DNA of 53,939 nucleotides. It comes from an archaeon. GTDB taxonomy: Archaea; Nanobdellota; Nanobdellia; Woesearchaeales; GCA-2686295. The first letter of the stretch is position 1; each line of letters opens with the position of its first letter. Below the pieces are notes generated by a model that saw only the letters and a program-made list of their open reading frames with translations, was not told the DNA's origin and ran no database searches. This document shows positions 1-53,939 of the stretch, one piece after another. Made by a program: the position numbers and the translations under genes. The stretch lies in NCBI GenBank assembly GCA_043817405.1, contig JBDRGV010000027.1, positions 1 through 53,939 on the forward strand, in the 5' to 3' direction.

Positions 1-145
1 TTCCCCATCCTTACGGATTCATACCTGAAGTCGGATTCGGAAATCTCCGGTTCAAGGCCTACAGGCGGCTCGCCGGAGCATTTTGCAGCTAGTCGCATCC
101 TTCTTCGGCGCCAGAGCCAAGTCATCCACCTGATAGCGTTAGCTT
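1..145 (-). rRNA. rrl: 23S rRNA, 5' end (continues beyond window start)
   Basis: Minus strand reads ...GGTGGATGACTTGGCTCTGGCGCCGAAGAAGGATGCG...CCGGAGATTTCCGAAT, a typical archaeal 23S 5' domain, downstream of 16S-tRNA-Ala. The 5' boundary is approximate. Confidence 0.9.
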
Positions 146-304
146 TTGTCTATGCACGGCATCATTGATGGTTAATCTTTGCCTACAGTCCTTATGTGGC
201 CATAGGGACTATTTTGAATTGATGAATATGACGAAAACCGCTGGAATCCGCGGTTTTCGGGATTGAAAACTTTTGAAGTTTTCAATAATATGGACCCGGC
301 GGGA

Positions 305-398
305 AATTCACAGACGACACGTCGTGCAAGCACGACACGCCCAACAGGCGTGCGTCCACCAAAGGTGGACTGATGGTGCCAGCTGACATTTCAGCTGT
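305..398 (-). other. 94-nt tRNA intron in the T-loop (59/60) with BHB motif
   Basis: Exon TTCA pairs with intron TGAA, 3-nt bulges AA|A and TT|T, outer helix CAG/CTG. Confidence 0.88.
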
Positions 399-420
399 TT
401 TGAACCCGCGGCCCCCACCT

Positions 421-433
421 GTCTAGTATTCAA
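421..433 (-). other. 13-nt canonical tRNA intron (37/38), relaxed BHB
   Basis: TTGAATACTAGAC lies between A37 and A38; exon CTTG pairs with intron CTAG with one U-U mismatch. Confidence 0.85.
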
Positions 434-503
434 TGCAAGGGTGATGCTCTACCAGGCTGAGCTACAGGCCCATATTGAGAGTGTTGCTCTATTTTAAAAA
501 AAA

Positions 504-2061
<1,558 letters not shown>

Positions 2062-2412
2062 TGGTTTCCAATTCCTGATGTCCAAAAATCAAAGATTTTT
2101 GTTACAACGAGAATTGTTTAAAACAATTCCTGATTATTCAACATGAAGTTGAACAAGCGGTAATTACTATCGTTTTTATTTGGTCGCAATTAAATTATTT
2201 CAGAATTGGCTCTATTATATAGAGCTGTGGTTGCATGTATTCCTACCAATACTTGAGCATTACATCAAGCATCTATTTTTGTGTGATACTTTCGTCATAC
2301 AAACGACCTTTCGGTCTCTGACAGAATTGGAGTTGATGTGTAGGAAATCTCGATTCGGATTCCCGCATATTCACATCTTAATGATTGTGAGAATATCTAG
2401 GAAAAAAAGGCC

Positions 2413-2428
2413 GTTTATAAATGTTTCT
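2413..2428 (-). promoter_or_regulatory. Probable rRNA operon promoter (BRE + TATA)
   Basis: Minus strand AGAAACATTTATAAAC about 350 nt upstream of 16S. Confidence 0.55.
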
Positions 2429-2492
2429 ATGCCTCTGAAGATTAGAAACTTCAAAAAACTTGTTTTTTGTATCTTACGGTGGAAGAAACACA

Positions 2493-2918
2493 CTATTGAA
2501 GTTCAAACTCTGCTTTAGTTATATTATAGTGTAGAACTTTTATCCCATGATCAATTAATTGTTGATGGCTATCATCATGCTCATATACTGGTCTGAGTTC
2601 CCACCAACATTCACCTTCATGTTCAGCTTCAAAATCCTCATCAGCAGTTATTCCTAATGAAATTCCAAGAAATTCGCCACTATAATGATTTAATGTAACA
2701 ACCTCTTTCACACCTTTCTTTTTCAGAATTTCAATTCTTTCATCATTATTTTCATAGTTCAATTCTCCATAATTGGATAATCCAAAAACTTCTTTTGCAT
2801 TTGGCCAAGAAACTTTGTAAAAAAGCAGTTCACTTCCTTCATTATCAATGGTTGATTCTTCAAACTCATAAACAATGTATTTTCCATTCAAATCTTTTTT
2901 TAGTTTATCTTCAAGCAT
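2493..2918 (-). CDS. hypothetical protein
   Basis: 141-aa acidic ORF, TATA-like element upstream, no recognised motif. Confidence 0.7.
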   Translation of the reverse strand: MLEDKLKKDLNGKYIVYEFEESTIDNEGSELLFYKVSWPNAKEVFGLSNYGELNYENNDERIEILKKKGVKEVVTLNHYSGEFLGISLGITADEDFEAEHEGECWWELRPVYEHDDSHQQLIDHGIKVLHYNITKAEFELQ

Positions 2919-2976
2919 GAGAATAAGAAATACTGGAATTTTTAAAAATGTATAGAAAAAAAATAAAAAGAATTAA

Positions 2977-3162
2977 TTATTTACTTTTGTAAACAAAATA
3001 GTATATTATTGCTGTGATTATACTCAAGACAATTGCTAGAACAATCCACAGAATTTTCATACCATCCGTTAGTTTTTTATTTTTAGTTACAACATCGTAA
3101 ATGACCCATACTGCACAAATAAGTGCGATAAGTCCGATGAGACCGCCTCCAAATAAACCCAT
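2977..3162 (-). CDS. small two-helix membrane protein (PLDc_N-like)
   Basis: WVIYDV...KILWIVL...IIYYF pattern; SD GGTGA precedes the ATG at 3162. Confidence 0.75.
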   Translation of the reverse strand: MGLFGGGLIGLIALICAVWVIYDVVTKNKKLTDGMKILWIVLAIVLSIITAIIYYFVYKSK

Positions 3163-3229
3163 ATTATCACCCAATAAAATGAGTTGAATAGGTTATTTAT
3201 AAGTTTTATTATTGTGAAAAAAATAGAAA

Positions 3230-3595
3230 TTATTTATCGACTACTTGTCTTTCACATATTAGATCATCTAAAGGTGCTTTAGTTGTTTTATTATAATCGG
3301 CCAATACTGAGTTAGCAATATTATAACCTTCATTCACAATATTTGGTGTGCCTGCATGATCCATAAGCATTTTAGCTGCTTCTTTCAAATCAGCTTTTGA
3401 TCCGTCTAGAAAAAGTTTATATGACATCTTTTTATCTGAAGCCATGAGAAATGCTTCTACTCCAGGAAGTTTGATTCCGATTGCTTCCAAACCATATTTT
3501 AATTTTGTTATCACATCAATTGTTTTTCCCAGATCGTTTGTACCTAATGGTTTATACGATTTTGCAACGTCATATTCAATTCCTAATTTTGCCAT
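3230..3595 (-). CDS. hypothetical protein
   Basis: 121-aa ORF with AGGT SD, co-oriented with its neighbours. Confidence 0.7.
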   Translation of the reverse strand: MAKLGIEYDVAKSYKPLGTNDLGKTIDVITKLKYGLEAIGIKLPGVEAFLMASDKKMSYKLFLDGSKADLKEAAKMLMDHAGTPNIVNEGYNIANSVLADYNKTTKAPLDDLICERQVVDK

Positions 3596-3618
3596 TTTAT
3601 TTTACCTTTATTAATATT

Positions 3619-4110
3619 TCATGAACTTTCTAGATCATCAAGTTTTTCTATGACTTCATCCACTTTTGGTTTTAGAACGCCTGTGACTTCTGCTAATCCT
3701 AATTTAAGTGTTCCTTCACCATCATAGGTGGTTGGTTCATCCATATTGTTCATTACATCTTTTACTGATTCTAGTGTACCTGAAGTGTGTTTGATTTGTA
3801 CTTCCAGAGGATTTGTTTGCTTTGTATTATAAAGAGCTGAAATTGCTTTTTTTGCAGCCCCTTGACCATTATCTCGATCGTAACCCCAAGGATTTAATGT
3901 ATCACCTGAAATATCAATTTTCATAACTCTTCCATAAAGATAGTCAAAATAAGGTTCACCTTCATCAACTAATAATTGTGCGTCTTCTTTAGACATTGGT
4001 TTAGGATCATAGTGCATAAATCCCATTCCTTGTGGTTTTGAAGCATTGTAAAGTACTGCCAAAACATCTGCTTTATCAAGATCTTTAATATCTATTTCTC
4101 CATCAGTCAT
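3619..4110 (-). CDS. hypothetical protein (LYN...GMG...YFDYLxGRVMK...YDRDNG family)
   Basis: 163-aa ORF with GGTGA SD and conserved-looking motifs. Confidence 0.8.
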   Translation of the reverse strand: MTDGEIDIKDLDKADVLAVLYNASKPQGMGFMHYDPKPMSKEDAQLLVDEGEPYFDYLYGRVMKIDISGDTLNPWGYDRDNGQGAAKKAISALYNTKQTNPLEVQIKHTSGTLESVKDVMNNMDEPTTYDGEGTLKLGLAEVTGVLKPKVDEVIEKLDDLESS

Positions 4111-4240
4111 TTTATTTCACCTATTTTTTAAGTTTATAGAGAATAAGTATTATTCACCCATATATAAATGTTTTCATTTTTACTACTATTTAGTAATTAC
4201 TTTAGAAAGATTTAAATATTGACACAATATACCTGGCAAC

Positions 4241-4648
4241 ATGATTTTAGCAGACATCGTGAAAGGAGCATATGTTTCAATACTAGGAAATAGAGTTAAT
4301 GTTGTAGGTATAAGTCTTATAATTGCAGACTCATGGATGCAATTTGGACCTGACGCAGTAGAATACTCACAGTTTGCCAATCATGTGATAAATACAGGAG
4401 TCATATTTTCAGGGCTAACCATATATGGTATAGAAACAAAGGCAAGTTACAAGAAAGTAAAAAAACATATTCAAGAAACAGGTTCCTTAAATAAAGAATT
4501 TCTAAAAAAAGGTCTCAATAAAAAAAATAGGATTTTCAATTATTGTCGTTCACAAGGAGTCTACTTAGCTGCGAAAGAATTTGGTTATACAAAACAATTC
4601 AAAGAAGCTAAAAAACTATATTCTAAAAGTATCATTCCTAATTTCTAA
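4241..4648 (+). CDS. hypothetical membrane protein
   Basis: 135 aa with hydrophobic segments; stop overlaps the convergent gene. Confidence 0.6.
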   Translation: MILADIVKGAYVSILGNRVNVVGISLIIADSWMQFGPDAVEYSQFANHVINTGVIFSGLTIYGIETKASYKKVKKHIQETGSLNKEFLKKGLNKKNRIFNYCRSQGVYLAAKEFGYTKQFKEAKKLYSKSIIPNF

Positions 4649-5316
4649 GAATCAATTAACTTATCTTCATGAGGCAATTTGTATTCACTTAGAAAAGTAA
4701 AAATTCTTCTTAAGATTGGTTTTATTTTGTCTTCGGAAAGTTTGTATGCAGAAGTATTCATGATCAATTTAACCGCTAAATCAGGTATGTGAAGATGAGT
4801 TTTCAAACCCAGTAGTCCGTTCTGAGGAGTCCAATTATCATGTCCGCCCGGTTTAGCATACTCTCGAACATTACGCGGTTCAAAATTAAAATCACCATAA
4901 GGAGTCTTGAATGATAAGAAATTAACATTTTCTTTAGATAATAATTTGTTCTCTAATTCAGAATCTTCATCATCCTTTCCAGTTAAAGTTATATGAACTG
5001 GTGTTTCATTTTTTGATGAAAAAATAACTCCAAATTCTTTATCACCCACTCCTGCAGGCGTGTAATTTTCTTTTTTTAATTCATGATAAAAACCAGCCAA
5101 TTTGCCAACATAAAAAGAAGCATCTTTTTTAGGATTAACTCTCCAACCTAGAACTGCATATCCTCCTTTTTTGACTTTAGGATATCTGTCTGCAAAAAAA
5201 GCCAATTCATCATCAACAAAATAATCCCATTTTTCCATATAATCATCATCAGTTATGCATTCATTGATTCTCTGCAATGAATACTCATTAAATGTTACCT
5301 TTACTTCATCAACCAT
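4645..5316 (-). CDS. hypothetical protein
   Basis: Long ORF; start moved to the ATG (MVDEV) just downstream of a TATA-like TTTAAAA. Confidence 0.65.
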   Translation of the reverse strand: MVDEVKVTFNEYSLQRINECITDDDYMEKWDYFVDDELAFFADRYPKVKKGGYAVLGWRVNPKKDASFYVGKLAGFYHELKKENYTPAGVGDKEFGVIFSSKNETPVHITLTGKDDEDSELENKLLSKENVNFLSFKTPYGDFNFEPRNVREYAKPGGHDNWTPQNGLLGLKTHLHIPDLAVKLIMNTSAYKLSEDKIKPILRRIFTFLSEYKLPHEDKLIDS

Positions 5317-5394
5317 AAAAAAGAAGGAATACAAACTAGTTTTTAAAGATATGTCTTGAGAATAATCAACAAGACATGGAATCAACAGATTTAA

Positions 5395-5961
5395 CTATTT
5401 TCTACAATGATATACAAATGCAGGAGGCAGATTATTCCAGATTATTTTAGTTCGTTCTACTCGTTTAAATTTGTTATTTAACAATTTTTTAAATCTAATT
5501 CCTGTTGGAAGAAAAAGTCCTTGAAGATATGCAAATGTAAGAAATTCTCCTCCTTCTTCAAGAGAGTCGTATGCAGAGTGTAATAATTCCTCCTGAAGTT
5601 TTTGATTAAATACAGCCCAAGGAAGACCAGATATGATACAGTCACAATTAGCTCGTTCATTTTCTAACAAATACCTGTTAATATCCTTAGCCGATGCATG
5701 ATAAACAATTGCACTTGGACAATTTTTTTTAGTTTCTTTAACGAATTCGTGATTTATTTCCAAACAAAAGAAAACGCATTCATCGGATATTTTTCTAGTT
5801 ATTTCATTTGTAAATACGCCAGATCCAGAACCCAGTTCCACAACACATTTTTTATTTGCTAAAGATGCCCTGTCAGTAATAAGTTCAGATAAACCCTTCG
5901 AAGAAGATGCAATGGCCCCAGTTTCCAAGGGTATTTTTAAGAATTGTTTGAAAAAATTCAT
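5395..5961 (-). CDS. SAM-dependent methyltransferase, PmtA-like (phospholipid N-methyltransferase family)
   Basis: TGAIASSS, VVELGSGSGVFT, IISGLPW and NLPPAFVY motifs. Confidence 0.85.
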   Translation of the reverse strand: MNFFKQFLKIPLETGAIASSSKGLSELITDRASLANKKCVVELGSGSGVFTNEITRKISDECVFFCLEINHEFVKETKKNCPSAIVYHASAKDINRYLLENERANCDCIISGLPWAVFNQKLQEELLHSAYDSLEEGGEFLTFAYLQGLFLPTGIRFKKLLNNKFKRVERTKIIWNNLPPAFVYHCRK

Positions 5962-5998
5962 GATAAATTAAATATTAACCTGTATTTTATAAATTATT

Positions 5999-6520
5999 CT
6001 ATTGACCGGTTTTTTCTTCTAAAGAAACTTCTTGTTTTTTCTTAAACAACCCTGTGTAGACTCCAATAAGAGTGTGGAAAGATCTTGTCACAACCATTGT
6101 TCCCCAATAAGCCATTTGATTTGCAACTCCGGGTCTAAAACCTTTACCCATAAGAAAATCGTGAAAAGGAACTGCCATTACATAGAATAATCCCATTACA
6201 GGTGCGTTGGTTAAATAGAATTTACCCACATCTTTCCAGAATGCTTTTTTATTGAAAATTCCTTCTTCATTAGTAAATTCTTCTTTATTGGCGTTATAGT
6301 GGAGACCGACTAGTATTGGAAAATATGTTACCAACTCAGTGATTGCTGCAGCCGTTGCAATTACAGCATCAGGTTGTCCTTGATATGCCATAAATTCAGA
6401 CATTCCGGACGCAAAACCAAAACTGATTATTGAACCAGCAACAACATTCAAATTGATATTAACTACACGATTGTTTTTGTAAATGTCAATTGCTTTCCGA
6501 ACTATATTGTCAAGGGCCAT
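5999..6520 (-). CDS. hypothetical membrane protein (about 4 TM)
   Basis: 173 aa with alternating hydrophobic helices. Confidence 0.7.
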   Translation of the reverse strand: MALDNIVRKAIDIYKNNRVVNINLNVVAGSIISFGFASGMSEFMAYQGQPDAVIATAAAITELVTYFPILVGLHYNANKEEFTNEEGIFNKKAFWKDVGKFYLTNAPVMGLFYVMAVPFHDFLMGKGFRPGVANQMAYWGTMVVTRSFHTLIGVYTGLFKKKQEVSLEEKTGQ

Positions 6521-6619
6521 TTCACATTTAGGAATAAAATGTAATATTTAAAGCTTTAGAAGAGTAGTTACTTTTAAGTAATAAAATTATAAAACTTCAA
6601 ACTTAAAAGAACATTTCTT

Positions 6620-6666
6620 AAGAATTTAGAATCACTTATTCCGTCTCTTTCTCTTTTCTTTTTTCA
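6620..6666 (-). repeat. Direct repeat copy C of rpl41e 3' end (att-like)
   Basis: 46/47 identical to 7841..7887. Confidence 0.95.
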
Positions 6667-6672
6667 ATGAGT

Positions 6673-7083
6673 TTACAAATGCTTAGTTCCTAAATCTTCA
6701 GTAAATCTTAACAAATAACCATCAGGATCTTTAATAAGAAATTCTTTATTCCTAATAAATTGATCATCTTGCCTATACCAATTTTCTTTAGGTTCAATAA
6801 AAATAGGATATTTATTTTTTTTAAGATTATCTAAAATTGGTTGGATTTTATCAACTTCAATTTGAAAATTAATTCCCCTACCAAAAGGATGTTGTAATTC
6901 GCCTGTACTCCAATTATCATTAACTTCTTCAATCATCATCTGACTTCCTTGAAAAGAAATCATAGCGAATTTAGACTCGGTTCTTTGATATTCAATTTTG
7001 AATCCGAGCACTTCAATATAAAATTTTAAACTTTCTTCAAAATTCGACACACTTAATTCAGGAATTAATTTATTGAATTTCAT
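6673..7083 (-). CDS. VOC/glyoxalase-bleomycin resistance family protein
   Basis: LIPELSV...FY..VLGF, GRGINFQIEV and DPDGYLLRF motifs; start set at MKFNKL. Confidence 0.88.
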   Translation of the reverse strand: MKFNKLIPELSVSNFEESLKFYIEVLGFKIEYQRTESKFAMISFQGSQMMIEEVNDNWSTGELQHPFGRGINFQIEVDKIQPILDNLKKNKYPIFIEPKENWYRQDDQFIRNKEFLIKDPDGYLLRFTEDLGTKHL

Positions 7084-7129
7084 AATAGTATAACAAGCTC
7101 TATTGTTAAATATTTTTCTAAAATAGAAT

Positions 7130-7163
7130 TTCAAGAATTTAGAATCACTTATTCTGTCTCTTT
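7130..7163 (-). repeat. Direct repeat copy B of rpl41e 3' end (att-like)
   Basis: 34/34 identical to 7838..7871. Confidence 0.95.
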
Positions 7164-7208
7164 ATAAATATAGAAACAATTAATAATAAAAACATATTCC
7201 TTGTTTTT

Positions 7209-7815
7209 ATGACTTCAAATAATTACTTTGTCTTTATTGAAAAAGCTTTTCATAATTTTGAATTAAAAGAATTAGCAGAGTTATTGAGTTTTCCTTATGG
7301 GAAAAAAATTTCTGAATATGGAAATAATAATGGATTACCACATATTTGGTCCGGAAGACTTTCTTCAGGAATAATTGGATTAACAAACTGTGTTGCTGGA
7401 AACAGAGGACCAAAAGAACAAAATGAAGTTTTATTAGGTGTTGGAATACAAGGATTGGACAAATTAGTTGATATAGGTTTTGTTCCTTGTGTTGTTTGTC
7501 ACCCTGAAAAAAATAGATAATTTCTGGCAACCAATAAAAAACACTGTTTCTGAAAAATATGACTTAAACTCATTAGAAGATTTTCTTGATAAAGAAATAA
7601 TGCCTTTCGATGCAAGACGACTTAATTGGGAAGAAATTCTACCTATGACGGGAAAAACACCGAGCAGACTTTACCTACCTATAGGTTTGAAAGAAAAAGA
7701 CATTTATGCCCTTGATAGAAGATTCGCAAGCATAGGATTCACAATTCCAAAAGTAGGATATTATGATTCTAAAGCAGAAACCAGATTCACAGAATACAAA
7801 GTAGTTAATATTTAA
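7209..7815 (+). pseudogene. Ada-type Zn-binding-domain protein split by a one-base insertion in an A7 run
   Basis: GFVPCVVCHP resembles Ada GYRPCKRCxP; deleting one A at 7507..7513 fuses the two ORFs (…HPEKIDNFW…). Confidence 0.7.
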
Positions 7816-7852
7816 GATTGTTTCTTATTGAAAAATGTTCAAGAATTTAGAA

Positions 7853-7954
7853 TCACTTATTCTGTCTCTTTCTCTTTTCTTTTTTCATCTTTTTACGTTG
7901 CCACTTCCAACGCATTTGACCTTTCTTTTTCCATCGTCTGGAACTTCTTTTCAT
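7853..7954 (-). CDS. rpl41e: ribosomal protein eL41 (absent from ORF track)
   Basis: MKRSSRRWKKKGQMRWKWQRKKMKKEKRKRQNK*, with the MRWKW..K.M signature of archaeal L41e. Confidence 0.88.
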   Translation of the reverse strand: MKRSSRRWKKKGQMRWKWQRKKMKKEKRKRQNK

Positions 7955-8129
7955 CCTTACATTGCTTCACAACTTTGTTCGTTGCTAGTTAGACCTCCAT
8001 TACTTTCTGTTGGAACTATGGTCTGTTTAAAAAGTTTTGGAATATATGAAATTCCAAAATTCAAAAACAAGATTGTTTTTGTATATTGCTATCAACAACT
8101 TTATATAGTAAATAAATTAACCTTTTTTC

Positions 8130-8801
8130 ATGAAGAATTTATTCAAGTTGCTTTCAAAGGAGGATAAGATTCTTATTTCTATTTCATGGGCTTTGAAGTT
8201 TGCTTTTCTTTTTGTACTTGTAACTTCTACAGTCAAAGGTAATATTCTTTATGCGGGACTTGCGTTACTAGTATTAATCATGTCTTTTCTTCCTTCCATG
8301 ATTAAGAGGCGTTTTAACATTATTTCTCCTCCTGAATTTGAACTAATCATTGCTCTATTTCTTTACGCTTCTTTAATACTTGGTGAAATGAATAATTTCT
8401 ACTTCAAATTTCCTTGGTGGGATGTAATGCTTCACGGTTTTTCAGCCATAATGATTGCACTCATTGGTTTCATGATAGTATTTTCATTGTACTACACTCA
8501 TAAAGTCGTTTTTTCAGCTTTGGTTGCTTCGATTTTCGTATTCTCGTTTGCTCTGTCAATCGGCGCTTTATGGGAGATATTAGAGTTTGCCATGGACTCA
8601 TTCCTCAAATTAAACATGCAAAAGAGTGGATTGATAGATACCATGTGGGATTTGATAATAGATAGCATCGGAGCCTTAATAGTAGCCATAAGTGGTTACT
8701 TCTATATGAAAGGCGGACCATCTTTTTTGATGGAACGATTTGTAAAGAAATATATAAGTATAAATCAACACAGATTCAAAAATAAAAAAGAATTGGTTTA
8801 A
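8130..8801 (+). CDS. integral membrane protein (DUF2238-like)
   Basis: WWDVMLH, ALWEILEF and DTMWDLIID motifs. Confidence 0.8.
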   Translation: MKNLFKLLSKEDKILISISWALKFAFLFVLVTSTVKGNILYAGLALLVLIMSFLPSMIKRRFNIISPPEFELIIALFLYASLILGEMNNFYFKFPWWDVMLHGFSAIMIALIGFMIVFSLYYTHKVVFSALVASIFVFSFALSIGALWEILEFAMDSFLKLNMQKSGLIDTMWDLIIDSIGALIVAISGYFYMKGGPSFLMERFVKKYISINQHRFKNKKELV

Positions 8802-8849
8802 GGAAAAGATTATAAACATCTTTATATTTCTGTTTTTCAAGGTGATAAT

Positions 8850-9299
8850 ATGGTTGGTAAATTAGCATTGTACACAGCTATAGTAGCAGGAATTGGCTTG
8901 ACAGTATTTGATCTGGTTGAATACAAGAAAGCAGAGGCAGAAATAGTGAAGCCAGCATTGGTTGTAGAGTATGATTATAATAAGAGGTTAATAGGGCATT
9001 TAGAACAAGAACCTCCTACTTTCTTATGGTATGGACAAGATGAGGAAATCCCTGTAGAAAAAATTGATCAAGCTAAAGAGCTTAGAGAAAGAAACAAAGA
9101 GATTAAATCAATCGATGGTTTTTTCGAATCCAATGACTTGTACAAAGATCAACTGAAAGAAGCTCGAGGAGAGACAAAAACATTATTTCCAGGTGTAATT
9201 CTTACAGTTGGCGGGATGTTAGGATTAGCTTACAATAGTCTGAAAGATAACAAATACGAAATAAAGCGAGAAGATCTTGAAATCAAGGACTCCCAATAG
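8850..9299 (+). CDS. hypothetical membrane-anchored protein
   Basis: GGTGA SD; N- and C-terminal hydrophobic helices. Confidence 0.7.
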   Translation: MVGKLALYTAIVAGIGLTVFDLVEYKKAEAEIVKPALVVEYDYNKRLIGHLEQEPPTFLWYGQDEEIPVEKIDQAKELRERNKEIKSIDGFFESNDLYKDQLKEARGETKTLFPGVILTVGGMLGLAYNSLKDNKYEIKREDLEIKDSQ

Positions 9300-9358
9300 T
9301 TCTTGGTCCTAAAACAAAAAATGTTTTAGAAATAAAAAAATAATTTTATTTTTCTAAT

Positions 9359-10405
9359 CTAAGCTATATAAGTCCCAAGTTCTTTCTTGAACTCTTCTAT
9401 GACAGCTACAGGTGTTGGGTCTATCATGTATCTTAATGCTAGGAAGTATGAAACCCAGTCTCCCATGTGAATGGCTGAGAATAGCTTTGTTAAAAGAGTG
9501 TTTCCTTTTATGGCTATGTCTGTGACGCTTATGTCTTTATTTGTCAAATGTTTCTTGGTTATGTCCATTCGTTTAGACATTCTATGACCATCAATATCTG
9601 ATCTCAACATTATGCAATGGAAATGCGCGTTTTGATTAAATATTCCTTGCATTTCATTGTGATTCAATTCTGAGAATTCATTGTAGAAAGCCATTACTTT
9701 GCTGTTCTCGTTCAATTGTGTTTTCCATCTATAGGCAACCGGTGCCAATACTTCTGATGCATAGATTAAAGGTATTTTGTCGACTAGTTTTTCAGATATT
9801 GTAATTCCATTATCCATGAATACTTTCTTATCCAAATTCTTAATCAGTTGTTCAACTTCTGGTTTTCTATTGCTTGTGATTCTTACTTTTTCAAGCAATC
9901 TTAGCATTGGAAAGAATGAGTATGCCAGTGCTGCTCTTGGTTGCATCCCGGTTGGTATTTTGATGACCGGTGTTCTATTGGCGATTGATAGGTGCAATAG
10001 TTTTCCACCGGAAGTTATGCTTACTATTCTGCAGGATTTTCTAAGTGCATCTTTGTATGAGGAAAGTGTTTCTTCGGTGTTTCCTGAGTAGCTGCTTATA
10101 ATTACCAGTGTTTCTTTATTGGCATCTTTTGGTAGATTATATCCTCTGCTTACGGTTATTGGTGTTGGTTCATCTCTCAAGAATGATTTCATGATGTCTC
10201 CTGCGACAGCGCTTCCGCCCATTCCTGCTATGATGACTTTTTTTATGTCACCTTCTACTTCAACATCTATTTTTTGCTTGTAAGCGAGATTGATTTGACT
10301 AGCAAATCCTTGTATTACACTCTTCATATCTTCTTTATCATACTTATAATAATCATCTGGAAAAACAAGTTCTTCATCTTCCATAACATCTTCATTTTCA
10401 GCCAT
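9359..10405 (-). CDS. bifunctional phosphoglucose/phosphomannose isomerase
   Basis: GMGGS, SYSGNTEET, QPRAA, RWKTQLNENSK and ELNHNE motifs. Confidence 0.95.
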   Translation of the reverse strand: MAENEDVMEDEELVFPDDYYKYDKEDMKSVIQGFASQINLAYKQKIDVEVEGDIKKVIIAGMGGSAVAGDIMKSFLRDEPTPITVSRGYNLPKDANKETLVIISSYSGNTEETLSSYKDALRKSCRIVSITSGGKLLHLSIANRTPVIKIPTGMQPRAALAYSFFPMLRLLEKVRITSNRKPEVEQLIKNLDKKVFMDNGITISEKLVDKIPLIYASEVLAPVAYRWKTQLNENSKVMAFYNEFSELNHNEMQGIFNQNAHFHCIMLRSDIDGHRMSKRMDITKKHLTNKDISVTDIAIKGNTLLTKLFSAIHMGDWVSYFLALRYMIDPTPVAVIEEFKKELGTYIA

Positions 10406-10467
10406 ATTGACCACCTATAGAAAATTAATACATTTCTATTTATATAATTTGTTGAAAAGCAGAAAGA

Positions 10468-10872
10468 TTAAGCTTGGTACATGTCATCTTTATTCATAAT
10501 AAGTGGAAGCGGAACATCTATATTTATATCAATTTTTTCTGGAAGAAATGTTGATTTATAATTATTTTTCTCAGCGAGTTCATAGTATTCAAAAAGCAAA
10601 TTAACCAATTCAATTTTATTTTCAAGAGTGTATTTGTCTTCTTTTGTCACTAGTTCCCTAAATGCTTTTGCATAAGGAGTTTCAACTACATGTTCAAGTC
10701 CTCTTACTAGTGCACTCTCTGCACCCTCAAGATAGAATTTACTTTTTTGCTTTTCACCCTTGTTAAAATAATGCTCAGAAAGAGCCAGATTGCACTTACT
10801 ATAAAATACATAATAAGGAAGCTTCTCCTCTCTCCATGAATTAACTTTGTCCATGAGTTCTTTTAGATTCAT
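10468..10872 (-). CDS. hypothetical protein
   Basis: 134-aa helical ORF. Confidence 0.65.
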   Translation of the reverse strand: MNLKELMDKVNSWREEKLPYYVFYSKCNLALSEHYFNKGEKQKSKFYLEGAESALVRGLEHVVETPYAKAFRELVTKEDKYTLENKIELVNLLFEYYELAEKNNYKSTFLPEKIDINIDVPLPLIMNKDDMYQA

Positions 10873-10921
10873 ATTTGTAAGGTAATCAGTTGGTAAATAA
10901 AAAGGTTTGGCATAATTAACA

Positions 10922-11443
10922 TTATTGATGAGAAAATCCCAATCTCCACATCAAAGTATCTTTAGGAGTTTTCCATTCAAATCGCTTAGAAATATCATAT
11001 TTCTTAAGAAAGTAAAACATTCTTTTGTTTTCAGAATTAATATCTACAACCCAATCCTTTTTGTTCAAGAGTGCGAATTCAAAACTCTGTTCTAACAAGT
11101 TTTTAGCAACGCCAGTTCCCCAATATTCAGGATTAACTAATATTTTCTTCAATTGAACATAATCCAAGCTTTCTTGCAAACCAATATTTATTTTTTCATA
11201 AATAGTTGGATTTGCTAATTGCATGATTGTAGAAGATTGATAGCCAACAACATCATCATTAACAACTGATATCATTCCTAAACAAGTTCTTTTTCTATCA
11301 GGAAAACCATTTTGTTTATATTTCTCAAAATTTAATAGTTCTCTATCTGTTTCACCGCTATATGGCGGTCCTCCAAAAAAAGTCATTTCTCTAGAAGCCA
11401 ATTTCATACTTAAGTCTCTTACATCTTGACCTGAATATTTCAT
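10922..11443 (-). CDS. GNAT family acetyltransferase
   Basis: VNPEYWGTGVAKNLL acetyl-CoA motif; start set at MKYSG. Confidence 0.75.
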   Translation of the reverse strand: MKYSGQDVRDLSMKLASREMTFFGGPPYSGETDRELLNFEKYKQNGFPDRKRTCLGMISVVNDDVVGYQSSTIMQLANPTIYEKINIGLQESLDYVQLKKILVNPEYWGTGVAKNLLEQSFEFALLNKKDWVVDINSENKRMFYFLKKYDISKRFEWKTPKDTLMWRLGFSHQ

Positions 11444-11523
11444 AATAGTAGAAAGTTTATCTTTAATAAAAATGTTTAGTACAAACAAGCAATTTTAAAA
11501 AACAAGATGATTCTCTTACTGGT

Positions 11524-12777
11524 ATGACTAAAGTTTACATAAAGACTTATGGTTGTACTCATAATCATGCTGATTCTGAGTTTATGGCAGGTCAATTAAA
11601 GCAAGCAGACTATGAATTAGTTAATAATAAAGATGACGCAGATCTTATTATAATTAATACTTGCACTGTCAAGGATCCTTCTGAAAAAAAGTTTTTCTCA
11701 GAGCTTAAAAAAATAAAACAAAAAGTTATTGTTGCTGGTTGCATTCCTCAATCCGATAGAAAAAATCCTGTTCTTCAAAACCATTCTTTAATTGGTGTCA
11801 AGCAAATTCATAACATTGTTCAGGTTGTCAATGAAACAATGAAAGGAAACGTTGTTCATCTGTTGCAACATACAAAAGACTTGCCTTTGAATCTTCCAAG
11901 AGTTCGCAGGAATCCTTTAGTAGAAATAATTCCTATTTCTTCCGGTTGCATGGGCAACTGCAGTTTTTGCAAAACCAAACAAGCAAGAGGCGGAGTTCTT
12001 TCATTCAGCGAAGAATCAATCATCAAGCAAATAAGAGTTGGTTTGAATGAAGGTGCTAAAGAAGTTTGGTTAACTTCTGAAGATTCTGGCGCCTATGGCC
12101 TTGATATCAAAACAACTCTACCTGAACTCTTAAAAAAAATATTGGAGATTCCAAAAGACTTCAAGATAAGACTTGGTATGATAAATCCCGAGTATGTAAA
12201 GAGGTATAATGATGAGCTAATTGACATATTCAAAGATGAAAGAATGTTCAAATTCATTCACATTCCTGTGCAGTCTGGCAACAACAAGGTTTTGAAAGAT
12301 ATGAATAGACCCTACAATATTGAAGACTTTAAAGACTCCGTTAACAAACTAAGAAAAGGCATTCCCAGCATCACTATTTCAACGGATATAATCTGCGGTT
12401 TTCCGGAAGAGACCGATGAAGAATTCCAAGACACATTGAATCTTGTTAAGGAAATAAAGTTTCCAATAATTAATATTTCAAAGTTTTATCCGAGAGCAGG
12501 AACTAAAGCCCTTAGGTTAAAACCTTTGCCAACAAAAGTTAAGAAAGCTCGTTCTAAAGAATTAACGGATTTAAATCAAACATTGATTGATAACAAAGAA
12601 TGGCTTGGTTGGAAAGGTGAAGTTATTGTTGATCAAGAAGGCAAACAGGGCACTTTCTTAGGCAGAAATGATTATTATCGATTGGTTGTTTTGAAAGAAA
12701 AAAATGTTCTTGGCAAGAAAGTTAAAGTAAGAATTGTTAAGGTTCTAAGAGATTATTTTATAGGAGAGATTGTTTAG
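11524..12777 (+). CDS. tRNA methylthiotransferase, archaeal MiaB-like/MtaB (radical SAM)
   Basis: TYGC.HN..DSE, NTCTVK, CMGNCSFC and C-terminal TRAM domain. Confidence 0.93.
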   Translation: MTKVYIKTYGCTHNHADSEFMAGQLKQADYELVNNKDDADLIIINTCTVKDPSEKKFFSELKKIKQKVIVAGCIPQSDRKNPVLQNHSLIGVKQIHNIVQVVNETMKGNVVHLLQHTKDLPLNLPRVRRNPLVEIIPISSGCMGNCSFCKTKQARGGVLSFSEESIIKQIRVGLNEGAKEVWLTSEDSGAYGLDIKTTLPELLKKILEIPKDFKIRLGMINPEYVKRYNDELIDIFKDERMFKFIHIPVQSGNNKVLKDMNRPYNIEDFKDSVNKLRKGIPSITISTDIICGFPEETDEEFQDTLNLVKEIKFPIINISKFYPRAGTKALRLKPLPTKVKKARSKELTDLNQTLIDNKEWLGWKGEVIVDQEGKQGTFLGRNDYYRLVVLKEKNVLGKKVKVRIVKVLRDYFIGEIV

Positions 12778-13172
12778 TTTTCTTGATAAAAGGTTTTCAT
12801 ATCAACCATGCTTACGGCCGATAACTCACCTGTGTCTCTCATTACATTAATTATTTTTTTTGTCAAATCGTCAATCCTTATTTCAAGTTTTCTTCCAATG
12901 GTGTAAAAAACCGTTGATTCACTTCCATCCAATCCTGCCACTTTAGAAGCACCTCTTAGTCTGTATTTGCCATTAAGTGACATTAGTAAAAAATAGTTTA
13001 ATCCGTCTTCTTTCAACTCTTCTTTTTTCTTAAAAAGAAGTACTTTATCTGGCTGAGAATATTTAAGATTCATTGGAAAAACATCTTTTTTGTAGTACAT
13101 CAAAAGATTGTTCTCTCGAACAAAGTTTTCATTATCGCGAATACACCACTCTATTTTCAAATAATCATCCAT
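12774..13172 (-). CDS. hypothetical protein
   Basis: 132-aa ORF convergent with the MtaB-like gene. Confidence 0.6.
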   Translation of the reverse strand: MDDYLKIEWCIRDNENFVRENNLLMYYKKDVFPMNLKYSQPDKVLLFKKKEELKEDGLNYFLLMSLNGKYRLRGASKVAGLDGSESTVFYTIGRKLEIRIDDLTKKIINVMRDTGELSAVSMVDMKTFYQEN

Positions 13173-13232
13173 CCAGTGAAAAAATATTTTTTATTCTTTT
13201 TATATTTTCCGAATTAACGACCCAATTAAAAC

Positions 13233-13278
13233 ATCACACCTAATCATACTTCATCATACAAATCAAAAGATTTATATA
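13233..13278 (+). promoter_or_regulatory. Three phased ATCAYAC repeats followed by BRE/TATA
   Basis: ATCACAC/ATCATAC/ATCATAC at 13233, 13243 and 13253; TTTATATA at 13271. Confidence 0.55.
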
Positions 13279-13353
13279 TTTCGAATAATCTTTAATTTTT
13301 TATGAAATTCAGAAAAGAAGATTTTCTGAGTTCATAAAAACGAGGTTTTTTTT

Positions 13354-14190
13354 ATGAAAGAGAGGGTAACATTAACTTTGGAGAGAGACATTCTACAACA
13401 AATAGATGGAACCATAGATGGCAGCAGAACTAAAAACAGAAGTCATGCAATAGAAATGCTATTAAGAAGAGCCATGGGAGTTGATAGACCAACCAAAGCA
13501 TTCATTCTTGCGGGTGGAAAAGGAAAAAGATTAAAACTATTATCAAGAGATTTACCCAAACCATTAATGCAAATAAAAGGCAAATCAATCATCCAATATA
13601 ACATTGAATTAATGAAAAAGTTTGGCATCAAAGATATCATAATCGCAGTTGGTTATAAAGCAGATAAAATAAAAGCAGTATTGGGAGATGGAAAGAAGTT
13701 TGACGTAAACATTACCTACATCGAAGAAAAAACACCCCTAGGAACCGCAGGACCACTAAGACTGGCCAAACATCTTCTAAAAGAAACATTCATAATGTGC
13801 AACGCAGACGAATTAAAAGATGTAAATATTGATGACATGTTCGCATTCCACCACACAAACAAAGGATGCTGCACAATAGCATTAACAACCGTAAAAGATC
13901 CAAGTGCATATGGAGTCGCAGTATTGAACGGCAACAAAATAGTCACATTTGTTGAAAAACCACCAAAAGGAACCGAACCATCAAAATTAATAAACGCAGG
14001 ATTATACATGATGGACCCAACGGTCATCGACGTTATTCCTGAAGGATTCTCAATGCTGGAATCAGATGTATTTCCAAAACTAGCAACAAGCGAAGAACTA
14101 TGCGGATTCCCGTTCAGCGGACAATGGTTCGACACAGGCACTCCAGAAAGATTCAAACAAGCAGAAGAAAACTGGAGAGGATTTCTATAA
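13354..14190 (+). CDS. sugar-phosphate nucleotidyltransferase with N-terminal ribbon-helix-helix domain
   Basis: MKERVTLTL...NRSHAIEMLL (RHH) followed by ILAGGKGKRL...PKPL, LGTAG, FVEKP and WFDTGT. Confidence 0.9.
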   Translation: MKERVTLTLERDILQQIDGTIDGSRTKNRSHAIEMLLRRAMGVDRPTKAFILAGGKGKRLKLLSRDLPKPLMQIKGKSIIQYNIELMKKFGIKDIIIAVGYKADKIKAVLGDGKKFDVNITYIEEKTPLGTAGPLRLAKHLLKETFIMCNADELKDVNIDDMFAFHHTNKGCCTIALTTVKDPSAYGVAVLNGNKIVTFVEKPPKGTEPSKLINAGLYMMDPTVIDVIPEGFSMLESDVFPKLATSEELCGFPFSGQWFDTGTPERFKQAEENWRGFL

Positions 14191-14191
14191 G

Positions 14192-15529
14192 ATGGGCATA
14201 TTCAAAGCATATGATGTTCGCGGAAAGTATCCTGAAGAAATAAATGAAAAACTTGCTTACAATATTGGAAGAGCAATGGTTATACTTCTACAGGCAAAGA
14301 ATTTCTTAGTTTGCCAAGACGCAAGAGAAGGTTCTGACCTACTGGCAAAAGCTTTCTTAAAAGGAGTTACCGATCAAGGATCAAATACAACCTACAGTGG
14401 ACTTACAACAACTCCAATGTTCTACTATTTCAAAAAAAAGAAAGGTTTTGATGCAGGCGTAATGATAACTGCAAGTCATTTACCAGCAGGTTACAATGGT
14501 TTGAAAGCCATGAAGAAAGACGGATTCATGGGATACGATTCTGGCTACAAAGAAGTTGAAGAACTCATAGTTTCTGGAAAAATAAAAAAAATCCCCTTAG
14601 CAGAAGACAAAGGAACCGTAAAAGAAGAAAGTTATGAAAATGAATACATTGATTTTGTACTAGGAAATACAACTGGAAAACTGAAGGGACTAAAAGTTGT
14701 TGTTGATAGTAGCAATGGTATGACAGGTCCGATTATAAAAAAAATACTTGACAAAGCAGGCGTAGATTATATCGGACTTAACATGAATTACAATCTGGAA
14801 AATCCTGCCCATGATTTAAACCCATTAAACGAGAGTGCTAGAAAACAAGCTGTTGAAAAAATATTGGAAACAGGAGCTCAATTAGGAGCAGTGTTTGATG
14901 CTGATGGAGACAGAGTAATATTTTTGGATGAAAAAGGAACTTATTTGAGTGGAGATTATACAACCGCAATACTTGCAAAACACTTAGCAAAACCAGGAGA
15001 TGTTATAGTTCATGAAGTACTCTGTGGAAGAGCTTTTAGAGAAGCAATAGATGCCATGGGTTGCAAAAGAGTCATGTGCAGAGTTGGTCATTTATTCATA
15101 AAAGACAACATGTTAAAATACAATGCAAGACTCGGGGCTGAATTATCATCTCATTTATATTTCAGAGAAGCAGGAGGAGGAGAAAATTGTATCTTGGCAT
15201 TATTTCACATGATTGGAATACTAAACAAAGAAAAAAAACCACTATCAAAAATAATGATTCCTCTTCTGGCAAAGTGGATAAAAAGCGATGAACTCAACTA
15301 TGAAGTCGACTCAAACAATATAAAAGATGCAAAAATTGAAGAGATAAAAAAATCTTTTCAAGATGGAAAACAACATTATATGGACGGAGTAACCGTTGAA
15401 TATGATGATTCCTGGCTAAATGTTAGAAAAAGCAATACCGAACCAGTTCTAAGACTTAGAATTGAAGCCACAACTCAAAAAAGACTTGATGAATTACAAA
15501 AAAAAGTTGAAATGATTATAAAAAAATGA
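14192..15529 (+). CDS. phosphomannomutase/phosphoglucomutase
   Basis: FKAYDVRG, TASH, FDADGDR and RKSNTEP motifs. Confidence 0.95.
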   Translation: MGIFKAYDVRGKYPEEINEKLAYNIGRAMVILLQAKNFLVCQDAREGSDLLAKAFLKGVTDQGSNTTYSGLTTTPMFYYFKKKKGFDAGVMITASHLPAGYNGLKAMKKDGFMGYDSGYKEVEELIVSGKIKKIPLAEDKGTVKEESYENEYIDFVLGNTTGKLKGLKVVVDSSNGMTGPIIKKILDKAGVDYIGLNMNYNLENPAHDLNPLNESARKQAVEKILETGAQLGAVFDADGDRVIFLDEKGTYLSGDYTTAILAKHLAKPGDVIVHEVLCGRAFREAIDAMGCKRVMCRVGHLFIKDNMLKYNARLGAELSSHLYFREAGGGENCILALFHMIGILNKEKKPLSKIMIPLLAKWIKSDELNYEVDSNNIKDAKIEEIKKSFQDGKQHYMDGVTVEYDDSWLNVRKSNTEPVLRLRIEATTQKRLDELQKKVEMIIKK

Positions 15530-16308
15530 ATATTCAACTAGCAAAAAAAGTTGCAAAAGAATGTGTTCTTGAAGCAGGTGAACTGATAAAAAAATACAAG
15601 AATAATATAAAGAAAGTTTCTTTCAAAGATAAAAGTGACATCGTTACTGATGTTGATATTAAGTCAGAAAAGTTGATCATAGACAAAATTCAGAAAAATT
15701 TTCCAGAACACAATATATTATCTGAAGAAAGAGGATTAATCAAGAGAAATAAAAGTGAATATACTTGGATAATAGATCCAATTGATGGAACAATCAATTT
15801 TTATCATGATGCAGCCCCATTTAGAGTTGGTGTTTGTTTAACAAAAAATGATGTTCCAATAATAACTGCTTTATCCAATCCTGTAAAAAATCAGCTTTTC
15901 TTTGCAGAGAAAGGAAAAGGTGCAACTTTAAACCATAAGAAACTTTTAGTAAATGATAACTCTCATATCAAGTTTTCAGTCGTAATGACTCATCTATCAT
16001 CAAAGAAATCTGCTAGAATGAAAACCATAAGTGTTTTGGACAATATTTTTTGTCACTCTCTTCACATCAGATTATATGGAAGTGGACTTGCTTCATTAAG
16101 TTACATAGCCATGGGAGAATTCGATGTGTATTTCAATGTACAAACTTCTATATGGGATATATTGCCAGGATCACTACTTGTGACTGAAGCAGGTGGAACA
16201 GTAACTGATATTGAAGGAAACCCTCTAACTTTAAAATCAACTTCTATTCTGGCTACAAATGGTAAAGTTCACAAAACAATGCTTAAACTGTTAAAATCTA
16301 TTAACTAA
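15526..16308 (+). CDS. inositol monophosphatase family protein
   Basis: ILSEE, WIIDPIDGT and WD motifs. Confidence 0.92.
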   Translation: MNIQLAKKVAKECVLEAGELIKKYKNNIKKVSFKDKSDIVTDVDIKSEKLIIDKIQKNFPEHNILSEERGLIKRNKSEYTWIIDPIDGTINFYHDAAPFRVGVCLTKNDVPIITALSNPVKNQLFFAEKGKGATLNHKKLLVNDNSHIKFSVVMTHLSSKKSARMKTISVLDNIFCHSLHIRLYGSGLASLSYIAMGEFDVYFNVQTSIWDILPGSLLVTEAGGTVTDIEGNPLTLKSTSILATNGKVHKTMLKLLKSIN

Positions 16309-16422
16309 GCTAAATAATCATATCAAAACCTTTATAAACCATTAATTAATTCTTAGGATTGAAAGAGAAACAAGAGCCAAACTCATATCGAAGAACAAAT
16401 TCGGTATTCTCTAAAAAATAAA

Positions 16423-16767
16423 ATGGTTAAATTAAAGCCACTATTACCAACACTAAAAGAAAAAAAACGTTATGTTGTTTATGAAGTGTTGTGTGAAGAA
16501 GATCTGAAAGAGGACCTATCAAAGGAAATAGTTAAAAAGGTAACCTCAATCTTAGGTGTGTTTGACTCTGCAAAAGCAGGAGTTCAAAGCATAGAATACG
16601 ATAACAAACAGCACAAGGGGGTGTTGAGAGTGGCAGTGAAACAAGTTGATAAACTAAAGATGAGTTTAGCGTTAATCAATGCGCTTAATGATAAAGAATT
16701 AACCATTCGTACCATCGGTGCGAGCGGCATATTAAAGAAAGCCAGAAGTAAATATATGGCTAGCTAA
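16423..16767 (+). CDS. rnp2: RNase P protein Pop5/Rpp14
   Basis: PTLKEKKRY...SGILKKA; position upstream of psmA. Confidence 0.9.
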   Translation: MVKLKPLLPTLKEKKRYVVYEVLCEEDLKEDLSKEIVKKVTSILGVFDSAKAGVQSIEYDNKQHKGVLRVAVKQVDKLKMSLALINALNDKELTIRTIGASGILKKARSKYMAS

Positions 16768-16781
16768 GGAGGAAAAATACA

Positions 16782-17498
16782 ATGGAAGCAATTCAACATC
16801 AAATGATGGGATATGATAGAGCAATTACAATGTTCAGCCCAGACGGAAGACTTTTACAAGTCGAGTATGCAAAGAAAACAGTCAAACTAGGAAATACAGC
16901 CATTGGAATGGTTTGTTCTGACGGAACACTACTAGTGGCAGATAAAAGAATAGTTGATAAATTAGTTGTTTTGGAAGCTATTGAAAAAATATTTCAAATA
17001 GACGATCACATCATCGCAACAGCTTCAGGAATCATATCAGACGCAAGAGTTCTGGTTGAAAACGCACAGCTAAAAGCTCAACAACACAAAGTAACATATG
17101 ATTCTTCAGTGGACGTTCTAAGCATTGTTAAATCAATCTGTAACCTAAAACAAATGTGCACACAGTCAGGTGGCCTAAGACCATTCGGAGTTTCACTATT
17201 AATAGCTGGAATTGACAAAGACAAACCAGTCTTATTTGAAACAGATCCAACAGGCATCTACAACCAATATTTAGCAACCGCAATTGGTGAATGTGAAGTA
17301 GAAGTCAAAGAAATGCTTTACAAAGAATACAAAGAAACACTTACAATCGAAGAAGGATTAAAACTCTGCGTTAAAACATTGAAAAAAGTTTTGAATAACG
17401 ACTTCAAAGCAGAGAGAATAGATGCATCATTTGTAAGTACAAAAAGCAAAGTAATGGAAAAAGTTTCACCAGAACTTATTAAGAAAATATTGAAATAA
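16782..17498 (+). CDS. psmA: proteasome subunit alpha
   Basis: GYDRAITMFSPDGRLLQVEYA. Confidence 0.98.
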   Translation: MEAIQHQMMGYDRAITMFSPDGRLLQVEYAKKTVKLGNTAIGMVCSDGTLLVADKRIVDKLVVLEAIEKIFQIDDHIIATASGIISDARVLVENAQLKAQQHKVTYDSSVDVLSIVKSICNLKQMCTQSGGLRPFGVSLLIAGIDKDKPVLFETDPTGIYNQYLATAIGECEVEVKEMLYKEYKETLTIEEGLKLCVKTLKKVLNNDFKAERIDASFVSTKSKVMEKVSPELIKKILK

Positions 17499-17511
17499 AA
17501 AGAGGAGAAAA

Positions 17512-18237
17512 ATGGCAAAAGGACAACAATTATTTGATTACAAAAAAATCGATATAAACACTGCCAAGCTAAAAACGCATGGTCAAACGTTTGAAATAGT
17601 TGTGGATCCGGATCTAGCCATAAAATTCAAGCAGGGAGAAGAAGTGGATGTGAGAGAAGTATTACATGCAGAAGAAATATTTTCAGACGCAAACAAAGGA
17701 CTACACGCTCCTGAATCTGAAATAAAAAAAATCTTCGGAACAACCGACTCATTACAAGTAGCAAAGAAAATACTCACAGATGGAGAAATCCAATTGACCG
17801 CAGAGTACAGAGATAAAGTAAGAGCGGAAAAAAAGAAAAGAATAATTGATATAATCTATAAAAACGGTATAGATCCTAAAACTAAACTACCACATCCAAT
17901 ACAAAGACTGGAAAATGCTTTTAATGAAGCAAAAATCCACATCGATGAATTAAAAAGAGCAGAAGATCAGGTTACTGAAATAGTAAAAAGATTAATGCCT
18001 GTTCTGCCAATAAGATTTGCCAGAAAAGAAATACAATTAGTCGTACCAGCAGAGCACGCAGCAAGGCTGTACGGACATGTAACAAAATTTGGTGATATAA
18101 AAAAAGAACAATGGATGAATGACGGTTCTTGGTTCGCAGTAGTAGAAATACCTGCAGGACTCCAAAACGAATTCTTCGATGAATTAAACAAAGAAACACA
18201 TGGAAACATAGAAGCTAAGATTCTAGGAGAAAAATAG
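17512..18237 (+). CDS. ribosome maturation factor SBDS/Sdo1
   Basis: FEIVVDP, GEIQLTAEYR and DPKTKLPHP motifs; synteny. Confidence 0.96.
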   Translation: MAKGQQLFDYKKIDINTAKLKTHGQTFEIVVDPDLAIKFKQGEEVDVREVLHAEEIFSDANKGLHAPESEIKKIFGTTDSLQVAKKILTDGEIQLTAEYRDKVRAEKKKRIIDIIYKNGIDPKTKLPHPIQRLENAFNEAKIHIDELKRAEDQVTEIVKRLMPVLPIRFARKEIQLVVPAEHAARLYGHVTKFGDIKKEQWMNDGSWFAVVEIPAGLQNEFFDELNKETHGNIEAKILGEK

Positions 18238-18286
18238 AATCATTAGTTAAAAATAAAATTTACAAAAGTAAAAGGTGAAAAATACA

Positions 18287-19123
18287 ATGGGAAAACTATT
18301 AGTAAAAGATAAAGAAATCGTAACACCTGGAGAGGTAATTGCTGAAGGCATGGATTATTTACCAAGCTTCGGAACCTACAGGTTAGGCGATAAGATAATG
18401 GCAAACAGAGTGGGCCTATTATCGGTTGATGGAAAAGTCTTAAAAACTTTAAACATGGCAGGAAAATACTTGCCAAAACCTAACGACATAATCATCGGAC
18501 AAGTTTTTGATATTCTGATGAGTGGCTGGAGGCTAAAAATAAACAGCGCCTATTCAGCAGTATTAATGATGCAGGAAGCATCCTTTAATTTTATTCAAAA
18601 AGGAGCAGACCTGACAAGAATATATGACTTAGATGATTATATTATGACAAAGATAACAAAAGTCTCATCACAAAAATTAATTGATGTGACAATGAAAGGA
18701 CCAGGTCTAAGGAAACTTACGGATGGACGAGTAATTGAAGTAAACACTCACAAAGTTCCAAGAATAATTGGGAAACAAGGTTCAATGGTCTCAATGATAA
18801 AAGATGCCACCGGCTGCAGAATAAGCGTCGGTCAGAATGGATTAATCTGGATTCAAGGAGAACCAGAAAATGAATTGGTGGCCGTTAGAGCAATACAAAA
18901 AATTGCAGAAGAATCACACCACCCTGGTTTAACGGAAAGCATAAAAGCGTTTTTAGAAAAAAACAAGCTAAAAAATGTGCCTGTTGTAAAACACACAGAA
19001 GACAATTTTTCTGAAACAACAAGCGAAACAAAGTTTGAACCAAGAAAACAGGAAACTGTTAAAAAATTCGACAGGAAAAAGTACGACAAACCAAAAGCCA
19101 AAAACACAGGTGAATCAAAATGA
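18287..19123 (+). CDS. rrp4: exosome RNA-binding subunit Rrp4
   Basis: S1 + KH domains (KVPRIIGKQGSM, VGQNGLIW); GGTGA SD. Confidence 0.96.
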   Translation: MGKLLVKDKEIVTPGEVIAEGMDYLPSFGTYRLGDKIMANRVGLLSVDGKVLKTLNMAGKYLPKPNDIIIGQVFDILMSGWRLKINSAYSAVLMMQEASFNFIQKGADLTRIYDLDDYIMTKITKVSSQKLIDVTMKGPGLRKLTDGRVIEVNTHKVPRIIGKQGSMVSMIKDATGCRISVGQNGLIWIQGEPENELVAVRAIQKIAEESHHPGLTESIKAFLEKNKLKNVPVVKHTEDNFSETTSETKFEPRKQETVKKFDRKKYDKPKAKNTGESK

Positions 19124-19818
19124 GTTATAAAAAAAGACCGGACGGAAGAAAATTTAACGAAACAAGAAAAATTGAAGCCAAAGCCGGAGTAATAAAAAAT
19201 GCTGACGGATCAGGATATTTCAAAATTGGAAACACATCTGCATACGCAGCAGTATATGGTCCAAGAGAACATTTTCCAAGATCACAACAGGACCCAAAAC
19301 AAGGAGTTTTGAGATGCAACTATAACATGATGCCATTCTCAGGATCCGGAGAAAGAGTCAGACCAGGTCCCAGCAGAAGATCAAGAGAAATCTCAATGGT
19401 CACAACCTCTGCTTTGAAACCAGTGGTCGATTTATCAGACTATCCAAACGCAGTGGTTGATGTGTTCATCGAACTACCAGAAACAGATGCAGGAAGCAGA
19501 TGTGCAGGAATCTGCGCAGCTTCAATAGCACTAGCAGATGCAGGCATAAAAATGAGAGATGTGGTTGCAGCCGTATCAACTGGAAAAGTAGATGACAAAA
19601 TAGTTATAGACCTCGACTATGCAGAAGAAGCATACGAAGGCGGACATGTTGCAGACATTCCAATCGCAATGATTCCAAGCACAGGAGAAATAACTTTACT
19701 CCAAATGGACGGACACATAACAGCTAAAGAGTTGAAAGAAGCAATAAAAACAGTTAAGCAAAACTTGATTGAAATTGCTGAAATACAACGAAAAGCAATT
19801 AAAGACAGGTACAAGTGA
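19120..19818 (+). CDS. rrp41: exosome exonuclease Rrp41
   Basis: RPDGR, ADGSG, VYGPRE and LLQMDG motifs. Confidence 0.96.
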   Translation: MSYKKRPDGRKFNETRKIEAKAGVIKNADGSGYFKIGNTSAYAAVYGPREHFPRSQQDPKQGVLRCNYNMMPFSGSGERVRPGPSRRSREISMVTTSALKPVVDLSDYPNAVVDVFIELPETDAGSRCAGICAASIALADAGIKMRDVVAAVSTGKVDDKIVIDLDYAEEAYEGGHVADIPIAMIPSTGEITLLQMDGHITAKELKEAIKTVKQNLIEIAEIQRKAIKDRYK

Positions 19819-19828
19819 GGTACAAAAA

Positions 19829-20599
19829 ATGAATAAAGATATCAAAAAACACATTAACAAATCATTAAAACAAAACATCCGAATGGATGGACGAAAAAAT
19901 GATGAGTTCAGAAAGATAAAAATTGAAACAGGAATAATTGCTACTGCCGAAGGATCCGCAAGAGTAACCTGTGGAGACACAGAAGTAATTGCAGGAGTGA
20001 AAATGTCTCTTGGAACTCCTTACCCTGACAAACCAAACGAAGGAGTGTTAATGACAGGAGCAGAACTACATCCAATGTCAAACCCAACATTCGAAAGTGG
20101 ACCTCCAAAAGAGGGCGCAATCGAAGTTGCAAGAGTTATTGACCGTGGAATAAGAGAGTCAGGAACCATCGATACAAAAAAGCTATGCATAAAAGCAGGC
20201 GAAAAAGTGTGGATGATTTCACTTGACATTTCACCAATCAATATGGATGGAAACCTAATTGACATCGGTGCACTAGCAGGAATGGCAGCATTAAAAAATG
20301 CTTATTTCCCAGAGATGAAGGATGGAGTAGTTGATTACAAACATAAAAGTAAAAAATCACTACCAATATCTAAAACACCAATTGAAGTCACAATTTTGAA
20401 AATAGGCGAAAACTTTATAGTCGACCCTACATTCGAAGAAGAAGGAATGGCAGATGCTAGATTAACAGTAGCTGTTCTTGAAGACGACGGCCTGTGCGCA
20501 ATGCAAAAGGGCGGAGACTCACCTCTAAGTGAGGCTGAAGTTTCCCTAATGGTCGATTTAGCAATTAAGAAAAGCAAAGAGCTTAGAAAGCTCCTATAG
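19829..20599 (+). CDS. rrp42: exosome subunit Rrp42
   Basis: RMDGR, AEGSA, FESGPP, ARVIDRGIRES and AMQKGG motifs. Confidence 0.96.
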   Translation: MNKDIKKHINKSLKQNIRMDGRKNDEFRKIKIETGIIATAEGSARVTCGDTEVIAGVKMSLGTPYPDKPNEGVLMTGAELHPMSNPTFESGPPKEGAIEVARVIDRGIRESGTIDTKKLCIKAGEKVWMISLDISPINMDGNLIDIGALAGMAALKNAYFPEMKDGVVDYKHKSKKSLPISKTPIEVTILKIGENFIVDPTFEEEGMADARLTVAVLEDDGLCAMQKGGDSPLSEAEVSLMVDLAIKKSKELRKLL

Positions 20600-20608
20600 G
20601 TGATATAA

Positions 20609-20863
20609 ATGGTTGAAATTAGCCTTGAAGAAAATGAATTCACAAAGTATGAAATCGCTAGAATGATAGGTAGTCGATCGCTCCAAATCTCAATGGGCGC
20701 TCCATTCCTCATAAAAATGCCTCCTAAACTACTCGAAGAATTGAAATTCAACCCTGTTGAAATTGCTAAACTAGAGTTCAAAGAAGGCGTTCTTCCAATA
20801 ACTGTAAAAAGACTTTTACCACATGAAAGAACGTTAAGGAAGACAGAGGAACCTAAGAAATAA
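20609..20863 (+). CDS. rpoK: RNA polymerase subunit Rpo6/K
   Basis: TKYEIARMIGSRSLQISMGAP. Confidence 0.96.
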   Translation: MVEISLEENEFTKYEIARMIGSRSLQISMGAPFLIKMPPKLLEELKFNPVEIAKLEFKEGVLPITVKRLLPHERTLRKTEEPKK

Positions 20864-20936
20864 TGTCTTTTTTATTTCTTTTTTTTAACTTATTTTTTCG
20901 AAAACATTAAATAGTTCTTAATTCTTAGAAATTAGC

Positions 20937-22013
20937 ATGAATGTTGACGAAAGACTAAAACTCATTGAAAGTGTTGGTGAAGAAATAATCCAATCTGACG
21001 AGCTAAAAGAGTTATTACAGAAAAAGAAAAACTTTGTGGCCTATGATGGCTTTGAACCTTCTGGAACACCACACATAGCTCAAGGCATTCTACGTGCCAT
21101 TAACATTAACAAGTTGACCACTGCAGGAGCAAAATTTAAGATGCTAGTGGCTGATTGGCATGGTTGGGCTAATAATAAGATGGGTGGTGACCTTGATAAA
21201 ATTCAAAAAGTCGGAAAATACATGATTGAAATATGGAAAGCCTGCGGCATGGATTTAAAAAACGTTGAATTTGTATGGGCCAATGACTTGGCCAATGATT
21301 CTGAGTACTGGAAAAAAGTAATGGAAATTGCCAGACAATCCACTGTTAACAGAATAGTGAGATGCGGCCAGATTATGGGTCGGAAAGAAGGTGAAGTAAT
21401 GCAGGCTTCACAAATATTGTATCCTTGCATGCAAGCAGCAGATATTTTTCATTTGAAAGCAGATGTTTGCCAGTTAGGAATGGATCAAAGAAAAGTTAAT
21501 GTTCTAGCCAGAGAAGTCGGTCCAAAACTTGGCTATGGTAAACCAATAATTGTAAGTCACCACATGTTGATGGGTTTAGGTCAGCCGGTTAGTGATTCAA
21601 AAGATGCTACGGATAGAGCAATTGATATGAAGATGAGCAAGTCAAAACCCGACTCAGCGATTTTCATGACTGATTCAACAGATGATATTAAGAGAAAAAT
21701 AAACAAGGCCTACTGTCCTGAAAAACAAGTTTTTGAAAACCCTGTTTTAGAATATGCAAAATACTTAGTTTTTGAAAAGTTTGACTCTTTAAAAATTGAA
21801 AGACCTGAAAAGTTCGGCGGCAACGTAGTTTTCAAGAGTTATTCTGAATTAGAAAAAGCGTTTGTCAAAGGAAACCTGCACCCAATGGACCTAAAGAACG
21901 TAGTTGCTAAAAGCATTGACGCGATGATTGAACCTGTTAGAAAACATTTTGAAATCAATGCAGCCGCTAAAAAGCTGAAGAAAGAAGTAGAAAGTTATAC
22001 AATTACAAGATAA
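20937..22013 (+). CDS. tyrS: tyrosine--tRNA ligase
   Basis: YDGFEPSG, HIAQ, YPCMQAAD, GMDQRK and KMSKS motifs. Confidence 0.97.
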   Translation: MNVDERLKLIESVGEEIIQSDELKELLQKKKNFVAYDGFEPSGTPHIAQGILRAININKLTTAGAKFKMLVADWHGWANNKMGGDLDKIQKVGKYMIEIWKACGMDLKNVEFVWANDLANDSEYWKKVMEIARQSTVNRIVRCGQIMGRKEGEVMQASQILYPCMQAADIFHLKADVCQLGMDQRKVNVLAREVGPKLGYGKPIIVSHHMLMGLGQPVSDSKDATDRAIDMKMSKSKPDSAIFMTDSTDDIKRKINKAYCPEKQVFENPVLEYAKYLVFEKFDSLKIERPEKFGGNVVFKSYSELEKAFVKGNLHPMDLKNVVAKSIDAMIEPVRKHFEINAAAKKLKKEVESYTITR

Positions 22014-22370
22014 TTATTTGTTTATTCTTTTACCGTTAACAACTTTTATGTCTTCGTAATATATTTTCATATCTACAGGATTGGTTGACGAAGGAACTTC
22101 GTTCCAAAAAGCAGGATTAAAAATGTAGGTCATTTCTTTTTCCATGTTTGGTTCTAAAAGATTTTTTATTTTATCAATATCCTGATTTGCATATGCAATC
22201 TTACCATTAGATCCAAGAATATAGATATTATCTTCATTATAAGAAATGCCTGCTAAGTTTATAGTATATTCTGTTGGCATTGGTTTGTCTTTTAAATCCT
22301 GTGCTAAGACAACAGTTGTTAATAGTGCTGTGATTCCAACATATTTCATTATTTTTTTAGTTAAGCTCAT
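22014..22370 (-). CDS. hypothetical secreted protein
   Basis: Signal-peptide-like N-terminus. Confidence 0.65.
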   Translation of the reverse strand: MSLTKKIMKYVGITALLTTVVLAQDLKDKPMPTEYTINLAGISYNEDNIYILGSNGKIAYANQDIDKIKNLLEPNMEKEMTYIFNPAFWNEVPSSTNPVDMKIYYEDIKVVNGKRINK

Positions 22371-22450
22371 ATTGAATTTTGGGAATAAAAATATCTTTTT
22401 AAAGGTTTAGTCGAAACATTTAAATTTCTAAAAGCATGACTCTTTCTTTG

Positions 22451-23287
22451 ATGGCAGAGAATAAGCACAATTTAAGAGAGCAAATCCAATTCTATTTAAT
22501 CGATTGTAAAACTTGGCCTGGTAAATTTGTAGATGTGTTTATAGTCATACTAAACCTGCTTATATGCTCTATATTTGTTATAGAAACGTATCATCCTGCC
22601 TCAGAGTCCATACATAGTGTCTTGTGGAAACTCGAAGTAATAACTGTCTTTTTCTTTATCATAGAGTATCTGGCAAGGCTTTATGGAGCCAGAAACAGGA
22701 TAAAGCACATATTCAATATCTACAGCATTATCGACCTGATAGCCATACTTCCAACGCTATTGATATTGTTATTTCCGACAGTGGTATTCAACATTGCATT
22801 CTTCAAGATACTTAGAGTATTCAGAGTTTTGAGGATATTCAGATTCCTAAGATTCACAGCAGATCCATATTTCTTCTTCGGAAACATCACTATGCATCTG
22901 CTGAAAGTCGTGAGGTTGCTGTTGACTATCCTAATGATATTCTTCGTGTCATCAGGATTTTTCTGGGGAGTCGAACATACTATCAATCCAAATATTGAGA
23001 ACTTCGGAGACGCATTTTATTTTACAGTCATAACCTTGACGACTGTCGGATTTGGCGACGTCACTCCTATGTCTGACTGGGGCCAGATAGTAACCATCCT
23101 CATGATACTGTCTGGTATCGTATTGATACCCTGGCAAGCCAGCCAGGTCATAAGGGAATGGATGCACATCTCGGCCAAGCAGAAAGCGATTACCTGCAAG
23201 AACTGTGGGCTAAAATATCACGATCCTGACGCTTCTCACTGTAAATCCTGTGGACACGTTATTTATCAGGAGTACGAGGGGAATTAA
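22451..23287 (+). CDS. voltage-gated potassium channel (ion transporter) with C-terminal Zn ribbon
   Basis: S4 RVFRVLRIFRFLR, filter TTVGFGD, CKNC/CKSC; alternative start at 22436. Confidence 0.93.
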   Translation: MAENKHNLREQIQFYLIDCKTWPGKFVDVFIVILNLLICSIFVIETYHPASESIHSVLWKLEVITVFFFIIEYLARLYGARNRIKHIFNIYSIIDLIAILPTLLILLFPTVVFNIAFFKILRVFRVLRIFRFLRFTADPYFFFGNITMHLLKVVRLLLTILMIFFVSSGFFWGVEHTINPNIENFGDAFYFTVITLTTVGFGDVTPMSDWGQIVTILMILSGIVLIPWQASQVIREWMHISAKQKAITCKNCGLKYHDPDASHCKSCGHVIYQEYEGN

Positions 23288-23589
23288 TGCCCACGGCTTT
23301 TGAAGAAAAAGTTTATTCTAAGTTAAGAAAAGTTCCTAAAGGCAAGGTTACAACCTATAAAGAACTGGCTAAAGCTGTTAATAGCAAGGGTTACAGAGCT
23401 GTTGGTCAAGCAATGAACAAAAATTCCTATGCGCCCCAGGTTCCTTGTCATAGAGTTGTTGCTAGCGACGGTGGAATTGGTGGTTTTGCAACAGGAACTA
23501 AGAAAAAGATTGCGATTCTGAAAAAGGAAGGTGTTTTCGTTAAGAAAGATAAAATTGTTGACTTTGAAAAAAGGTTATTCAGATTCTAG
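23287..23589 (+). CDS. MGMT family methylated-DNA--protein-cysteine methyltransferase (single domain)
   Basis: VPKGKVTTY, RAVG and PCHRV active-site motifs. Confidence 0.92.
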   Translation: MPTAFEEKVYSKLRKVPKGKVTTYKELAKAVNSKGYRAVGQAMNKNSYAPQVPCHRVVASDGGIGGFATGTKKKIAILKKEGVFVKKDKIVDFEKRLFRF

Positions 23590-24038
23590 AATTCTTTATC
23601 AACTTCTTTAAAGTATTCCTTAACTCTTCCAATTATAGAATTCAAATAGTATTTTTCTAGATTTTCTTCAAACAATGGAAGAAGCTTAGAGTTTTCTTTT
23701 ATTCTATAGTTATTAGCTAGTTTTTCAACGATAAATAAATCTCTTAACCTAAGAAGTTGTCGTCTGATGTTTGAAGGAGCTATTCCTAGCAATGGCTGGT
23801 TATGTTTCTTTCTGTTTGCTATTGTCAATTCTTCAACTTCTTTGCTGCTTACTTCTTTCTTGGCTTCCAGCATCACCTGCAACACATCCACCACCACGTC
23901 TCGAGAATCCCCTGGCTGCAATAATCCTAATGAGAGACATAGTTTCCTAACAAGGTCTCGTCCTTTTAATCCAACAGGAGACTCATACTTTCTAAGAGTT
24001 ACTTCTGCCAGTGGACTGTCAATCGAGACCTTTGCCAT
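23586..24038 (-). CDS. conserved hypothetical winged-helix protein
   Basis: LRKYE.P, SLGLLQPGDSRD and SNIRRQLLRL. Confidence 0.8.
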   Translation of the reverse strand: MAKVSIDSPLAEVTLRKYESPVGLKGRDLVRKLCLSLGLLQPGDSRDVVVDVLQVMLEAKKEVSSKEVEELTIANRKKHNQPLLGIAPSNIRRQLLRLRDLFIVEKLANNYRIKENSKLLPLFEENLEKYYLNSIIGRVKEYFKEVDKEF

Positions 24039-24136
24039 AATGTTTTTAGAATTAATTACTATATATAATTTATGTTTACAATGTTTAGTTTTAGAAATTT
24101 ATTTAAACTATTTGAACTTACTAAATCAGAACAAAG

Positions 24137-24583
24137 ATGAAAACTATTTGGAAGTGGGTTATAGGTGGACTAATTGTGGCCACGCCATTAACTTATATTA
24201 TTGCTCAGGAAGACCAAAAAGAAAAGAAACCTTTAACTTATGAATTAACTGCTGATGATTATAAATATATGAATAAACAATTCAGAGAACCATTTGCAAA
24301 AAGTGCATCCTTATTATTATATTTGAATGATAAGAAATTTGAACAAGCAGAAAGTAAGCTTGAATTCACAATAGACCTTCTTGGTCAAGCTGATTATTGG
24401 AGTGAAGGATTAGAGTTTATCTTTGAAGAACCAAATATGACTTCAGAACAAATAAAAAAAATTGTTGGACAATATGCTTTAGATTATTACTATCAACATA
24501 AAGATTCTAAGTTTATAAAAAAAATTGGAGAAGGAGTTAAAGAACTTGACAATATTGATATAAAGATTGATTATAAAAATTAA
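24137..24583 (+). CDS. hypothetical secreted/anchored protein
   Basis: N-terminal hydrophobic helix; TATA upstream. Confidence 0.65.
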   Translation: MKTIWKWVIGGLIVATPLTYIIAQEDQKEKKPLTYELTADDYKYMNKQFREPFAKSASLLLYLNDKKFEQAESKLEFTIDLLGQADYWSEGLEFIFEEPNMTSEQIKKIVGQYALDYYYQHKDSKFIKKIGEGVKELDNIDIKIDYKN

Positions 24584-24678
24584 TTTATACAATAAAAAAT
24601 TCTTTGAAATGGAGTTTAGAATTCTTATTATTTAACGTTCCAAACCCTTCTTCATTAAGATTTGACTTTCAAAAATGG

Positions 24679-25650
24679 TTATAAAGTTTTATCTTTAGGC
24701 TTATCACCATACAAATCCATGAAACGATTGAGGAATTGAACTATCTCAATTCTAGTTGAACATTCTTTTCCAACAAAACTACTTGGGTTTATCTCTCCAA
24801 TGTTACTTTCAAAATCTTTGTCCAAATGATTTGTTATGTTGGCGGGTTTACCGAGTAGAGCTTCACTGAGTTCTTTATCCAAACTCTGAAGAATGTAATT
24901 TGAGTCATCATTGCTGAAATCATGCTTTGTGTTTTGGGCAATTATCCTATGGCTTTTTAGCGGATCAAATTCGTCTGCTATGCTTATGTATATATTGAAA
25001 TCATTCCATTTATAAGATTTGGTATCTGAATTTCCAAGCTTCATTTTTTTGTAATCTTCATGATTAGCAGCTTTTCTTTTTAAATTAAAATCCTTGTATA
25101 AGAGGTCATTGGTTCTATCAATAGTTCTGTCTGGAACAGGATAGTAATCAGCAGTTTTACTTGCGATCTCAAAATCATATTTTATGAAATCCTGAATGGA
25201 AAACTCTATCCCTCCACCATTCTGAATATTCAGCCTATCTTTTGAAAGACCGTATCCGTAGCTAACATTTATGATTGAAGAATCATAGATTGTGTGTGTA
25301 AACTCCTCTCCTGAACAGATATTATCAAGAACTATGTTGTGTTTCATTTCATTTCTTTGTCTAGGAAAATCTGTTTTATACCAATCTTCAACTTTTTTTG
25401 TTGTCAGAAAAAGCTCTTTTGCTCTAATCATTTGATACTGTATTCCGCGACCAAGAAGGTCTGGCTGACTGTGCCTGTGTATTACGGTGGCGTTATGAAA
25501 TGCCATTCCTTCTCCAGATCCTTCAAGTAATTCTTTTAGCAGCAGAGTTTGATCTTTCTTTGATATTCTTGACTTTCTATCTTCTAAATCAAATCCTTTG
25601 TCTTTGATTATCCATTGAGTTAAATATTTGTTAGATCTTGTATCAGTCAT
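24679..25650 (-). CDS. hypothetical protein
   Basis: 323-aa ORF with GGTGA SD, no recognised motif. Confidence 0.75.
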   Translation of the reverse strand: MTDTRSNKYLTQWIIKDKGFDLEDRKSRISKKDQTLLLKELLEGSGEGMAFHNATVIHRHSQPDLLGRGIQYQMIRAKELFLTTKKVEDWYKTDFPRQRNEMKHNIVLDNICSGEEFTHTIYDSSIINVSYGYGLSKDRLNIQNGGGIEFSIQDFIKYDFEIASKTADYYPVPDRTIDRTNDLLYKDFNLKRKAANHEDYKKMKLGNSDTKSYKWNDFNIYISIADEFDPLKSHRIIAQNTKHDFSNDDSNYILQSLDKELSEALLGKPANITNHLDKDFESNIGEINPSSFVGKECSTRIEIVQFLNRFMDLYGDKPKDKTL

Positions 25651-25701
25651 TTCTTATCACCATTCCAAAGGAAATAAAGTTTTACATATTAAGATTCACT
25701 C

Positions 25702-25713
25702 TCCAGTACTGGA
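25702..25713. promoter_or_regulatory. Perfect 12-bp palindrome TCCAGTACTGGA, candidate operator
   Basis: Directly upstream of the BRE/TATA of the TrmB-family gene, between divergent genes. Confidence 0.45.
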
Positions 25714-25746
25714 AAGTTTTTTATACTAGAAAGCCTTTCTTACATC

Positions 25747-26472
25747 ATGGATTTGTCAATACTAGAAGATTTAGGATTATCAAACGCAGAAGCAAAGGTT
25801 TACATTGCTTTACTAGAATCAGGATCTTCGAAGACAGGTAACATAATAAAAAAAGCAAAGCTTCAAAGCAGCACAGTATATTTCATTCTAGGATCATTAA
25901 TAGAAAAAGGACTTGTAACATACTCTTTACAAGGAAAAGTGAAGCATTTCCAAGCAGCAAGCCCTGACAACATAATATCATTTCTAGACAATAAAAAGAA
26001 GAGATTTCAAGAAATTCTACCAGATTTAAAGCAAAAAGAAGTTTTCGGAAAGAAAAAGAACGCTGCCAAGGTCTACGAAGGAATGAAGGGAATGGAAGCT
26101 GCTTTTAATGATATTTTAGAGTCAATGAAAAAAGGCGAAGAATATTATTTTTTCCAAATCGCCAATAAAAATCTACAAGAAAAAAGAATTGCAAGGTTTT
26201 TTAGAACATATCATTTAAAGAGAAGTGAAAAAGGAATAAAGGTTAAAGGTCTGGCGATGGTTGATGCAAAAAAACCAATGGAAGCAATTTTCAAAGGTAT
26301 AAAACATACAAAAATAAAATATGTTGGAGAATTCACACCCACCGGACTTGGAATCTACAAAGACAAAGTAATAACCATGGATTGGGATGAGTTGACAGCA
26401 ATAGTCATGCAAAGTAAATCAATAGCTAACTCTTATAAAAAATTCTTTGAAGATAAATGGAATAAATCATAG
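25747..26472 (+). CDS. TrmB family transcriptional regulator
   Basis: LGLSNAEAKVYIALL...STVY..L.SLIEKGLV. Confidence 0.92.
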   Translation: MDLSILEDLGLSNAEAKVYIALLESGSSKTGNIIKKAKLQSSTVYFILGSLIEKGLVTYSLQGKVKHFQAASPDNIISFLDNKKKRFQEILPDLKQKEVFGKKKNAAKVYEGMKGMEAAFNDILESMKKGEEYYFFQIANKNLQEKRIARFFRTYHLKRSEKGIKVKGLAMVDAKKPMEAIFKGIKHTKIKYVGEFTPTGLGIYKDKVITMDWDELTAIVMQSKSIANSYKKFFEDKWNKS

Positions 26473-26506
26473 TAATTTATTTAAACTTCAAACAATTCCT
26501 ACTATC

Positions 26507-27319
26507 ATGGGGATTGGCAAACTAGAAATAATTCTTAGTGTAATAATGGGCAGTTCTGCAGTAGCTTATGCTCAGACAACCACTGATACTGAGAAAGTTC
26601 AAGACGACCCTGCGAAAACTGAGCAAGTTGTTGAAACAAAAGTAGAAGACGCAGCAGAATCTTCCATAGTAAATTATACTCTTTCTGGAAAACTTTTTCG
26701 TATGACTGAAGAACATCTTCGAGCAATTCAGAGTAGTTATGATTTGAATAAAGAATTAAATGTGACTCTCAGAAAGTTTTTGATTGTTCATAAATATACA
26801 ATTGCAAATAATGACAAAGAAGGCAATCCAATGGTTGACATGAAGGATTTATTGAGAAACAAAACTAACATATACCAACCAATTCTAGTAAACCAATTGA
26901 CTAACTCCTTTTGTGATGTTGACTGTGCAGAAAGCATAATCGCATTAAATGGTTTGGCAGTTGTAGACGGAATGCCAACTAAAGAATACACTCAAGAACA
27001 TCATAATTTATTAGTTGAAACTGGAACTTTGAATCACTTGAATAATAACTGGAATTTATTATTTAATATGGATGATGAAAAATATTTCTTTGATGAAATA
27101 AAAAAAGGCAGACTTTATGCAAATGAATTGGACAATTTCCTGTGGACAGATAGTCTTTACGGAATGCATATGTTGACATTAGATCCTGAAATTAGAAGGC
27201 CAGCATCTGAAGCGGTTTCAATTTATGCTAATTGGCGACATTTCAGAAATCTGCCCGAAGAAGATAAGATTTTAGATTATAATCTAATGCCAAATTATCA
27301 TTTGAAGCCAAAACCTTAA
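26507..27319 (+). CDS. hypothetical secreted protein
   Basis: Signal peptide ending AYA-Q followed by an acidic linker; start set at MGIGK. Confidence 0.7.
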   Translation: MGIGKLEIILSVIMGSSAVAYAQTTTDTEKVQDDPAKTEQVVETKVEDAAESSIVNYTLSGKLFRMTEEHLRAIQSSYDLNKELNVTLRKFLIVHKYTIANNDKEGNPMVDMKDLLRNKTNIYQPILVNQLTNSFCDVDCAESIIALNGLAVVDGMPTKEYTQEHHNLLVETGTLNHLNNNWNLLFNMDDEKYFFDEIKKGRLYANELDNFLWTDSLYGMHMLTLDPEIRRPASEAVSIYANWRHFRNLPEEDKILDYNLMPNYHLKPKP

Positions 27320-27326
27320 ATTCTTA

Positions 27327-28454
27327 TTACATTTCTTTTAGAATTGCAGAGTAACCTATCGAAACAACTGCTGCAACTACAAATAACCAGTTTAAATTCA
27401 GAAGTATCATGGCAACTATCAGCATAATTGCTCTTCCAATCAGTAAATTTATCTCTCTAAAAGAAAAATAATCTATAGGATCTTTTAAATTCCTGGCTTT
27501 TTTATAAACATGTTTTCCAAATGAAAGGTCAATTGCAGTATAAGAAATATCATTTAAAAAGTTCACTACAAAAACTCCTATTGGCGTTAATAAAAATAGT
27601 CTGATTATCCATAAAGGGGAAAATACAACTAATCCTGCTTTCAAAGTTCTTTTGGGGTCTTCATCAGCTTTTTTACCGATATAAATAGTGGCAATCATTG
27701 TTATCACAGATGTTGCTGAAAATATTATTCCCATTAGCACAATATCTTTAAGCGCTAAGTAGACAAAAACCGGCCAAAATATCATTGAGAATATAAGCCT
27801 TGCACCATCAACTTGATAAGCAAATGCTTCTCTTTTAGGACCTGAATTTATTATTCCTTTGATAGACATTTTAGTATAGTTCGCCTTGAAGTCCTTTGAA
27901 GCAAACAATGAGAATATCGATAAAAACATTATAGCTGCAGCTGTTATGAAAAGTGTGTTAAAAGAAGCGTATTTTATTATTAGTGAACCTAAAAACGGAC
28001 CTATAATACCACCTAGTATCATCAATATTTTCAAAATGGAGAGTCCACCTGCTTCTTTTGTTTTAATGGCAGATCTTGTGTATTCAAGATGATAACCAGA
28101 CCAATAAACTGCTTCACTAAAACCTGCCATGAATGGAAGGATGTAAAAAGCAAAACCTGTAATCGACCAAAGATTTAGAAAATATAGATAACCAACATTT
28201 AGCAAACTTCCAAGAATCATTGTTTTCCTAACACCAATATAACAATTTAATTTGAGCATGAAAGGTATAAACACTCCTGCTGTTCCCAACATTATAAGAT
28301 AAAATATTGCTATATCAAAAATTCCATAACCAGCCTGTATTAAATATACTGGAATGAACAATCCTACAAGTGCAAAAGAAATCGTTCTTAGGAAAAAAGA
28401 TAAATATAACTCGTTCAATCGTTTGTTGCTAAAGACTTCTTTTAAATTTTCCAT
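27327..28454 (-). CDS. MFS-type transporter
   Basis: About 11-12 TM helices; IGPFLGS and IGKKADE motifs. Confidence 0.85.
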   Translation of the reverse strand: MENLKEVFSNKRLNELYLSFFLRTISFALVGLFIPVYLIQAGYGIFDIAIFYLIMLGTAGVFIPFMLKLNCYIGVRKTMILGSLLNVGYLYFLNLWSITGFAFYILPFMAGFSEAVYWSGYHLEYTRSAIKTKEAGGLSILKILMILGGIIGPFLGSLIIKYASFNTLFITAAAIMFLSIFSLFASKDFKANYTKMSIKGIINSGPKREAFAYQVDGARLIFSMIFWPVFVYLALKDIVLMGIIFSATSVITMIATIYIGKKADEDPKRTLKAGLVVFSPLWIIRLFLLTPIGVFVVNFLNDISYTAIDLSFGKHVYKKARNLKDPIDYFSFREINLLIGRAIMLIVAMILLNLNWLFVVAAVVSIGYSAILKEM

Positions 28455-28463
28455 TTCAAAACC

Positions 28464-29369
28464 TTAAATTCTCGTCGCGTAGTAAGGACCGTACAGATTT
28501 CCAGTCATTTTTACAAAGCTCATCAGATTATATACTATATAGAGTTCTTCTCTCTTTGATGTTTTCATTAGCTCGTTTGCTTTCTTTGATAATTCTTTTT
28601 TCTTTTTTTGGAACTCGCTTGCTTTGTCTTTGTCGAATTTATAAAATAGTTTATGGAACAATGAAAAGAATTCATTTGCTTCATTATATAATTCGATTAG
28701 TTCTTTACTTAGATTAAAACCATTTTCAATCACATATGAAGATATTTTTTCATAGTAATCCGCTATTTTCTCTAAATCCCTAATAATCACATAGTAGAAC
28801 TGTGTTTTTTTAGAGTCTTTGTAACCTCGTTTATTCAATACTCTCTTACAAAAATCTGTAAATTTGTCGACGCTGTTCTCCAGCGGTAGGACTACTTTTA
28901 GTTTTCCTTTATTGTTTTCTTTTATTGCTTCCAGGCTGCTTCGCCCCATTTCTTCAATAATATGGAATGTTCTTCGAAGTATATTCTCAAACTCTTCTTC
29001 TAGCTCAATTGAAATGTTTTTTATTTCAACATAATTCTGTCCTTGGTCTATTATTTCATAGCCCATTAAATCAGGTAGTTTCTCTTGTATTGCAGTAAAT
29101 ACACTCTGGTCGTCGTAGTTGATTCTTATTTCGTCGATTCCTGCTTGGTACAGATATGCTATGTACAGTGGGTCGTATTTTCCTAACTCTGCTGTGTTTA
29201 GAACTATTTTTTCTCTTTCTTTTAATTTCTCGGTGCTTATGACTAGGCTTTTTTCTTCTTCGTCGACAATTAGCTCATCTCCTTTTACTATGTTGTTTTT
29301 CTTAGCCCATTTACTTGGTAGTGAGACAACCAGTGTTTTTCCTGCCAGTTGTATTGCTTTTCTAATCAT
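28464..29369 (-). CDS. phosphate uptake regulator (AbrB/MazE N-terminal domain + PhoU)
   Basis: TLVVSLPSKWAKK...KGDEL; DLEKIAD. Confidence 0.9.
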   Translation of the reverse strand: MIRKAIQLAGKTLVVSLPSKWAKKNNIVKGDELIVDEEEKSLVISTEKLKEREKIVLNTAELGKYDPLYIAYLYQAGIDEIRINYDDQSVFTAIQEKLPDLMGYEIIDQGQNYVEIKNISIELEEEFENILRRTFHIIEEMGRSSLEAIKENNKGKLKVVLPLENSVDKFTDFCKRVLNKRGYKDSKKTQFYYVIIRDLEKIADYYEKISSYVIENGFNLSKELIELYNEANEFFSLFHKLFYKFDKDKASEFQKKKKELSKKANELMKTSKREELYIVYNLMSFVKMTGNLYGPYYATRI

Positions 29370-29519
29370 AGCATTATATAGAATTTAATCCTATTTAAAC
29401 ATTTCTATTATTATATAATTATATAGTGTTATATAAGTTATATCGAAAAAGTATATATCTTTTTATCCGGTAATACACATTGTTTTTCCGAAACACTCGA
29501 AAAAACGAAGGTGAATAAA

Positions 29520-29972
29520 ATGGACAAAAAAGATATTGTTTTTTTAACACATTTAAGAAATAACGCACGAGAAACACTAACAATGATAAGTAAAAAAACA
29601 AGAATACCAATATCAACATTGTACGACAGACTAAAAACGCATGAAAACGACGTAATAACAAAACATACAACACTAATAGACTTCGCAAAACTAGGATTTC
29701 TATGTAAAGCAAACATAACAATAAAAGTGGACATAGAAGACAGAGACGCAGTAAAAAACTACTTAACATGTCAAAACAGCGTAAACTCATTGTTCAAAAT
29801 CAACAACGGCTACGACTTTCTGATAGAAGGAGTATTCAAACATGTAAAAGAAATGGAAGACTTCATGGAACTACTGGAAAGAAAGTTCAAAGTACTAGAA
29901 AAAAACGTTTATTATATCATAGAAGACATCAAAAGAGAAAGCTTCATGTCAGAACCGATAATGATAGAGTAA
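29520..29972 (+). CDS. Lrp/AsnC family regulator
   Basis: LRNNARETL...IPISTLYDRLK HTH; GGTGA SD. Confidence 0.92.
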   Translation: MDKKDIVFLTHLRNNARETLTMISKKTRIPISTLYDRLKTHENDVITKHTTLIDFAKLGFLCKANITIKVDIEDRDAVKNYLTCQNSVNSLFKINNGYDFLIEGVFKHVKEMEDFMELLERKFKVLEKNVYYIIEDIKRESFMSEPIMIE

Positions 29973-29991
29973 AATCTAGTATGAAAAAATA

Positions 29992-30048
29992 TGGCCTTCA
30001 CGTAAATTTGGGGATCATTGGGGGTGATGCAAAACACGGTGAAGGCCA
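29992..30048 (-). other. Stem-loop with C-rich loop between convergent lrp and ftsZ (terminator or sRNA)
   Basis: 10-bp inverted repeat TGGCCTTCAC/GTGAAGGCCA followed by a T-run on the minus strand. Confidence 0.5.
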
Positions 30049-30099
30049 AGAAAGAAGCTTGAACCTTATTGATTTTAAAAAAAAAATTATAGTAAGGTT

Positions 30100-31176
30100 C
30101 TACCTTACTATTTCGATTCCTAACTCTTCAGACATTGCTTTTTGTTGAGCAACTCTCTGTTTGTTAGATATCTTTCCGAGTATCCATGGGCTGTTAACAC
30201 CTGTTATGATTGTCATAACTGTCATCTTGCCTTTCATGTTTTCTGACACTCTGGCACCCCAGATGACGTTTGCGTCATCGTCCATGCTCTCTGTAACTAA
30301 TTCTCCAACTCTACTGATGTCATCCAGAGTCATATCTGGTCCACCTGTTATGTGGATGATGGCTCCTGTTGCTCCTTCGTAGCTGATGTCTAATAATGGG
30401 TTGCTTAGAGCTCCTTTAACTGCTTCCTCTACCTTGTTGTTAGTGTCACTTGCTCCAACTCCGATTGCCGCAACCCCTCCATCAGTCATGATGGTTTTAA
30501 CGTCAGCATAATCCAGGTTTACTAGGGATGGTATTGCTATTGTTTCTACAATTCCCTTGATCATTGTTGCGATTAGCTCGTTGGCCACCGCAAAAGCCTG
30601 TTGTACTGGCAAATTTCCTGCAATTTGTACCAGTCTATTGTTGTCAATTACAATTACTGTATCTGATTGTTGTCTTAGTTGTTGAAGTCCAAACTCTGCT
30701 TTGTCAACTCTGGCTCTTTCAATATTGAAAGGCATTGTTACTGTTCCGATTACTATTGCCCCTGCGTCTTTGGCAACACCTGCAATTATTGGTGATGCTC
30801 CGGTTCCTGTTCCGCCACCCATGCCCGCACAAACGAACACCATGTCGGATTTCTTCAAAGAATCTTTTATTTCTTGCATGCTTTCTTGCGCAGCCTCAGC
30901 ACCTCTTTCTGGGAATCCACCGCAACCTAGTCCTTTGGTTACATCTCTCCCTAGAAGAAACTTTCTGTCTGCCTCTATGATATTAAGATGTTGTTGGTCT
31001 GTATTACAACCTATAATCTCTGCTCCTTGTATTCCTTTTTTGTATAGCCAGTTAACCATATTGTTACCGGCACCACCTACACCAATAACTTTTATATTGG
31101 CTTGGCCCACGTCTATCTCATCCATGCTTGGATATCCATTCTCTTGTTCAACTGCTTTTTTTACAACAAAGTCCAT
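30100..31176 (-). CDS. ftsZ: cell division protein FtsZ
   Basis: GVGGAGNN, GMGGGTGTG and NLDYAD motifs. Confidence 0.98.
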   Translation of the reverse strand: MDFVVKKAVEQENGYPSMDEIDVGQANIKVIGVGGAGNNMVNWLYKKGIQGAEIIGCNTDQQHLNIIEADRKFLLGRDVTKGLGCGGFPERGAEAAQESMQEIKDSLKKSDMVFVCAGMGGGTGTGASPIIAGVAKDAGAIVIGTVTMPFNIERARVDKAEFGLQQLRQQSDTVIVIDNNRLVQIAGNLPVQQAFAVANELIATMIKGIVETIAIPSLVNLDYADVKTIMTDGGVAAIGVGASDTNNKVEEAVKGALSNPLLDISYEGATGAIIHITGGPDMTLDDISRVGELVTESMDDDANVIWGARVSENMKGKMTVMTIITGVNSPWILGKISNKQRVAQQKAMSEELGIEIVR

Positions 31177-31448
31177 TTTTTTCTGCCCCCTTGTATTCGC
31201 TTTTTCTCGTTTTTTTTAATTATCCCTCCCACCTATATTCTTGAAAATACACATGAGAGTACCTAAATATTTATAAGTATATTATGGAATATACTCTCTT
31301 AGAAACAACAATTTTTTTCGCCAAAAAAACTCGTTTGTGTTCGCCAAAACACGATTTGAGTGTATCCTCGCCGATTAACCCAAGTGATATATACTTCTAC
31401 GTCATCATATTTAAATATTATTGTTTTGTAAAATATACTTTAAAGTCT

Positions 31449-31982
31449 TTATTTCTCAAATAATATGGTTCGTCGACCTGGAAACAAACCCATATCTGAC
31501 ATTTTAGTAAATTGATCCGGTTCGATGGATAGATCTATTACTCTGAAATTGTAATTCTCATTTATAGTAACAACTATAGCTCTCACTTTGTCGACAGGTA
31601 TATGAGTTCCTATGATTAAAACATTGGCCTTGTCCTTCTCTTCTTTGCCGTGTAGAATAATGCTTTCCACCTCATCCAATACAGCAATTTTCTCTACGAA
31701 TTCATTCAAAGCAGATTTCTTATGCACAAGCAGTTCCTGCAGCATTTCATTTTCTTTGGTTTGATTTAAGAAGTAAAATTTGAATTTCTTCATCCTCTTT
31801 AGCCTTATAATATCTAGATCTTTGAGTTTATTTATTATTCTGAAGGTCGTTGCCACAGGCAGTTTTGTCTTCTTAGACACCTCTCTTATATAGAATTCTT
31901 CTTCAGGATTGTCGAAAAAAACTCTCAAAACCTTTAGAATTTTGTCGTCAAACAACCTCTCTAGTAACTCCTTTGTTTCCAC
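31449..31982 (-). CDS. winged-HTH protein with degenerate nucleotidyltransferase-like C-terminal domain
   Basis: FYIREVSKKTKLPVATTFRII HTH; IILHG...ANVLII lacks the catalytic DxD; start codon uncertain (GTG). Confidence 0.78.
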   Translation of the reverse strand: METKELLERLFDDKILKVLRVFFDNPEEEFYIREVSKKTKLPVATTFRIINKLKDLDIIRLKRMKKFKFYFLNQTKENEMLQELLVHKKSALNEFVEKIAVLDEVESIILHGKEEKDKANVLIIGTHIPVDKVRAIVVTINENYNFRVIDLSIEPDQFTKMSDMGLFPGRRTILFEK

Positions 31983-32019
31983 TGTGACGTCTATGATATA
32001 ACAAATACTATATAAAGTT

Positions 32020-32054
32020 TTCCATTTTTGAAACACTGTTCCATTTTTGAAACA
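32020..32054. repeat. Tandem 16-bp direct repeat TTCCATTTTTGAAACA, candidate operator
   Basis: Exact copies at 32020..32035 and 32039..32054, next to the TATA box of the wHTH gene. Confidence 0.7.
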
Positions 32055-32099
32055 GTGAATTCAAGCAGGAGAAAGATAAAATAACTATCAAACAACAAG

Positions 32100-32720
32100 T
32101 TATTGCAAGTTAGAAAATAGAGTTTCTTTTACTTTCAAGAATATTTTCTCATAGCCTTTAGAGTTAGGATGGACTCCATCACCCAGAAGTGTCTTGTAAT
32201 CAGATTTAAACCAATCATCAAACATATCAATAAATAAAATATTATTATCTTTACAACAGTTCTTTATAACTTCATTGTATTGCTTTGTTCTTTCATTAAA
32301 GAAATACGTATTCTCATAGGGGTTTGTTATGTCTTCATTTACAGGTATTAAGCCTATAAACACGATTTTGTCTGTGAATTTCTTTGATTCATCTATTAAT
32401 GTAAGAATGTTTTTTTTGAATTTATCAAGTGGAGTTTTGACATTATCAGGAGTATCTAGCCCTTTTGAATCATTGGTTCCTATTGCAAAAATAATAGTGA
32501 ATTCATCATTAGGCCAAATTTTTTTAGTTCTCGCCTTGGCTTCAATATCAAATCTTTCTAGTAAATCTGTTGAAGATTGACCTGGAACTCCAAGATTGTA
32601 AACTACATTGTAATAATCTTTTGATTCAAAATATCGTTTTAATCTACCTGACCAACCACCATTTTCATTGTCGCCTCTACCAAAAGATGTGCTTTCTCCA
32701 AAAACCAGTATTCCTTTCAT
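32100..32720 (-). CDS. SGNH/GDSL hydrolase
   Basis: FGESTSFG, NLGVPG, IGTND and DGVHPN motifs. Confidence 0.92.
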   Translation of the reverse strand: MKGILVFGESTSFGRGDNENGGWSGRLKRYFESKDYYNVVYNLGVPGQSSTDLLERFDIEAKARTKKIWPNDEFTIIFAIGTNDSKGLDTPDNVKTPLDKFKKNILTLIDESKKFTDKIVFIGLIPVNEDITNPYENTYFFNERTKQYNEVIKNCCKDNNILFIDMFDDWFKSDYKTLLGDGVHPNSKGYEKIFLKVKETLFSNLQ

Positions 32721-34465
32721 TGTTTTTTCTGATTCTCAAAATCTTCTTTTATTGCTTCCAGAACTGAGCATTCATCAGGTCTTCGATCATCTCTTACCTG
32801 TACGACTCTTGGAAACCTGAGCGCATAGCCACTTCCATAGGTTGAACTTTTCTGTATTTCTTCAAACTTTATCTCAAGCACAATTTCAGGTTTTATCCTT
32901 ACTTCACGACCTTTCTCGGAAATAACAAATGGTTTTATCATTTCAGTTAACTCTCCGAAAGATAATCCCTCTTCAGCCTTTTCCTTGACACCAGTGCCCA
33001 CTTTGCCAATTTCCAAGTAGTTTCCACTGTCCTCATCGAGACAAGCCAGTGAAAAGGATGTGAACCATCCACTTCGCTTTCCTTCTCCCCACTCCGCACC
33101 AACAATAACCAGATCAAGAGTATCCATTACTGGCTTGAGTTTTATCATGAAACCAACTCTAGAACCTGGCTTGTAAGGGCTATCAATGCTTTTCAACATA
33201 ATACCTTCATTGCCTTTAGCAAGAGATTCATCATAGAACTTTGTGGCTTCCTCTTTATCAGAAGTTACAATTTTCCTAGAGAGAATAAGTTCAAACTTCT
33301 TTTCTTTGACAATCTTCTCCAATAAAGCTCTTCGATGCTTCAATGACTTCTTCAACAAATCCTCACCATTGTAGAATAAAACATCAAAAACATTAAGTTC
33401 AACGGGCATTTTCTTAGCCAAATCAGCAATATCATACTTCCGCCTGATTCTTTGGGATATGTGCTGGAAAACAAGGTATTTGTCTGTTTTAGAATCAAAT
33501 CCAACCGCTTCACAGTCCAGGATGAAATTATCACCTTTAACAAGCTTGTTTACATAATCAGCAACTTCAGGAAATTGCTTGGTAACATTTTCAAGTCTCC
33601 TGGTAAAAATTTTAATTTCACCTTTGAATTTATGCACCTGCATTCGAAAACCATCATACTTGTATTCAATAACTGCAGGAGTGCCAACTTTCTCAAAGCC
33701 CATGTCCATGCTAGTAACCTTTTGAGCCAACATTACCTTAATCGGATTACCAGGCACCAGATTAATTTTTTCAAGCTCAGAAGCGCCTTTAATGGCTGCT
33801 AAAGCCACAGTGGTAAAATCATTGCTCTTATCCAAAGCAGATTGCACCAGCTCTATAACCTCATTGTATTTATCCCTATCAACATCAATAGCAATTTTCT
33901 CAGGATCATAATTAACTTTCAGAGGCATATAGGCCCAAACAATTGAATCCCTTAGAGTTCCATCACCAATACCAACTCTCAAATCCTCCAATACGGTTCT
34001 AACAATATATTTAGCTTCTTTTGGCTTAGCACTGGAAAGCAACTCCGCAATTAACCGTGTTTTTCTATCAACACTTCCAGAACCCTCCATGTCTGTTAAT
34101 TTTTGAAGATTAGAAAATACCTTTGAAACACTCAAGCTCAAAGAGAACAATGTTGATTGAGATTTGTCTTTAATAACTTCTTCAGCCACCAATCCCAAAT
34201 CCCCAACTTCCTTCCATAAACGTTCTATGTTCGTGATTCCTGCACCTGAAGCAGTGTTTATGGCTTTAAGCACGAGCTTACTAGCAACACCAATTTTTCT
34301 CTTATCCCAATCAGGAAACACACGACCCCTTAGAAGAAGCATCAAAGTTTCTATGTCTTTCTCACCAGAATTTTTTAATAATTCTGAAATATGATAAGTT
34401 TTTTCAAGTCTTTTAGACGTCGACTCTATCTTCTCATACACGTCGACCAGTTTTGAATATTTCAT
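32717..34465 (-). CDS. lig: ATP-dependent DNA ligase
   Basis: EYKYDGFR, EGIMLK and LRFPR motifs. Confidence 0.98.
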   Translation of the reverse strand: MKYSKLVDVYEKIESTSKRLEKTYHISELLKNSGEKDIETLMLLLRGRVFPDWDKRKIGVASKLVLKAINTASGAGITNIERLWKEVGDLGLVAEEVIKDKSQSTLFSLSLSVSKVFSNLQKLTDMEGSGSVDRKTRLIAELLSSAKPKEAKYIVRTVLEDLRVGIGDGTLRDSIVWAYMPLKVNYDPEKIAIDVDRDKYNEVIELVQSALDKSNDFTTVALAAIKGASELEKINLVPGNPIKVMLAQKVTSMDMGFEKVGTPAVIEYKYDGFRMQVHKFKGEIKIFTRRLENVTKQFPEVADYVNKLVKGDNFILDCEAVGFDSKTDKYLVFQHISQRIRRKYDIADLAKKMPVELNVFDVLFYNGEDLLKKSLKHRRALLEKIVKEKKFELILSRKIVTSDKEEATKFYDESLAKGNEGIMLKSIDSPYKPGSRVGFMIKLKPVMDTLDLVIVGAEWGEGKRSGWFTSFSLACLDEDSGNYLEIGKVGTGVKEKAEEGLSFGELTEMIKPFVISEKGREVRIKPEIVLEIKFEEIQKSSTYGSGYALRFPRVVQVRDDRRPDECSVLEAIKEDFENQKKQ

Positions 34466-34543
34466 ATTTTTTCAGAAGAAATCAATGTTTAAATAGTTTG
34501 TTATAACTATACCTATTTAAAAAATTCTTCATTTCTTTTTTTT

Positions 34544-35122
34544 ATGGACAAGCAAATTAAAATTGATATATGGAAACCTGAGAAAATAATAAATTATGTT
34601 AGTCAAGACTTACCAACACATAATAAATTCAACAACCGTGTTATTCAATTCAAAGGATTCTCATATTTCAGTCCAGAATTAGAATATGATATACTAAATT
34701 TTGATTTGAACAATAAATATGAACAAGAAACAGATTTATCCCCTTTGGAAATCCAAACTAAACAAAATTTTCAGAAAAAAGATTATGTTAAAGCAATAGT
34801 CGCAACAAAAAATAAATCTGTCGTGGGATTTCTTTTGACACGGTGGGCGAAGTTTTACCATAATTACTGGTTTAATCAAGTAACATACATCGATGTTCAT
34901 AAAGATTTTCAAAATCAAGGAATAGGAACTGAACTAATGAAAACATTGAATTCTGTCGACTTTGCCAAAAATAAGATTCTGTATATAGGGATGTTATCTG
35001 ATGATGGAGAAAAATACATGCGACCTGTTATTGAAAAAGAATTAAAAGCTAAAGATTACGCATTAGTTTACGAGGATTATGTTGGTTCCATACCAACCAC
35101 ATTTGGAGTTTATAAAGACTGA
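34544..35122 (+). CDS. GNAT family acetyltransferase
   Basis: IDVHKDFQNQGIGTELM. Confidence 0.8.
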   Translation: MDKQIKIDIWKPEKIINYVSQDLPTHNKFNNRVIQFKGFSYFSPELEYDILNFDLNNKYEQETDLSPLEIQTKQNFQKKDYVKAIVATKNKSVVGFLLTRWAKFYHNYWFNQVTYIDVHKDFQNQGIGTELMKTLNSVDFAKNKILYIGMLSDDGEKYMRPVIEKELKAKDYALVYEDYVGSIPTTFGVYKD

Positions 35123-35180
35123 GGCTGAATAAATTCTATTTACAATAAAGTTTATAAAGGGATTAAAATTTCGATAACCC

Positions 35181-35432
35181 ATGGCTAAAAAAGCAATTTA
35201 TGGTTCGGTCAAAAGATTCGGCTCAAGATACGGAAAAAGACTTAGAGATCGATTTGGAGCCATAGAAACTGAACAAAGAAAAAAGCATAAATGCCCTTTC
35301 TGTAATTATGAACAGGTCAGAAGGGAAGCCATTGGTATCTGGAAATGCAAAAAATGCAATGTTAAATTCACAAGTAGAGCATACACTGTTTCTAAGCCAC
35401 CGGTTATCAGACTAGAGGTTGAAAAAGAATGA
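35181..35432 (+). CDS. rpl37ae: 50S ribosomal protein eL43 (L37Ae)
   Basis: RFGSRYG...CPFC...GIWKCKKC. Confidence 0.97.
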   Translation: MAKKAIYGSVKRFGSRYGKRLRDRFGAIETEQRKKHKCPFCNYEQVRREAIGIWKCKKCNVKFTSRAYTVSKPPVIRLEVEKE

Positions 35433-35566
35433 GCTCCTACAAATGTTTCAATTGTAATAAAAAAATATCTCTCGTTCAAATAAAAAAAAGAGTCAGATGT
35501 CTATACTGTGGTTCAAAAATAATTTTCAAAGAAAGAACTGTTAACACAAAAGTTAAAGCAAGATGA
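35429..35566 (+). CDS. rpoP: RNA polymerase subunit Rpo12/P (absent from ORF track)
   Basis: MSSYKCFNC...VRCLYCGSKIIFKER...VKAR*; ATGA overlap with rpl37ae; canonical synteny. Confidence 0.93.
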   Translation: MSSYKCFNCNKKISLVQIKKRVRCLYCGSKIIFKERTVNTKVKAR

Positions 35567-35641
35567 AACTACAAAATGCAATTTTGTATCAACAAAAAAC
35601 TAAATTTTTTGTGACCCAAAGTCAGAGACTTTGAGGTTTCA
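35564..35641. repeat. Three-hairpin palindromic intergenic element
   Basis: TGAAAC[TACAAAAT-ATTTTGTA][ACAAAAAA-TTTTTTGT][CAAAGTC-GACTTTG]GTTTCA. Confidence 0.65.
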
Positions 35642-35657
35642 TAAATGGGGGTTATTT

Positions 35658-35885
35658 ATGAAATACTCTGCTAAGATAATTGTGGAGGGTAACGCTGATA
35701 ACATTTTAAAATTGTTTGAGCCCGAAACAAAGGTTTTCAAAAACAAAAGAGCTTTTTACTCCATCAATAAAAAAGGTAAAAACGCAGAATTCACTATTAT
35801 TGCGAACGATTCAACTGCTTTAAGATCAGTAATGAATTCCATTAGCAAAACTCTAATAGTATATGAGAAGGTACAAAATGAATAA
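35658..35885 (+). CDS. pcc1: KEOPS complex subunit Pcc1
   Basis: ANDSTALRSVMNS motif; synteny. Confidence 0.85.
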   Translation: MKYSAKIIVEGNADNILKLFEPETKVFKNKRAFYSINKKGKNAEFTIIANDSTALRSVMNSISKTLIVYEKVQNE

Positions 35886-36207
35886 ATCAGCTGAAGAAAA
35901 AATAGGCGAACTACAAACCATTGAGCAGAATTTGCAAAGATTCTTAACACAGAAACAACAATTCCAAACTCAGATTGCAGAACTCGATAACGCCACTAAA
36001 GAATTAGTTGATTCAAAAGAAGCTCACAGAATCATCGGTAACATCATGGTTCAAGTCGATAAAAAAAAGCTCCAGGGAGAGTTGAAAGAAAAAAAAGAAA
36101 TGTTTGATCTGCGCTTGAAATCAGTTGAAAAACAAGAACAAAATATGCGAGAGAACGCCGATATACTGCAAAAAGAAGTTATGGAAGAACTAAGCAAAAA
36201 GAAGTGA
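35878..36207 (+). CDS. pfdB: prefoldin subunit beta
   Basis: Coiled coil with HRIIGNIMVQ hairpin; synteny. Confidence 0.92.
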   Translation: MNKSAEEKIGELQTIEQNLQRFLTQKQQFQTQIAELDNATKELVDSKEAHRIIGNIMVQVDKKKLQGELKEKKEMFDLRLKSVEKQEQNMRENADILQKEVMEELSKKK

Positions 36208-36212
36208 TTATA

Positions 36213-36452
36213 ATGGAACTTGGCGAAGTAATCGACACATTGACTGAACTCTATGAGGATCCTTCTTTACCAAAAAACACTAAGAAAAAGATTGAAGAAA
36301 TGATTTCTAATCTTAAAAATGATACTGATGTTTCATTGAAAATCAACAAATGTCAAGATGTATTGGAAGAAATATCAAATGACATTAACTTGCCAACTTT
36401 TATCAGAACCCAGATATGGGGTATTGCCAGTATGCTTGAAAACCTTCAATGA
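36213..36452 (+). CDS. UPF0147 family protein
   Basis: DPSLPKN...LEEISNDINLP..IRTQIW. Confidence 0.9.
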   Translation: MELGEVIDTLTELYEDPSLPKNTKKKIEEMISNLKNDTDVSLKINKCQDVLEEISNDINLPTFIRTQIWGIASMLENLQ

Positions 36453-37021
36453 GATTTTTTAGTGGTTTTCTTCTTTAAAACAACATTCTTTACAAAATAG
36501 GAATTGGGCACTACAATTAAATCCTTCTTTGTGGTTTCAATATGTGTATCTAACAGGTTGATTTTAATGATTTTACCGGATATTTCACCAACCGTAATTC
36601 TAGCACCCGGTATTAAGAATTTTTTTCCTTTAATGCTAAAACCCGCTGTTAAATTGGGCAAGAAGTCTTTTGCACCAATTAGCACAGATATTCCAATTAT
36701 GATAATTATTACAATTAACATCATATTCAAAATTAATGGTGCTAAACCAATGCTTTCAAGAGCCATAACTATCGCTATCAAATAAATAAAATAAGAAACA
36801 ATTTTTGATACGGTTTTAGAATAGGCTGCTTTGTAACCAAGAACTTTTCCAAGATTCTTATCTAACTCAAACTCTTTCAAAAGCTTAAATATGATTTGAC
36901 CGATAATTCTACCGATAATAAAACCAAAGAGCAGTATGATTACAGCAGTAACTATGTCCATTAAAAAGCCGTTATTGACAAACGAGTTACTAATGCTCAC
37001 AACTGGATCTTCTATTACCAT
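36446..37021 (-). CDS. mechanosensitive channel (MscS family)
   Basis: TM helices; KDFLPNLTAG and G.I..I.LLDT.I...IVVPNS motifs. Confidence 0.88.
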   Translation of the reverse strand: MVIEDPVVSISNSFVNNGFLMDIVTAVIILLFGFIIGRIIGQIIFKLLKEFELDKNLGKVLGYKAAYSKTVSKIVSYFIYLIAIVMALESIGLAPLILNMMLIVIIIIIGISVLIGAKDFLPNLTAGFSIKGKKFLIPGARITVGEISGKIIKINLLDTHIETTKKDLIVVPNSYFVKNVVLKKKTTKKSH

Positions 37022-37053
37022 AGTATATAGAAAGAAAAGGGCTATTTAAAGCT

Positions 37054-39120
37054 TTAGATTAACGTAGCTTTCTCGACTACCATGGTCGCGGTCATTTCAT
37101 CTTCTTCATTTATTGAAAACTTTTCAATTTTTATCTTTTTATCAAAAATTGGGCCATTCAATACCAGTGTTTCGAATTCCCCACCTTCACCAGCTACGTT
37201 TAATCCAATTTTATCTTTCAAAGCAACTAGTTTGTCAATCATTTTATTATCAACTATCTTGTTCAACCAATTCTTGTTCAGACCTTCGGCGGCGACTTTA
37301 GTCATTATAACCTCAAATCCTTCTCTGACAATCTCTCTCATCTCGGTTTCTTGATTGATATGCCACAGCGGCGAGAAAATCTTCAACGAAAGCTTGTCGC
37401 ATATTTTTTCAATACGCTCTCTTTGATAGTTTGAAAAAAGTGCTCCTGTGATAATACCCTCAATTCCATACTCATCTTTGGCTTTTTTTATGGCTTTTTC
37501 CATGTCCACAAGTTCTTTTTCCTTTTCACCCTTTGTTTTCTGAATAATCAAAGGAATGCCTGTTGATTTAGATTGTAGTTTCACCAAGTCAATGGTTGGA
37601 GTGTGAAACATGTAAGAATCAAGGTTTTCACTATCAAGAGTTATCATGCAAACAACAGAGTAATTTTGCTTTTGCATGGTGTACAAAGCGTAAATACTAT
37701 CTTTTCCAGAACTAACCAGGGCTCCCAGTTTCAAATTATGGGTCGGATAAAAGGTTTTCAAATACTCAGATTTTCGTTTAAAACCATTCTTTTTTTTCAG
37801 TTTCTCAATTGCTTTGTGAAAATTGCTTCCATACTGCGCAGCTTTCTTTTTCCTCATGGCAAACTCTGCTTTCAAACCAAGATTCAAAGCCACCAATCTG
37901 AGAACATGTTTTTCATGGCCTTCAAACAATTTAAACTTTTCAGGAATCTTCAAAGAGTAATCAATCAATGCTTTATCGAGCAATGGAACTCTTAACTCTG
38001 TCTGATTATACATCATAACAACATCATCTCTGTAAAGATCTCGCTCATACATCTTGAGAAGCCCAGAAACGCATTCCTTGTTGACATTGTTTGATTCTTT
38101 ATGTCTTTGATAGCCTGCAAATATTTCCTCGCTACCAAGCCCTGAGAACATTACTTTAACACCATCTTTATTGGCCGCTTCACAGGCGACGTAGAAAGGA
38201 AGTGCAACCCCTACTTTAACGACATTAGAATCCTCTATTAATGGAACAATTTTTTTCAAGTATTTTTCAACATCAGCCAGTTTTATCTTCACAATCTTCA
38301 AATCAAGTTTCAGATCTTTTGCAATTCTCTTCGCATAGGTTAAATCCTGAGGTTCCGCCAGGTTCGGATCATCTAAAATCGCAGTATAACAAGTAAATTT
38401 TTGTCCTAGTTGTTTTAAAACAAGGGATAAAACAGTCGAGTCAATGCCACCTGAGAATAAAACTCCAAATTTAACATCAGGAATTCTCTTTGTAATCGCA
38501 GATTTTATTTTAATCTCTAATTCTCTAGTAATCACTTCAATGGAATCTTTGTGTTCTGGTTCTATTGAAAAAAATTTTCTATTGGTAAATCTGATTGAAT
38601 CGTCCTTCAAATTATACTCCAGTATTTGCCTAGGGTTTAATTCTTGAATATTAACAACACCTATTTTCTCCAAAGCTTTCTTTTCAGATGCAAAGTAGAA
38701 TCCATTGGTGTGACTGTACCATACAGGTTTCACTCCAATAATATCTCTGGCTAAGAAAAGCTTATTCTTTGATTTGAATGCAAATGCAAAAACACCATCT
38801 AATTCGTTGAGAGATTTTTCATTGACACCTTTTTTCTGCATCAGCTTGAATATAACTTCAGCGTCGTTTCGAGCTTTAAAATTATATTTCTCATTGAGTT
38901 CTTTCCAATTGTAAACTTCACAGTTCACAACCATTATTTCTTTATCAACAAAAGGTTGCTTAACATGGCCAACCATTGAATGCAAGCAATGACCAAAAGA
39001 AAAGTTTTTCTCATCATGAAAACTTTTTCCGTCTCGTCCACGGTTTTCCAATAATTTTATTCCTTCCTTTACTAATTTCAATGAATCTTCTCTTCCAAAT
39101 ACTCCGATTATACCACACAT
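37054..39120 (-). CDS. asparagine synthetase B-like amidotransferase fused to diphthine--ammonia ligase (Dph6)
   Basis: N-terminal MCGI, RD.IGVKP, SGGIDS, EEIFAGY; C-terminal SSGKDS, SYMFH, GEGGEFET. Confidence 0.9.
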   Translation of the reverse strand: MCGIIGVFGREDSLKLVKEGIKLLENRGRDGKSFHDEKNFSFGHCLHSMVGHVKQPFVDKEIMVVNCEVYNWKELNEKYNFKARNDAEVIFKLMQKKGVNEKSLNELDGVFAFAFKSKNKLFLARDIIGVKPVWYSHTNGFYFASEKKALEKIGVVNIQELNPRQILEYNLKDDSIRFTNRKFFSIEPEHKDSIEVITRELEIKIKSAITKRIPDVKFGVLFSGGIDSTVLSLVLKQLGQKFTCYTAILDDPNLAEPQDLTYAKRIAKDLKLDLKIVKIKLADVEKYLKKIVPLIEDSNVVKVGVALPFYVACEAANKDGVKVMFSGLGSEEIFAGYQRHKESNNVNKECVSGLLKMYERDLYRDDVVMMYNQTELRVPLLDKALIDYSLKIPEKFKLFEGHEKHVLRLVALNLGLKAEFAMRKKKAAQYGSNFHKAIEKLKKKNGFKRKSEYLKTFYPTHNLKLGALVSSGKDSIYALYTMQKQNYSVVCMITLDSENLDSYMFHTPTIDLVKLQSKSTGIPLIIQKTKGEKEKELVDMEKAIKKAKDEYGIEGIITGALFSNYQRERIEKICDKLSLKIFSPLWHINQETEMREIVREGFEVIMTKVAAEGLNKNWLNKIVDNKMIDKLVALKDKIGLNVAGEGGEFETLVLNGPIFDKKIKIEKFSINEEDEMTATMVVEKATLI

Positions 39121-39211
39121 GAGCTTTGAGAACCGAATTCGTTTCAAAAACCTTTTGGTTTTTGGATTTGAAAAAGCGAATTTTTTTGCAAGTTACTAAA
39201 AATATAGTTAA

Positions 39212-39772
39212 TTATTCTGAGAAATTAAACAAATCATACACTCCATGAAATTTGTTCTTTATATCTTCCTTTGATAAATCTTCAAATTCACTTGGAAACA
39301 CAATCCACCTGTCAGTCCTATAAATATAGAAATCAGGCAATAGTTTTGTTTTGTTACGTTTTGGTTTAAAATAAACAGTTGCAATCTTTATATCCTTGGG
39401 CGCATTGTCACCCATATGTTCTCTGATAATCGAAATGATTTTCTTAACACTCTTACCAGTGTCAAACACATCATCAACCAACAATAATTTTGTATCTTTG
39501 TTGGTGTTCTCATATATATAACCAAGACCCCAAACCTTGACGTCTTTCTTCATTTTATCAACGCCTGCATAAGCAGAAGTCTTTATAGGCATATGATCAA
39601 TCTTGTGACCATGATATTCTAAATATTGGTGAACAGATACTGCGACAGGTGCGCCACCCCTCCAAATACCAACAAGCATATCAGGAACATAGCCTGAGTC
39701 GAGAATCTTCTTTCCAAGCTTCAAACAATCTATATGAAAACCATTGAAATCTAAGAATAACTTATCTGCCAT
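39212..39772 (-). CDS. purine phosphoribosyltransferase (HPRT/XPRT-like)
   Basis: GIWRGG and LLVDDVFDTGKS PRPP motif; WIVFP. Confidence 0.9.
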   Translation of the reverse strand: MADKLFLDFNGFHIDCLKLGKKILDSGYVPDMLVGIWRGGAPVAVSVHQYLEYHGHKIDHMPIKTSAYAGVDKMKKDVKVWGLGYIYENTNKDTKLLLVDDVFDTGKSVKKIISIIREHMGDNAPKDIKIATVYFKPKRNKTKLLPDFYIYRTDRWIVFPSEFEDLSKEDIKNKFHGVYDLFNFSE

Positions 39773-39843
39773 AAATAAACCTAATGGTTGTTGTTTATAT
39801 TTTTTTCTAAAAAGTATTTAAACAAATTCTCCTTCCCAACAAC

Positions 39844-40428
39844 ATGAAAGCAGTAATATTTGATTTGTACGGAACTTTAATGGGTTCTTCTGAAGAGTTT
39901 CAAGTATACAAAAAACTATTCTCAAACATAGGATTGGACAAAGAAGAACAAAAAAAAGCAAAACATATTGCTTTGACTGAAAACTTCAATAGTTTAGAAG
40001 AACTCAAAAATCATTTGAGACCAAACTCCAATTACGATACACAGTATTTAGAATATGATATTCTACAGGAACTTGCTTCAGTACAATTATTCCCAGAAAC
40101 AATGGACTTGTTAAAGAAATTAAAAAAATTAGGTATAAAAACAGGCGTCATCTCAAACTTGGCAACACCTTACAGAACACCTGCGGTGTTCATAGATAAT
40201 TATATTGATGAATTCGTTTTTTCTTGTGATGAAGGAATAAAAAAGCCCGATCCTAAAATATATCAGATGATGCTTGACAAGTTAGGAGTTAAAGCTTCTG
40301 AAGCATTTATGGTCGGAGACAGCGTTATGAATGATTACATCACGCCTACAGAATTAGGTATTAAAAGTGAGTTATTAATTAGACCTGAAATGGACCTTAA
40401 ACTTATTCTTAACAGACATTTTAAATAA
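39844..40428 (+). CDS. HAD family hydrolase
   Basis: FDLYGTL, ISN, KPDPKIY and VGDS..ND motifs. Confidence 0.92.
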   Translation: MKAVIFDLYGTLMGSSEEFQVYKKLFSNIGLDKEEQKKAKHIALTENFNSLEELKNHLRPNSNYDTQYLEYDILQELASVQLFPETMDLLKKLKKLGIKTGVISNLATPYRTPAVFIDNYIDEFVFSCDEGIKKPDPKIYQMMLDKLGVKASEAFMVGDSVMNDYITPTELGIKSELLIRPEMDLKLILNRHFK

Positions 40429-40439
40429 CAATAGAAGGT

Positions 40440-40712
40440 AAGAGGTTTCAATCGCATCTGTTATCCAACCTATTTAGCGAATCTCCACTCCTCGTGAACT
40501 TTCGAAGAGAATTCAGTTCATCCTTTCCTGGTTATGAGCTTGATACCTGTTAAGCTTTTCCAAGGTCATCTCTTTTTCCTTGATTAGTTCTTATCAGCAC
40601 TGCAACATCCATAAACGTTGCGCTCTCCGTTGCAAGCAACTTCGAAATTCTCAAAACCTTTATCAGGCAAGTTTTGATTCAAGCTGAAAATCTTTTGCGA
40701 TTTCCACCCCCC
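40440..40712 (-). ncRNA. Putative ~273-nt structured non-coding RNA of unrecognised family
   Basis: 5'/3' pairing GGGGGGT/ACCTCTT and AATCGCA/TGCGATT, several internal stems, TATA box about 27 nt upstream, no ORF. Confidence 0.6.
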
Positions 40713-40800
40713 ATAAAGAACTAGGGCAAACAAACTATAAAAATGTTTCTAAAAACTGAAAAGTGATTAACTTTAATAAGTTAAAGTTATTCCTGAAAGC

Positions 40801-41859
40801 ATGAGTGGTTTGTTTGAGGTAATAAAAAATACTGAGAAAATAGAGCTTCATCGACATATGGATGGCTCAATGACTCCTGAAGAAATTCTAACAACCGCAA
40901 ACAAAAACAACATAGAATTAAAACATCCATCTTCAAAAGAAGATTTAGACACCGTCGACAAAATAGTTTCTATGTGGAATGATTGGAAAAATATAACTAT
41001 TATTGATAAATTCGCAATTGCCAACAGCGTCTTGCAATCCCCTGATGAGCTCTATAATTTTGGTTATAATGAAGCTAAGAAAATTGCTGCAGCAAACATT
41101 GTTTATTGTGAAACAAGATTTGCTCCGCAAAACCACACTTCAAAAGATTTAAGCTACAAAAAAATAATTAAGAACGTCATCGCAGGGTTAAATGATGGTG
41201 CCAAAGAAACAAATTCAGTTGTTAAATTAATAATCTCAATAAACAGGGAAAGCGAAATCAAAGAAATGAAAAAAGTCATTAGGGCTGCTTCCAAATATAA
41301 AAAACAAGGAGTCGTTGGTATTGATTTTGCGTTTTATGAGAAAGCAAATGATGTTCGAAGACTTTACAGAGCAGCAGTATTAACACATAAAAAACACATT
41401 CCAATGACCATGCATGCAGGTGAAATGGTTGAAAACGAGAATAAGAGCATAAATAATGTCGGTAACTCTGTAAATTTAGGAGTTTATGGACTAGCTCATG
41501 CAATTCATCTTTGGAAGGATAAGAGTTTGTATAAAATCATGATTTCTAATCGAATAAGATTAGAATCCCAACCACGTGCAAACATTGCTCTTGGATTAAT
41601 TAATGGCTATGAAGATTTGCATTTAGATCAGATGATAAATGATGGTCTTGCTGTAACTCTCAACTCCGACGATCCGACCATGTGGGAACGAGGCAGTTTA
41701 TCGGAAGTTTTCTACGACTTTTTAGAAGCGTATAAAGACGTTGAATTACTGAAAAAGATGCAGCTCAATGCTATAAATTATTCTTTTGGACTTTCTAAAG
41801 ATGAAAAGAAAGGGTTCATTGAAAGAATTGAAAGTCAAGAATTATACAAAGGAATTTAG
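40801..41859 (+). CDS. adenosine deaminase family protein
   Basis: ELHRHMDGS, YCETRFAP, MHAGE and NSDDP motifs. Confidence 0.92.
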   Translation: MSGLFEVIKNTEKIELHRHMDGSMTPEEILTTANKNNIELKHPSSKEDLDTVDKIVSMWNDWKNITIIDKFAIANSVLQSPDELYNFGYNEAKKIAAANIVYCETRFAPQNHTSKDLSYKKIIKNVIAGLNDGAKETNSVVKLIISINRESEIKEMKKVIRAASKYKKQGVVGIDFAFYEKANDVRRLYRAAVLTHKKHIPMTMHAGEMVENENKSINNVGNSVNLGVYGLAHAIHLWKDKSLYKIMISNRIRLESQPRANIALGLINGYEDLHLDQMINDGLAVTLNSDDPTMWERGSLSEVFYDFLEAYKDVELLKKMQLNAINYSFGLSKDEKKGFIERIESQELYKGI

Positions 41860-41862
41860 AAA

Positions 41863-42339
41863 ATGGAACAATATTGGATGCCAAAAGAACTTGACTTTAA
41901 ACATCTAAGAATGTGCATTGATAATTTTGAAGCAGATCAATTGTTTATAAGATTAATGGGTTCATATGGCGGAACTATTAAAGTTAATGAAAAATTAGAA
42001 GGTCGAGTGTTGGATTTTAAAAAAAATGATTTGGGACTTTATATCCTAATTGACAATAAAGAAATGTTTCATTTTCCGTTAAAAGATGGTTATTATAAAG
42101 GTTTTTCTTTAGCCTATGAACGCTTTGATGAAAAAGAAAGGCCTATAATATTAATATCTGAAAAAAATCCTTATGATTCTGAACTTCCTGAACCAAAAAA
42201 TTCGTTTTTAAGGCAAGTTTTTGACAATCATCTTTTTGAATTATACTTCAAAGGCAGAATTGACATTAAATTCCATTCTTGGTGGAATAAACCACATTCA
42301 AAATATTGGGAAATAGATTTGAACAGAAAAAAACCTTAG
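41863..42339 (+). CDS. hypothetical protein
   Basis: 158-aa ORF directly downstream of the deaminase. Confidence 0.75.
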   Translation: MEQYWMPKELDFKHLRMCIDNFEADQLFIRLMGSYGGTIKVNEKLEGRVLDFKKNDLGLYILIDNKEMFHFPLKDGYYKGFSLAYERFDEKERPIILISEKNPYDSELPEPKNSFLRQVFDNHLFELYFKGRIDIKFHSWWNKPHSKYWEIDLNRKKP

Positions 42340-44261
42340 AAATCGTACTTAACAACAAAGCATTCTCTGTAGGTTTTGACTTTTGCGACTTTTGAAAGCT
42401 TTGCCTTAACGGTTTCTTCGCTCATCACTGGTTCGAGTTTATCATCGTATGATAGACTTAGAAATTCTATATTGTCAAATGTTTGCGCGTTTCGTAGTTT
42501 TGAAAAAATATAGTTATCGGATAAATTCTTTGCACTATTCAAATAGCCCTTGTCCATCAATATTTTTGCTTCGTCATCGGCTATAGGCATTTTCTTAAAA
42601 ACTTTTTTTATAACTCTCAAACCATCACTGCCTAATTCTTTCATGTCAGGAATTTTCTTCGTAATATATTTCTCTTTATCGACTATAACTTCTCCATCAA
42701 CAGTTTCAACAAGCACTTTGAATTCTCCTTCTAAATCTTCACAGGTAACCATGGCTGCAGGTATTAATTTGACTCTGACTTTAACTTCTTCTTCAGACAT
42801 TAGTTTTATGTCTTTAACGCTTGTTCTGGGTTTTATTATTGGTAGCATTTCTTGTTTTTCAAATCCTTTCAAATCTTCATCAACATCTCTTTCTTGATCT
42901 TCCAATATATCAACTGCATCGCCACCATGCTGACTTTTTCTAGGTCTGATGTTGACAAATAATGGAATATCTACAACTCCTGAAACAAGAGCCGAACCGA
43001 TCGGTAGATTACGAATTTCTTGTTCAGATTCAGACGTAATGCCTTCAACACTGTTTGATATTGCTTTCAAATCGTTTGGATTTGTTACTTTTAATATTAT
43101 TTGAGTTGTGCATTGACTTAAAACTGATTTGTCAACTCTCGCAGGTCTTTGGCTTATAACACAGAATCCCAATCCGAACTTTCTTCCTTCACTGGCAATG
43201 GTTCGCAATACCTTTGAGCTTTTGGTTTCTCCAAAGCTTCTTTCAGGACAAAAATTATGTGCTTCTTCCAATATTAAGAAGAATGGTGGAATCTCGTTTT
43301 TCTTTCTTAGCTCAAACAAGTCTTTACATAGTTTGTAAACAACTATTTCTTGTATGTCAGGGTTCATTCCTTTAACATTTATTATTGAACATTTTCCTGG
43401 CGAGATTAATTCATTGTATGATGTTGGTGAGTCTGAAAAAATTCCTAGGTTGTTCAAGTATTCTACCACATTTATTATGCCCCATTTGGCCGCGCTTTCA
43501 TCTCTTTCTAGTTCCAATAATAATTGGTTGAAATTCAAGTCTTCCATGTTTTTCAGAGCGCTGTATAGAACTCCTAATTGTGTACTTGAAAGCTTTGCAG
43601 GTAATAAATGAATAAGCTCCGCATTTGTTATGTTTTTTGATAATTTTAATGAAATAACACCTTCATTAACATTAGGATCTCCATATTCTCTCACTTGATA
43701 GGCTTTAGGTTTCAAACCATACTCTTCTAATTTATCTTTTTCCTTGGTGTTTTCAAATCTCATGGTTGAGTATTCGCCATGGGGATCAATTATAAGTAGT
43801 GGAATCTTTCTTTCCATTATTTCCTCTGCTAGAACTCCTACTGTATAGCTTTTCCCTGCACCTGATTTCGCTAGAACTGCACAATGCTTTGTTAATATTT
43901 TTTTCAAATCTAAGAAAACCTTAATGTCTTTTCCTTCTAATTTTCCAATAAAAGCATTGTTACCTTCTTCTTCAAGCATTATAATTTTTTTTATGAAATC
44001 ATCTTCTGCTTCCAAGACTTCAGTTCCAGGATCAAAGGGCATTCTTATTTGCTTAACTTTGTCATCCTTGTCTTTGTAACCAATGGTTTTGCATTTAGCA
44101 ATGCTTCCATCACTGGTGCTTTCAATATCAACTATTTGACATAGAACATAGTCATAAACTTGGTGATAAACCTGTACGTATTCAAACTTCTTAGTGTCCT
44201 TATCCAGCTTGAATGAGAAATCTGTGGGTGTGACTTTTCCAACAATGTGACCTAAAATCAT
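42336..44261 (-). CDS. HerA-like ATPase (HAS barrel + DUF87) with C-terminal extension
   Basis: AKSGAGKS, DPHGEY, LEEAH, EGRKFG and SQRP motifs. Confidence 0.92.
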   Translation of the reverse strand: MILGHIVGKVTPTDFSFKLDKDTKKFEYVQVYHQVYDYVLCQIVDIESTSDGSIAKCKTIGYKDKDDKVKQIRMPFDPGTEVLEAEDDFIKKIIMLEEEGNNAFIGKLEGKDIKVFLDLKKILTKHCAVLAKSGAGKSYTVGVLAEEIMERKIPLLIIDPHGEYSTMRFENTKEKDKLEEYGLKPKAYQVREYGDPNVNEGVISLKLSKNITNAELIHLLPAKLSSTQLGVLYSALKNMEDLNFNQLLLELERDESAAKWGIINVVEYLNNLGIFSDSPTSYNELISPGKCSIINVKGMNPDIQEIVVYKLCKDLFELRKKNEIPPFFLILEEAHNFCPERSFGETKSSKVLRTIASEGRKFGLGFCVISQRPARVDKSVLSQCTTQIILKVTNPNDLKAISNSVEGITSESEQEIRNLPIGSALVSGVVDIPLFVNIRPRKSQHGGDAVDILEDQERDVDEDLKGFEKQEMLPIIKPRTSVKDIKLMSEEEVKVRVKLIPAAMVTCEDLEGEFKVLVETVDGEVIVDKEKYITKKIPDMKELGSDGLRVIKKVFKKMPIADDEAKILMDKGYLNSAKNLSDNYIFSKLRNAQTFDNIEFLSLSYDDKLEPVMSEETVKAKLSKVAKVKTYRECFVVKYDF

Positions 44262-44365
44262 ATAACTTTAAAAAATATTGGTGTTTATTAATATTACTAT
44301 ATAAGAAACTTTAAAAACAACCTCCATTCTCTATGGAATATCATAATCAATAGGAGGTTATTGAA

Positions 44366-44611
44366 ATGGCAGAAAAAAATAAAATAGAACCTCAATCAAA
44401 AGAGGAACAAATTGGTTTTCACAAAGGAGCACTTAGCACACTTGCAAAGGAAAGAGAAGAGTTAGCAAGAATTCTTCAAATTGTCGAGCAATTAATGCAG
44501 ATGCACGTCGCTGGATTGAAAGATTTAGGTGTTGATTTACAAAAGCAAGCTGAGAAAATGGCTGCAGTAGACAAAAAAACACCAAAAAAACCTATTGAAG
44601 ACATTTTATAG
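44366..44611 (+). CDS. conserved hypothetical coiled-coil protein
   Basis: Strong GGAGGT SD; GFHKGALSTL.KEREEL. Confidence 0.8.
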   Translation: MAEKNKIEPQSKEEQIGFHKGALSTLAKEREELARILQIVEQLMQMHVAGLKDLGVDLQKQAEKMAAVDKKTPKKPIEDIL

Positions 44612-44658
44612 GTAAATTTCACTCAACTTTTTATAGTTATTTTACTTTCTGTTATTTT

Positions 44659-45765
44659 ATGACTAATTTAACGTTTTACAGTTCAGGATTAAAACTAGAG
44701 TTAGCTAAGCTTATTGAAAAAGTAAAACCTTTCAGAGATAGAGAGTTAGATGGTTCTGATTATAAAAAACTCGAATCAATCCTCGACAGAGAAAGACAGG
44801 ATTATCTGAGAGATTTACTCAGAGATGAAGTCAAACAAGAAAGTCAAGCATTGGAAGCTTTCACCAATAAATACGTCAAACCTCATTTCTTCATTGACAA
44901 GAACCAAAATCCATTGGCAGAGAAAGATCTTAATATTTCATTAATACTTGAAGGCAGATGCAACTCGTGCAATCATGTCGCAGTTGTTGAAAGCCCTGTG
45001 AATGAGTTGATAACGGACTTCAAATTACCAAGTTATTTAGGAAGAAAGCAAAGAGAGGCTAACAGAAATGTAGGAGAAATATTGTCTTATGAAGAATCTT
45101 TACACAGAACGGGCATATTTCCAGAATGTGGTTCACATGGCTGTGATTCAGGAGAACTTACTTCTGAATTGGTTGCTTCAAAAAACATCATACGATTGAA
45201 CAAAAAGAATTTTTACAACATAAAATGGTATTCTCAAAGAGAGAAATCATCTGGTAGAACAAGAGATAAACTGATAGATATAATGCTTGAGTTAAAATCA
45301 TCTTTGAACGACAGGATGGCTGCAAGATTTGTTGTTAGTAAACCTAAAGATGTCTATGCAATCGTTGAAGAACTTAACCATATTCGTAGAAATAACACAA
45401 AGATAACTTTCAAACCCGACGGAATTCTTCCAGAAAATTATGAAGATTTCCTGAAACACCATAAAGAAAAAAACATTCCTTTGAGATTCGATAAGAAAAG
45501 GTATTACAAAAAGAGTGAAGATTATTATGCAGCTCATCTTGGAGTGCCTTGGGGTTGGGCTATAATGGAAGTACAGGTTAAAACTAAGACTTGGCATAAA
45601 ATTGCTGAGGAAACATATGACTTAGATCATAAGCGAAGATGGGAACGACAGGAAGAAGAAAGAAAAGAAAAATGGGGTGATATAGGTTTTATGCTTAGAG
45701 ATTACTTAACACCTTGCTTCGGTAAATTTGATATTATTAATTATTTACAACGGTCAGCCTTCTAG
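44659..45765 (+). CDS. RelA/SpoT-type synthetase-domain protein with N-terminal Cys cluster
   Basis: REKS...K, D..AARFVV, YYAAH and EVQVKT..WH..AE...H in RelA/SpoT motif order. Confidence 0.7.
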   Translation: MTNLTFYSSGLKLELAKLIEKVKPFRDRELDGSDYKKLESILDRERQDYLRDLLRDEVKQESQALEAFTNKYVKPHFFIDKNQNPLAEKDLNISLILEGRCNSCNHVAVVESPVNELITDFKLPSYLGRKQREANRNVGEILSYEESLHRTGIFPECGSHGCDSGELTSELVASKNIIRLNKKNFYNIKWYSQREKSSGRTRDKLIDIMLELKSSLNDRMAARFVVSKPKDVYAIVEELNHIRRNNTKITFKPDGILPENYEDFLKHHKEKNIPLRFDKKRYYKKSEDYYAAHLGVPWGWAIMEVQVKTKTWHKIAEETYDLDHKRRWERQEEERKEKWGDIGFMLRDYLTPCFGKFDIINYLQRSAF

Positions 45766-46195
45766 CTTTAGGCACATAATTCATCAGAATTCCATTCTTT
45801 ATCTTGCCACAACCTACAAACTCATCTTTATGTTTCACAAGAACAAAGCCTTTCATATCTGTTTTGATTTCAAAGTCGATTCCTTTAAGCCATTGTTCGA
45901 ATTCTTCTTCGTTTAATTCCAAGATGTTCCTCTTTGATTTTGGTCCAACCACTTGGCTTCCTTCAATGCTCAGTCTTATTCCTTCAGGCATTATGGTTGC
46001 GAAGTACATGCCCAGCGCATCAACTCTTAGTTTTGTTAAATCCATTAATTCCATGTCTCTATGAATAATGTATATTCTGTCGTTGGCATTTTGTAAGAAA
46101 ACATATTCTGGTTTTTCCCCGTAGCCAAACTGTTCTTTAAAGACTTTCAGAATTCTCTTGACTTCCTTTGAATTTAGGATTTTTAGGTTTTGCAT
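45737..46195 (-). CDS. NIP7/methyltransferase-PUA-like RNA-binding protein
   Basis: GMYFA...IRLSIEGSQ..G and NYVPKARR motifs; start set at MQNLK. Confidence 0.82.
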   Translation of the reverse strand: MQNLKILNSKEVKRILKVFKEQFGYGEKPEYVFLQNANDRIYIIHRDMELMDLTKLRVDALGMYFATIMPEGIRLSIEGSQVVGPKSKRNILELNEEEFEQWLKGIDFEIKTDMKGFVLVKHKDEFVGCGKIKNGILMNYVPKARRLTVVNN

Positions 46196-46249
46196 GGATT
46201 TACCTCTTAAATTTATGCAGCTCAAAAATGTTTAATTTTTGTTGTTGCA

Positions 46250-48010
46250 TTATACACCCCACATCGGGTTGTCTTTTCTTTTTATTTCCGAGATTTCTCT
46301 CAGGACTTCGATTTCTTCTTTCGATAAGAATTTTGTAAAAGTTTTCAGTTTTATGAAATCTTCTTCAGGAATATCTGAGTAGAGTATGTCTCTTTCATTC
46401 ACATGTCTCTCAGCCATTATGTTTGGAATGGAAATTGCTACTTGTTTTCCTTTCTCGGCCGTTTTAATATTATCTTTATCAGCTTGCATGGATTTAATCT
46501 CCGATAGTCTTCTGAACTTGCTCATCAAAGGCATGCCCAGTTTGAGTGTTCCAACCAATACTTCAACTCCTAGAATGCAAGGGTTGCTCTGTCTGAATAT
46601 GCAGTTATCTAAAACTTCAAATTTACACGGTCTAACTAGCGAATCTAGTTTTTTTGCTTCTTCTGCTTTATGAGCTTCTTCTCGCCAGTCTTCAAAATCT
46701 TGAATTAAACTATAGATTACATCATGTGTTATTACTTTAACATTTTCATTCACCAGATTCACTTCATCAACTACGTTAAATCCCAGTATAACTGCCAGTA
46801 ATGGGTCTTGTTCATAATTACTTTCTGCATCACTATAGTCTTTCTTAGTTATATTTCCAATTGTGGCTTTTCTGATTGGAATTTTTTTCCCTTTCAGAAT
46901 ATTAATCATTGCTTCTAAACTCCCTAGAGTGTCTGCTTTGATTATTATTCCTGAGTGTTCTGTTTCAATCATTACATTTTCTACTTCATTCATCAGGTTT
47001 TCCTTAATAGCTTTAACTTCATTAGGTTTACATGCTCTCAGTGGCATACCTGCCATTACACGGTCCAGATTCGGAGCTGAGATTTTTACTCCTGTGGCTG
47101 CACTTACTTGTCTTACTGTTTTGAACTTGCTTTTTTTATCACGCATCTCTGCCAATGGATCGGGTTCCAGTAAAGCTCTTACTTTAGTGGTTACTGCGCC
47201 ACCTATTGCTCCAATGACTATGGTGTCATTAACAGATAGCGTTCCATCATAGATTATTACATCAACTGTTTTTCCAAGTCCTTTCTCTTCTTTTATTTCA
47301 AGAATTGTTCCTTTAGCAGGTCCTTCAACATTTATCTTCAAGTTTTCTTCAAGATACTTTTGTGCCAATCCTGTTATGACCATTAATAGTTCTTGCAAAC
47401 CAATTTGTTCAGTTGCTGAACAAGGAATTATGGCTATTTGCTCTGTATAGCTTGAGACTCTGTCAAATCTTTCAGCCACTACGTGGAATCTATCATGAAG
47501 CTGTCCAACCAATTCATAGAGTTTTGTGTCAATGGCCGTTTGAACATTTGGTTGCTGTGCTTTAATATCCTGTAACAGTGAATCATAGGTTTTTTTATAA
47601 CCACCAATTCTATCAATTTTATTGGCAGCAATTACGAATGGTGTTTTGTAACTTTTTAGAATTTCTATTGCTTCAATTGTTTGTGGTTTAAAACCTTCGT
47701 TAATGTCAACCACTAGAATTGCAATATCAGCCAGACTTCCGCCTCTTTTTCTAAGAGTTGTAAAAGCTGCGTGACCAGGCGTATCGATGAATAAAAGTCC
47801 TGGAATCGTAAAGTTCATCTTCAATGATTCCAATAGTTTTCCACATTTTTTCTTGACAACTTCAAGAGGAATTATAGACGCTCCGATGGCCTGAGTAATT
47901 GCTCCTGCTTCTCCAGCAACAATCTTCGTACCTCTAATGGAATCTAAAATAGAAGATTTTCCATGGTCTACATGACCAAGTACCGATACGATGGGACTCC
48001 TGGTTGCCAT
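46250..48010 (-). CDS. infB: translation initiation factor aIF5B (IF-2)
   Basis: GHVDHGKS, DTPGH, NKID and KADTLGSLEA motifs. Confidence 0.98.
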   Translation of the reverse strand: MATRSPIVSVLGHVDHGKSSILDSIRGTKIVAGEAGAITQAIGASIIPLEVVKKKCGKLLESLKMNFTIPGLLFIDTPGHAAFTTLRKRGGSLADIAILVVDINEGFKPQTIEAIEILKSYKTPFVIAANKIDRIGGYKKTYDSLLQDIKAQQPNVQTAIDTKLYELVGQLHDRFHVVAERFDRVSSYTEQIAIIPCSATEQIGLQELLMVITGLAQKYLEENLKINVEGPAKGTILEIKEEKGLGKTVDVIIYDGTLSVNDTIVIGAIGGAVTTKVRALLEPDPLAEMRDKKSKFKTVRQVSAATGVKISAPNLDRVMAGMPLRACKPNEVKAIKENLMNEVENVMIETEHSGIIIKADTLGSLEAMINILKGKKIPIRKATIGNITKKDYSDAESNYEQDPLLAVILGFNVVDEVNLVNENVKVITHDVIYSLIQDFEDWREEAHKAEEAKKLDSLVRPCKFEVLDNCIFRQSNPCILGVEVLVGTLKLGMPLMSKFRRLSEIKSMQADKDNIKTAEKGKQVAISIPNIMAERHVNERDILYSDIPEEDFIKLKTFTKFLSKEEIEVLREISEIKRKDNPMWGV

Positions 48011-48120
48011 GAATCAAAGTAATAATCAACCCTTTATAAACATTATTGAGATGGTGGTGTGCATAAATTATGTTTATTATCATGGAAATATTTAAATAAC
48101 TCGAATGTTAATTATGAAAT

Positions 48121-48682
48121 ATGAGGTGGGCAATATTTTTAATAATGATGCTTTTACTTGTGAGTTTTGTAGCTGCACAAGTACCTACACCTCCTAGTGC
48201 ACCACCAAGTATGGATTCCGATGACAATACCAATGAAGAAACAACCACTAAAAAAAGTTTTCTAAGCGGTCTCTTTGGCGGTGGACAAGAGTCCAACGAA
48301 GACGAACAAAATTCTACTGCAAATGGACTTGGACTTTTTTGGCATCGACGTACAGTCCACAGGCTATAGAAAAATAAAAGGTCTGGAATCTGAAAGATGC
48401 GTTGTTTATCAACGTTTAGAGGATTATTCAATGGGTTTTTCTGAAGAACTGCAACAAGAAATGTTAGATAATGGAATAACTGAAGAAGAACTTGCTCAAG
48501 CAATTGAAGAACAAAATATAGCATCTCAAGAAATGATAGGTAAATATAGTACTTGCAAATATCCTATTAGTGATTTAATAACCATGCTAGAAAAAGAGCA
48601 AGAAGGTAGTTTTTCAGCGTCAACAGAGGATGAAGAAAAGTATCAATGTACAGGTACTATGTATAAAATAGTTTATTCTTAA
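48121..48682 (+). pseudogene. Secreted hypothetical protein split into two overlapping frames
   Basis: Signal peptide + acidic linker (48121..48369), with a Cys-containing domain continuing in another frame to 48682. Confidence 0.5.
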
Positions 48683-48735
48683 TTTTTTTCTTTTTTTTCC
48701 AAACCTAAATAAACCTGTGTTGTTTTCTTCCTTAC

Positions 48736-49764
48736 ATGGAACAGGTTATTCAAGAAGGAAAAGCTTTCATAAAAGTATCTGATGAGAAGAAAATATCCAA
48801 GAAATTGCCTGTGTTCTATAATCCTGTTATGAAGCTAAATAGGGATATCAGTATTCTGTTGCTGAATTCTATTTCTGACAAGCAAATGCAACTCGCTTTG
48901 CCTCTGGCAGGTTCTGGTGTTAGGGCCATTCGTTTTTTATTGGAGTTAAAGAAGAACAAGATTTTACATTTGTATCTTAATGATTATAAGGAAGATTTTT
49001 TTGAAACCATTGAGAATAATTTTACTTTGAATAATCTTCCTGAAATAAAAAAAACTATTTACAACCTGGATGCCAATCAATTCATGATTGAAAGCAGTGG
49101 CTTTGATTACATTGATATTGATCCTTTTGGAACTCCTAATCCTTTCTTGGACAATGCTATTAGAAGATTATCTAGAAATGGAATTTTGGCAGTTACTGCC
49201 ACCGATACTTCTTCATTGTCAGGCACCTACGAAAATGCTTGCAAGCGAAAGTACTGGGCTAAACCTTTAAGGAATGAGTGGAAGCATGAAGTCGGCGTTA
49301 GAATTCTCATTAGAAAAGTTCAGCTGGTTGCAGCACAATATGAAAAGGCTTTAACACCTATTTTGTCCTACAGCAAAGATCATTATTTCAGATTATTTTT
49401 TAGGTGTGAGAAAGGCAAAGAGAAAGTTGACAAAGTATTGAAACAACACGAGTTTTTTCACACAGCAGGGCCTTTATGGGTTGGTTCTTTGCAGGATAAG
49501 AAGCTTGTTAAAAAAATGTTGAAAAACTCTGATGGTGAAGCTGAAAAGTTGTTAAGAATTATTGATGAAGAATTAGAAATTGTCGGGTTCCATGATATTC
49601 ATAGAATCTGTGAAAAAATGAAGATTCATGTTCCAAAGTATGAGCTTTTAATGAACAAGATAAAAGAAAGAGGCCATAGGGTTTCGAGAACTCATTTTTC
49701 TGGTTTCGGAATTAAAAGTGATATTTCTAGAGAAGAAATAGAGGTGTTGTTGAAAAATGAATAA
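48736..49764 (+). CDS. trm1: tRNA (guanine26-N2)-dimethyltransferase
   Basis: VFYNPVM..NRD, GSGVRAIR, IDIDPFGTP and VTATD motifs. Confidence 0.96.
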   Translation: MEQVIQEGKAFIKVSDEKKISKKLPVFYNPVMKLNRDISILLLNSISDKQMQLALPLAGSGVRAIRFLLELKKNKILHLYLNDYKEDFFETIENNFTLNNLPEIKKTIYNLDANQFMIESSGFDYIDIDPFGTPNPFLDNAIRRLSRNGILAVTATDTSSLSGTYENACKRKYWAKPLRNEWKHEVGVRILIRKVQLVAAQYEKALTPILSYSKDHYFRLFFRCEKGKEKVDKVLKQHEFFHTAGPLWVGSLQDKKLVKKMLKNSDGEAEKLLRIIDEELEIVGFHDIHRICEKMKIHVPKYELLMNKIKERGHRVSRTHFSGFGIKSDISREEIEVLLKNE

Positions 49765-50005
49765 ACAAACTTTGATTTCAAAAGTTGTAATGCCCTATGT
49801 TTCTGCATCTTCTGGTTTTCTTACTTCGATTCTGGATTCAACTCCTAATTTCATAGCAAAGAAACTTCTTGGAGAAGATAAATACCAAGGGTCATCTGAA
49901 ATTAAAGAAATCTTTGCAAATAAGAAATCATTTGGTTGGGGATACATCGCAGGTCAAGCTACCCAAATATATGTTGTTCTTGATATTATTTCAAAAACTT
50001 TTTAG
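49757..50005 (+). CDS. hypothetical protein
   Basis: Overlaps the trm1 stop; GAGGTG SD upstream. Confidence 0.55.
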   Translation: MNKQTLISKVVMPYVSASSGFLTSILDSTPNFIAKKLLGEDKYQGSSEIKEIFANKKSFGWGYIAGQATQIYVVLDIISKTF

Positions 50006-50007
50006 AA

Positions 50008-50286
50008 TTATCCTATGGCTCTTCTGACGTCTGAAATTTCTGCGGAGTTAACATCTTCAAGCTCATTTATTTGATCTGCGACGACATCCGGACTTCCTTT
50101 CTTCTCATCCATTACAAATATTATATTCAAAGCTTTTAATCCAAACGCTATTGGTTCTATTGAAACCTTAGTATCTCCTTCACCTGCAAAAGCAACTATT
50201 TTTTCCATGGCTAGCTTTTGTAATGCTTCTAGATCAACTTCAGGTGAGACAGGCATAATCTTTACCGTTACTATTGCAAATGCCAT
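50008..50286 (-). CDS. ef1b: elongation factor 1-beta
   Basis: KIMPVSPEVDL and EPIAFGLKAL motifs; start set at MAFAI. Confidence 0.95.
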   Translation of the reverse strand: MAFAIVTVKIMPVSPEVDLEALQKLAMEKIVAFAGEGDTKVSIEPIAFGLKALNIIFVMDEKKGSPDVVADQINELEDVNSAEISDVRRAIG

Positions 50287-50287
50287 C

Positions 50288-50455
50288 TTAGTTAGGTCCT
50301 GTGAATCCACAGCCTGGACAGGTGTATTTTCTAACAATTTGTCTTTCGTTCTTTGTTCTCTTTATTTCATATTTGCCACATTTTGGGCATAGAAATGTAA
50401 CTGAACCAAACTCGTTGGTCATGCTCAAATCTTCTATAATTTCGTCTTTTGCCAT
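50288..50455 (-). CDS. Zn-ribbon protein (DUF1610/HVO_2753-like; absent from ORF track)
   Basis: MAKDE...FLCPKCG..EIKR...YTCPGCGFTGPN*; canonical position upstream of EF-1beta. Confidence 0.9.
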   Translation of the reverse strand: MAKDEIIEDLSMTNEFGSVTFLCPKCGKYEIKRTKNERQIVRKYTCPGCGFTGPN

Positions 50456-50538
50456 AATTGTAGTGGAAAAATAGAGGGTTTATAAAGATTGCTGTTGGTG
50501 TAAAAAAATTTATATACCCTTCTTAAAATATTTGTTCT

Positions 50539-51096
50539 ATGAAGAAATGTAATTGGTGTCTTGGCAATGAACTCATGGAGAAGTATCATGACGAGGAATG
50601 GGGTGTTCCGTTACATGATGACCAGAAACTCTTTGAATTCATAATATTGGAGGGTGCACAGGCAGGCTTGAGTTGGCAAACTATTCTTAACAAACGAGAA
50701 AACTATAGGAAAGTTTTTGATAATTTCAATGCAAAGAAGATTGCAAAGTATGATCAGAAGAAAGTTGAAAAACTACTTTTGAATCCCGGTATTATTAGAA
50801 ATCGGTTGAAAGTTGGCGCAGCGATTACAAATGCTAAAGCTTTTCTTGAAGTTCAAAAAGAGTTTGGTTCTTTCGACAAGTATATGTGGAATTTTGTTGG
50901 TGGAAAACCAATAAAGAACAAAATCAAGACAATAAAAGAAATTCCAGTCACAACCAAGGAATCAGATGCACTAAGCAAAGACCTTAAAGCACGTGGTTTC
51001 AAATTCGTCGGTTCAACAATCATCTACGCACATATGCAAGCAGTTGGCATGGTTAATGACCATGAAGTTAGTTGTTTTAGATACAAAGAAGTTTAA
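50539..51096 (+). CDS. tag: DNA-3-methyladenine glycosylase I
   Basis: YHDEEWG, LEGAQAGLSW, IIRNRLK and GMVNDH..C motifs. Confidence 0.97.
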   Translation: MKKCNWCLGNELMEKYHDEEWGVPLHDDQKLFEFIILEGAQAGLSWQTILNKRENYRKVFDNFNAKKIAKYDQKKVEKLLLNPGIIRNRLKVGAAITNAKAFLEVQKEFGSFDKYMWNFVGGKPIKNKIKTIKEIPVTTKESDALSKDLKARGFKFVGSTIIYAHMQAVGMVNDHEVSCFRYKEV

Positions 51097-52685
51097 GATT
51101 TCTCCATCGCAGCCTTAACTAATCCATAGAACAATGGTGCTGGTTTCAGAAGTGTTGATTTTAGTTCTGGGTGTCCTTGGCAGCCTACAAAGTATCTGTG
51201 GTATTTGAACTCCATGAACTCTGCTAGTTTTTTGTCAGGCGACATTCCTGAAAATATTAGTCCATTTTTTTCCAGCAGGCCATGAAATATGGGGTTTACT
51301 TCGTATCGATGTCTGTGTCTTTCGGAAACTTTCTCCCGACCATACAAACTAAATATTTTGCTTCCTCTCTTTAATATTGCAGGGTAAGCGCCCAGTCTCA
51401 TTGTTCCACCTTTTTCAGTCACATCTTTCTGTTCTGGCAGGATGTCTACAACTGGATTTTTAGTGTTTGGATTAACTTCTGTTGTATTAGCATCTTTTAG
51501 TCCGCAAACATTTCTTGCAAACTCTGCAACTGCTAATTGCATTCCATAACATATGCCTAGCAAAGGCTTGTCAGATTCTCTGCAGTATCTTATTACATCA
51601 ATTTTTCCTTCAATTCCACGAGTTCCAAAACCTCCTGGAATTATTACTCCGTCAAACCCATCAAGAATTTTACCCACATGTTTAATATTAGATGTTTCAA
51701 TAAATGAAATTTTAACTTTGCAATTTAGATGTGCTCCAGAATGTTTCAAGGCTTCCACAATGCTTGCATAGGAATCTTCAAGTTGAGTATACTTTCCACA
51801 AATAGCGATTTTGACTTCTCGTTCTGCTTCAACCATGTTTTTAACAAGTTTTTGCCATTTATTCATTCCGGATCGGGTATACAAACCCAGTCCTTTTCTA
51901 AGAATGTTAGCCATTCCTTCTTTTTCAAATACCAACGGAATTTTGTAAACAGTATCAACATCAAGGCCTGTTATAACTGATTCTTTTTTCACATCACAAA
52001 AAATAGCTATTTTCTCTTTTATCTTGTCATCCAACATTTTAGAACATCTACCAATTATTAAATCAGGTTTAATGCCTCGCTCACGTAAAAGATTAACACT
52101 TTGCTGTGTCGGTTTGCTTTTCTGTTCATTAACACCATAGGGTATTGGAACATAGGTTAGATGAGCATACAGAATATTTTTTTCTCCAACAAGAGATTTC
52201 ATCTGTCTAACGGCTTCAACGTATAACTCGTTTTCCATGTCACCGATTGTTCCGCCCAGTTCAACAAGCATAACATCAGCTTTTTCATCTTTGGCAATTT
52301 TCAACCACCATTCTTTAATCAGGTTAGTTACATGAGGAACGTATTGAACTGTTTTTCCCAGATAATCTCCTCTACGTTCTTTTTTTCTAACTCTGTCGAA
52401 AACCTTACCCATGGTTAGATTCCACTCAGACTTACAACTATTACCTATGAACCTTTCATAATGACCAAAATCCATGTCAACTTCGCCACCATCTTCCAGA
52501 ACAAAAACTTCTCCATGCTCAATGGGATTCATTGTGCCCGGATCAACATTAAGATAGCCATCACATTTAACCGAAACAACTTTGTATCTGGAAGACAACA
52601 GAGCGCCAATGCTGGCAGATGCGATTCCTTTCCCTAAACCCGATAGAACTCCGCCTGTAAAAACAATCCATTTTGTTCTCGGCAT
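51093..52685 (-). CDS. pyrG: CTP synthase
   Basis: GGVLSGLGKG, DPGTMNP, GICYGMQ and HPE motifs. Confidence 0.98.
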   Translation of the reverse strand: MPRTKWIVFTGGVLSGLGKGIASASIGALLSSRYKVVSVKCDGYLNVDPGTMNPIEHGEVFVLEDGGEVDMDFGHYERFIGNSCKSEWNLTMGKVFDRVRKKERRGDYLGKTVQYVPHVTNLIKEWWLKIAKDEKADVMLVELGGTIGDMENELYVEAVRQMKSLVGEKNILYAHLTYVPIPYGVNEQKSKPTQQSVNLLRERGIKPDLIIGRCSKMLDDKIKEKIAIFCDVKKESVITGLDVDTVYKIPLVFEKEGMANILRKGLGLYTRSGMNKWQKLVKNMVEAEREVKIAICGKYTQLEDSYASIVEALKHSGAHLNCKVKISFIETSNIKHVGKILDGFDGVIIPGGFGTRGIEGKIDVIRYCRESDKPLLGICYGMQLAVAEFARNVCGLKDANTTEVNPNTKNPVVDILPEQKDVTEKGGTMRLGAYPAILKRGSKIFSLYGREKVSERHRHRYEVNPIFHGLLEKNGLIFSGMSPDKKLAEFMEFKYHRYFVGCQGHPELKSTLLKPAPLFYGLVKAAMEKS

Positions 52686-52746
52686 AGATTAAGCTAGTTG
52701 TTAAACTATATAAACATTATTGTAAGGGAAAATATAAAATAAAAAA

Positions 52747-52944
52747 TTATTTCTTGAACATTTTGTACATTGGTTTGATTGCAGCAACTACTCCAATAAC
52801 CAAGTACCAGTACCAATCCAAGTAGAGTATGCCACTCCACAACTTTGCAATCATTAAAATGAAAGCCGCAGTGGTTAACTTGATTAGCGAAATGTCGCAT
52901 AATTTCAAATTCTTTATTTTTTTGTTAAAATTCTTAAAGCACAT
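52747..52944 (-). CDS. small membrane protein
   Basis: GGAGGT SD; DISLIKL...LMIAKLW...WYWY. Confidence 0.75.
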   Translation of the reverse strand: MCFKNFNKKIKNLKLCDISLIKLTTAAFILMIAKLWSGILYLDWYWYLVIGVVAAIKPMYKMFKK

Positions 52945-53011
52945 TTTTTATTACCTCCTAAATCTTGATTTCGAGGTCCAAAAATTTTTTAATTTTTTAT
53001 TACCTCCTAAA
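52943..53011. repeat. 20-bp direct repeat containing the SD, flanking a 29-bp insert
   Basis: ATTTTTTATTACCTCCTAAA at 52943..52962 and 52992..53011. Confidence 0.85.
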
Positions 53012-53029
53012 AAAATTTATTTTTTTATT

Positions 53030-53073
53030 CTTTTTTTAAAAAAAAATTAGTGGTTGGGCAGCTAACCACCAAT
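53030..53073 (-). terminator. Hairpin + T-run downstream of the Cys-rich gene
   Basis: Minus strand ATTGGTGGTTAG-CTGC-CCAACCACTAAT followed by TTTTTTTT. Confidence 0.55.
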
Positions 53074-53082
53074 CATTGTCAT

Positions 53083-53939
53083 TTATAATCTCTTGTTGTC
53101 ATTCATCTGCATTTTTAATACTGCTTCATCGACTAATTCTCGATCAACACCATTAGTAAGTACCCATGTTTTTAACTCGTCAACACTGTAGCCTTTGTTC
53201 ATGTAATTATCAAAATATGTTTGTATCTCCATAATTTTTTCATCTCTTAATACTGCGGCCATCACTGCATTAACATGCTGCTCTTTGAAACCATCTATCA
53301 TTAGTTGGTTTCTAATGTTATTCTCCTGTAATCCCTTTGATAAATAGTTGTATATGTAACTACTCATCACGCTTCTCTCTTCATCTCTCAATTCTTCTAC
53401 TTCTAATTCTTCTGCTTCTTCCTCCACAGACATTAATGTTATTGCTTTCTGTTCTCGCTTGTAAATCCATAGAGCTGCTATTCCTCCAAAGAGTGTTACT
53501 CCAACTATTATCATCCACACAAAACCAGGTATGAATTTAACTGGCATTTCTAATATGGGACATGCATTCTCACAAATTCCACCACAATCAACACCTCCTT
53601 CGTTGATGTCTTCAATGCCATTGTCACAGCTAATACATGGTATGCATGGTCCTCCACAATCTATTCCTATCTCTGCACCGTTCATCGTTCCATCTGTACA
53701 GGTGTATATTGGTTCACAGGATGCACAAACACCACCACAATCAACACCTTCTTCATTACCATTTAGTCTTCCATCGGTACAGGTTGAAACTTGGCAGGCT
53801 ATACATGGACCTCCACAATCAACACCTGTTTCTCTTTGATTTTTAATTAAATCATGACAGGTTCCACAAGCAGGACATGATCCACCACAATCAATTCCTA
53901 TTTCATTTTGATTCAATATTCCATCGGTACAGTTCGCAA
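53083..53939 (-). CDS. Cys-rich repeat membrane-anchored surface protein, C-terminal part (runs off window end)
   Basis: Five C.DG..N..E.G.DCGG.C..C-type repeats, one TM helix and a cytoplasmic helical domain; frame open to the window edge. Confidence 0.88.
   Translation of the reverse strand, partial: ANCTDGILNQNEIGIDCGGSCPACGTCHDLIKNQRETGVDCGGPCIACQVSTCTDGRLNGNEEGVDCGGVCASCEPIYTCTDGTMNGAEIGIDCGGPCIPCISCDNGIEDINEGGVDCGGICENACPILEMPVKFIPGFVWMIIVGVTLFGGIAALWIYKREQKAITLMSVEEEAEELEVEELRDEERSVMSSYIYNYLSKGLQENNIRNQLMIDGFKEQHVNAVMAAVLRDEKIMEIQTYFDNYMNKGYSVDELKTWVLTNGVDRELVDEAVLKMQMNDNKRL

Follow-up and report, generated by a model that had tools for sequence, protein, structure and literature searches.

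The streptococcal CIMEs are among the closest described counterparts of the locus reported here. Accretion of CIMEs in tandem and integration at the 3′ ends of the ribosomal protein genes rplL, rpmE, rpmG and rpsI are documented (PMC5704250). In that account the ICESt1/ICESt3 CIMEs have direct repeats that contain the end of a ribosomal gene which itself stays intact, and they form tandem units without integrase or transfer genes, for which mobilisation in trans was proposed (PMC5704250). Archaeal elements are likewise documented to use attachment sites in protein-coding genes, to integrate in tandem and to lose their integrase afterwards; they are many-kb proviruses or plasmids, and the list of their coding targets (HMG-CoA reductase, a cation efflux gene, an AsnC regulator) does not include a ribosomal protein gene (PMC8371274). 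In the streamlined genomes of Prochlorococcus, repeated integration of tycheposons at one gene end drives older DNA deeper into an island, leaving partial copies of the target behind. Tycheposons carry niche or stress cargo, target tRNA genes and encode their own tyrosine recombinase, often together with replication genes (bioRxiv 10.1101/2020.12.28.424599). Integron and CALIN arrays are small single-gene units in a row with no nearby integrase (PMC9668308). DPANN archaea have tiny genomes with few recognisable mobile elements, and their uptake of accessory genes is therefore poorly understood.

The window analysed here, the whole 53,939-nucleotide stretch of DNA, comes from the genome of an uncultured Woesearchaeales archaeon and contains two small units stacked behind rpl41e, beside the rRNA operon (Table 1). 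As in the streptococcal CIMEs, the repeats contain the target's 3′ end, the target gene itself is intact and the units are free of integration and transfer genes. The locus differs from the CIMEs in its archaeal DPANN host, in its anchor gene, in the lack of a conjugation context and in the size of the units, which measure 0.46–0.67 kb with one gene each, compared to several kb of decayed element in the CIMEs. A related autonomous, integrase-bearing element with the same att site was not found in the viral, genome and metagenome contigs or in the 20 loci fetched from relatives. Compared with tycheposons, the units are far smaller, carry no recombinase and sit at a protein-coding target.

Table 1. 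Positions of the features at the rpl41e locus within the window.
Feature	Position	Strand	Description
16S rRNA gene	506..2061	-	Rfam RF01959, 1348.8 bits; far border of the hot spot
Accessory run, strain-specific	2426..6619		Eight ORFs, from the distal copy to the 16S promoter
Distal copy of rpl41e end	6620..6666		47 bp, 1 mismatch; TTCTTAA... flank as in relatives
Unit B	6667..7129		463 bp: 43-nt upstream region, VOC gene and 6 nt
VOC/glyoxalase-bleomycin-resistance superfamily gene	6673..7086	-	137 aa; PF00903, E 3.7e-10
Middle copy of rpl41e end	7130..7163		34 bp, exact
Unit A	7164..7837		674 bp, between native and middle copies; holds a single frameshifted gene that converges with rpl41e
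Unit A gene, N-terminal half	7209..7520	+	103 aa, Cys motif; aligns with the N-terminal half of homologues of ~190-205 aa
Unit A gene, C-terminal half	7480..7815	+	111 aa, +1 frame
Native repeat copy	7838..7887		35 nt of rpl41e end including stop, plus 15 nt downstream
rpl41e (eL41), anchor	7853..7954	-	33 aa; residues 1-32 align with archaeal L41e chains

The anchor had been proposed in an earlier note on this DNA to be an unannotated rpl41e. This was borne out by a full-length alignment with L41e chains of solved archaeal ribosomes (6skf_Bk, 6tmf_c and 6sw9_0; E 6.5e-4 to 7e-4). Pfam PF05162 and NCBIfam did not detect the ORF, and the control genomes likewise gave no PF05162 match at the cut-off. 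The protein is almost unchanged among 16 relatives, and the DNA identity of the gene across the order is 80–88%.

All three copies of the rpl41e end were re-found with the coordinates and identities that the earlier note had given, the mismatch of the distal copy being a C at 6642 against a T at 7863. A 22-mer common to the copies occurs three times in the window and in none of 100 shuffles. The same 22-mer is present three times in the whole assembly (1,121,550 bases in 67 contigs, 92.9% complete), each time at one of these sites, and a search for further copies with up to 3 mismatches and by short-word BLAST gave none in this genome. The copies start 19 and 35 nt before the stop codon, while their 3′ limits fall within 3 nt of each other, in agreement with the earlier description. 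Both units share a downstream boundary with three extra bases (TTCTTGAA), a flank common to the native and middle copies, and the flank of the distal copy is of the TTCTTAA... type. A dyad with arms of only 5 bp, AGAAT-N5-ATTCT, spans the rpl41e stop codon within the core. The 10-nt palindrome TTCTTAAGAA at the distal flanks was considered as a site and rejected, as it occurs nine times in the genome, with one junction-like occurrence inside a coding region. The earlier note had taken the perfect proximal copy and the mutated distal copy as a sign of sequential insertion; the order of events is left unfixed by this pattern, because entry of unit B into the distal site after unit A gives an identical map.

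The two units have the coordinates and lengths described before, with a single non-recombinase gene apiece. In unit A the reading frame switches at an A7 run (7507–7513), and an identical run is present in L038, a 1726-bp metagenome contig from a second assembly. The C-terminal half has 57 homologues (E≤1e-3), mostly of 170–210 aa, which align in their own C-terminal half. The profile of this family gave a weak match to E. coli Ada N-terminal domain chains (E 0.007–0.02), and PF02805 matched one homologue below the cut-off (E 0.099). Three Cys residues are invariant in the family and the position of the first Ada Cys, which we take to be the methyl acceptor, is occupied by Gly. An ESM Atlas search on the function of the family returned no usable match. 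The family is present in 13 of the 401 genomes of the order and in none of the seven other genomes of its own taxonomic family, and no flanking repeats were found at the 13 loci except for a tandem paralogue in one genome (G250). The cargo of unit B is a VOC/glyoxalase protein as previously claimed, with a PF00903 score of 40.7 bits against a cut-off of 20.6; all 22 NCBIfam matches that would assign a specific function were far under their cut-offs.

The possibility that the array is an assembly artefact, in which strain variants or a small circle had been joined into the chromosome at a common k-mer, was assessed from independent contigs. In favour of an artefact, the k=31 graph shows unit A as a loop whose two ends are the same 30 nt (7134–7871); such a loop equally fits a free 708-bp circle together with an empty site. 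L038 is nevertheless colinear with 6824–8549. It is identical to the window over 6938–8549 and then departs from it within the glyoxalase gene, where 12 of 89 positions differ, so that two sequences with 12 differences agree in linear order across both junctions of unit A. One Logan contig (7134–7871) spans unit A with 0 differences and another (6161–6911) bridges the distal copy, and the depth of 4–7x is similar over the units and their flanks. The 47-bp copy has no 31-mer in common with the other two and is therefore unable to cause a graph loop. An artefact is thus considered extremely improbable. The Logan contigs of three runs contained only the joints of the window and no empty site or circle, at a k of 31 that cannot resolve a 34-bp repeat. 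One weak joint, from 5741 to 7120, had 21 nt on its shorter side and was taken as spurious.

Comparison with relatives revealed that the DNA behind rpl41e is variable. Across the order rpl41e normally lies just upstream of the 16S rRNA gene, a co-oriented 16S gene following directly in 11 of the 20 loci of relatives. The distance from the rpl41e stop codon to the 5′ end of 16S is 134–713 nt in six relatives and 3.2–5.8 kb in the genome studied here and in G006, G007 and G015. The 16S leader and promoter of the window extend to about 2425, and homology with relatives stops at 2421–2426. Within the genus the spacer is filled by strain-specific genes and varies in length between about 60 bp and 5.4 kb, and is therefore an insertion hot spot, as the variable cassettes anticipated by the earlier note had implied. 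A genome of the same genus (G004) lacks the entire 2426–7837 segment and has ~60 bp from rpl41e to the 16S promoter. Both units are insertions at the rpl41e end. When G006 was compared with G007, an extra 1.7 kb was located exactly between the rpl41e stop codon and a common ZIP-transporter module, and new DNA therefore enters from the rpl41e side. The same point behind rpl41e has taken up other genes in sister genomes. In the window, two single genes were acquired at this defined point behind an essential gene, and both acquisitions are clean and recent. In G005 a 104-aa ORF wedged behind rpl41e gave no Pfam match.

The accessory run on the far side of the distal copy had been suggested to consist of older, eroded captures. 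Local alignment of 2400–6619 for eroded rpl41e ends gave low-complexity runs only. Among 12 relatives the DNA of this run was matched in one ~50-nt stretch only; Pfam assigned two of its ORFs, one to a methyltransferase and one to a small PLDc_N membrane protein, and matched none of the others. When the 11 ORFs of the island were compared with virus and defence libraries, the methyltransferase alone was matched.

The earlier note had proposed a search of related genomes for duplicated rpl41e ends. A second end was found in 0 of 16 relatives, loci with large inserts included. The 16 are those of the 20 fetched loci in which the rpl41e ORF was located by pattern (L027, L028, L030 and L035 were left out), and three of the others extended less than 1.2 kb downstream. 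Inspection showed the short matches of L026 and L032 to be chance, low-complexity similarity. In L037 a 15-nt match was seen on the opposite strand. A pattern scan for the rpl41e end gave 0 hits in viral contigs, one copy each in genome contigs of G005, G007 and G008, and among metagenome contigs it recovered G005, L038 and a G008-like contig; of all these contigs only L038 contained more than one copy, and it repeats the locus studied. The literature searched yielded nothing linking L41e with an integrase.

The origin of the unit B cargo was examined by comparison with a core neighbour. The glyoxalase gene shares 83% nucleotide and 80% amino-acid identity with a copy in a genome of another family (G015:C50:288-695), and its protein shares 64% and 60% with the same-genus copies of G001 and G003. 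In the same comparisons the neighbouring PGI gave 48% for G015 and 60–62% within the genus. The glyoxalase gene is mobile and foreign in origin, because its identity to the other-family copy is 80% where that of PGI is 48%, which is in keeping with the gene capture proposed by the earlier note. No flanking repeats were found near the glyoxalase genes of G001, G020, G003 and G012. In G015 the gene opens an array of four units behind tRNA-Gln (Rfam, 40.1 bits), whose units carry stress and toxin-type cargo and are each closed by a conserved 66-nt junction that ends with the last 14 nt of the tRNA. This array is clearly site-specific.

Foreign genes have entered repeatedly at this one hot spot, and no recombinase gene lies close by. 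The absence of an integrase in cis, reported by the earlier note, was upheld, as neither the units nor the rest of the contig encode a recombinase. The genome-wide search for tyrosine and serine recombinases that the same note had proposed was positive for the former and negative for the latter. PF00589 matches were confined to a 269-aa Xer-like protein on contig C54 and a 401-aa integrase on contig C30; the latter, the only non-Xer tyrosine recombinase of the genome, adjoins tRNA-Arg and has no rpl41e-like sequence nearby.

The reading that we tentatively prefer, and rate as slightly short of probable, is that the units are integrase-less and CIME-like and were stacked in tandem by site-specific recombination in trans. 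On this view two small units would have been inserted on separate occasions at a site spanning the rpl41e stop codon, and the three copies would be the recombination junctions that remain. Each incoming unit would have consisted of one gene and its own rpl41e end, made up of the stop codon, 19 or 35 nt of coding sequence before it and 12–15 nt after it, perhaps as a circular intermediate, and a crossover within the common stretch would leave rpl41e intact and a partial copy behind each unit. Such units would be cis-mobilisable by a tyrosine recombinase made elsewhere, putatively by a different element, in a different cell or from a stretch of the genome missing from the assembly. The units may have had this small size from the start or may be remnants of larger elements that bore an integrase. 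The reading is supported by the unique repeats, by the hot spot and the foreign cargo, by the G015 tRNA array with the same cargo gene and by four tRNA genes of the genome studied here, which contain inserts of 54–95 nt, each closed by a 13–22-nt copy of its own tRNA end; one 65-nt hairpin element is common to three of these four inserts. The dyad of the core also speaks for this reading: among seven related, non-independent genomes of the genus, ORFs were wedged at the site in five of five with the dyad, and in neither of the two that lack it and keep the rpl41e–16S order. Against the site-specific reading, the units lack common arm sequences of the kind present at the G015 junctions, the space in unit B is too small for arm sites, and the copies reach 19 nt into the gene in one case and 35 nt in the other. 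The short arms of the dyad, single-strand folding no better than that of shuffles, and the failure to find a second rpl41e end in the 16 relatives or an integrase-bearing element with this site also count against it.

The lack of common arm sequences and the unequal starts of copies that end together are also what displacement by homologous recombination, the main rival, would predict without any dedicated recombinase. In Rhs, CDI and T6SS arrays, orphaned 3′ ends are attributed to such displacement, and the orphans have variable 5′ limits, a common 3′ limit and a module of their own each, as is also found at rpl41e. In those arrays the orphaned ends specify variable toxin tips and come with immunity genes, whereas the rpl41e end is invariant and its modules are unrelated single genes. 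DNA from a related cell, carrying the conserved rpl41e end and a different downstream gene, would recombine either by a Campbell-type single crossover of a circle on 34–50 bp or by one homologous and one illegitimate joint, and the resident gene end with its module would be pushed downstream as an orphan. The rpl41e gene, at 80–88% identity, and the conserved 16S gene would be ideal homology anchors framing the hot spot; the repeat-free islands at this site in relatives fit a double-crossover exchange, and the 1.6 kb of identity in L038 followed by 12 differences in 89 positions forms a mosaic resembling allelic recombination. Displacement would however still require an illegitimate event or a circle for the first joint between a module end and the interior of rpl41e, while the common boundary and extra bases of the two units point to one site and not to random joints. 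Efficient homologous recombination generally needs a homology not much shorter than 34 bp, the 13-nt copies closing tRNA inserts are probably too short for this route, and the same cargo gene resides in a site-specific array in G015. On this evidence displacement is regarded as possible but rather doubtful. If it did occur, the conserved rpl41e and 16S rRNA genes would frame an exchange slot.

Transposon- or casposon-type insertion was rejected, as the duplications of 34 and 47 bp have no fixed length, inverted repeats are missing from the unit ends, and Cas1, Y1 transposase and serine recombinase genes are absent from the genome.

The earlier note had interpreted the locus as an integron-like platform, in which a specialised integrase would insert cassettes bearing their own sites at a fixed attachment site. 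The single-gene units match integron cassettes in size, their genes end 6–22 nt from a junction, and the G015 array has conserved, cassette-borne junctions. Archaeal integrons, mostly without a nearby integrase gene, are reported and include examples from Nanoarchaeota (PMC9668308). The interpretation did not hold at the level of the junctions, which simply repeat the end of the host gene where integron and CALIN arrays have attC hairpins: no attC-like fold was found, with single-strand folding relative to shuffles giving z from -1.3 to +1.2, and from -0.07 to +1.16 for the native copy (minus strand) and the middle and distal copies (both strands each). A PF00589 profile search of the 92.9% complete genome found no IntI with attI, its two tyrosine recombinases being one Xer-like and one tRNA-associated. 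The two genes are also opposed, with a separate AT-rich upstream region each, there are two units only and none in the 16 relatives, and the G015 junction motif is absent from this genome and occurs in 1 of the 401 genomes of the order. An integron-like platform at rpl41e is consequently judged very unlikely.

A broader reading would place the rpl41e and G015 arrays in one framework. It is conceivable but unlikely that Woesearchaeota-type DPANN archaea draw on a common pool of cassettes, each with a single ORF and no integrase gene, which insert at the 3′ ends of different essential genes. The anchors would be tRNA-Gln in G015 and rpl41e with several tRNAs in the genome studied here, and the glyoxalase ORF would have been repackaged in each genome, which we likewise think improbable. 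An integron-like mode of working, with sites copied from the anchor gene and a putative recombinase, would be a similarly speculative part of it. If one recombination system lies behind both arrays, it would offer a simple way, open to testing, for ultra-small archaea to capture genes, and the 34-bp core would be a ready biochemical substrate.

The repeats at rpl41e are real, recent and tidy, and constitute a known type of scar in a new setting, namely rpl41e beside the rRNA operon, unusually small single-gene units and a DPANN archaeal host. An earlier note had described these repeats as closing tandem single-gene cassettes, and re-reading of the sequence bore out its coordinates and identities (see table). 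The protein encoded by rpl41e is nearly identical in 16 relatives. It was undetected by Pfam and NCBIfam, and the Pfam L41e model also gave no match at its cut-off in archaeal control genomes. The start-to-start distances between the copies are 513 and 708 nt, and a 22-mer shared by them occurred three times in the window and not once in 100 shuffles. In the entire 1.12-Mb assembly of the source genome (G000) the genome-wide search for further copies returned the same three occurrences, every one at the rpl41e locus, and a short-word BLAST of 131 nt around rpl41e against G000 gave no further match above noise. The ~90 nt upstream of rpl41e (7955-8044) has 79–86% DNA identity throughout the genus, a value unusually high in spacer DNA, and a 37-aa minus-strand ORF (7957..8070) stops 2 nt ahead of the rpl41e start.

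Features of the rpl41e locus and of the inserts compared with it (window positions unless a contig, C, or fetched locus, L, is named)
Feature	Location	Strand	Description
16S rRNA gene	506..2061	minus	Window begins with the 23S start, then this gene
Distal copy	6620-6666		47 nt, one change: C at 6642 vs T at 7863
Unit B	6667-7129		43 nt AT-rich upstream, 137-aa VOC-superfamily gene, 6 nt
Middle copy	7130-7163		34 nt, exact repeat of part of the native copy
Unit A	7164-7837	plus	Two overlapping ORFs
Native copy	7838-7887		Last 35 nt of rpl41e and 15 nt past the stop (plus-strand coordinates)
rpl41e	7853..7954	minus	33 residues; end-to-end alignment with L41e chains in archaeal ribosome structures, E ~7e-4
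tRNA inserts of G000	C29:4480-4683, C36:45960-46128, C36:51940-52167, C21:19716-19940		
Array of G015	L041 (C50) 60-4544		Four units: glyoxalase gene; TSP_3-repeat protein; two small ORFs; Fic/DOC protein

A 1726-bp contig from a public metagenome collection (L038) was colinear with positions 6824-8549, running from the native copy through unit A and the middle copy into unit B, with no indels and 12 substitutions, all inside 6849-6937. In the run that best represents the locus, Logan contigs covered 6161-6911 with no differences, bridging the distal copy, and 7134-7871, again with none, corresponding to unit A flanked on each side by the same 30 bases. Their depth was 4–7x and alike over units and flanks. 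At a 34-bp repeat a k=31 graph looks alike for a tandem and for an empty site accompanied by a circle; the tandem order is taken as real because two full assemblies, the window and L038, agree on it. Pieces of 250–300 nt of each unit were found at 100% identity in two runs of another study. The community also holds a second glyoxalase allele, diverged by ~13–14% (6849-6937 against L038; 6700-7054 in run X1), which matches none of the alleles of the relatives G015, G001 and G020. Since the L038 sequence agrees fully with the window from 6938 on, this allele is either a recombinant or the product of a chimeric contig.

The second ORF of unit A, used as query in a full HMMER search, gave 57 relatives at E<=1e-3, most of them 170–210 aa long and matched in their C-terminal half. 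The first ORF aligned to the N-terminal half of the same ~200-aa relatives, with the frame changing at an A7 run (7507-7513) that is identical in L038 and the Logan contig, so unit A holds one ~200-aa gene split by a +1 frameshift. A profile of 21 full-length relatives matched Ada of E. coli in its N-terminal zinc domain (E 0.007–0.02), and the family keeps three of the four zinc-domain cysteines of Ada, the first being replaced by glycine; the Pfam Ada-domain match reached E 0.099. The “Ada-like Zn protein” of the earlier note thus rests on a resemblance that is weak but real, in a gene that is frameshifted. Members of the family occur in 13 genomes out of the 401 of the order, and the seven further genomes from the taxonomic family of G000 have none. 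The top match shows 55% identity, and all members except that of G000 are intact. The cargo of unit A is therefore likely to be foreign.

The gene of unit B belongs to the VOC superfamily (PF00903, 40.7 bits), and the narrower NCBIfam models for glyoxalase I, fosfomycin and bleomycin proteins all scored far under their cut-offs. Its protein shares 80% identity with the counterpart in G015, a genome of another family, 71% with that in G020, and 64% and 60% with those in same-genus G001 and G003, while the neighbouring core gene PGI gave 48, 40, 60 and 62% in the same comparisons. The DNA similarity between the window and G015 (83%) ends within 5 nt of the ORF limits, and the glyoxalase cargo is foreign. 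In G015 the gene is located on a 6.6-kb contig just behind a tRNA with an intron (60-182; 40.1 bits in Rfam; missed by ARAGORN), which a reading of the alignment suggests is tRNA-Gln. A 66-nt repeat follows the glyoxalase gene and recurs at 698, 2284, 3025 and 4479, its final 14 nt being the tRNA end; the repeats are also conserved beyond this core, one of them closes each of the four units, and the contig contains no integrase. Of 401 genomes in the order only G015 has the junction motif, which is absent from G000, so one glyoxalase ORF occupies two arrays, each with its own anchor and junction type. The shared cargo ties the rpl41e locus to a tRNA-anchored array in another genome.

Among 20 loci from relatives, 11 have rpl41e immediately upstream of a 16S gene in the same orientation. 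The comparison with relatives suggested by the earlier note revealed an insertion hot spot with a variable spacer, from ~60 nt between rpl41e and the 16S promoter in same-genus G004 to kb-scale inserts. Measured from the stop of rpl41e to the 5' end of 16S, the gap is 134–713 nt in G012, G027, G004, G023, G001 and G005, and 3232, 3492, 4813 and 5791 nt in G015, G007, G006 and G000. The upstream order of PGI, membrane protein and rpl41e is conserved in the genus, with nothing common downstream. The relatives' inserts encode a ZIP transporter, methyltransferases, a nitroreductase, a GH3 enzyme and a transglutaminase-like protein, and contain no recombinase. A ZIP module common to G006 and G007 begins right after the rpl41e stop in G007, while in G006 an extra 1.7 kb separates the stop from that flank, so new DNA has entered on the rpl41e side and displaced older DNA. 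The account of tycheposon islands in bioRxiv 10.1101/2020.12.28.424599 likewise has older DNA pushed away.

The accessory run at 2426-6619 (4.2 kb) had no DNA match in 12 relatives except a ~50-nt stretch. This lies at 4160-4221, in the divergent spacer of two accessory ORFs, where ~50–60 nt match one place each in G006 and G007 and two in G008 at 84–90% identity. A 188-aa methyltransferase of the run (5395-5961) matched part only of the PADLOC model mad2 (mads_2) at E 5e-17. In G005 (L022, C31) a 104-aa ORF at 3040-3354, between rpl41e and the 16S promoter, is convergent with rpl41e, the stops being 2 nt apart. Pfam gives it no match; its D...E-x-K pattern presumably recalls PD-(D/E)XK nucleases.

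A scripted scan of G000 revealed four tRNA genes each followed by a short insert and a second copy of its own end. For tRNA-Ala, tRNA-Phe and tRNA-Trp ~90 nt precede a 13-nt copy, with one 65-nt hairpin element common to the three, and for tRNA-Leu the copy is 22 nt long and comes after 54 nt. Away from tRNAs, G000 also has partial hairpin elements (C61:24350, C32:35944). The genome-wide recombinase search in G000 (92.9% complete) gave two tyrosine recombinases: C54 encodes a Xer-like protein, and C30 a 401-aa integrase right behind tRNA-Arg. No serine recombinase, Y1 transposase or Cas1 was found in it. The 4892-bp contig C30 (L005 1276-2583) carries an intron-bearing tRNA-Arg(TCG), then the tyrosine integrase (349–401 aa), a PIN-domain protein and two larger ORFs. 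It looks like an integrated element with its far end unassembled, and a second copy of the tRNA-Arg end was not found in G000.

In streptococci, integration at the 3' ends of ribosomal protein genes is described as established, as are CIMEs and accretion (PMC5704250). For Archaea, a review covers att sites located in coding genes, integration in tandem and the loss of integrases (PMC8371274); the att targets named in the part of that review drawn on here include no ribosomal protein gene. A literature search for L41e with integrase returned one unrelated paper only. Integrons have been reported in Archaea (PMC9668308), but the rpl41e locus lacks the features that define them, and the “integron-like” label of the earlier note is not supported.

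Two integrations into one site would give the map gene-core-A-core-B-core-flank, where the core is the shared repeat stretch and each unit would have brought its own copy of the rpl41e end (19 or 35 nt coding). The distal copy has a flank of the type TTCTTAA... as in G004, G005 and G010, while TTCTTGAA is common to the native and middle copies, indicating that the distal copy probably joins the old chromosome and that both incoming units had an identical boundary. The map does not reveal insertion order, which the earlier note had read from a perfect proximal and a mutated distal copy. Site-specific recombination in trans, CIME-like, is tentatively favoured, at somewhat below an even chance, because of the G015 array, the 13-nt copies behind the G000 tRNAs and the boundary common to both units. 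Somewhat less likely is its main rival, in which homologous recombination on the conserved rpl41e end caused the displacement; this accounts for the copies differing in their 5' limits, for the absence of shared arms and for the repeat-free islands in relatives, and the mosaic glyoxalase allele of L038 fits it. The distal-copy mismatch falls on the gene side of a dyad, AGAAT-N5-ATTCT, which spans the rpl41e stop codon. In a small sample of related genomes, ORFs were wedged at the site in neither of the two dyad-less genus genomes that keep the rpl41e-16S arrangement and in all five genus genomes with the dyad.
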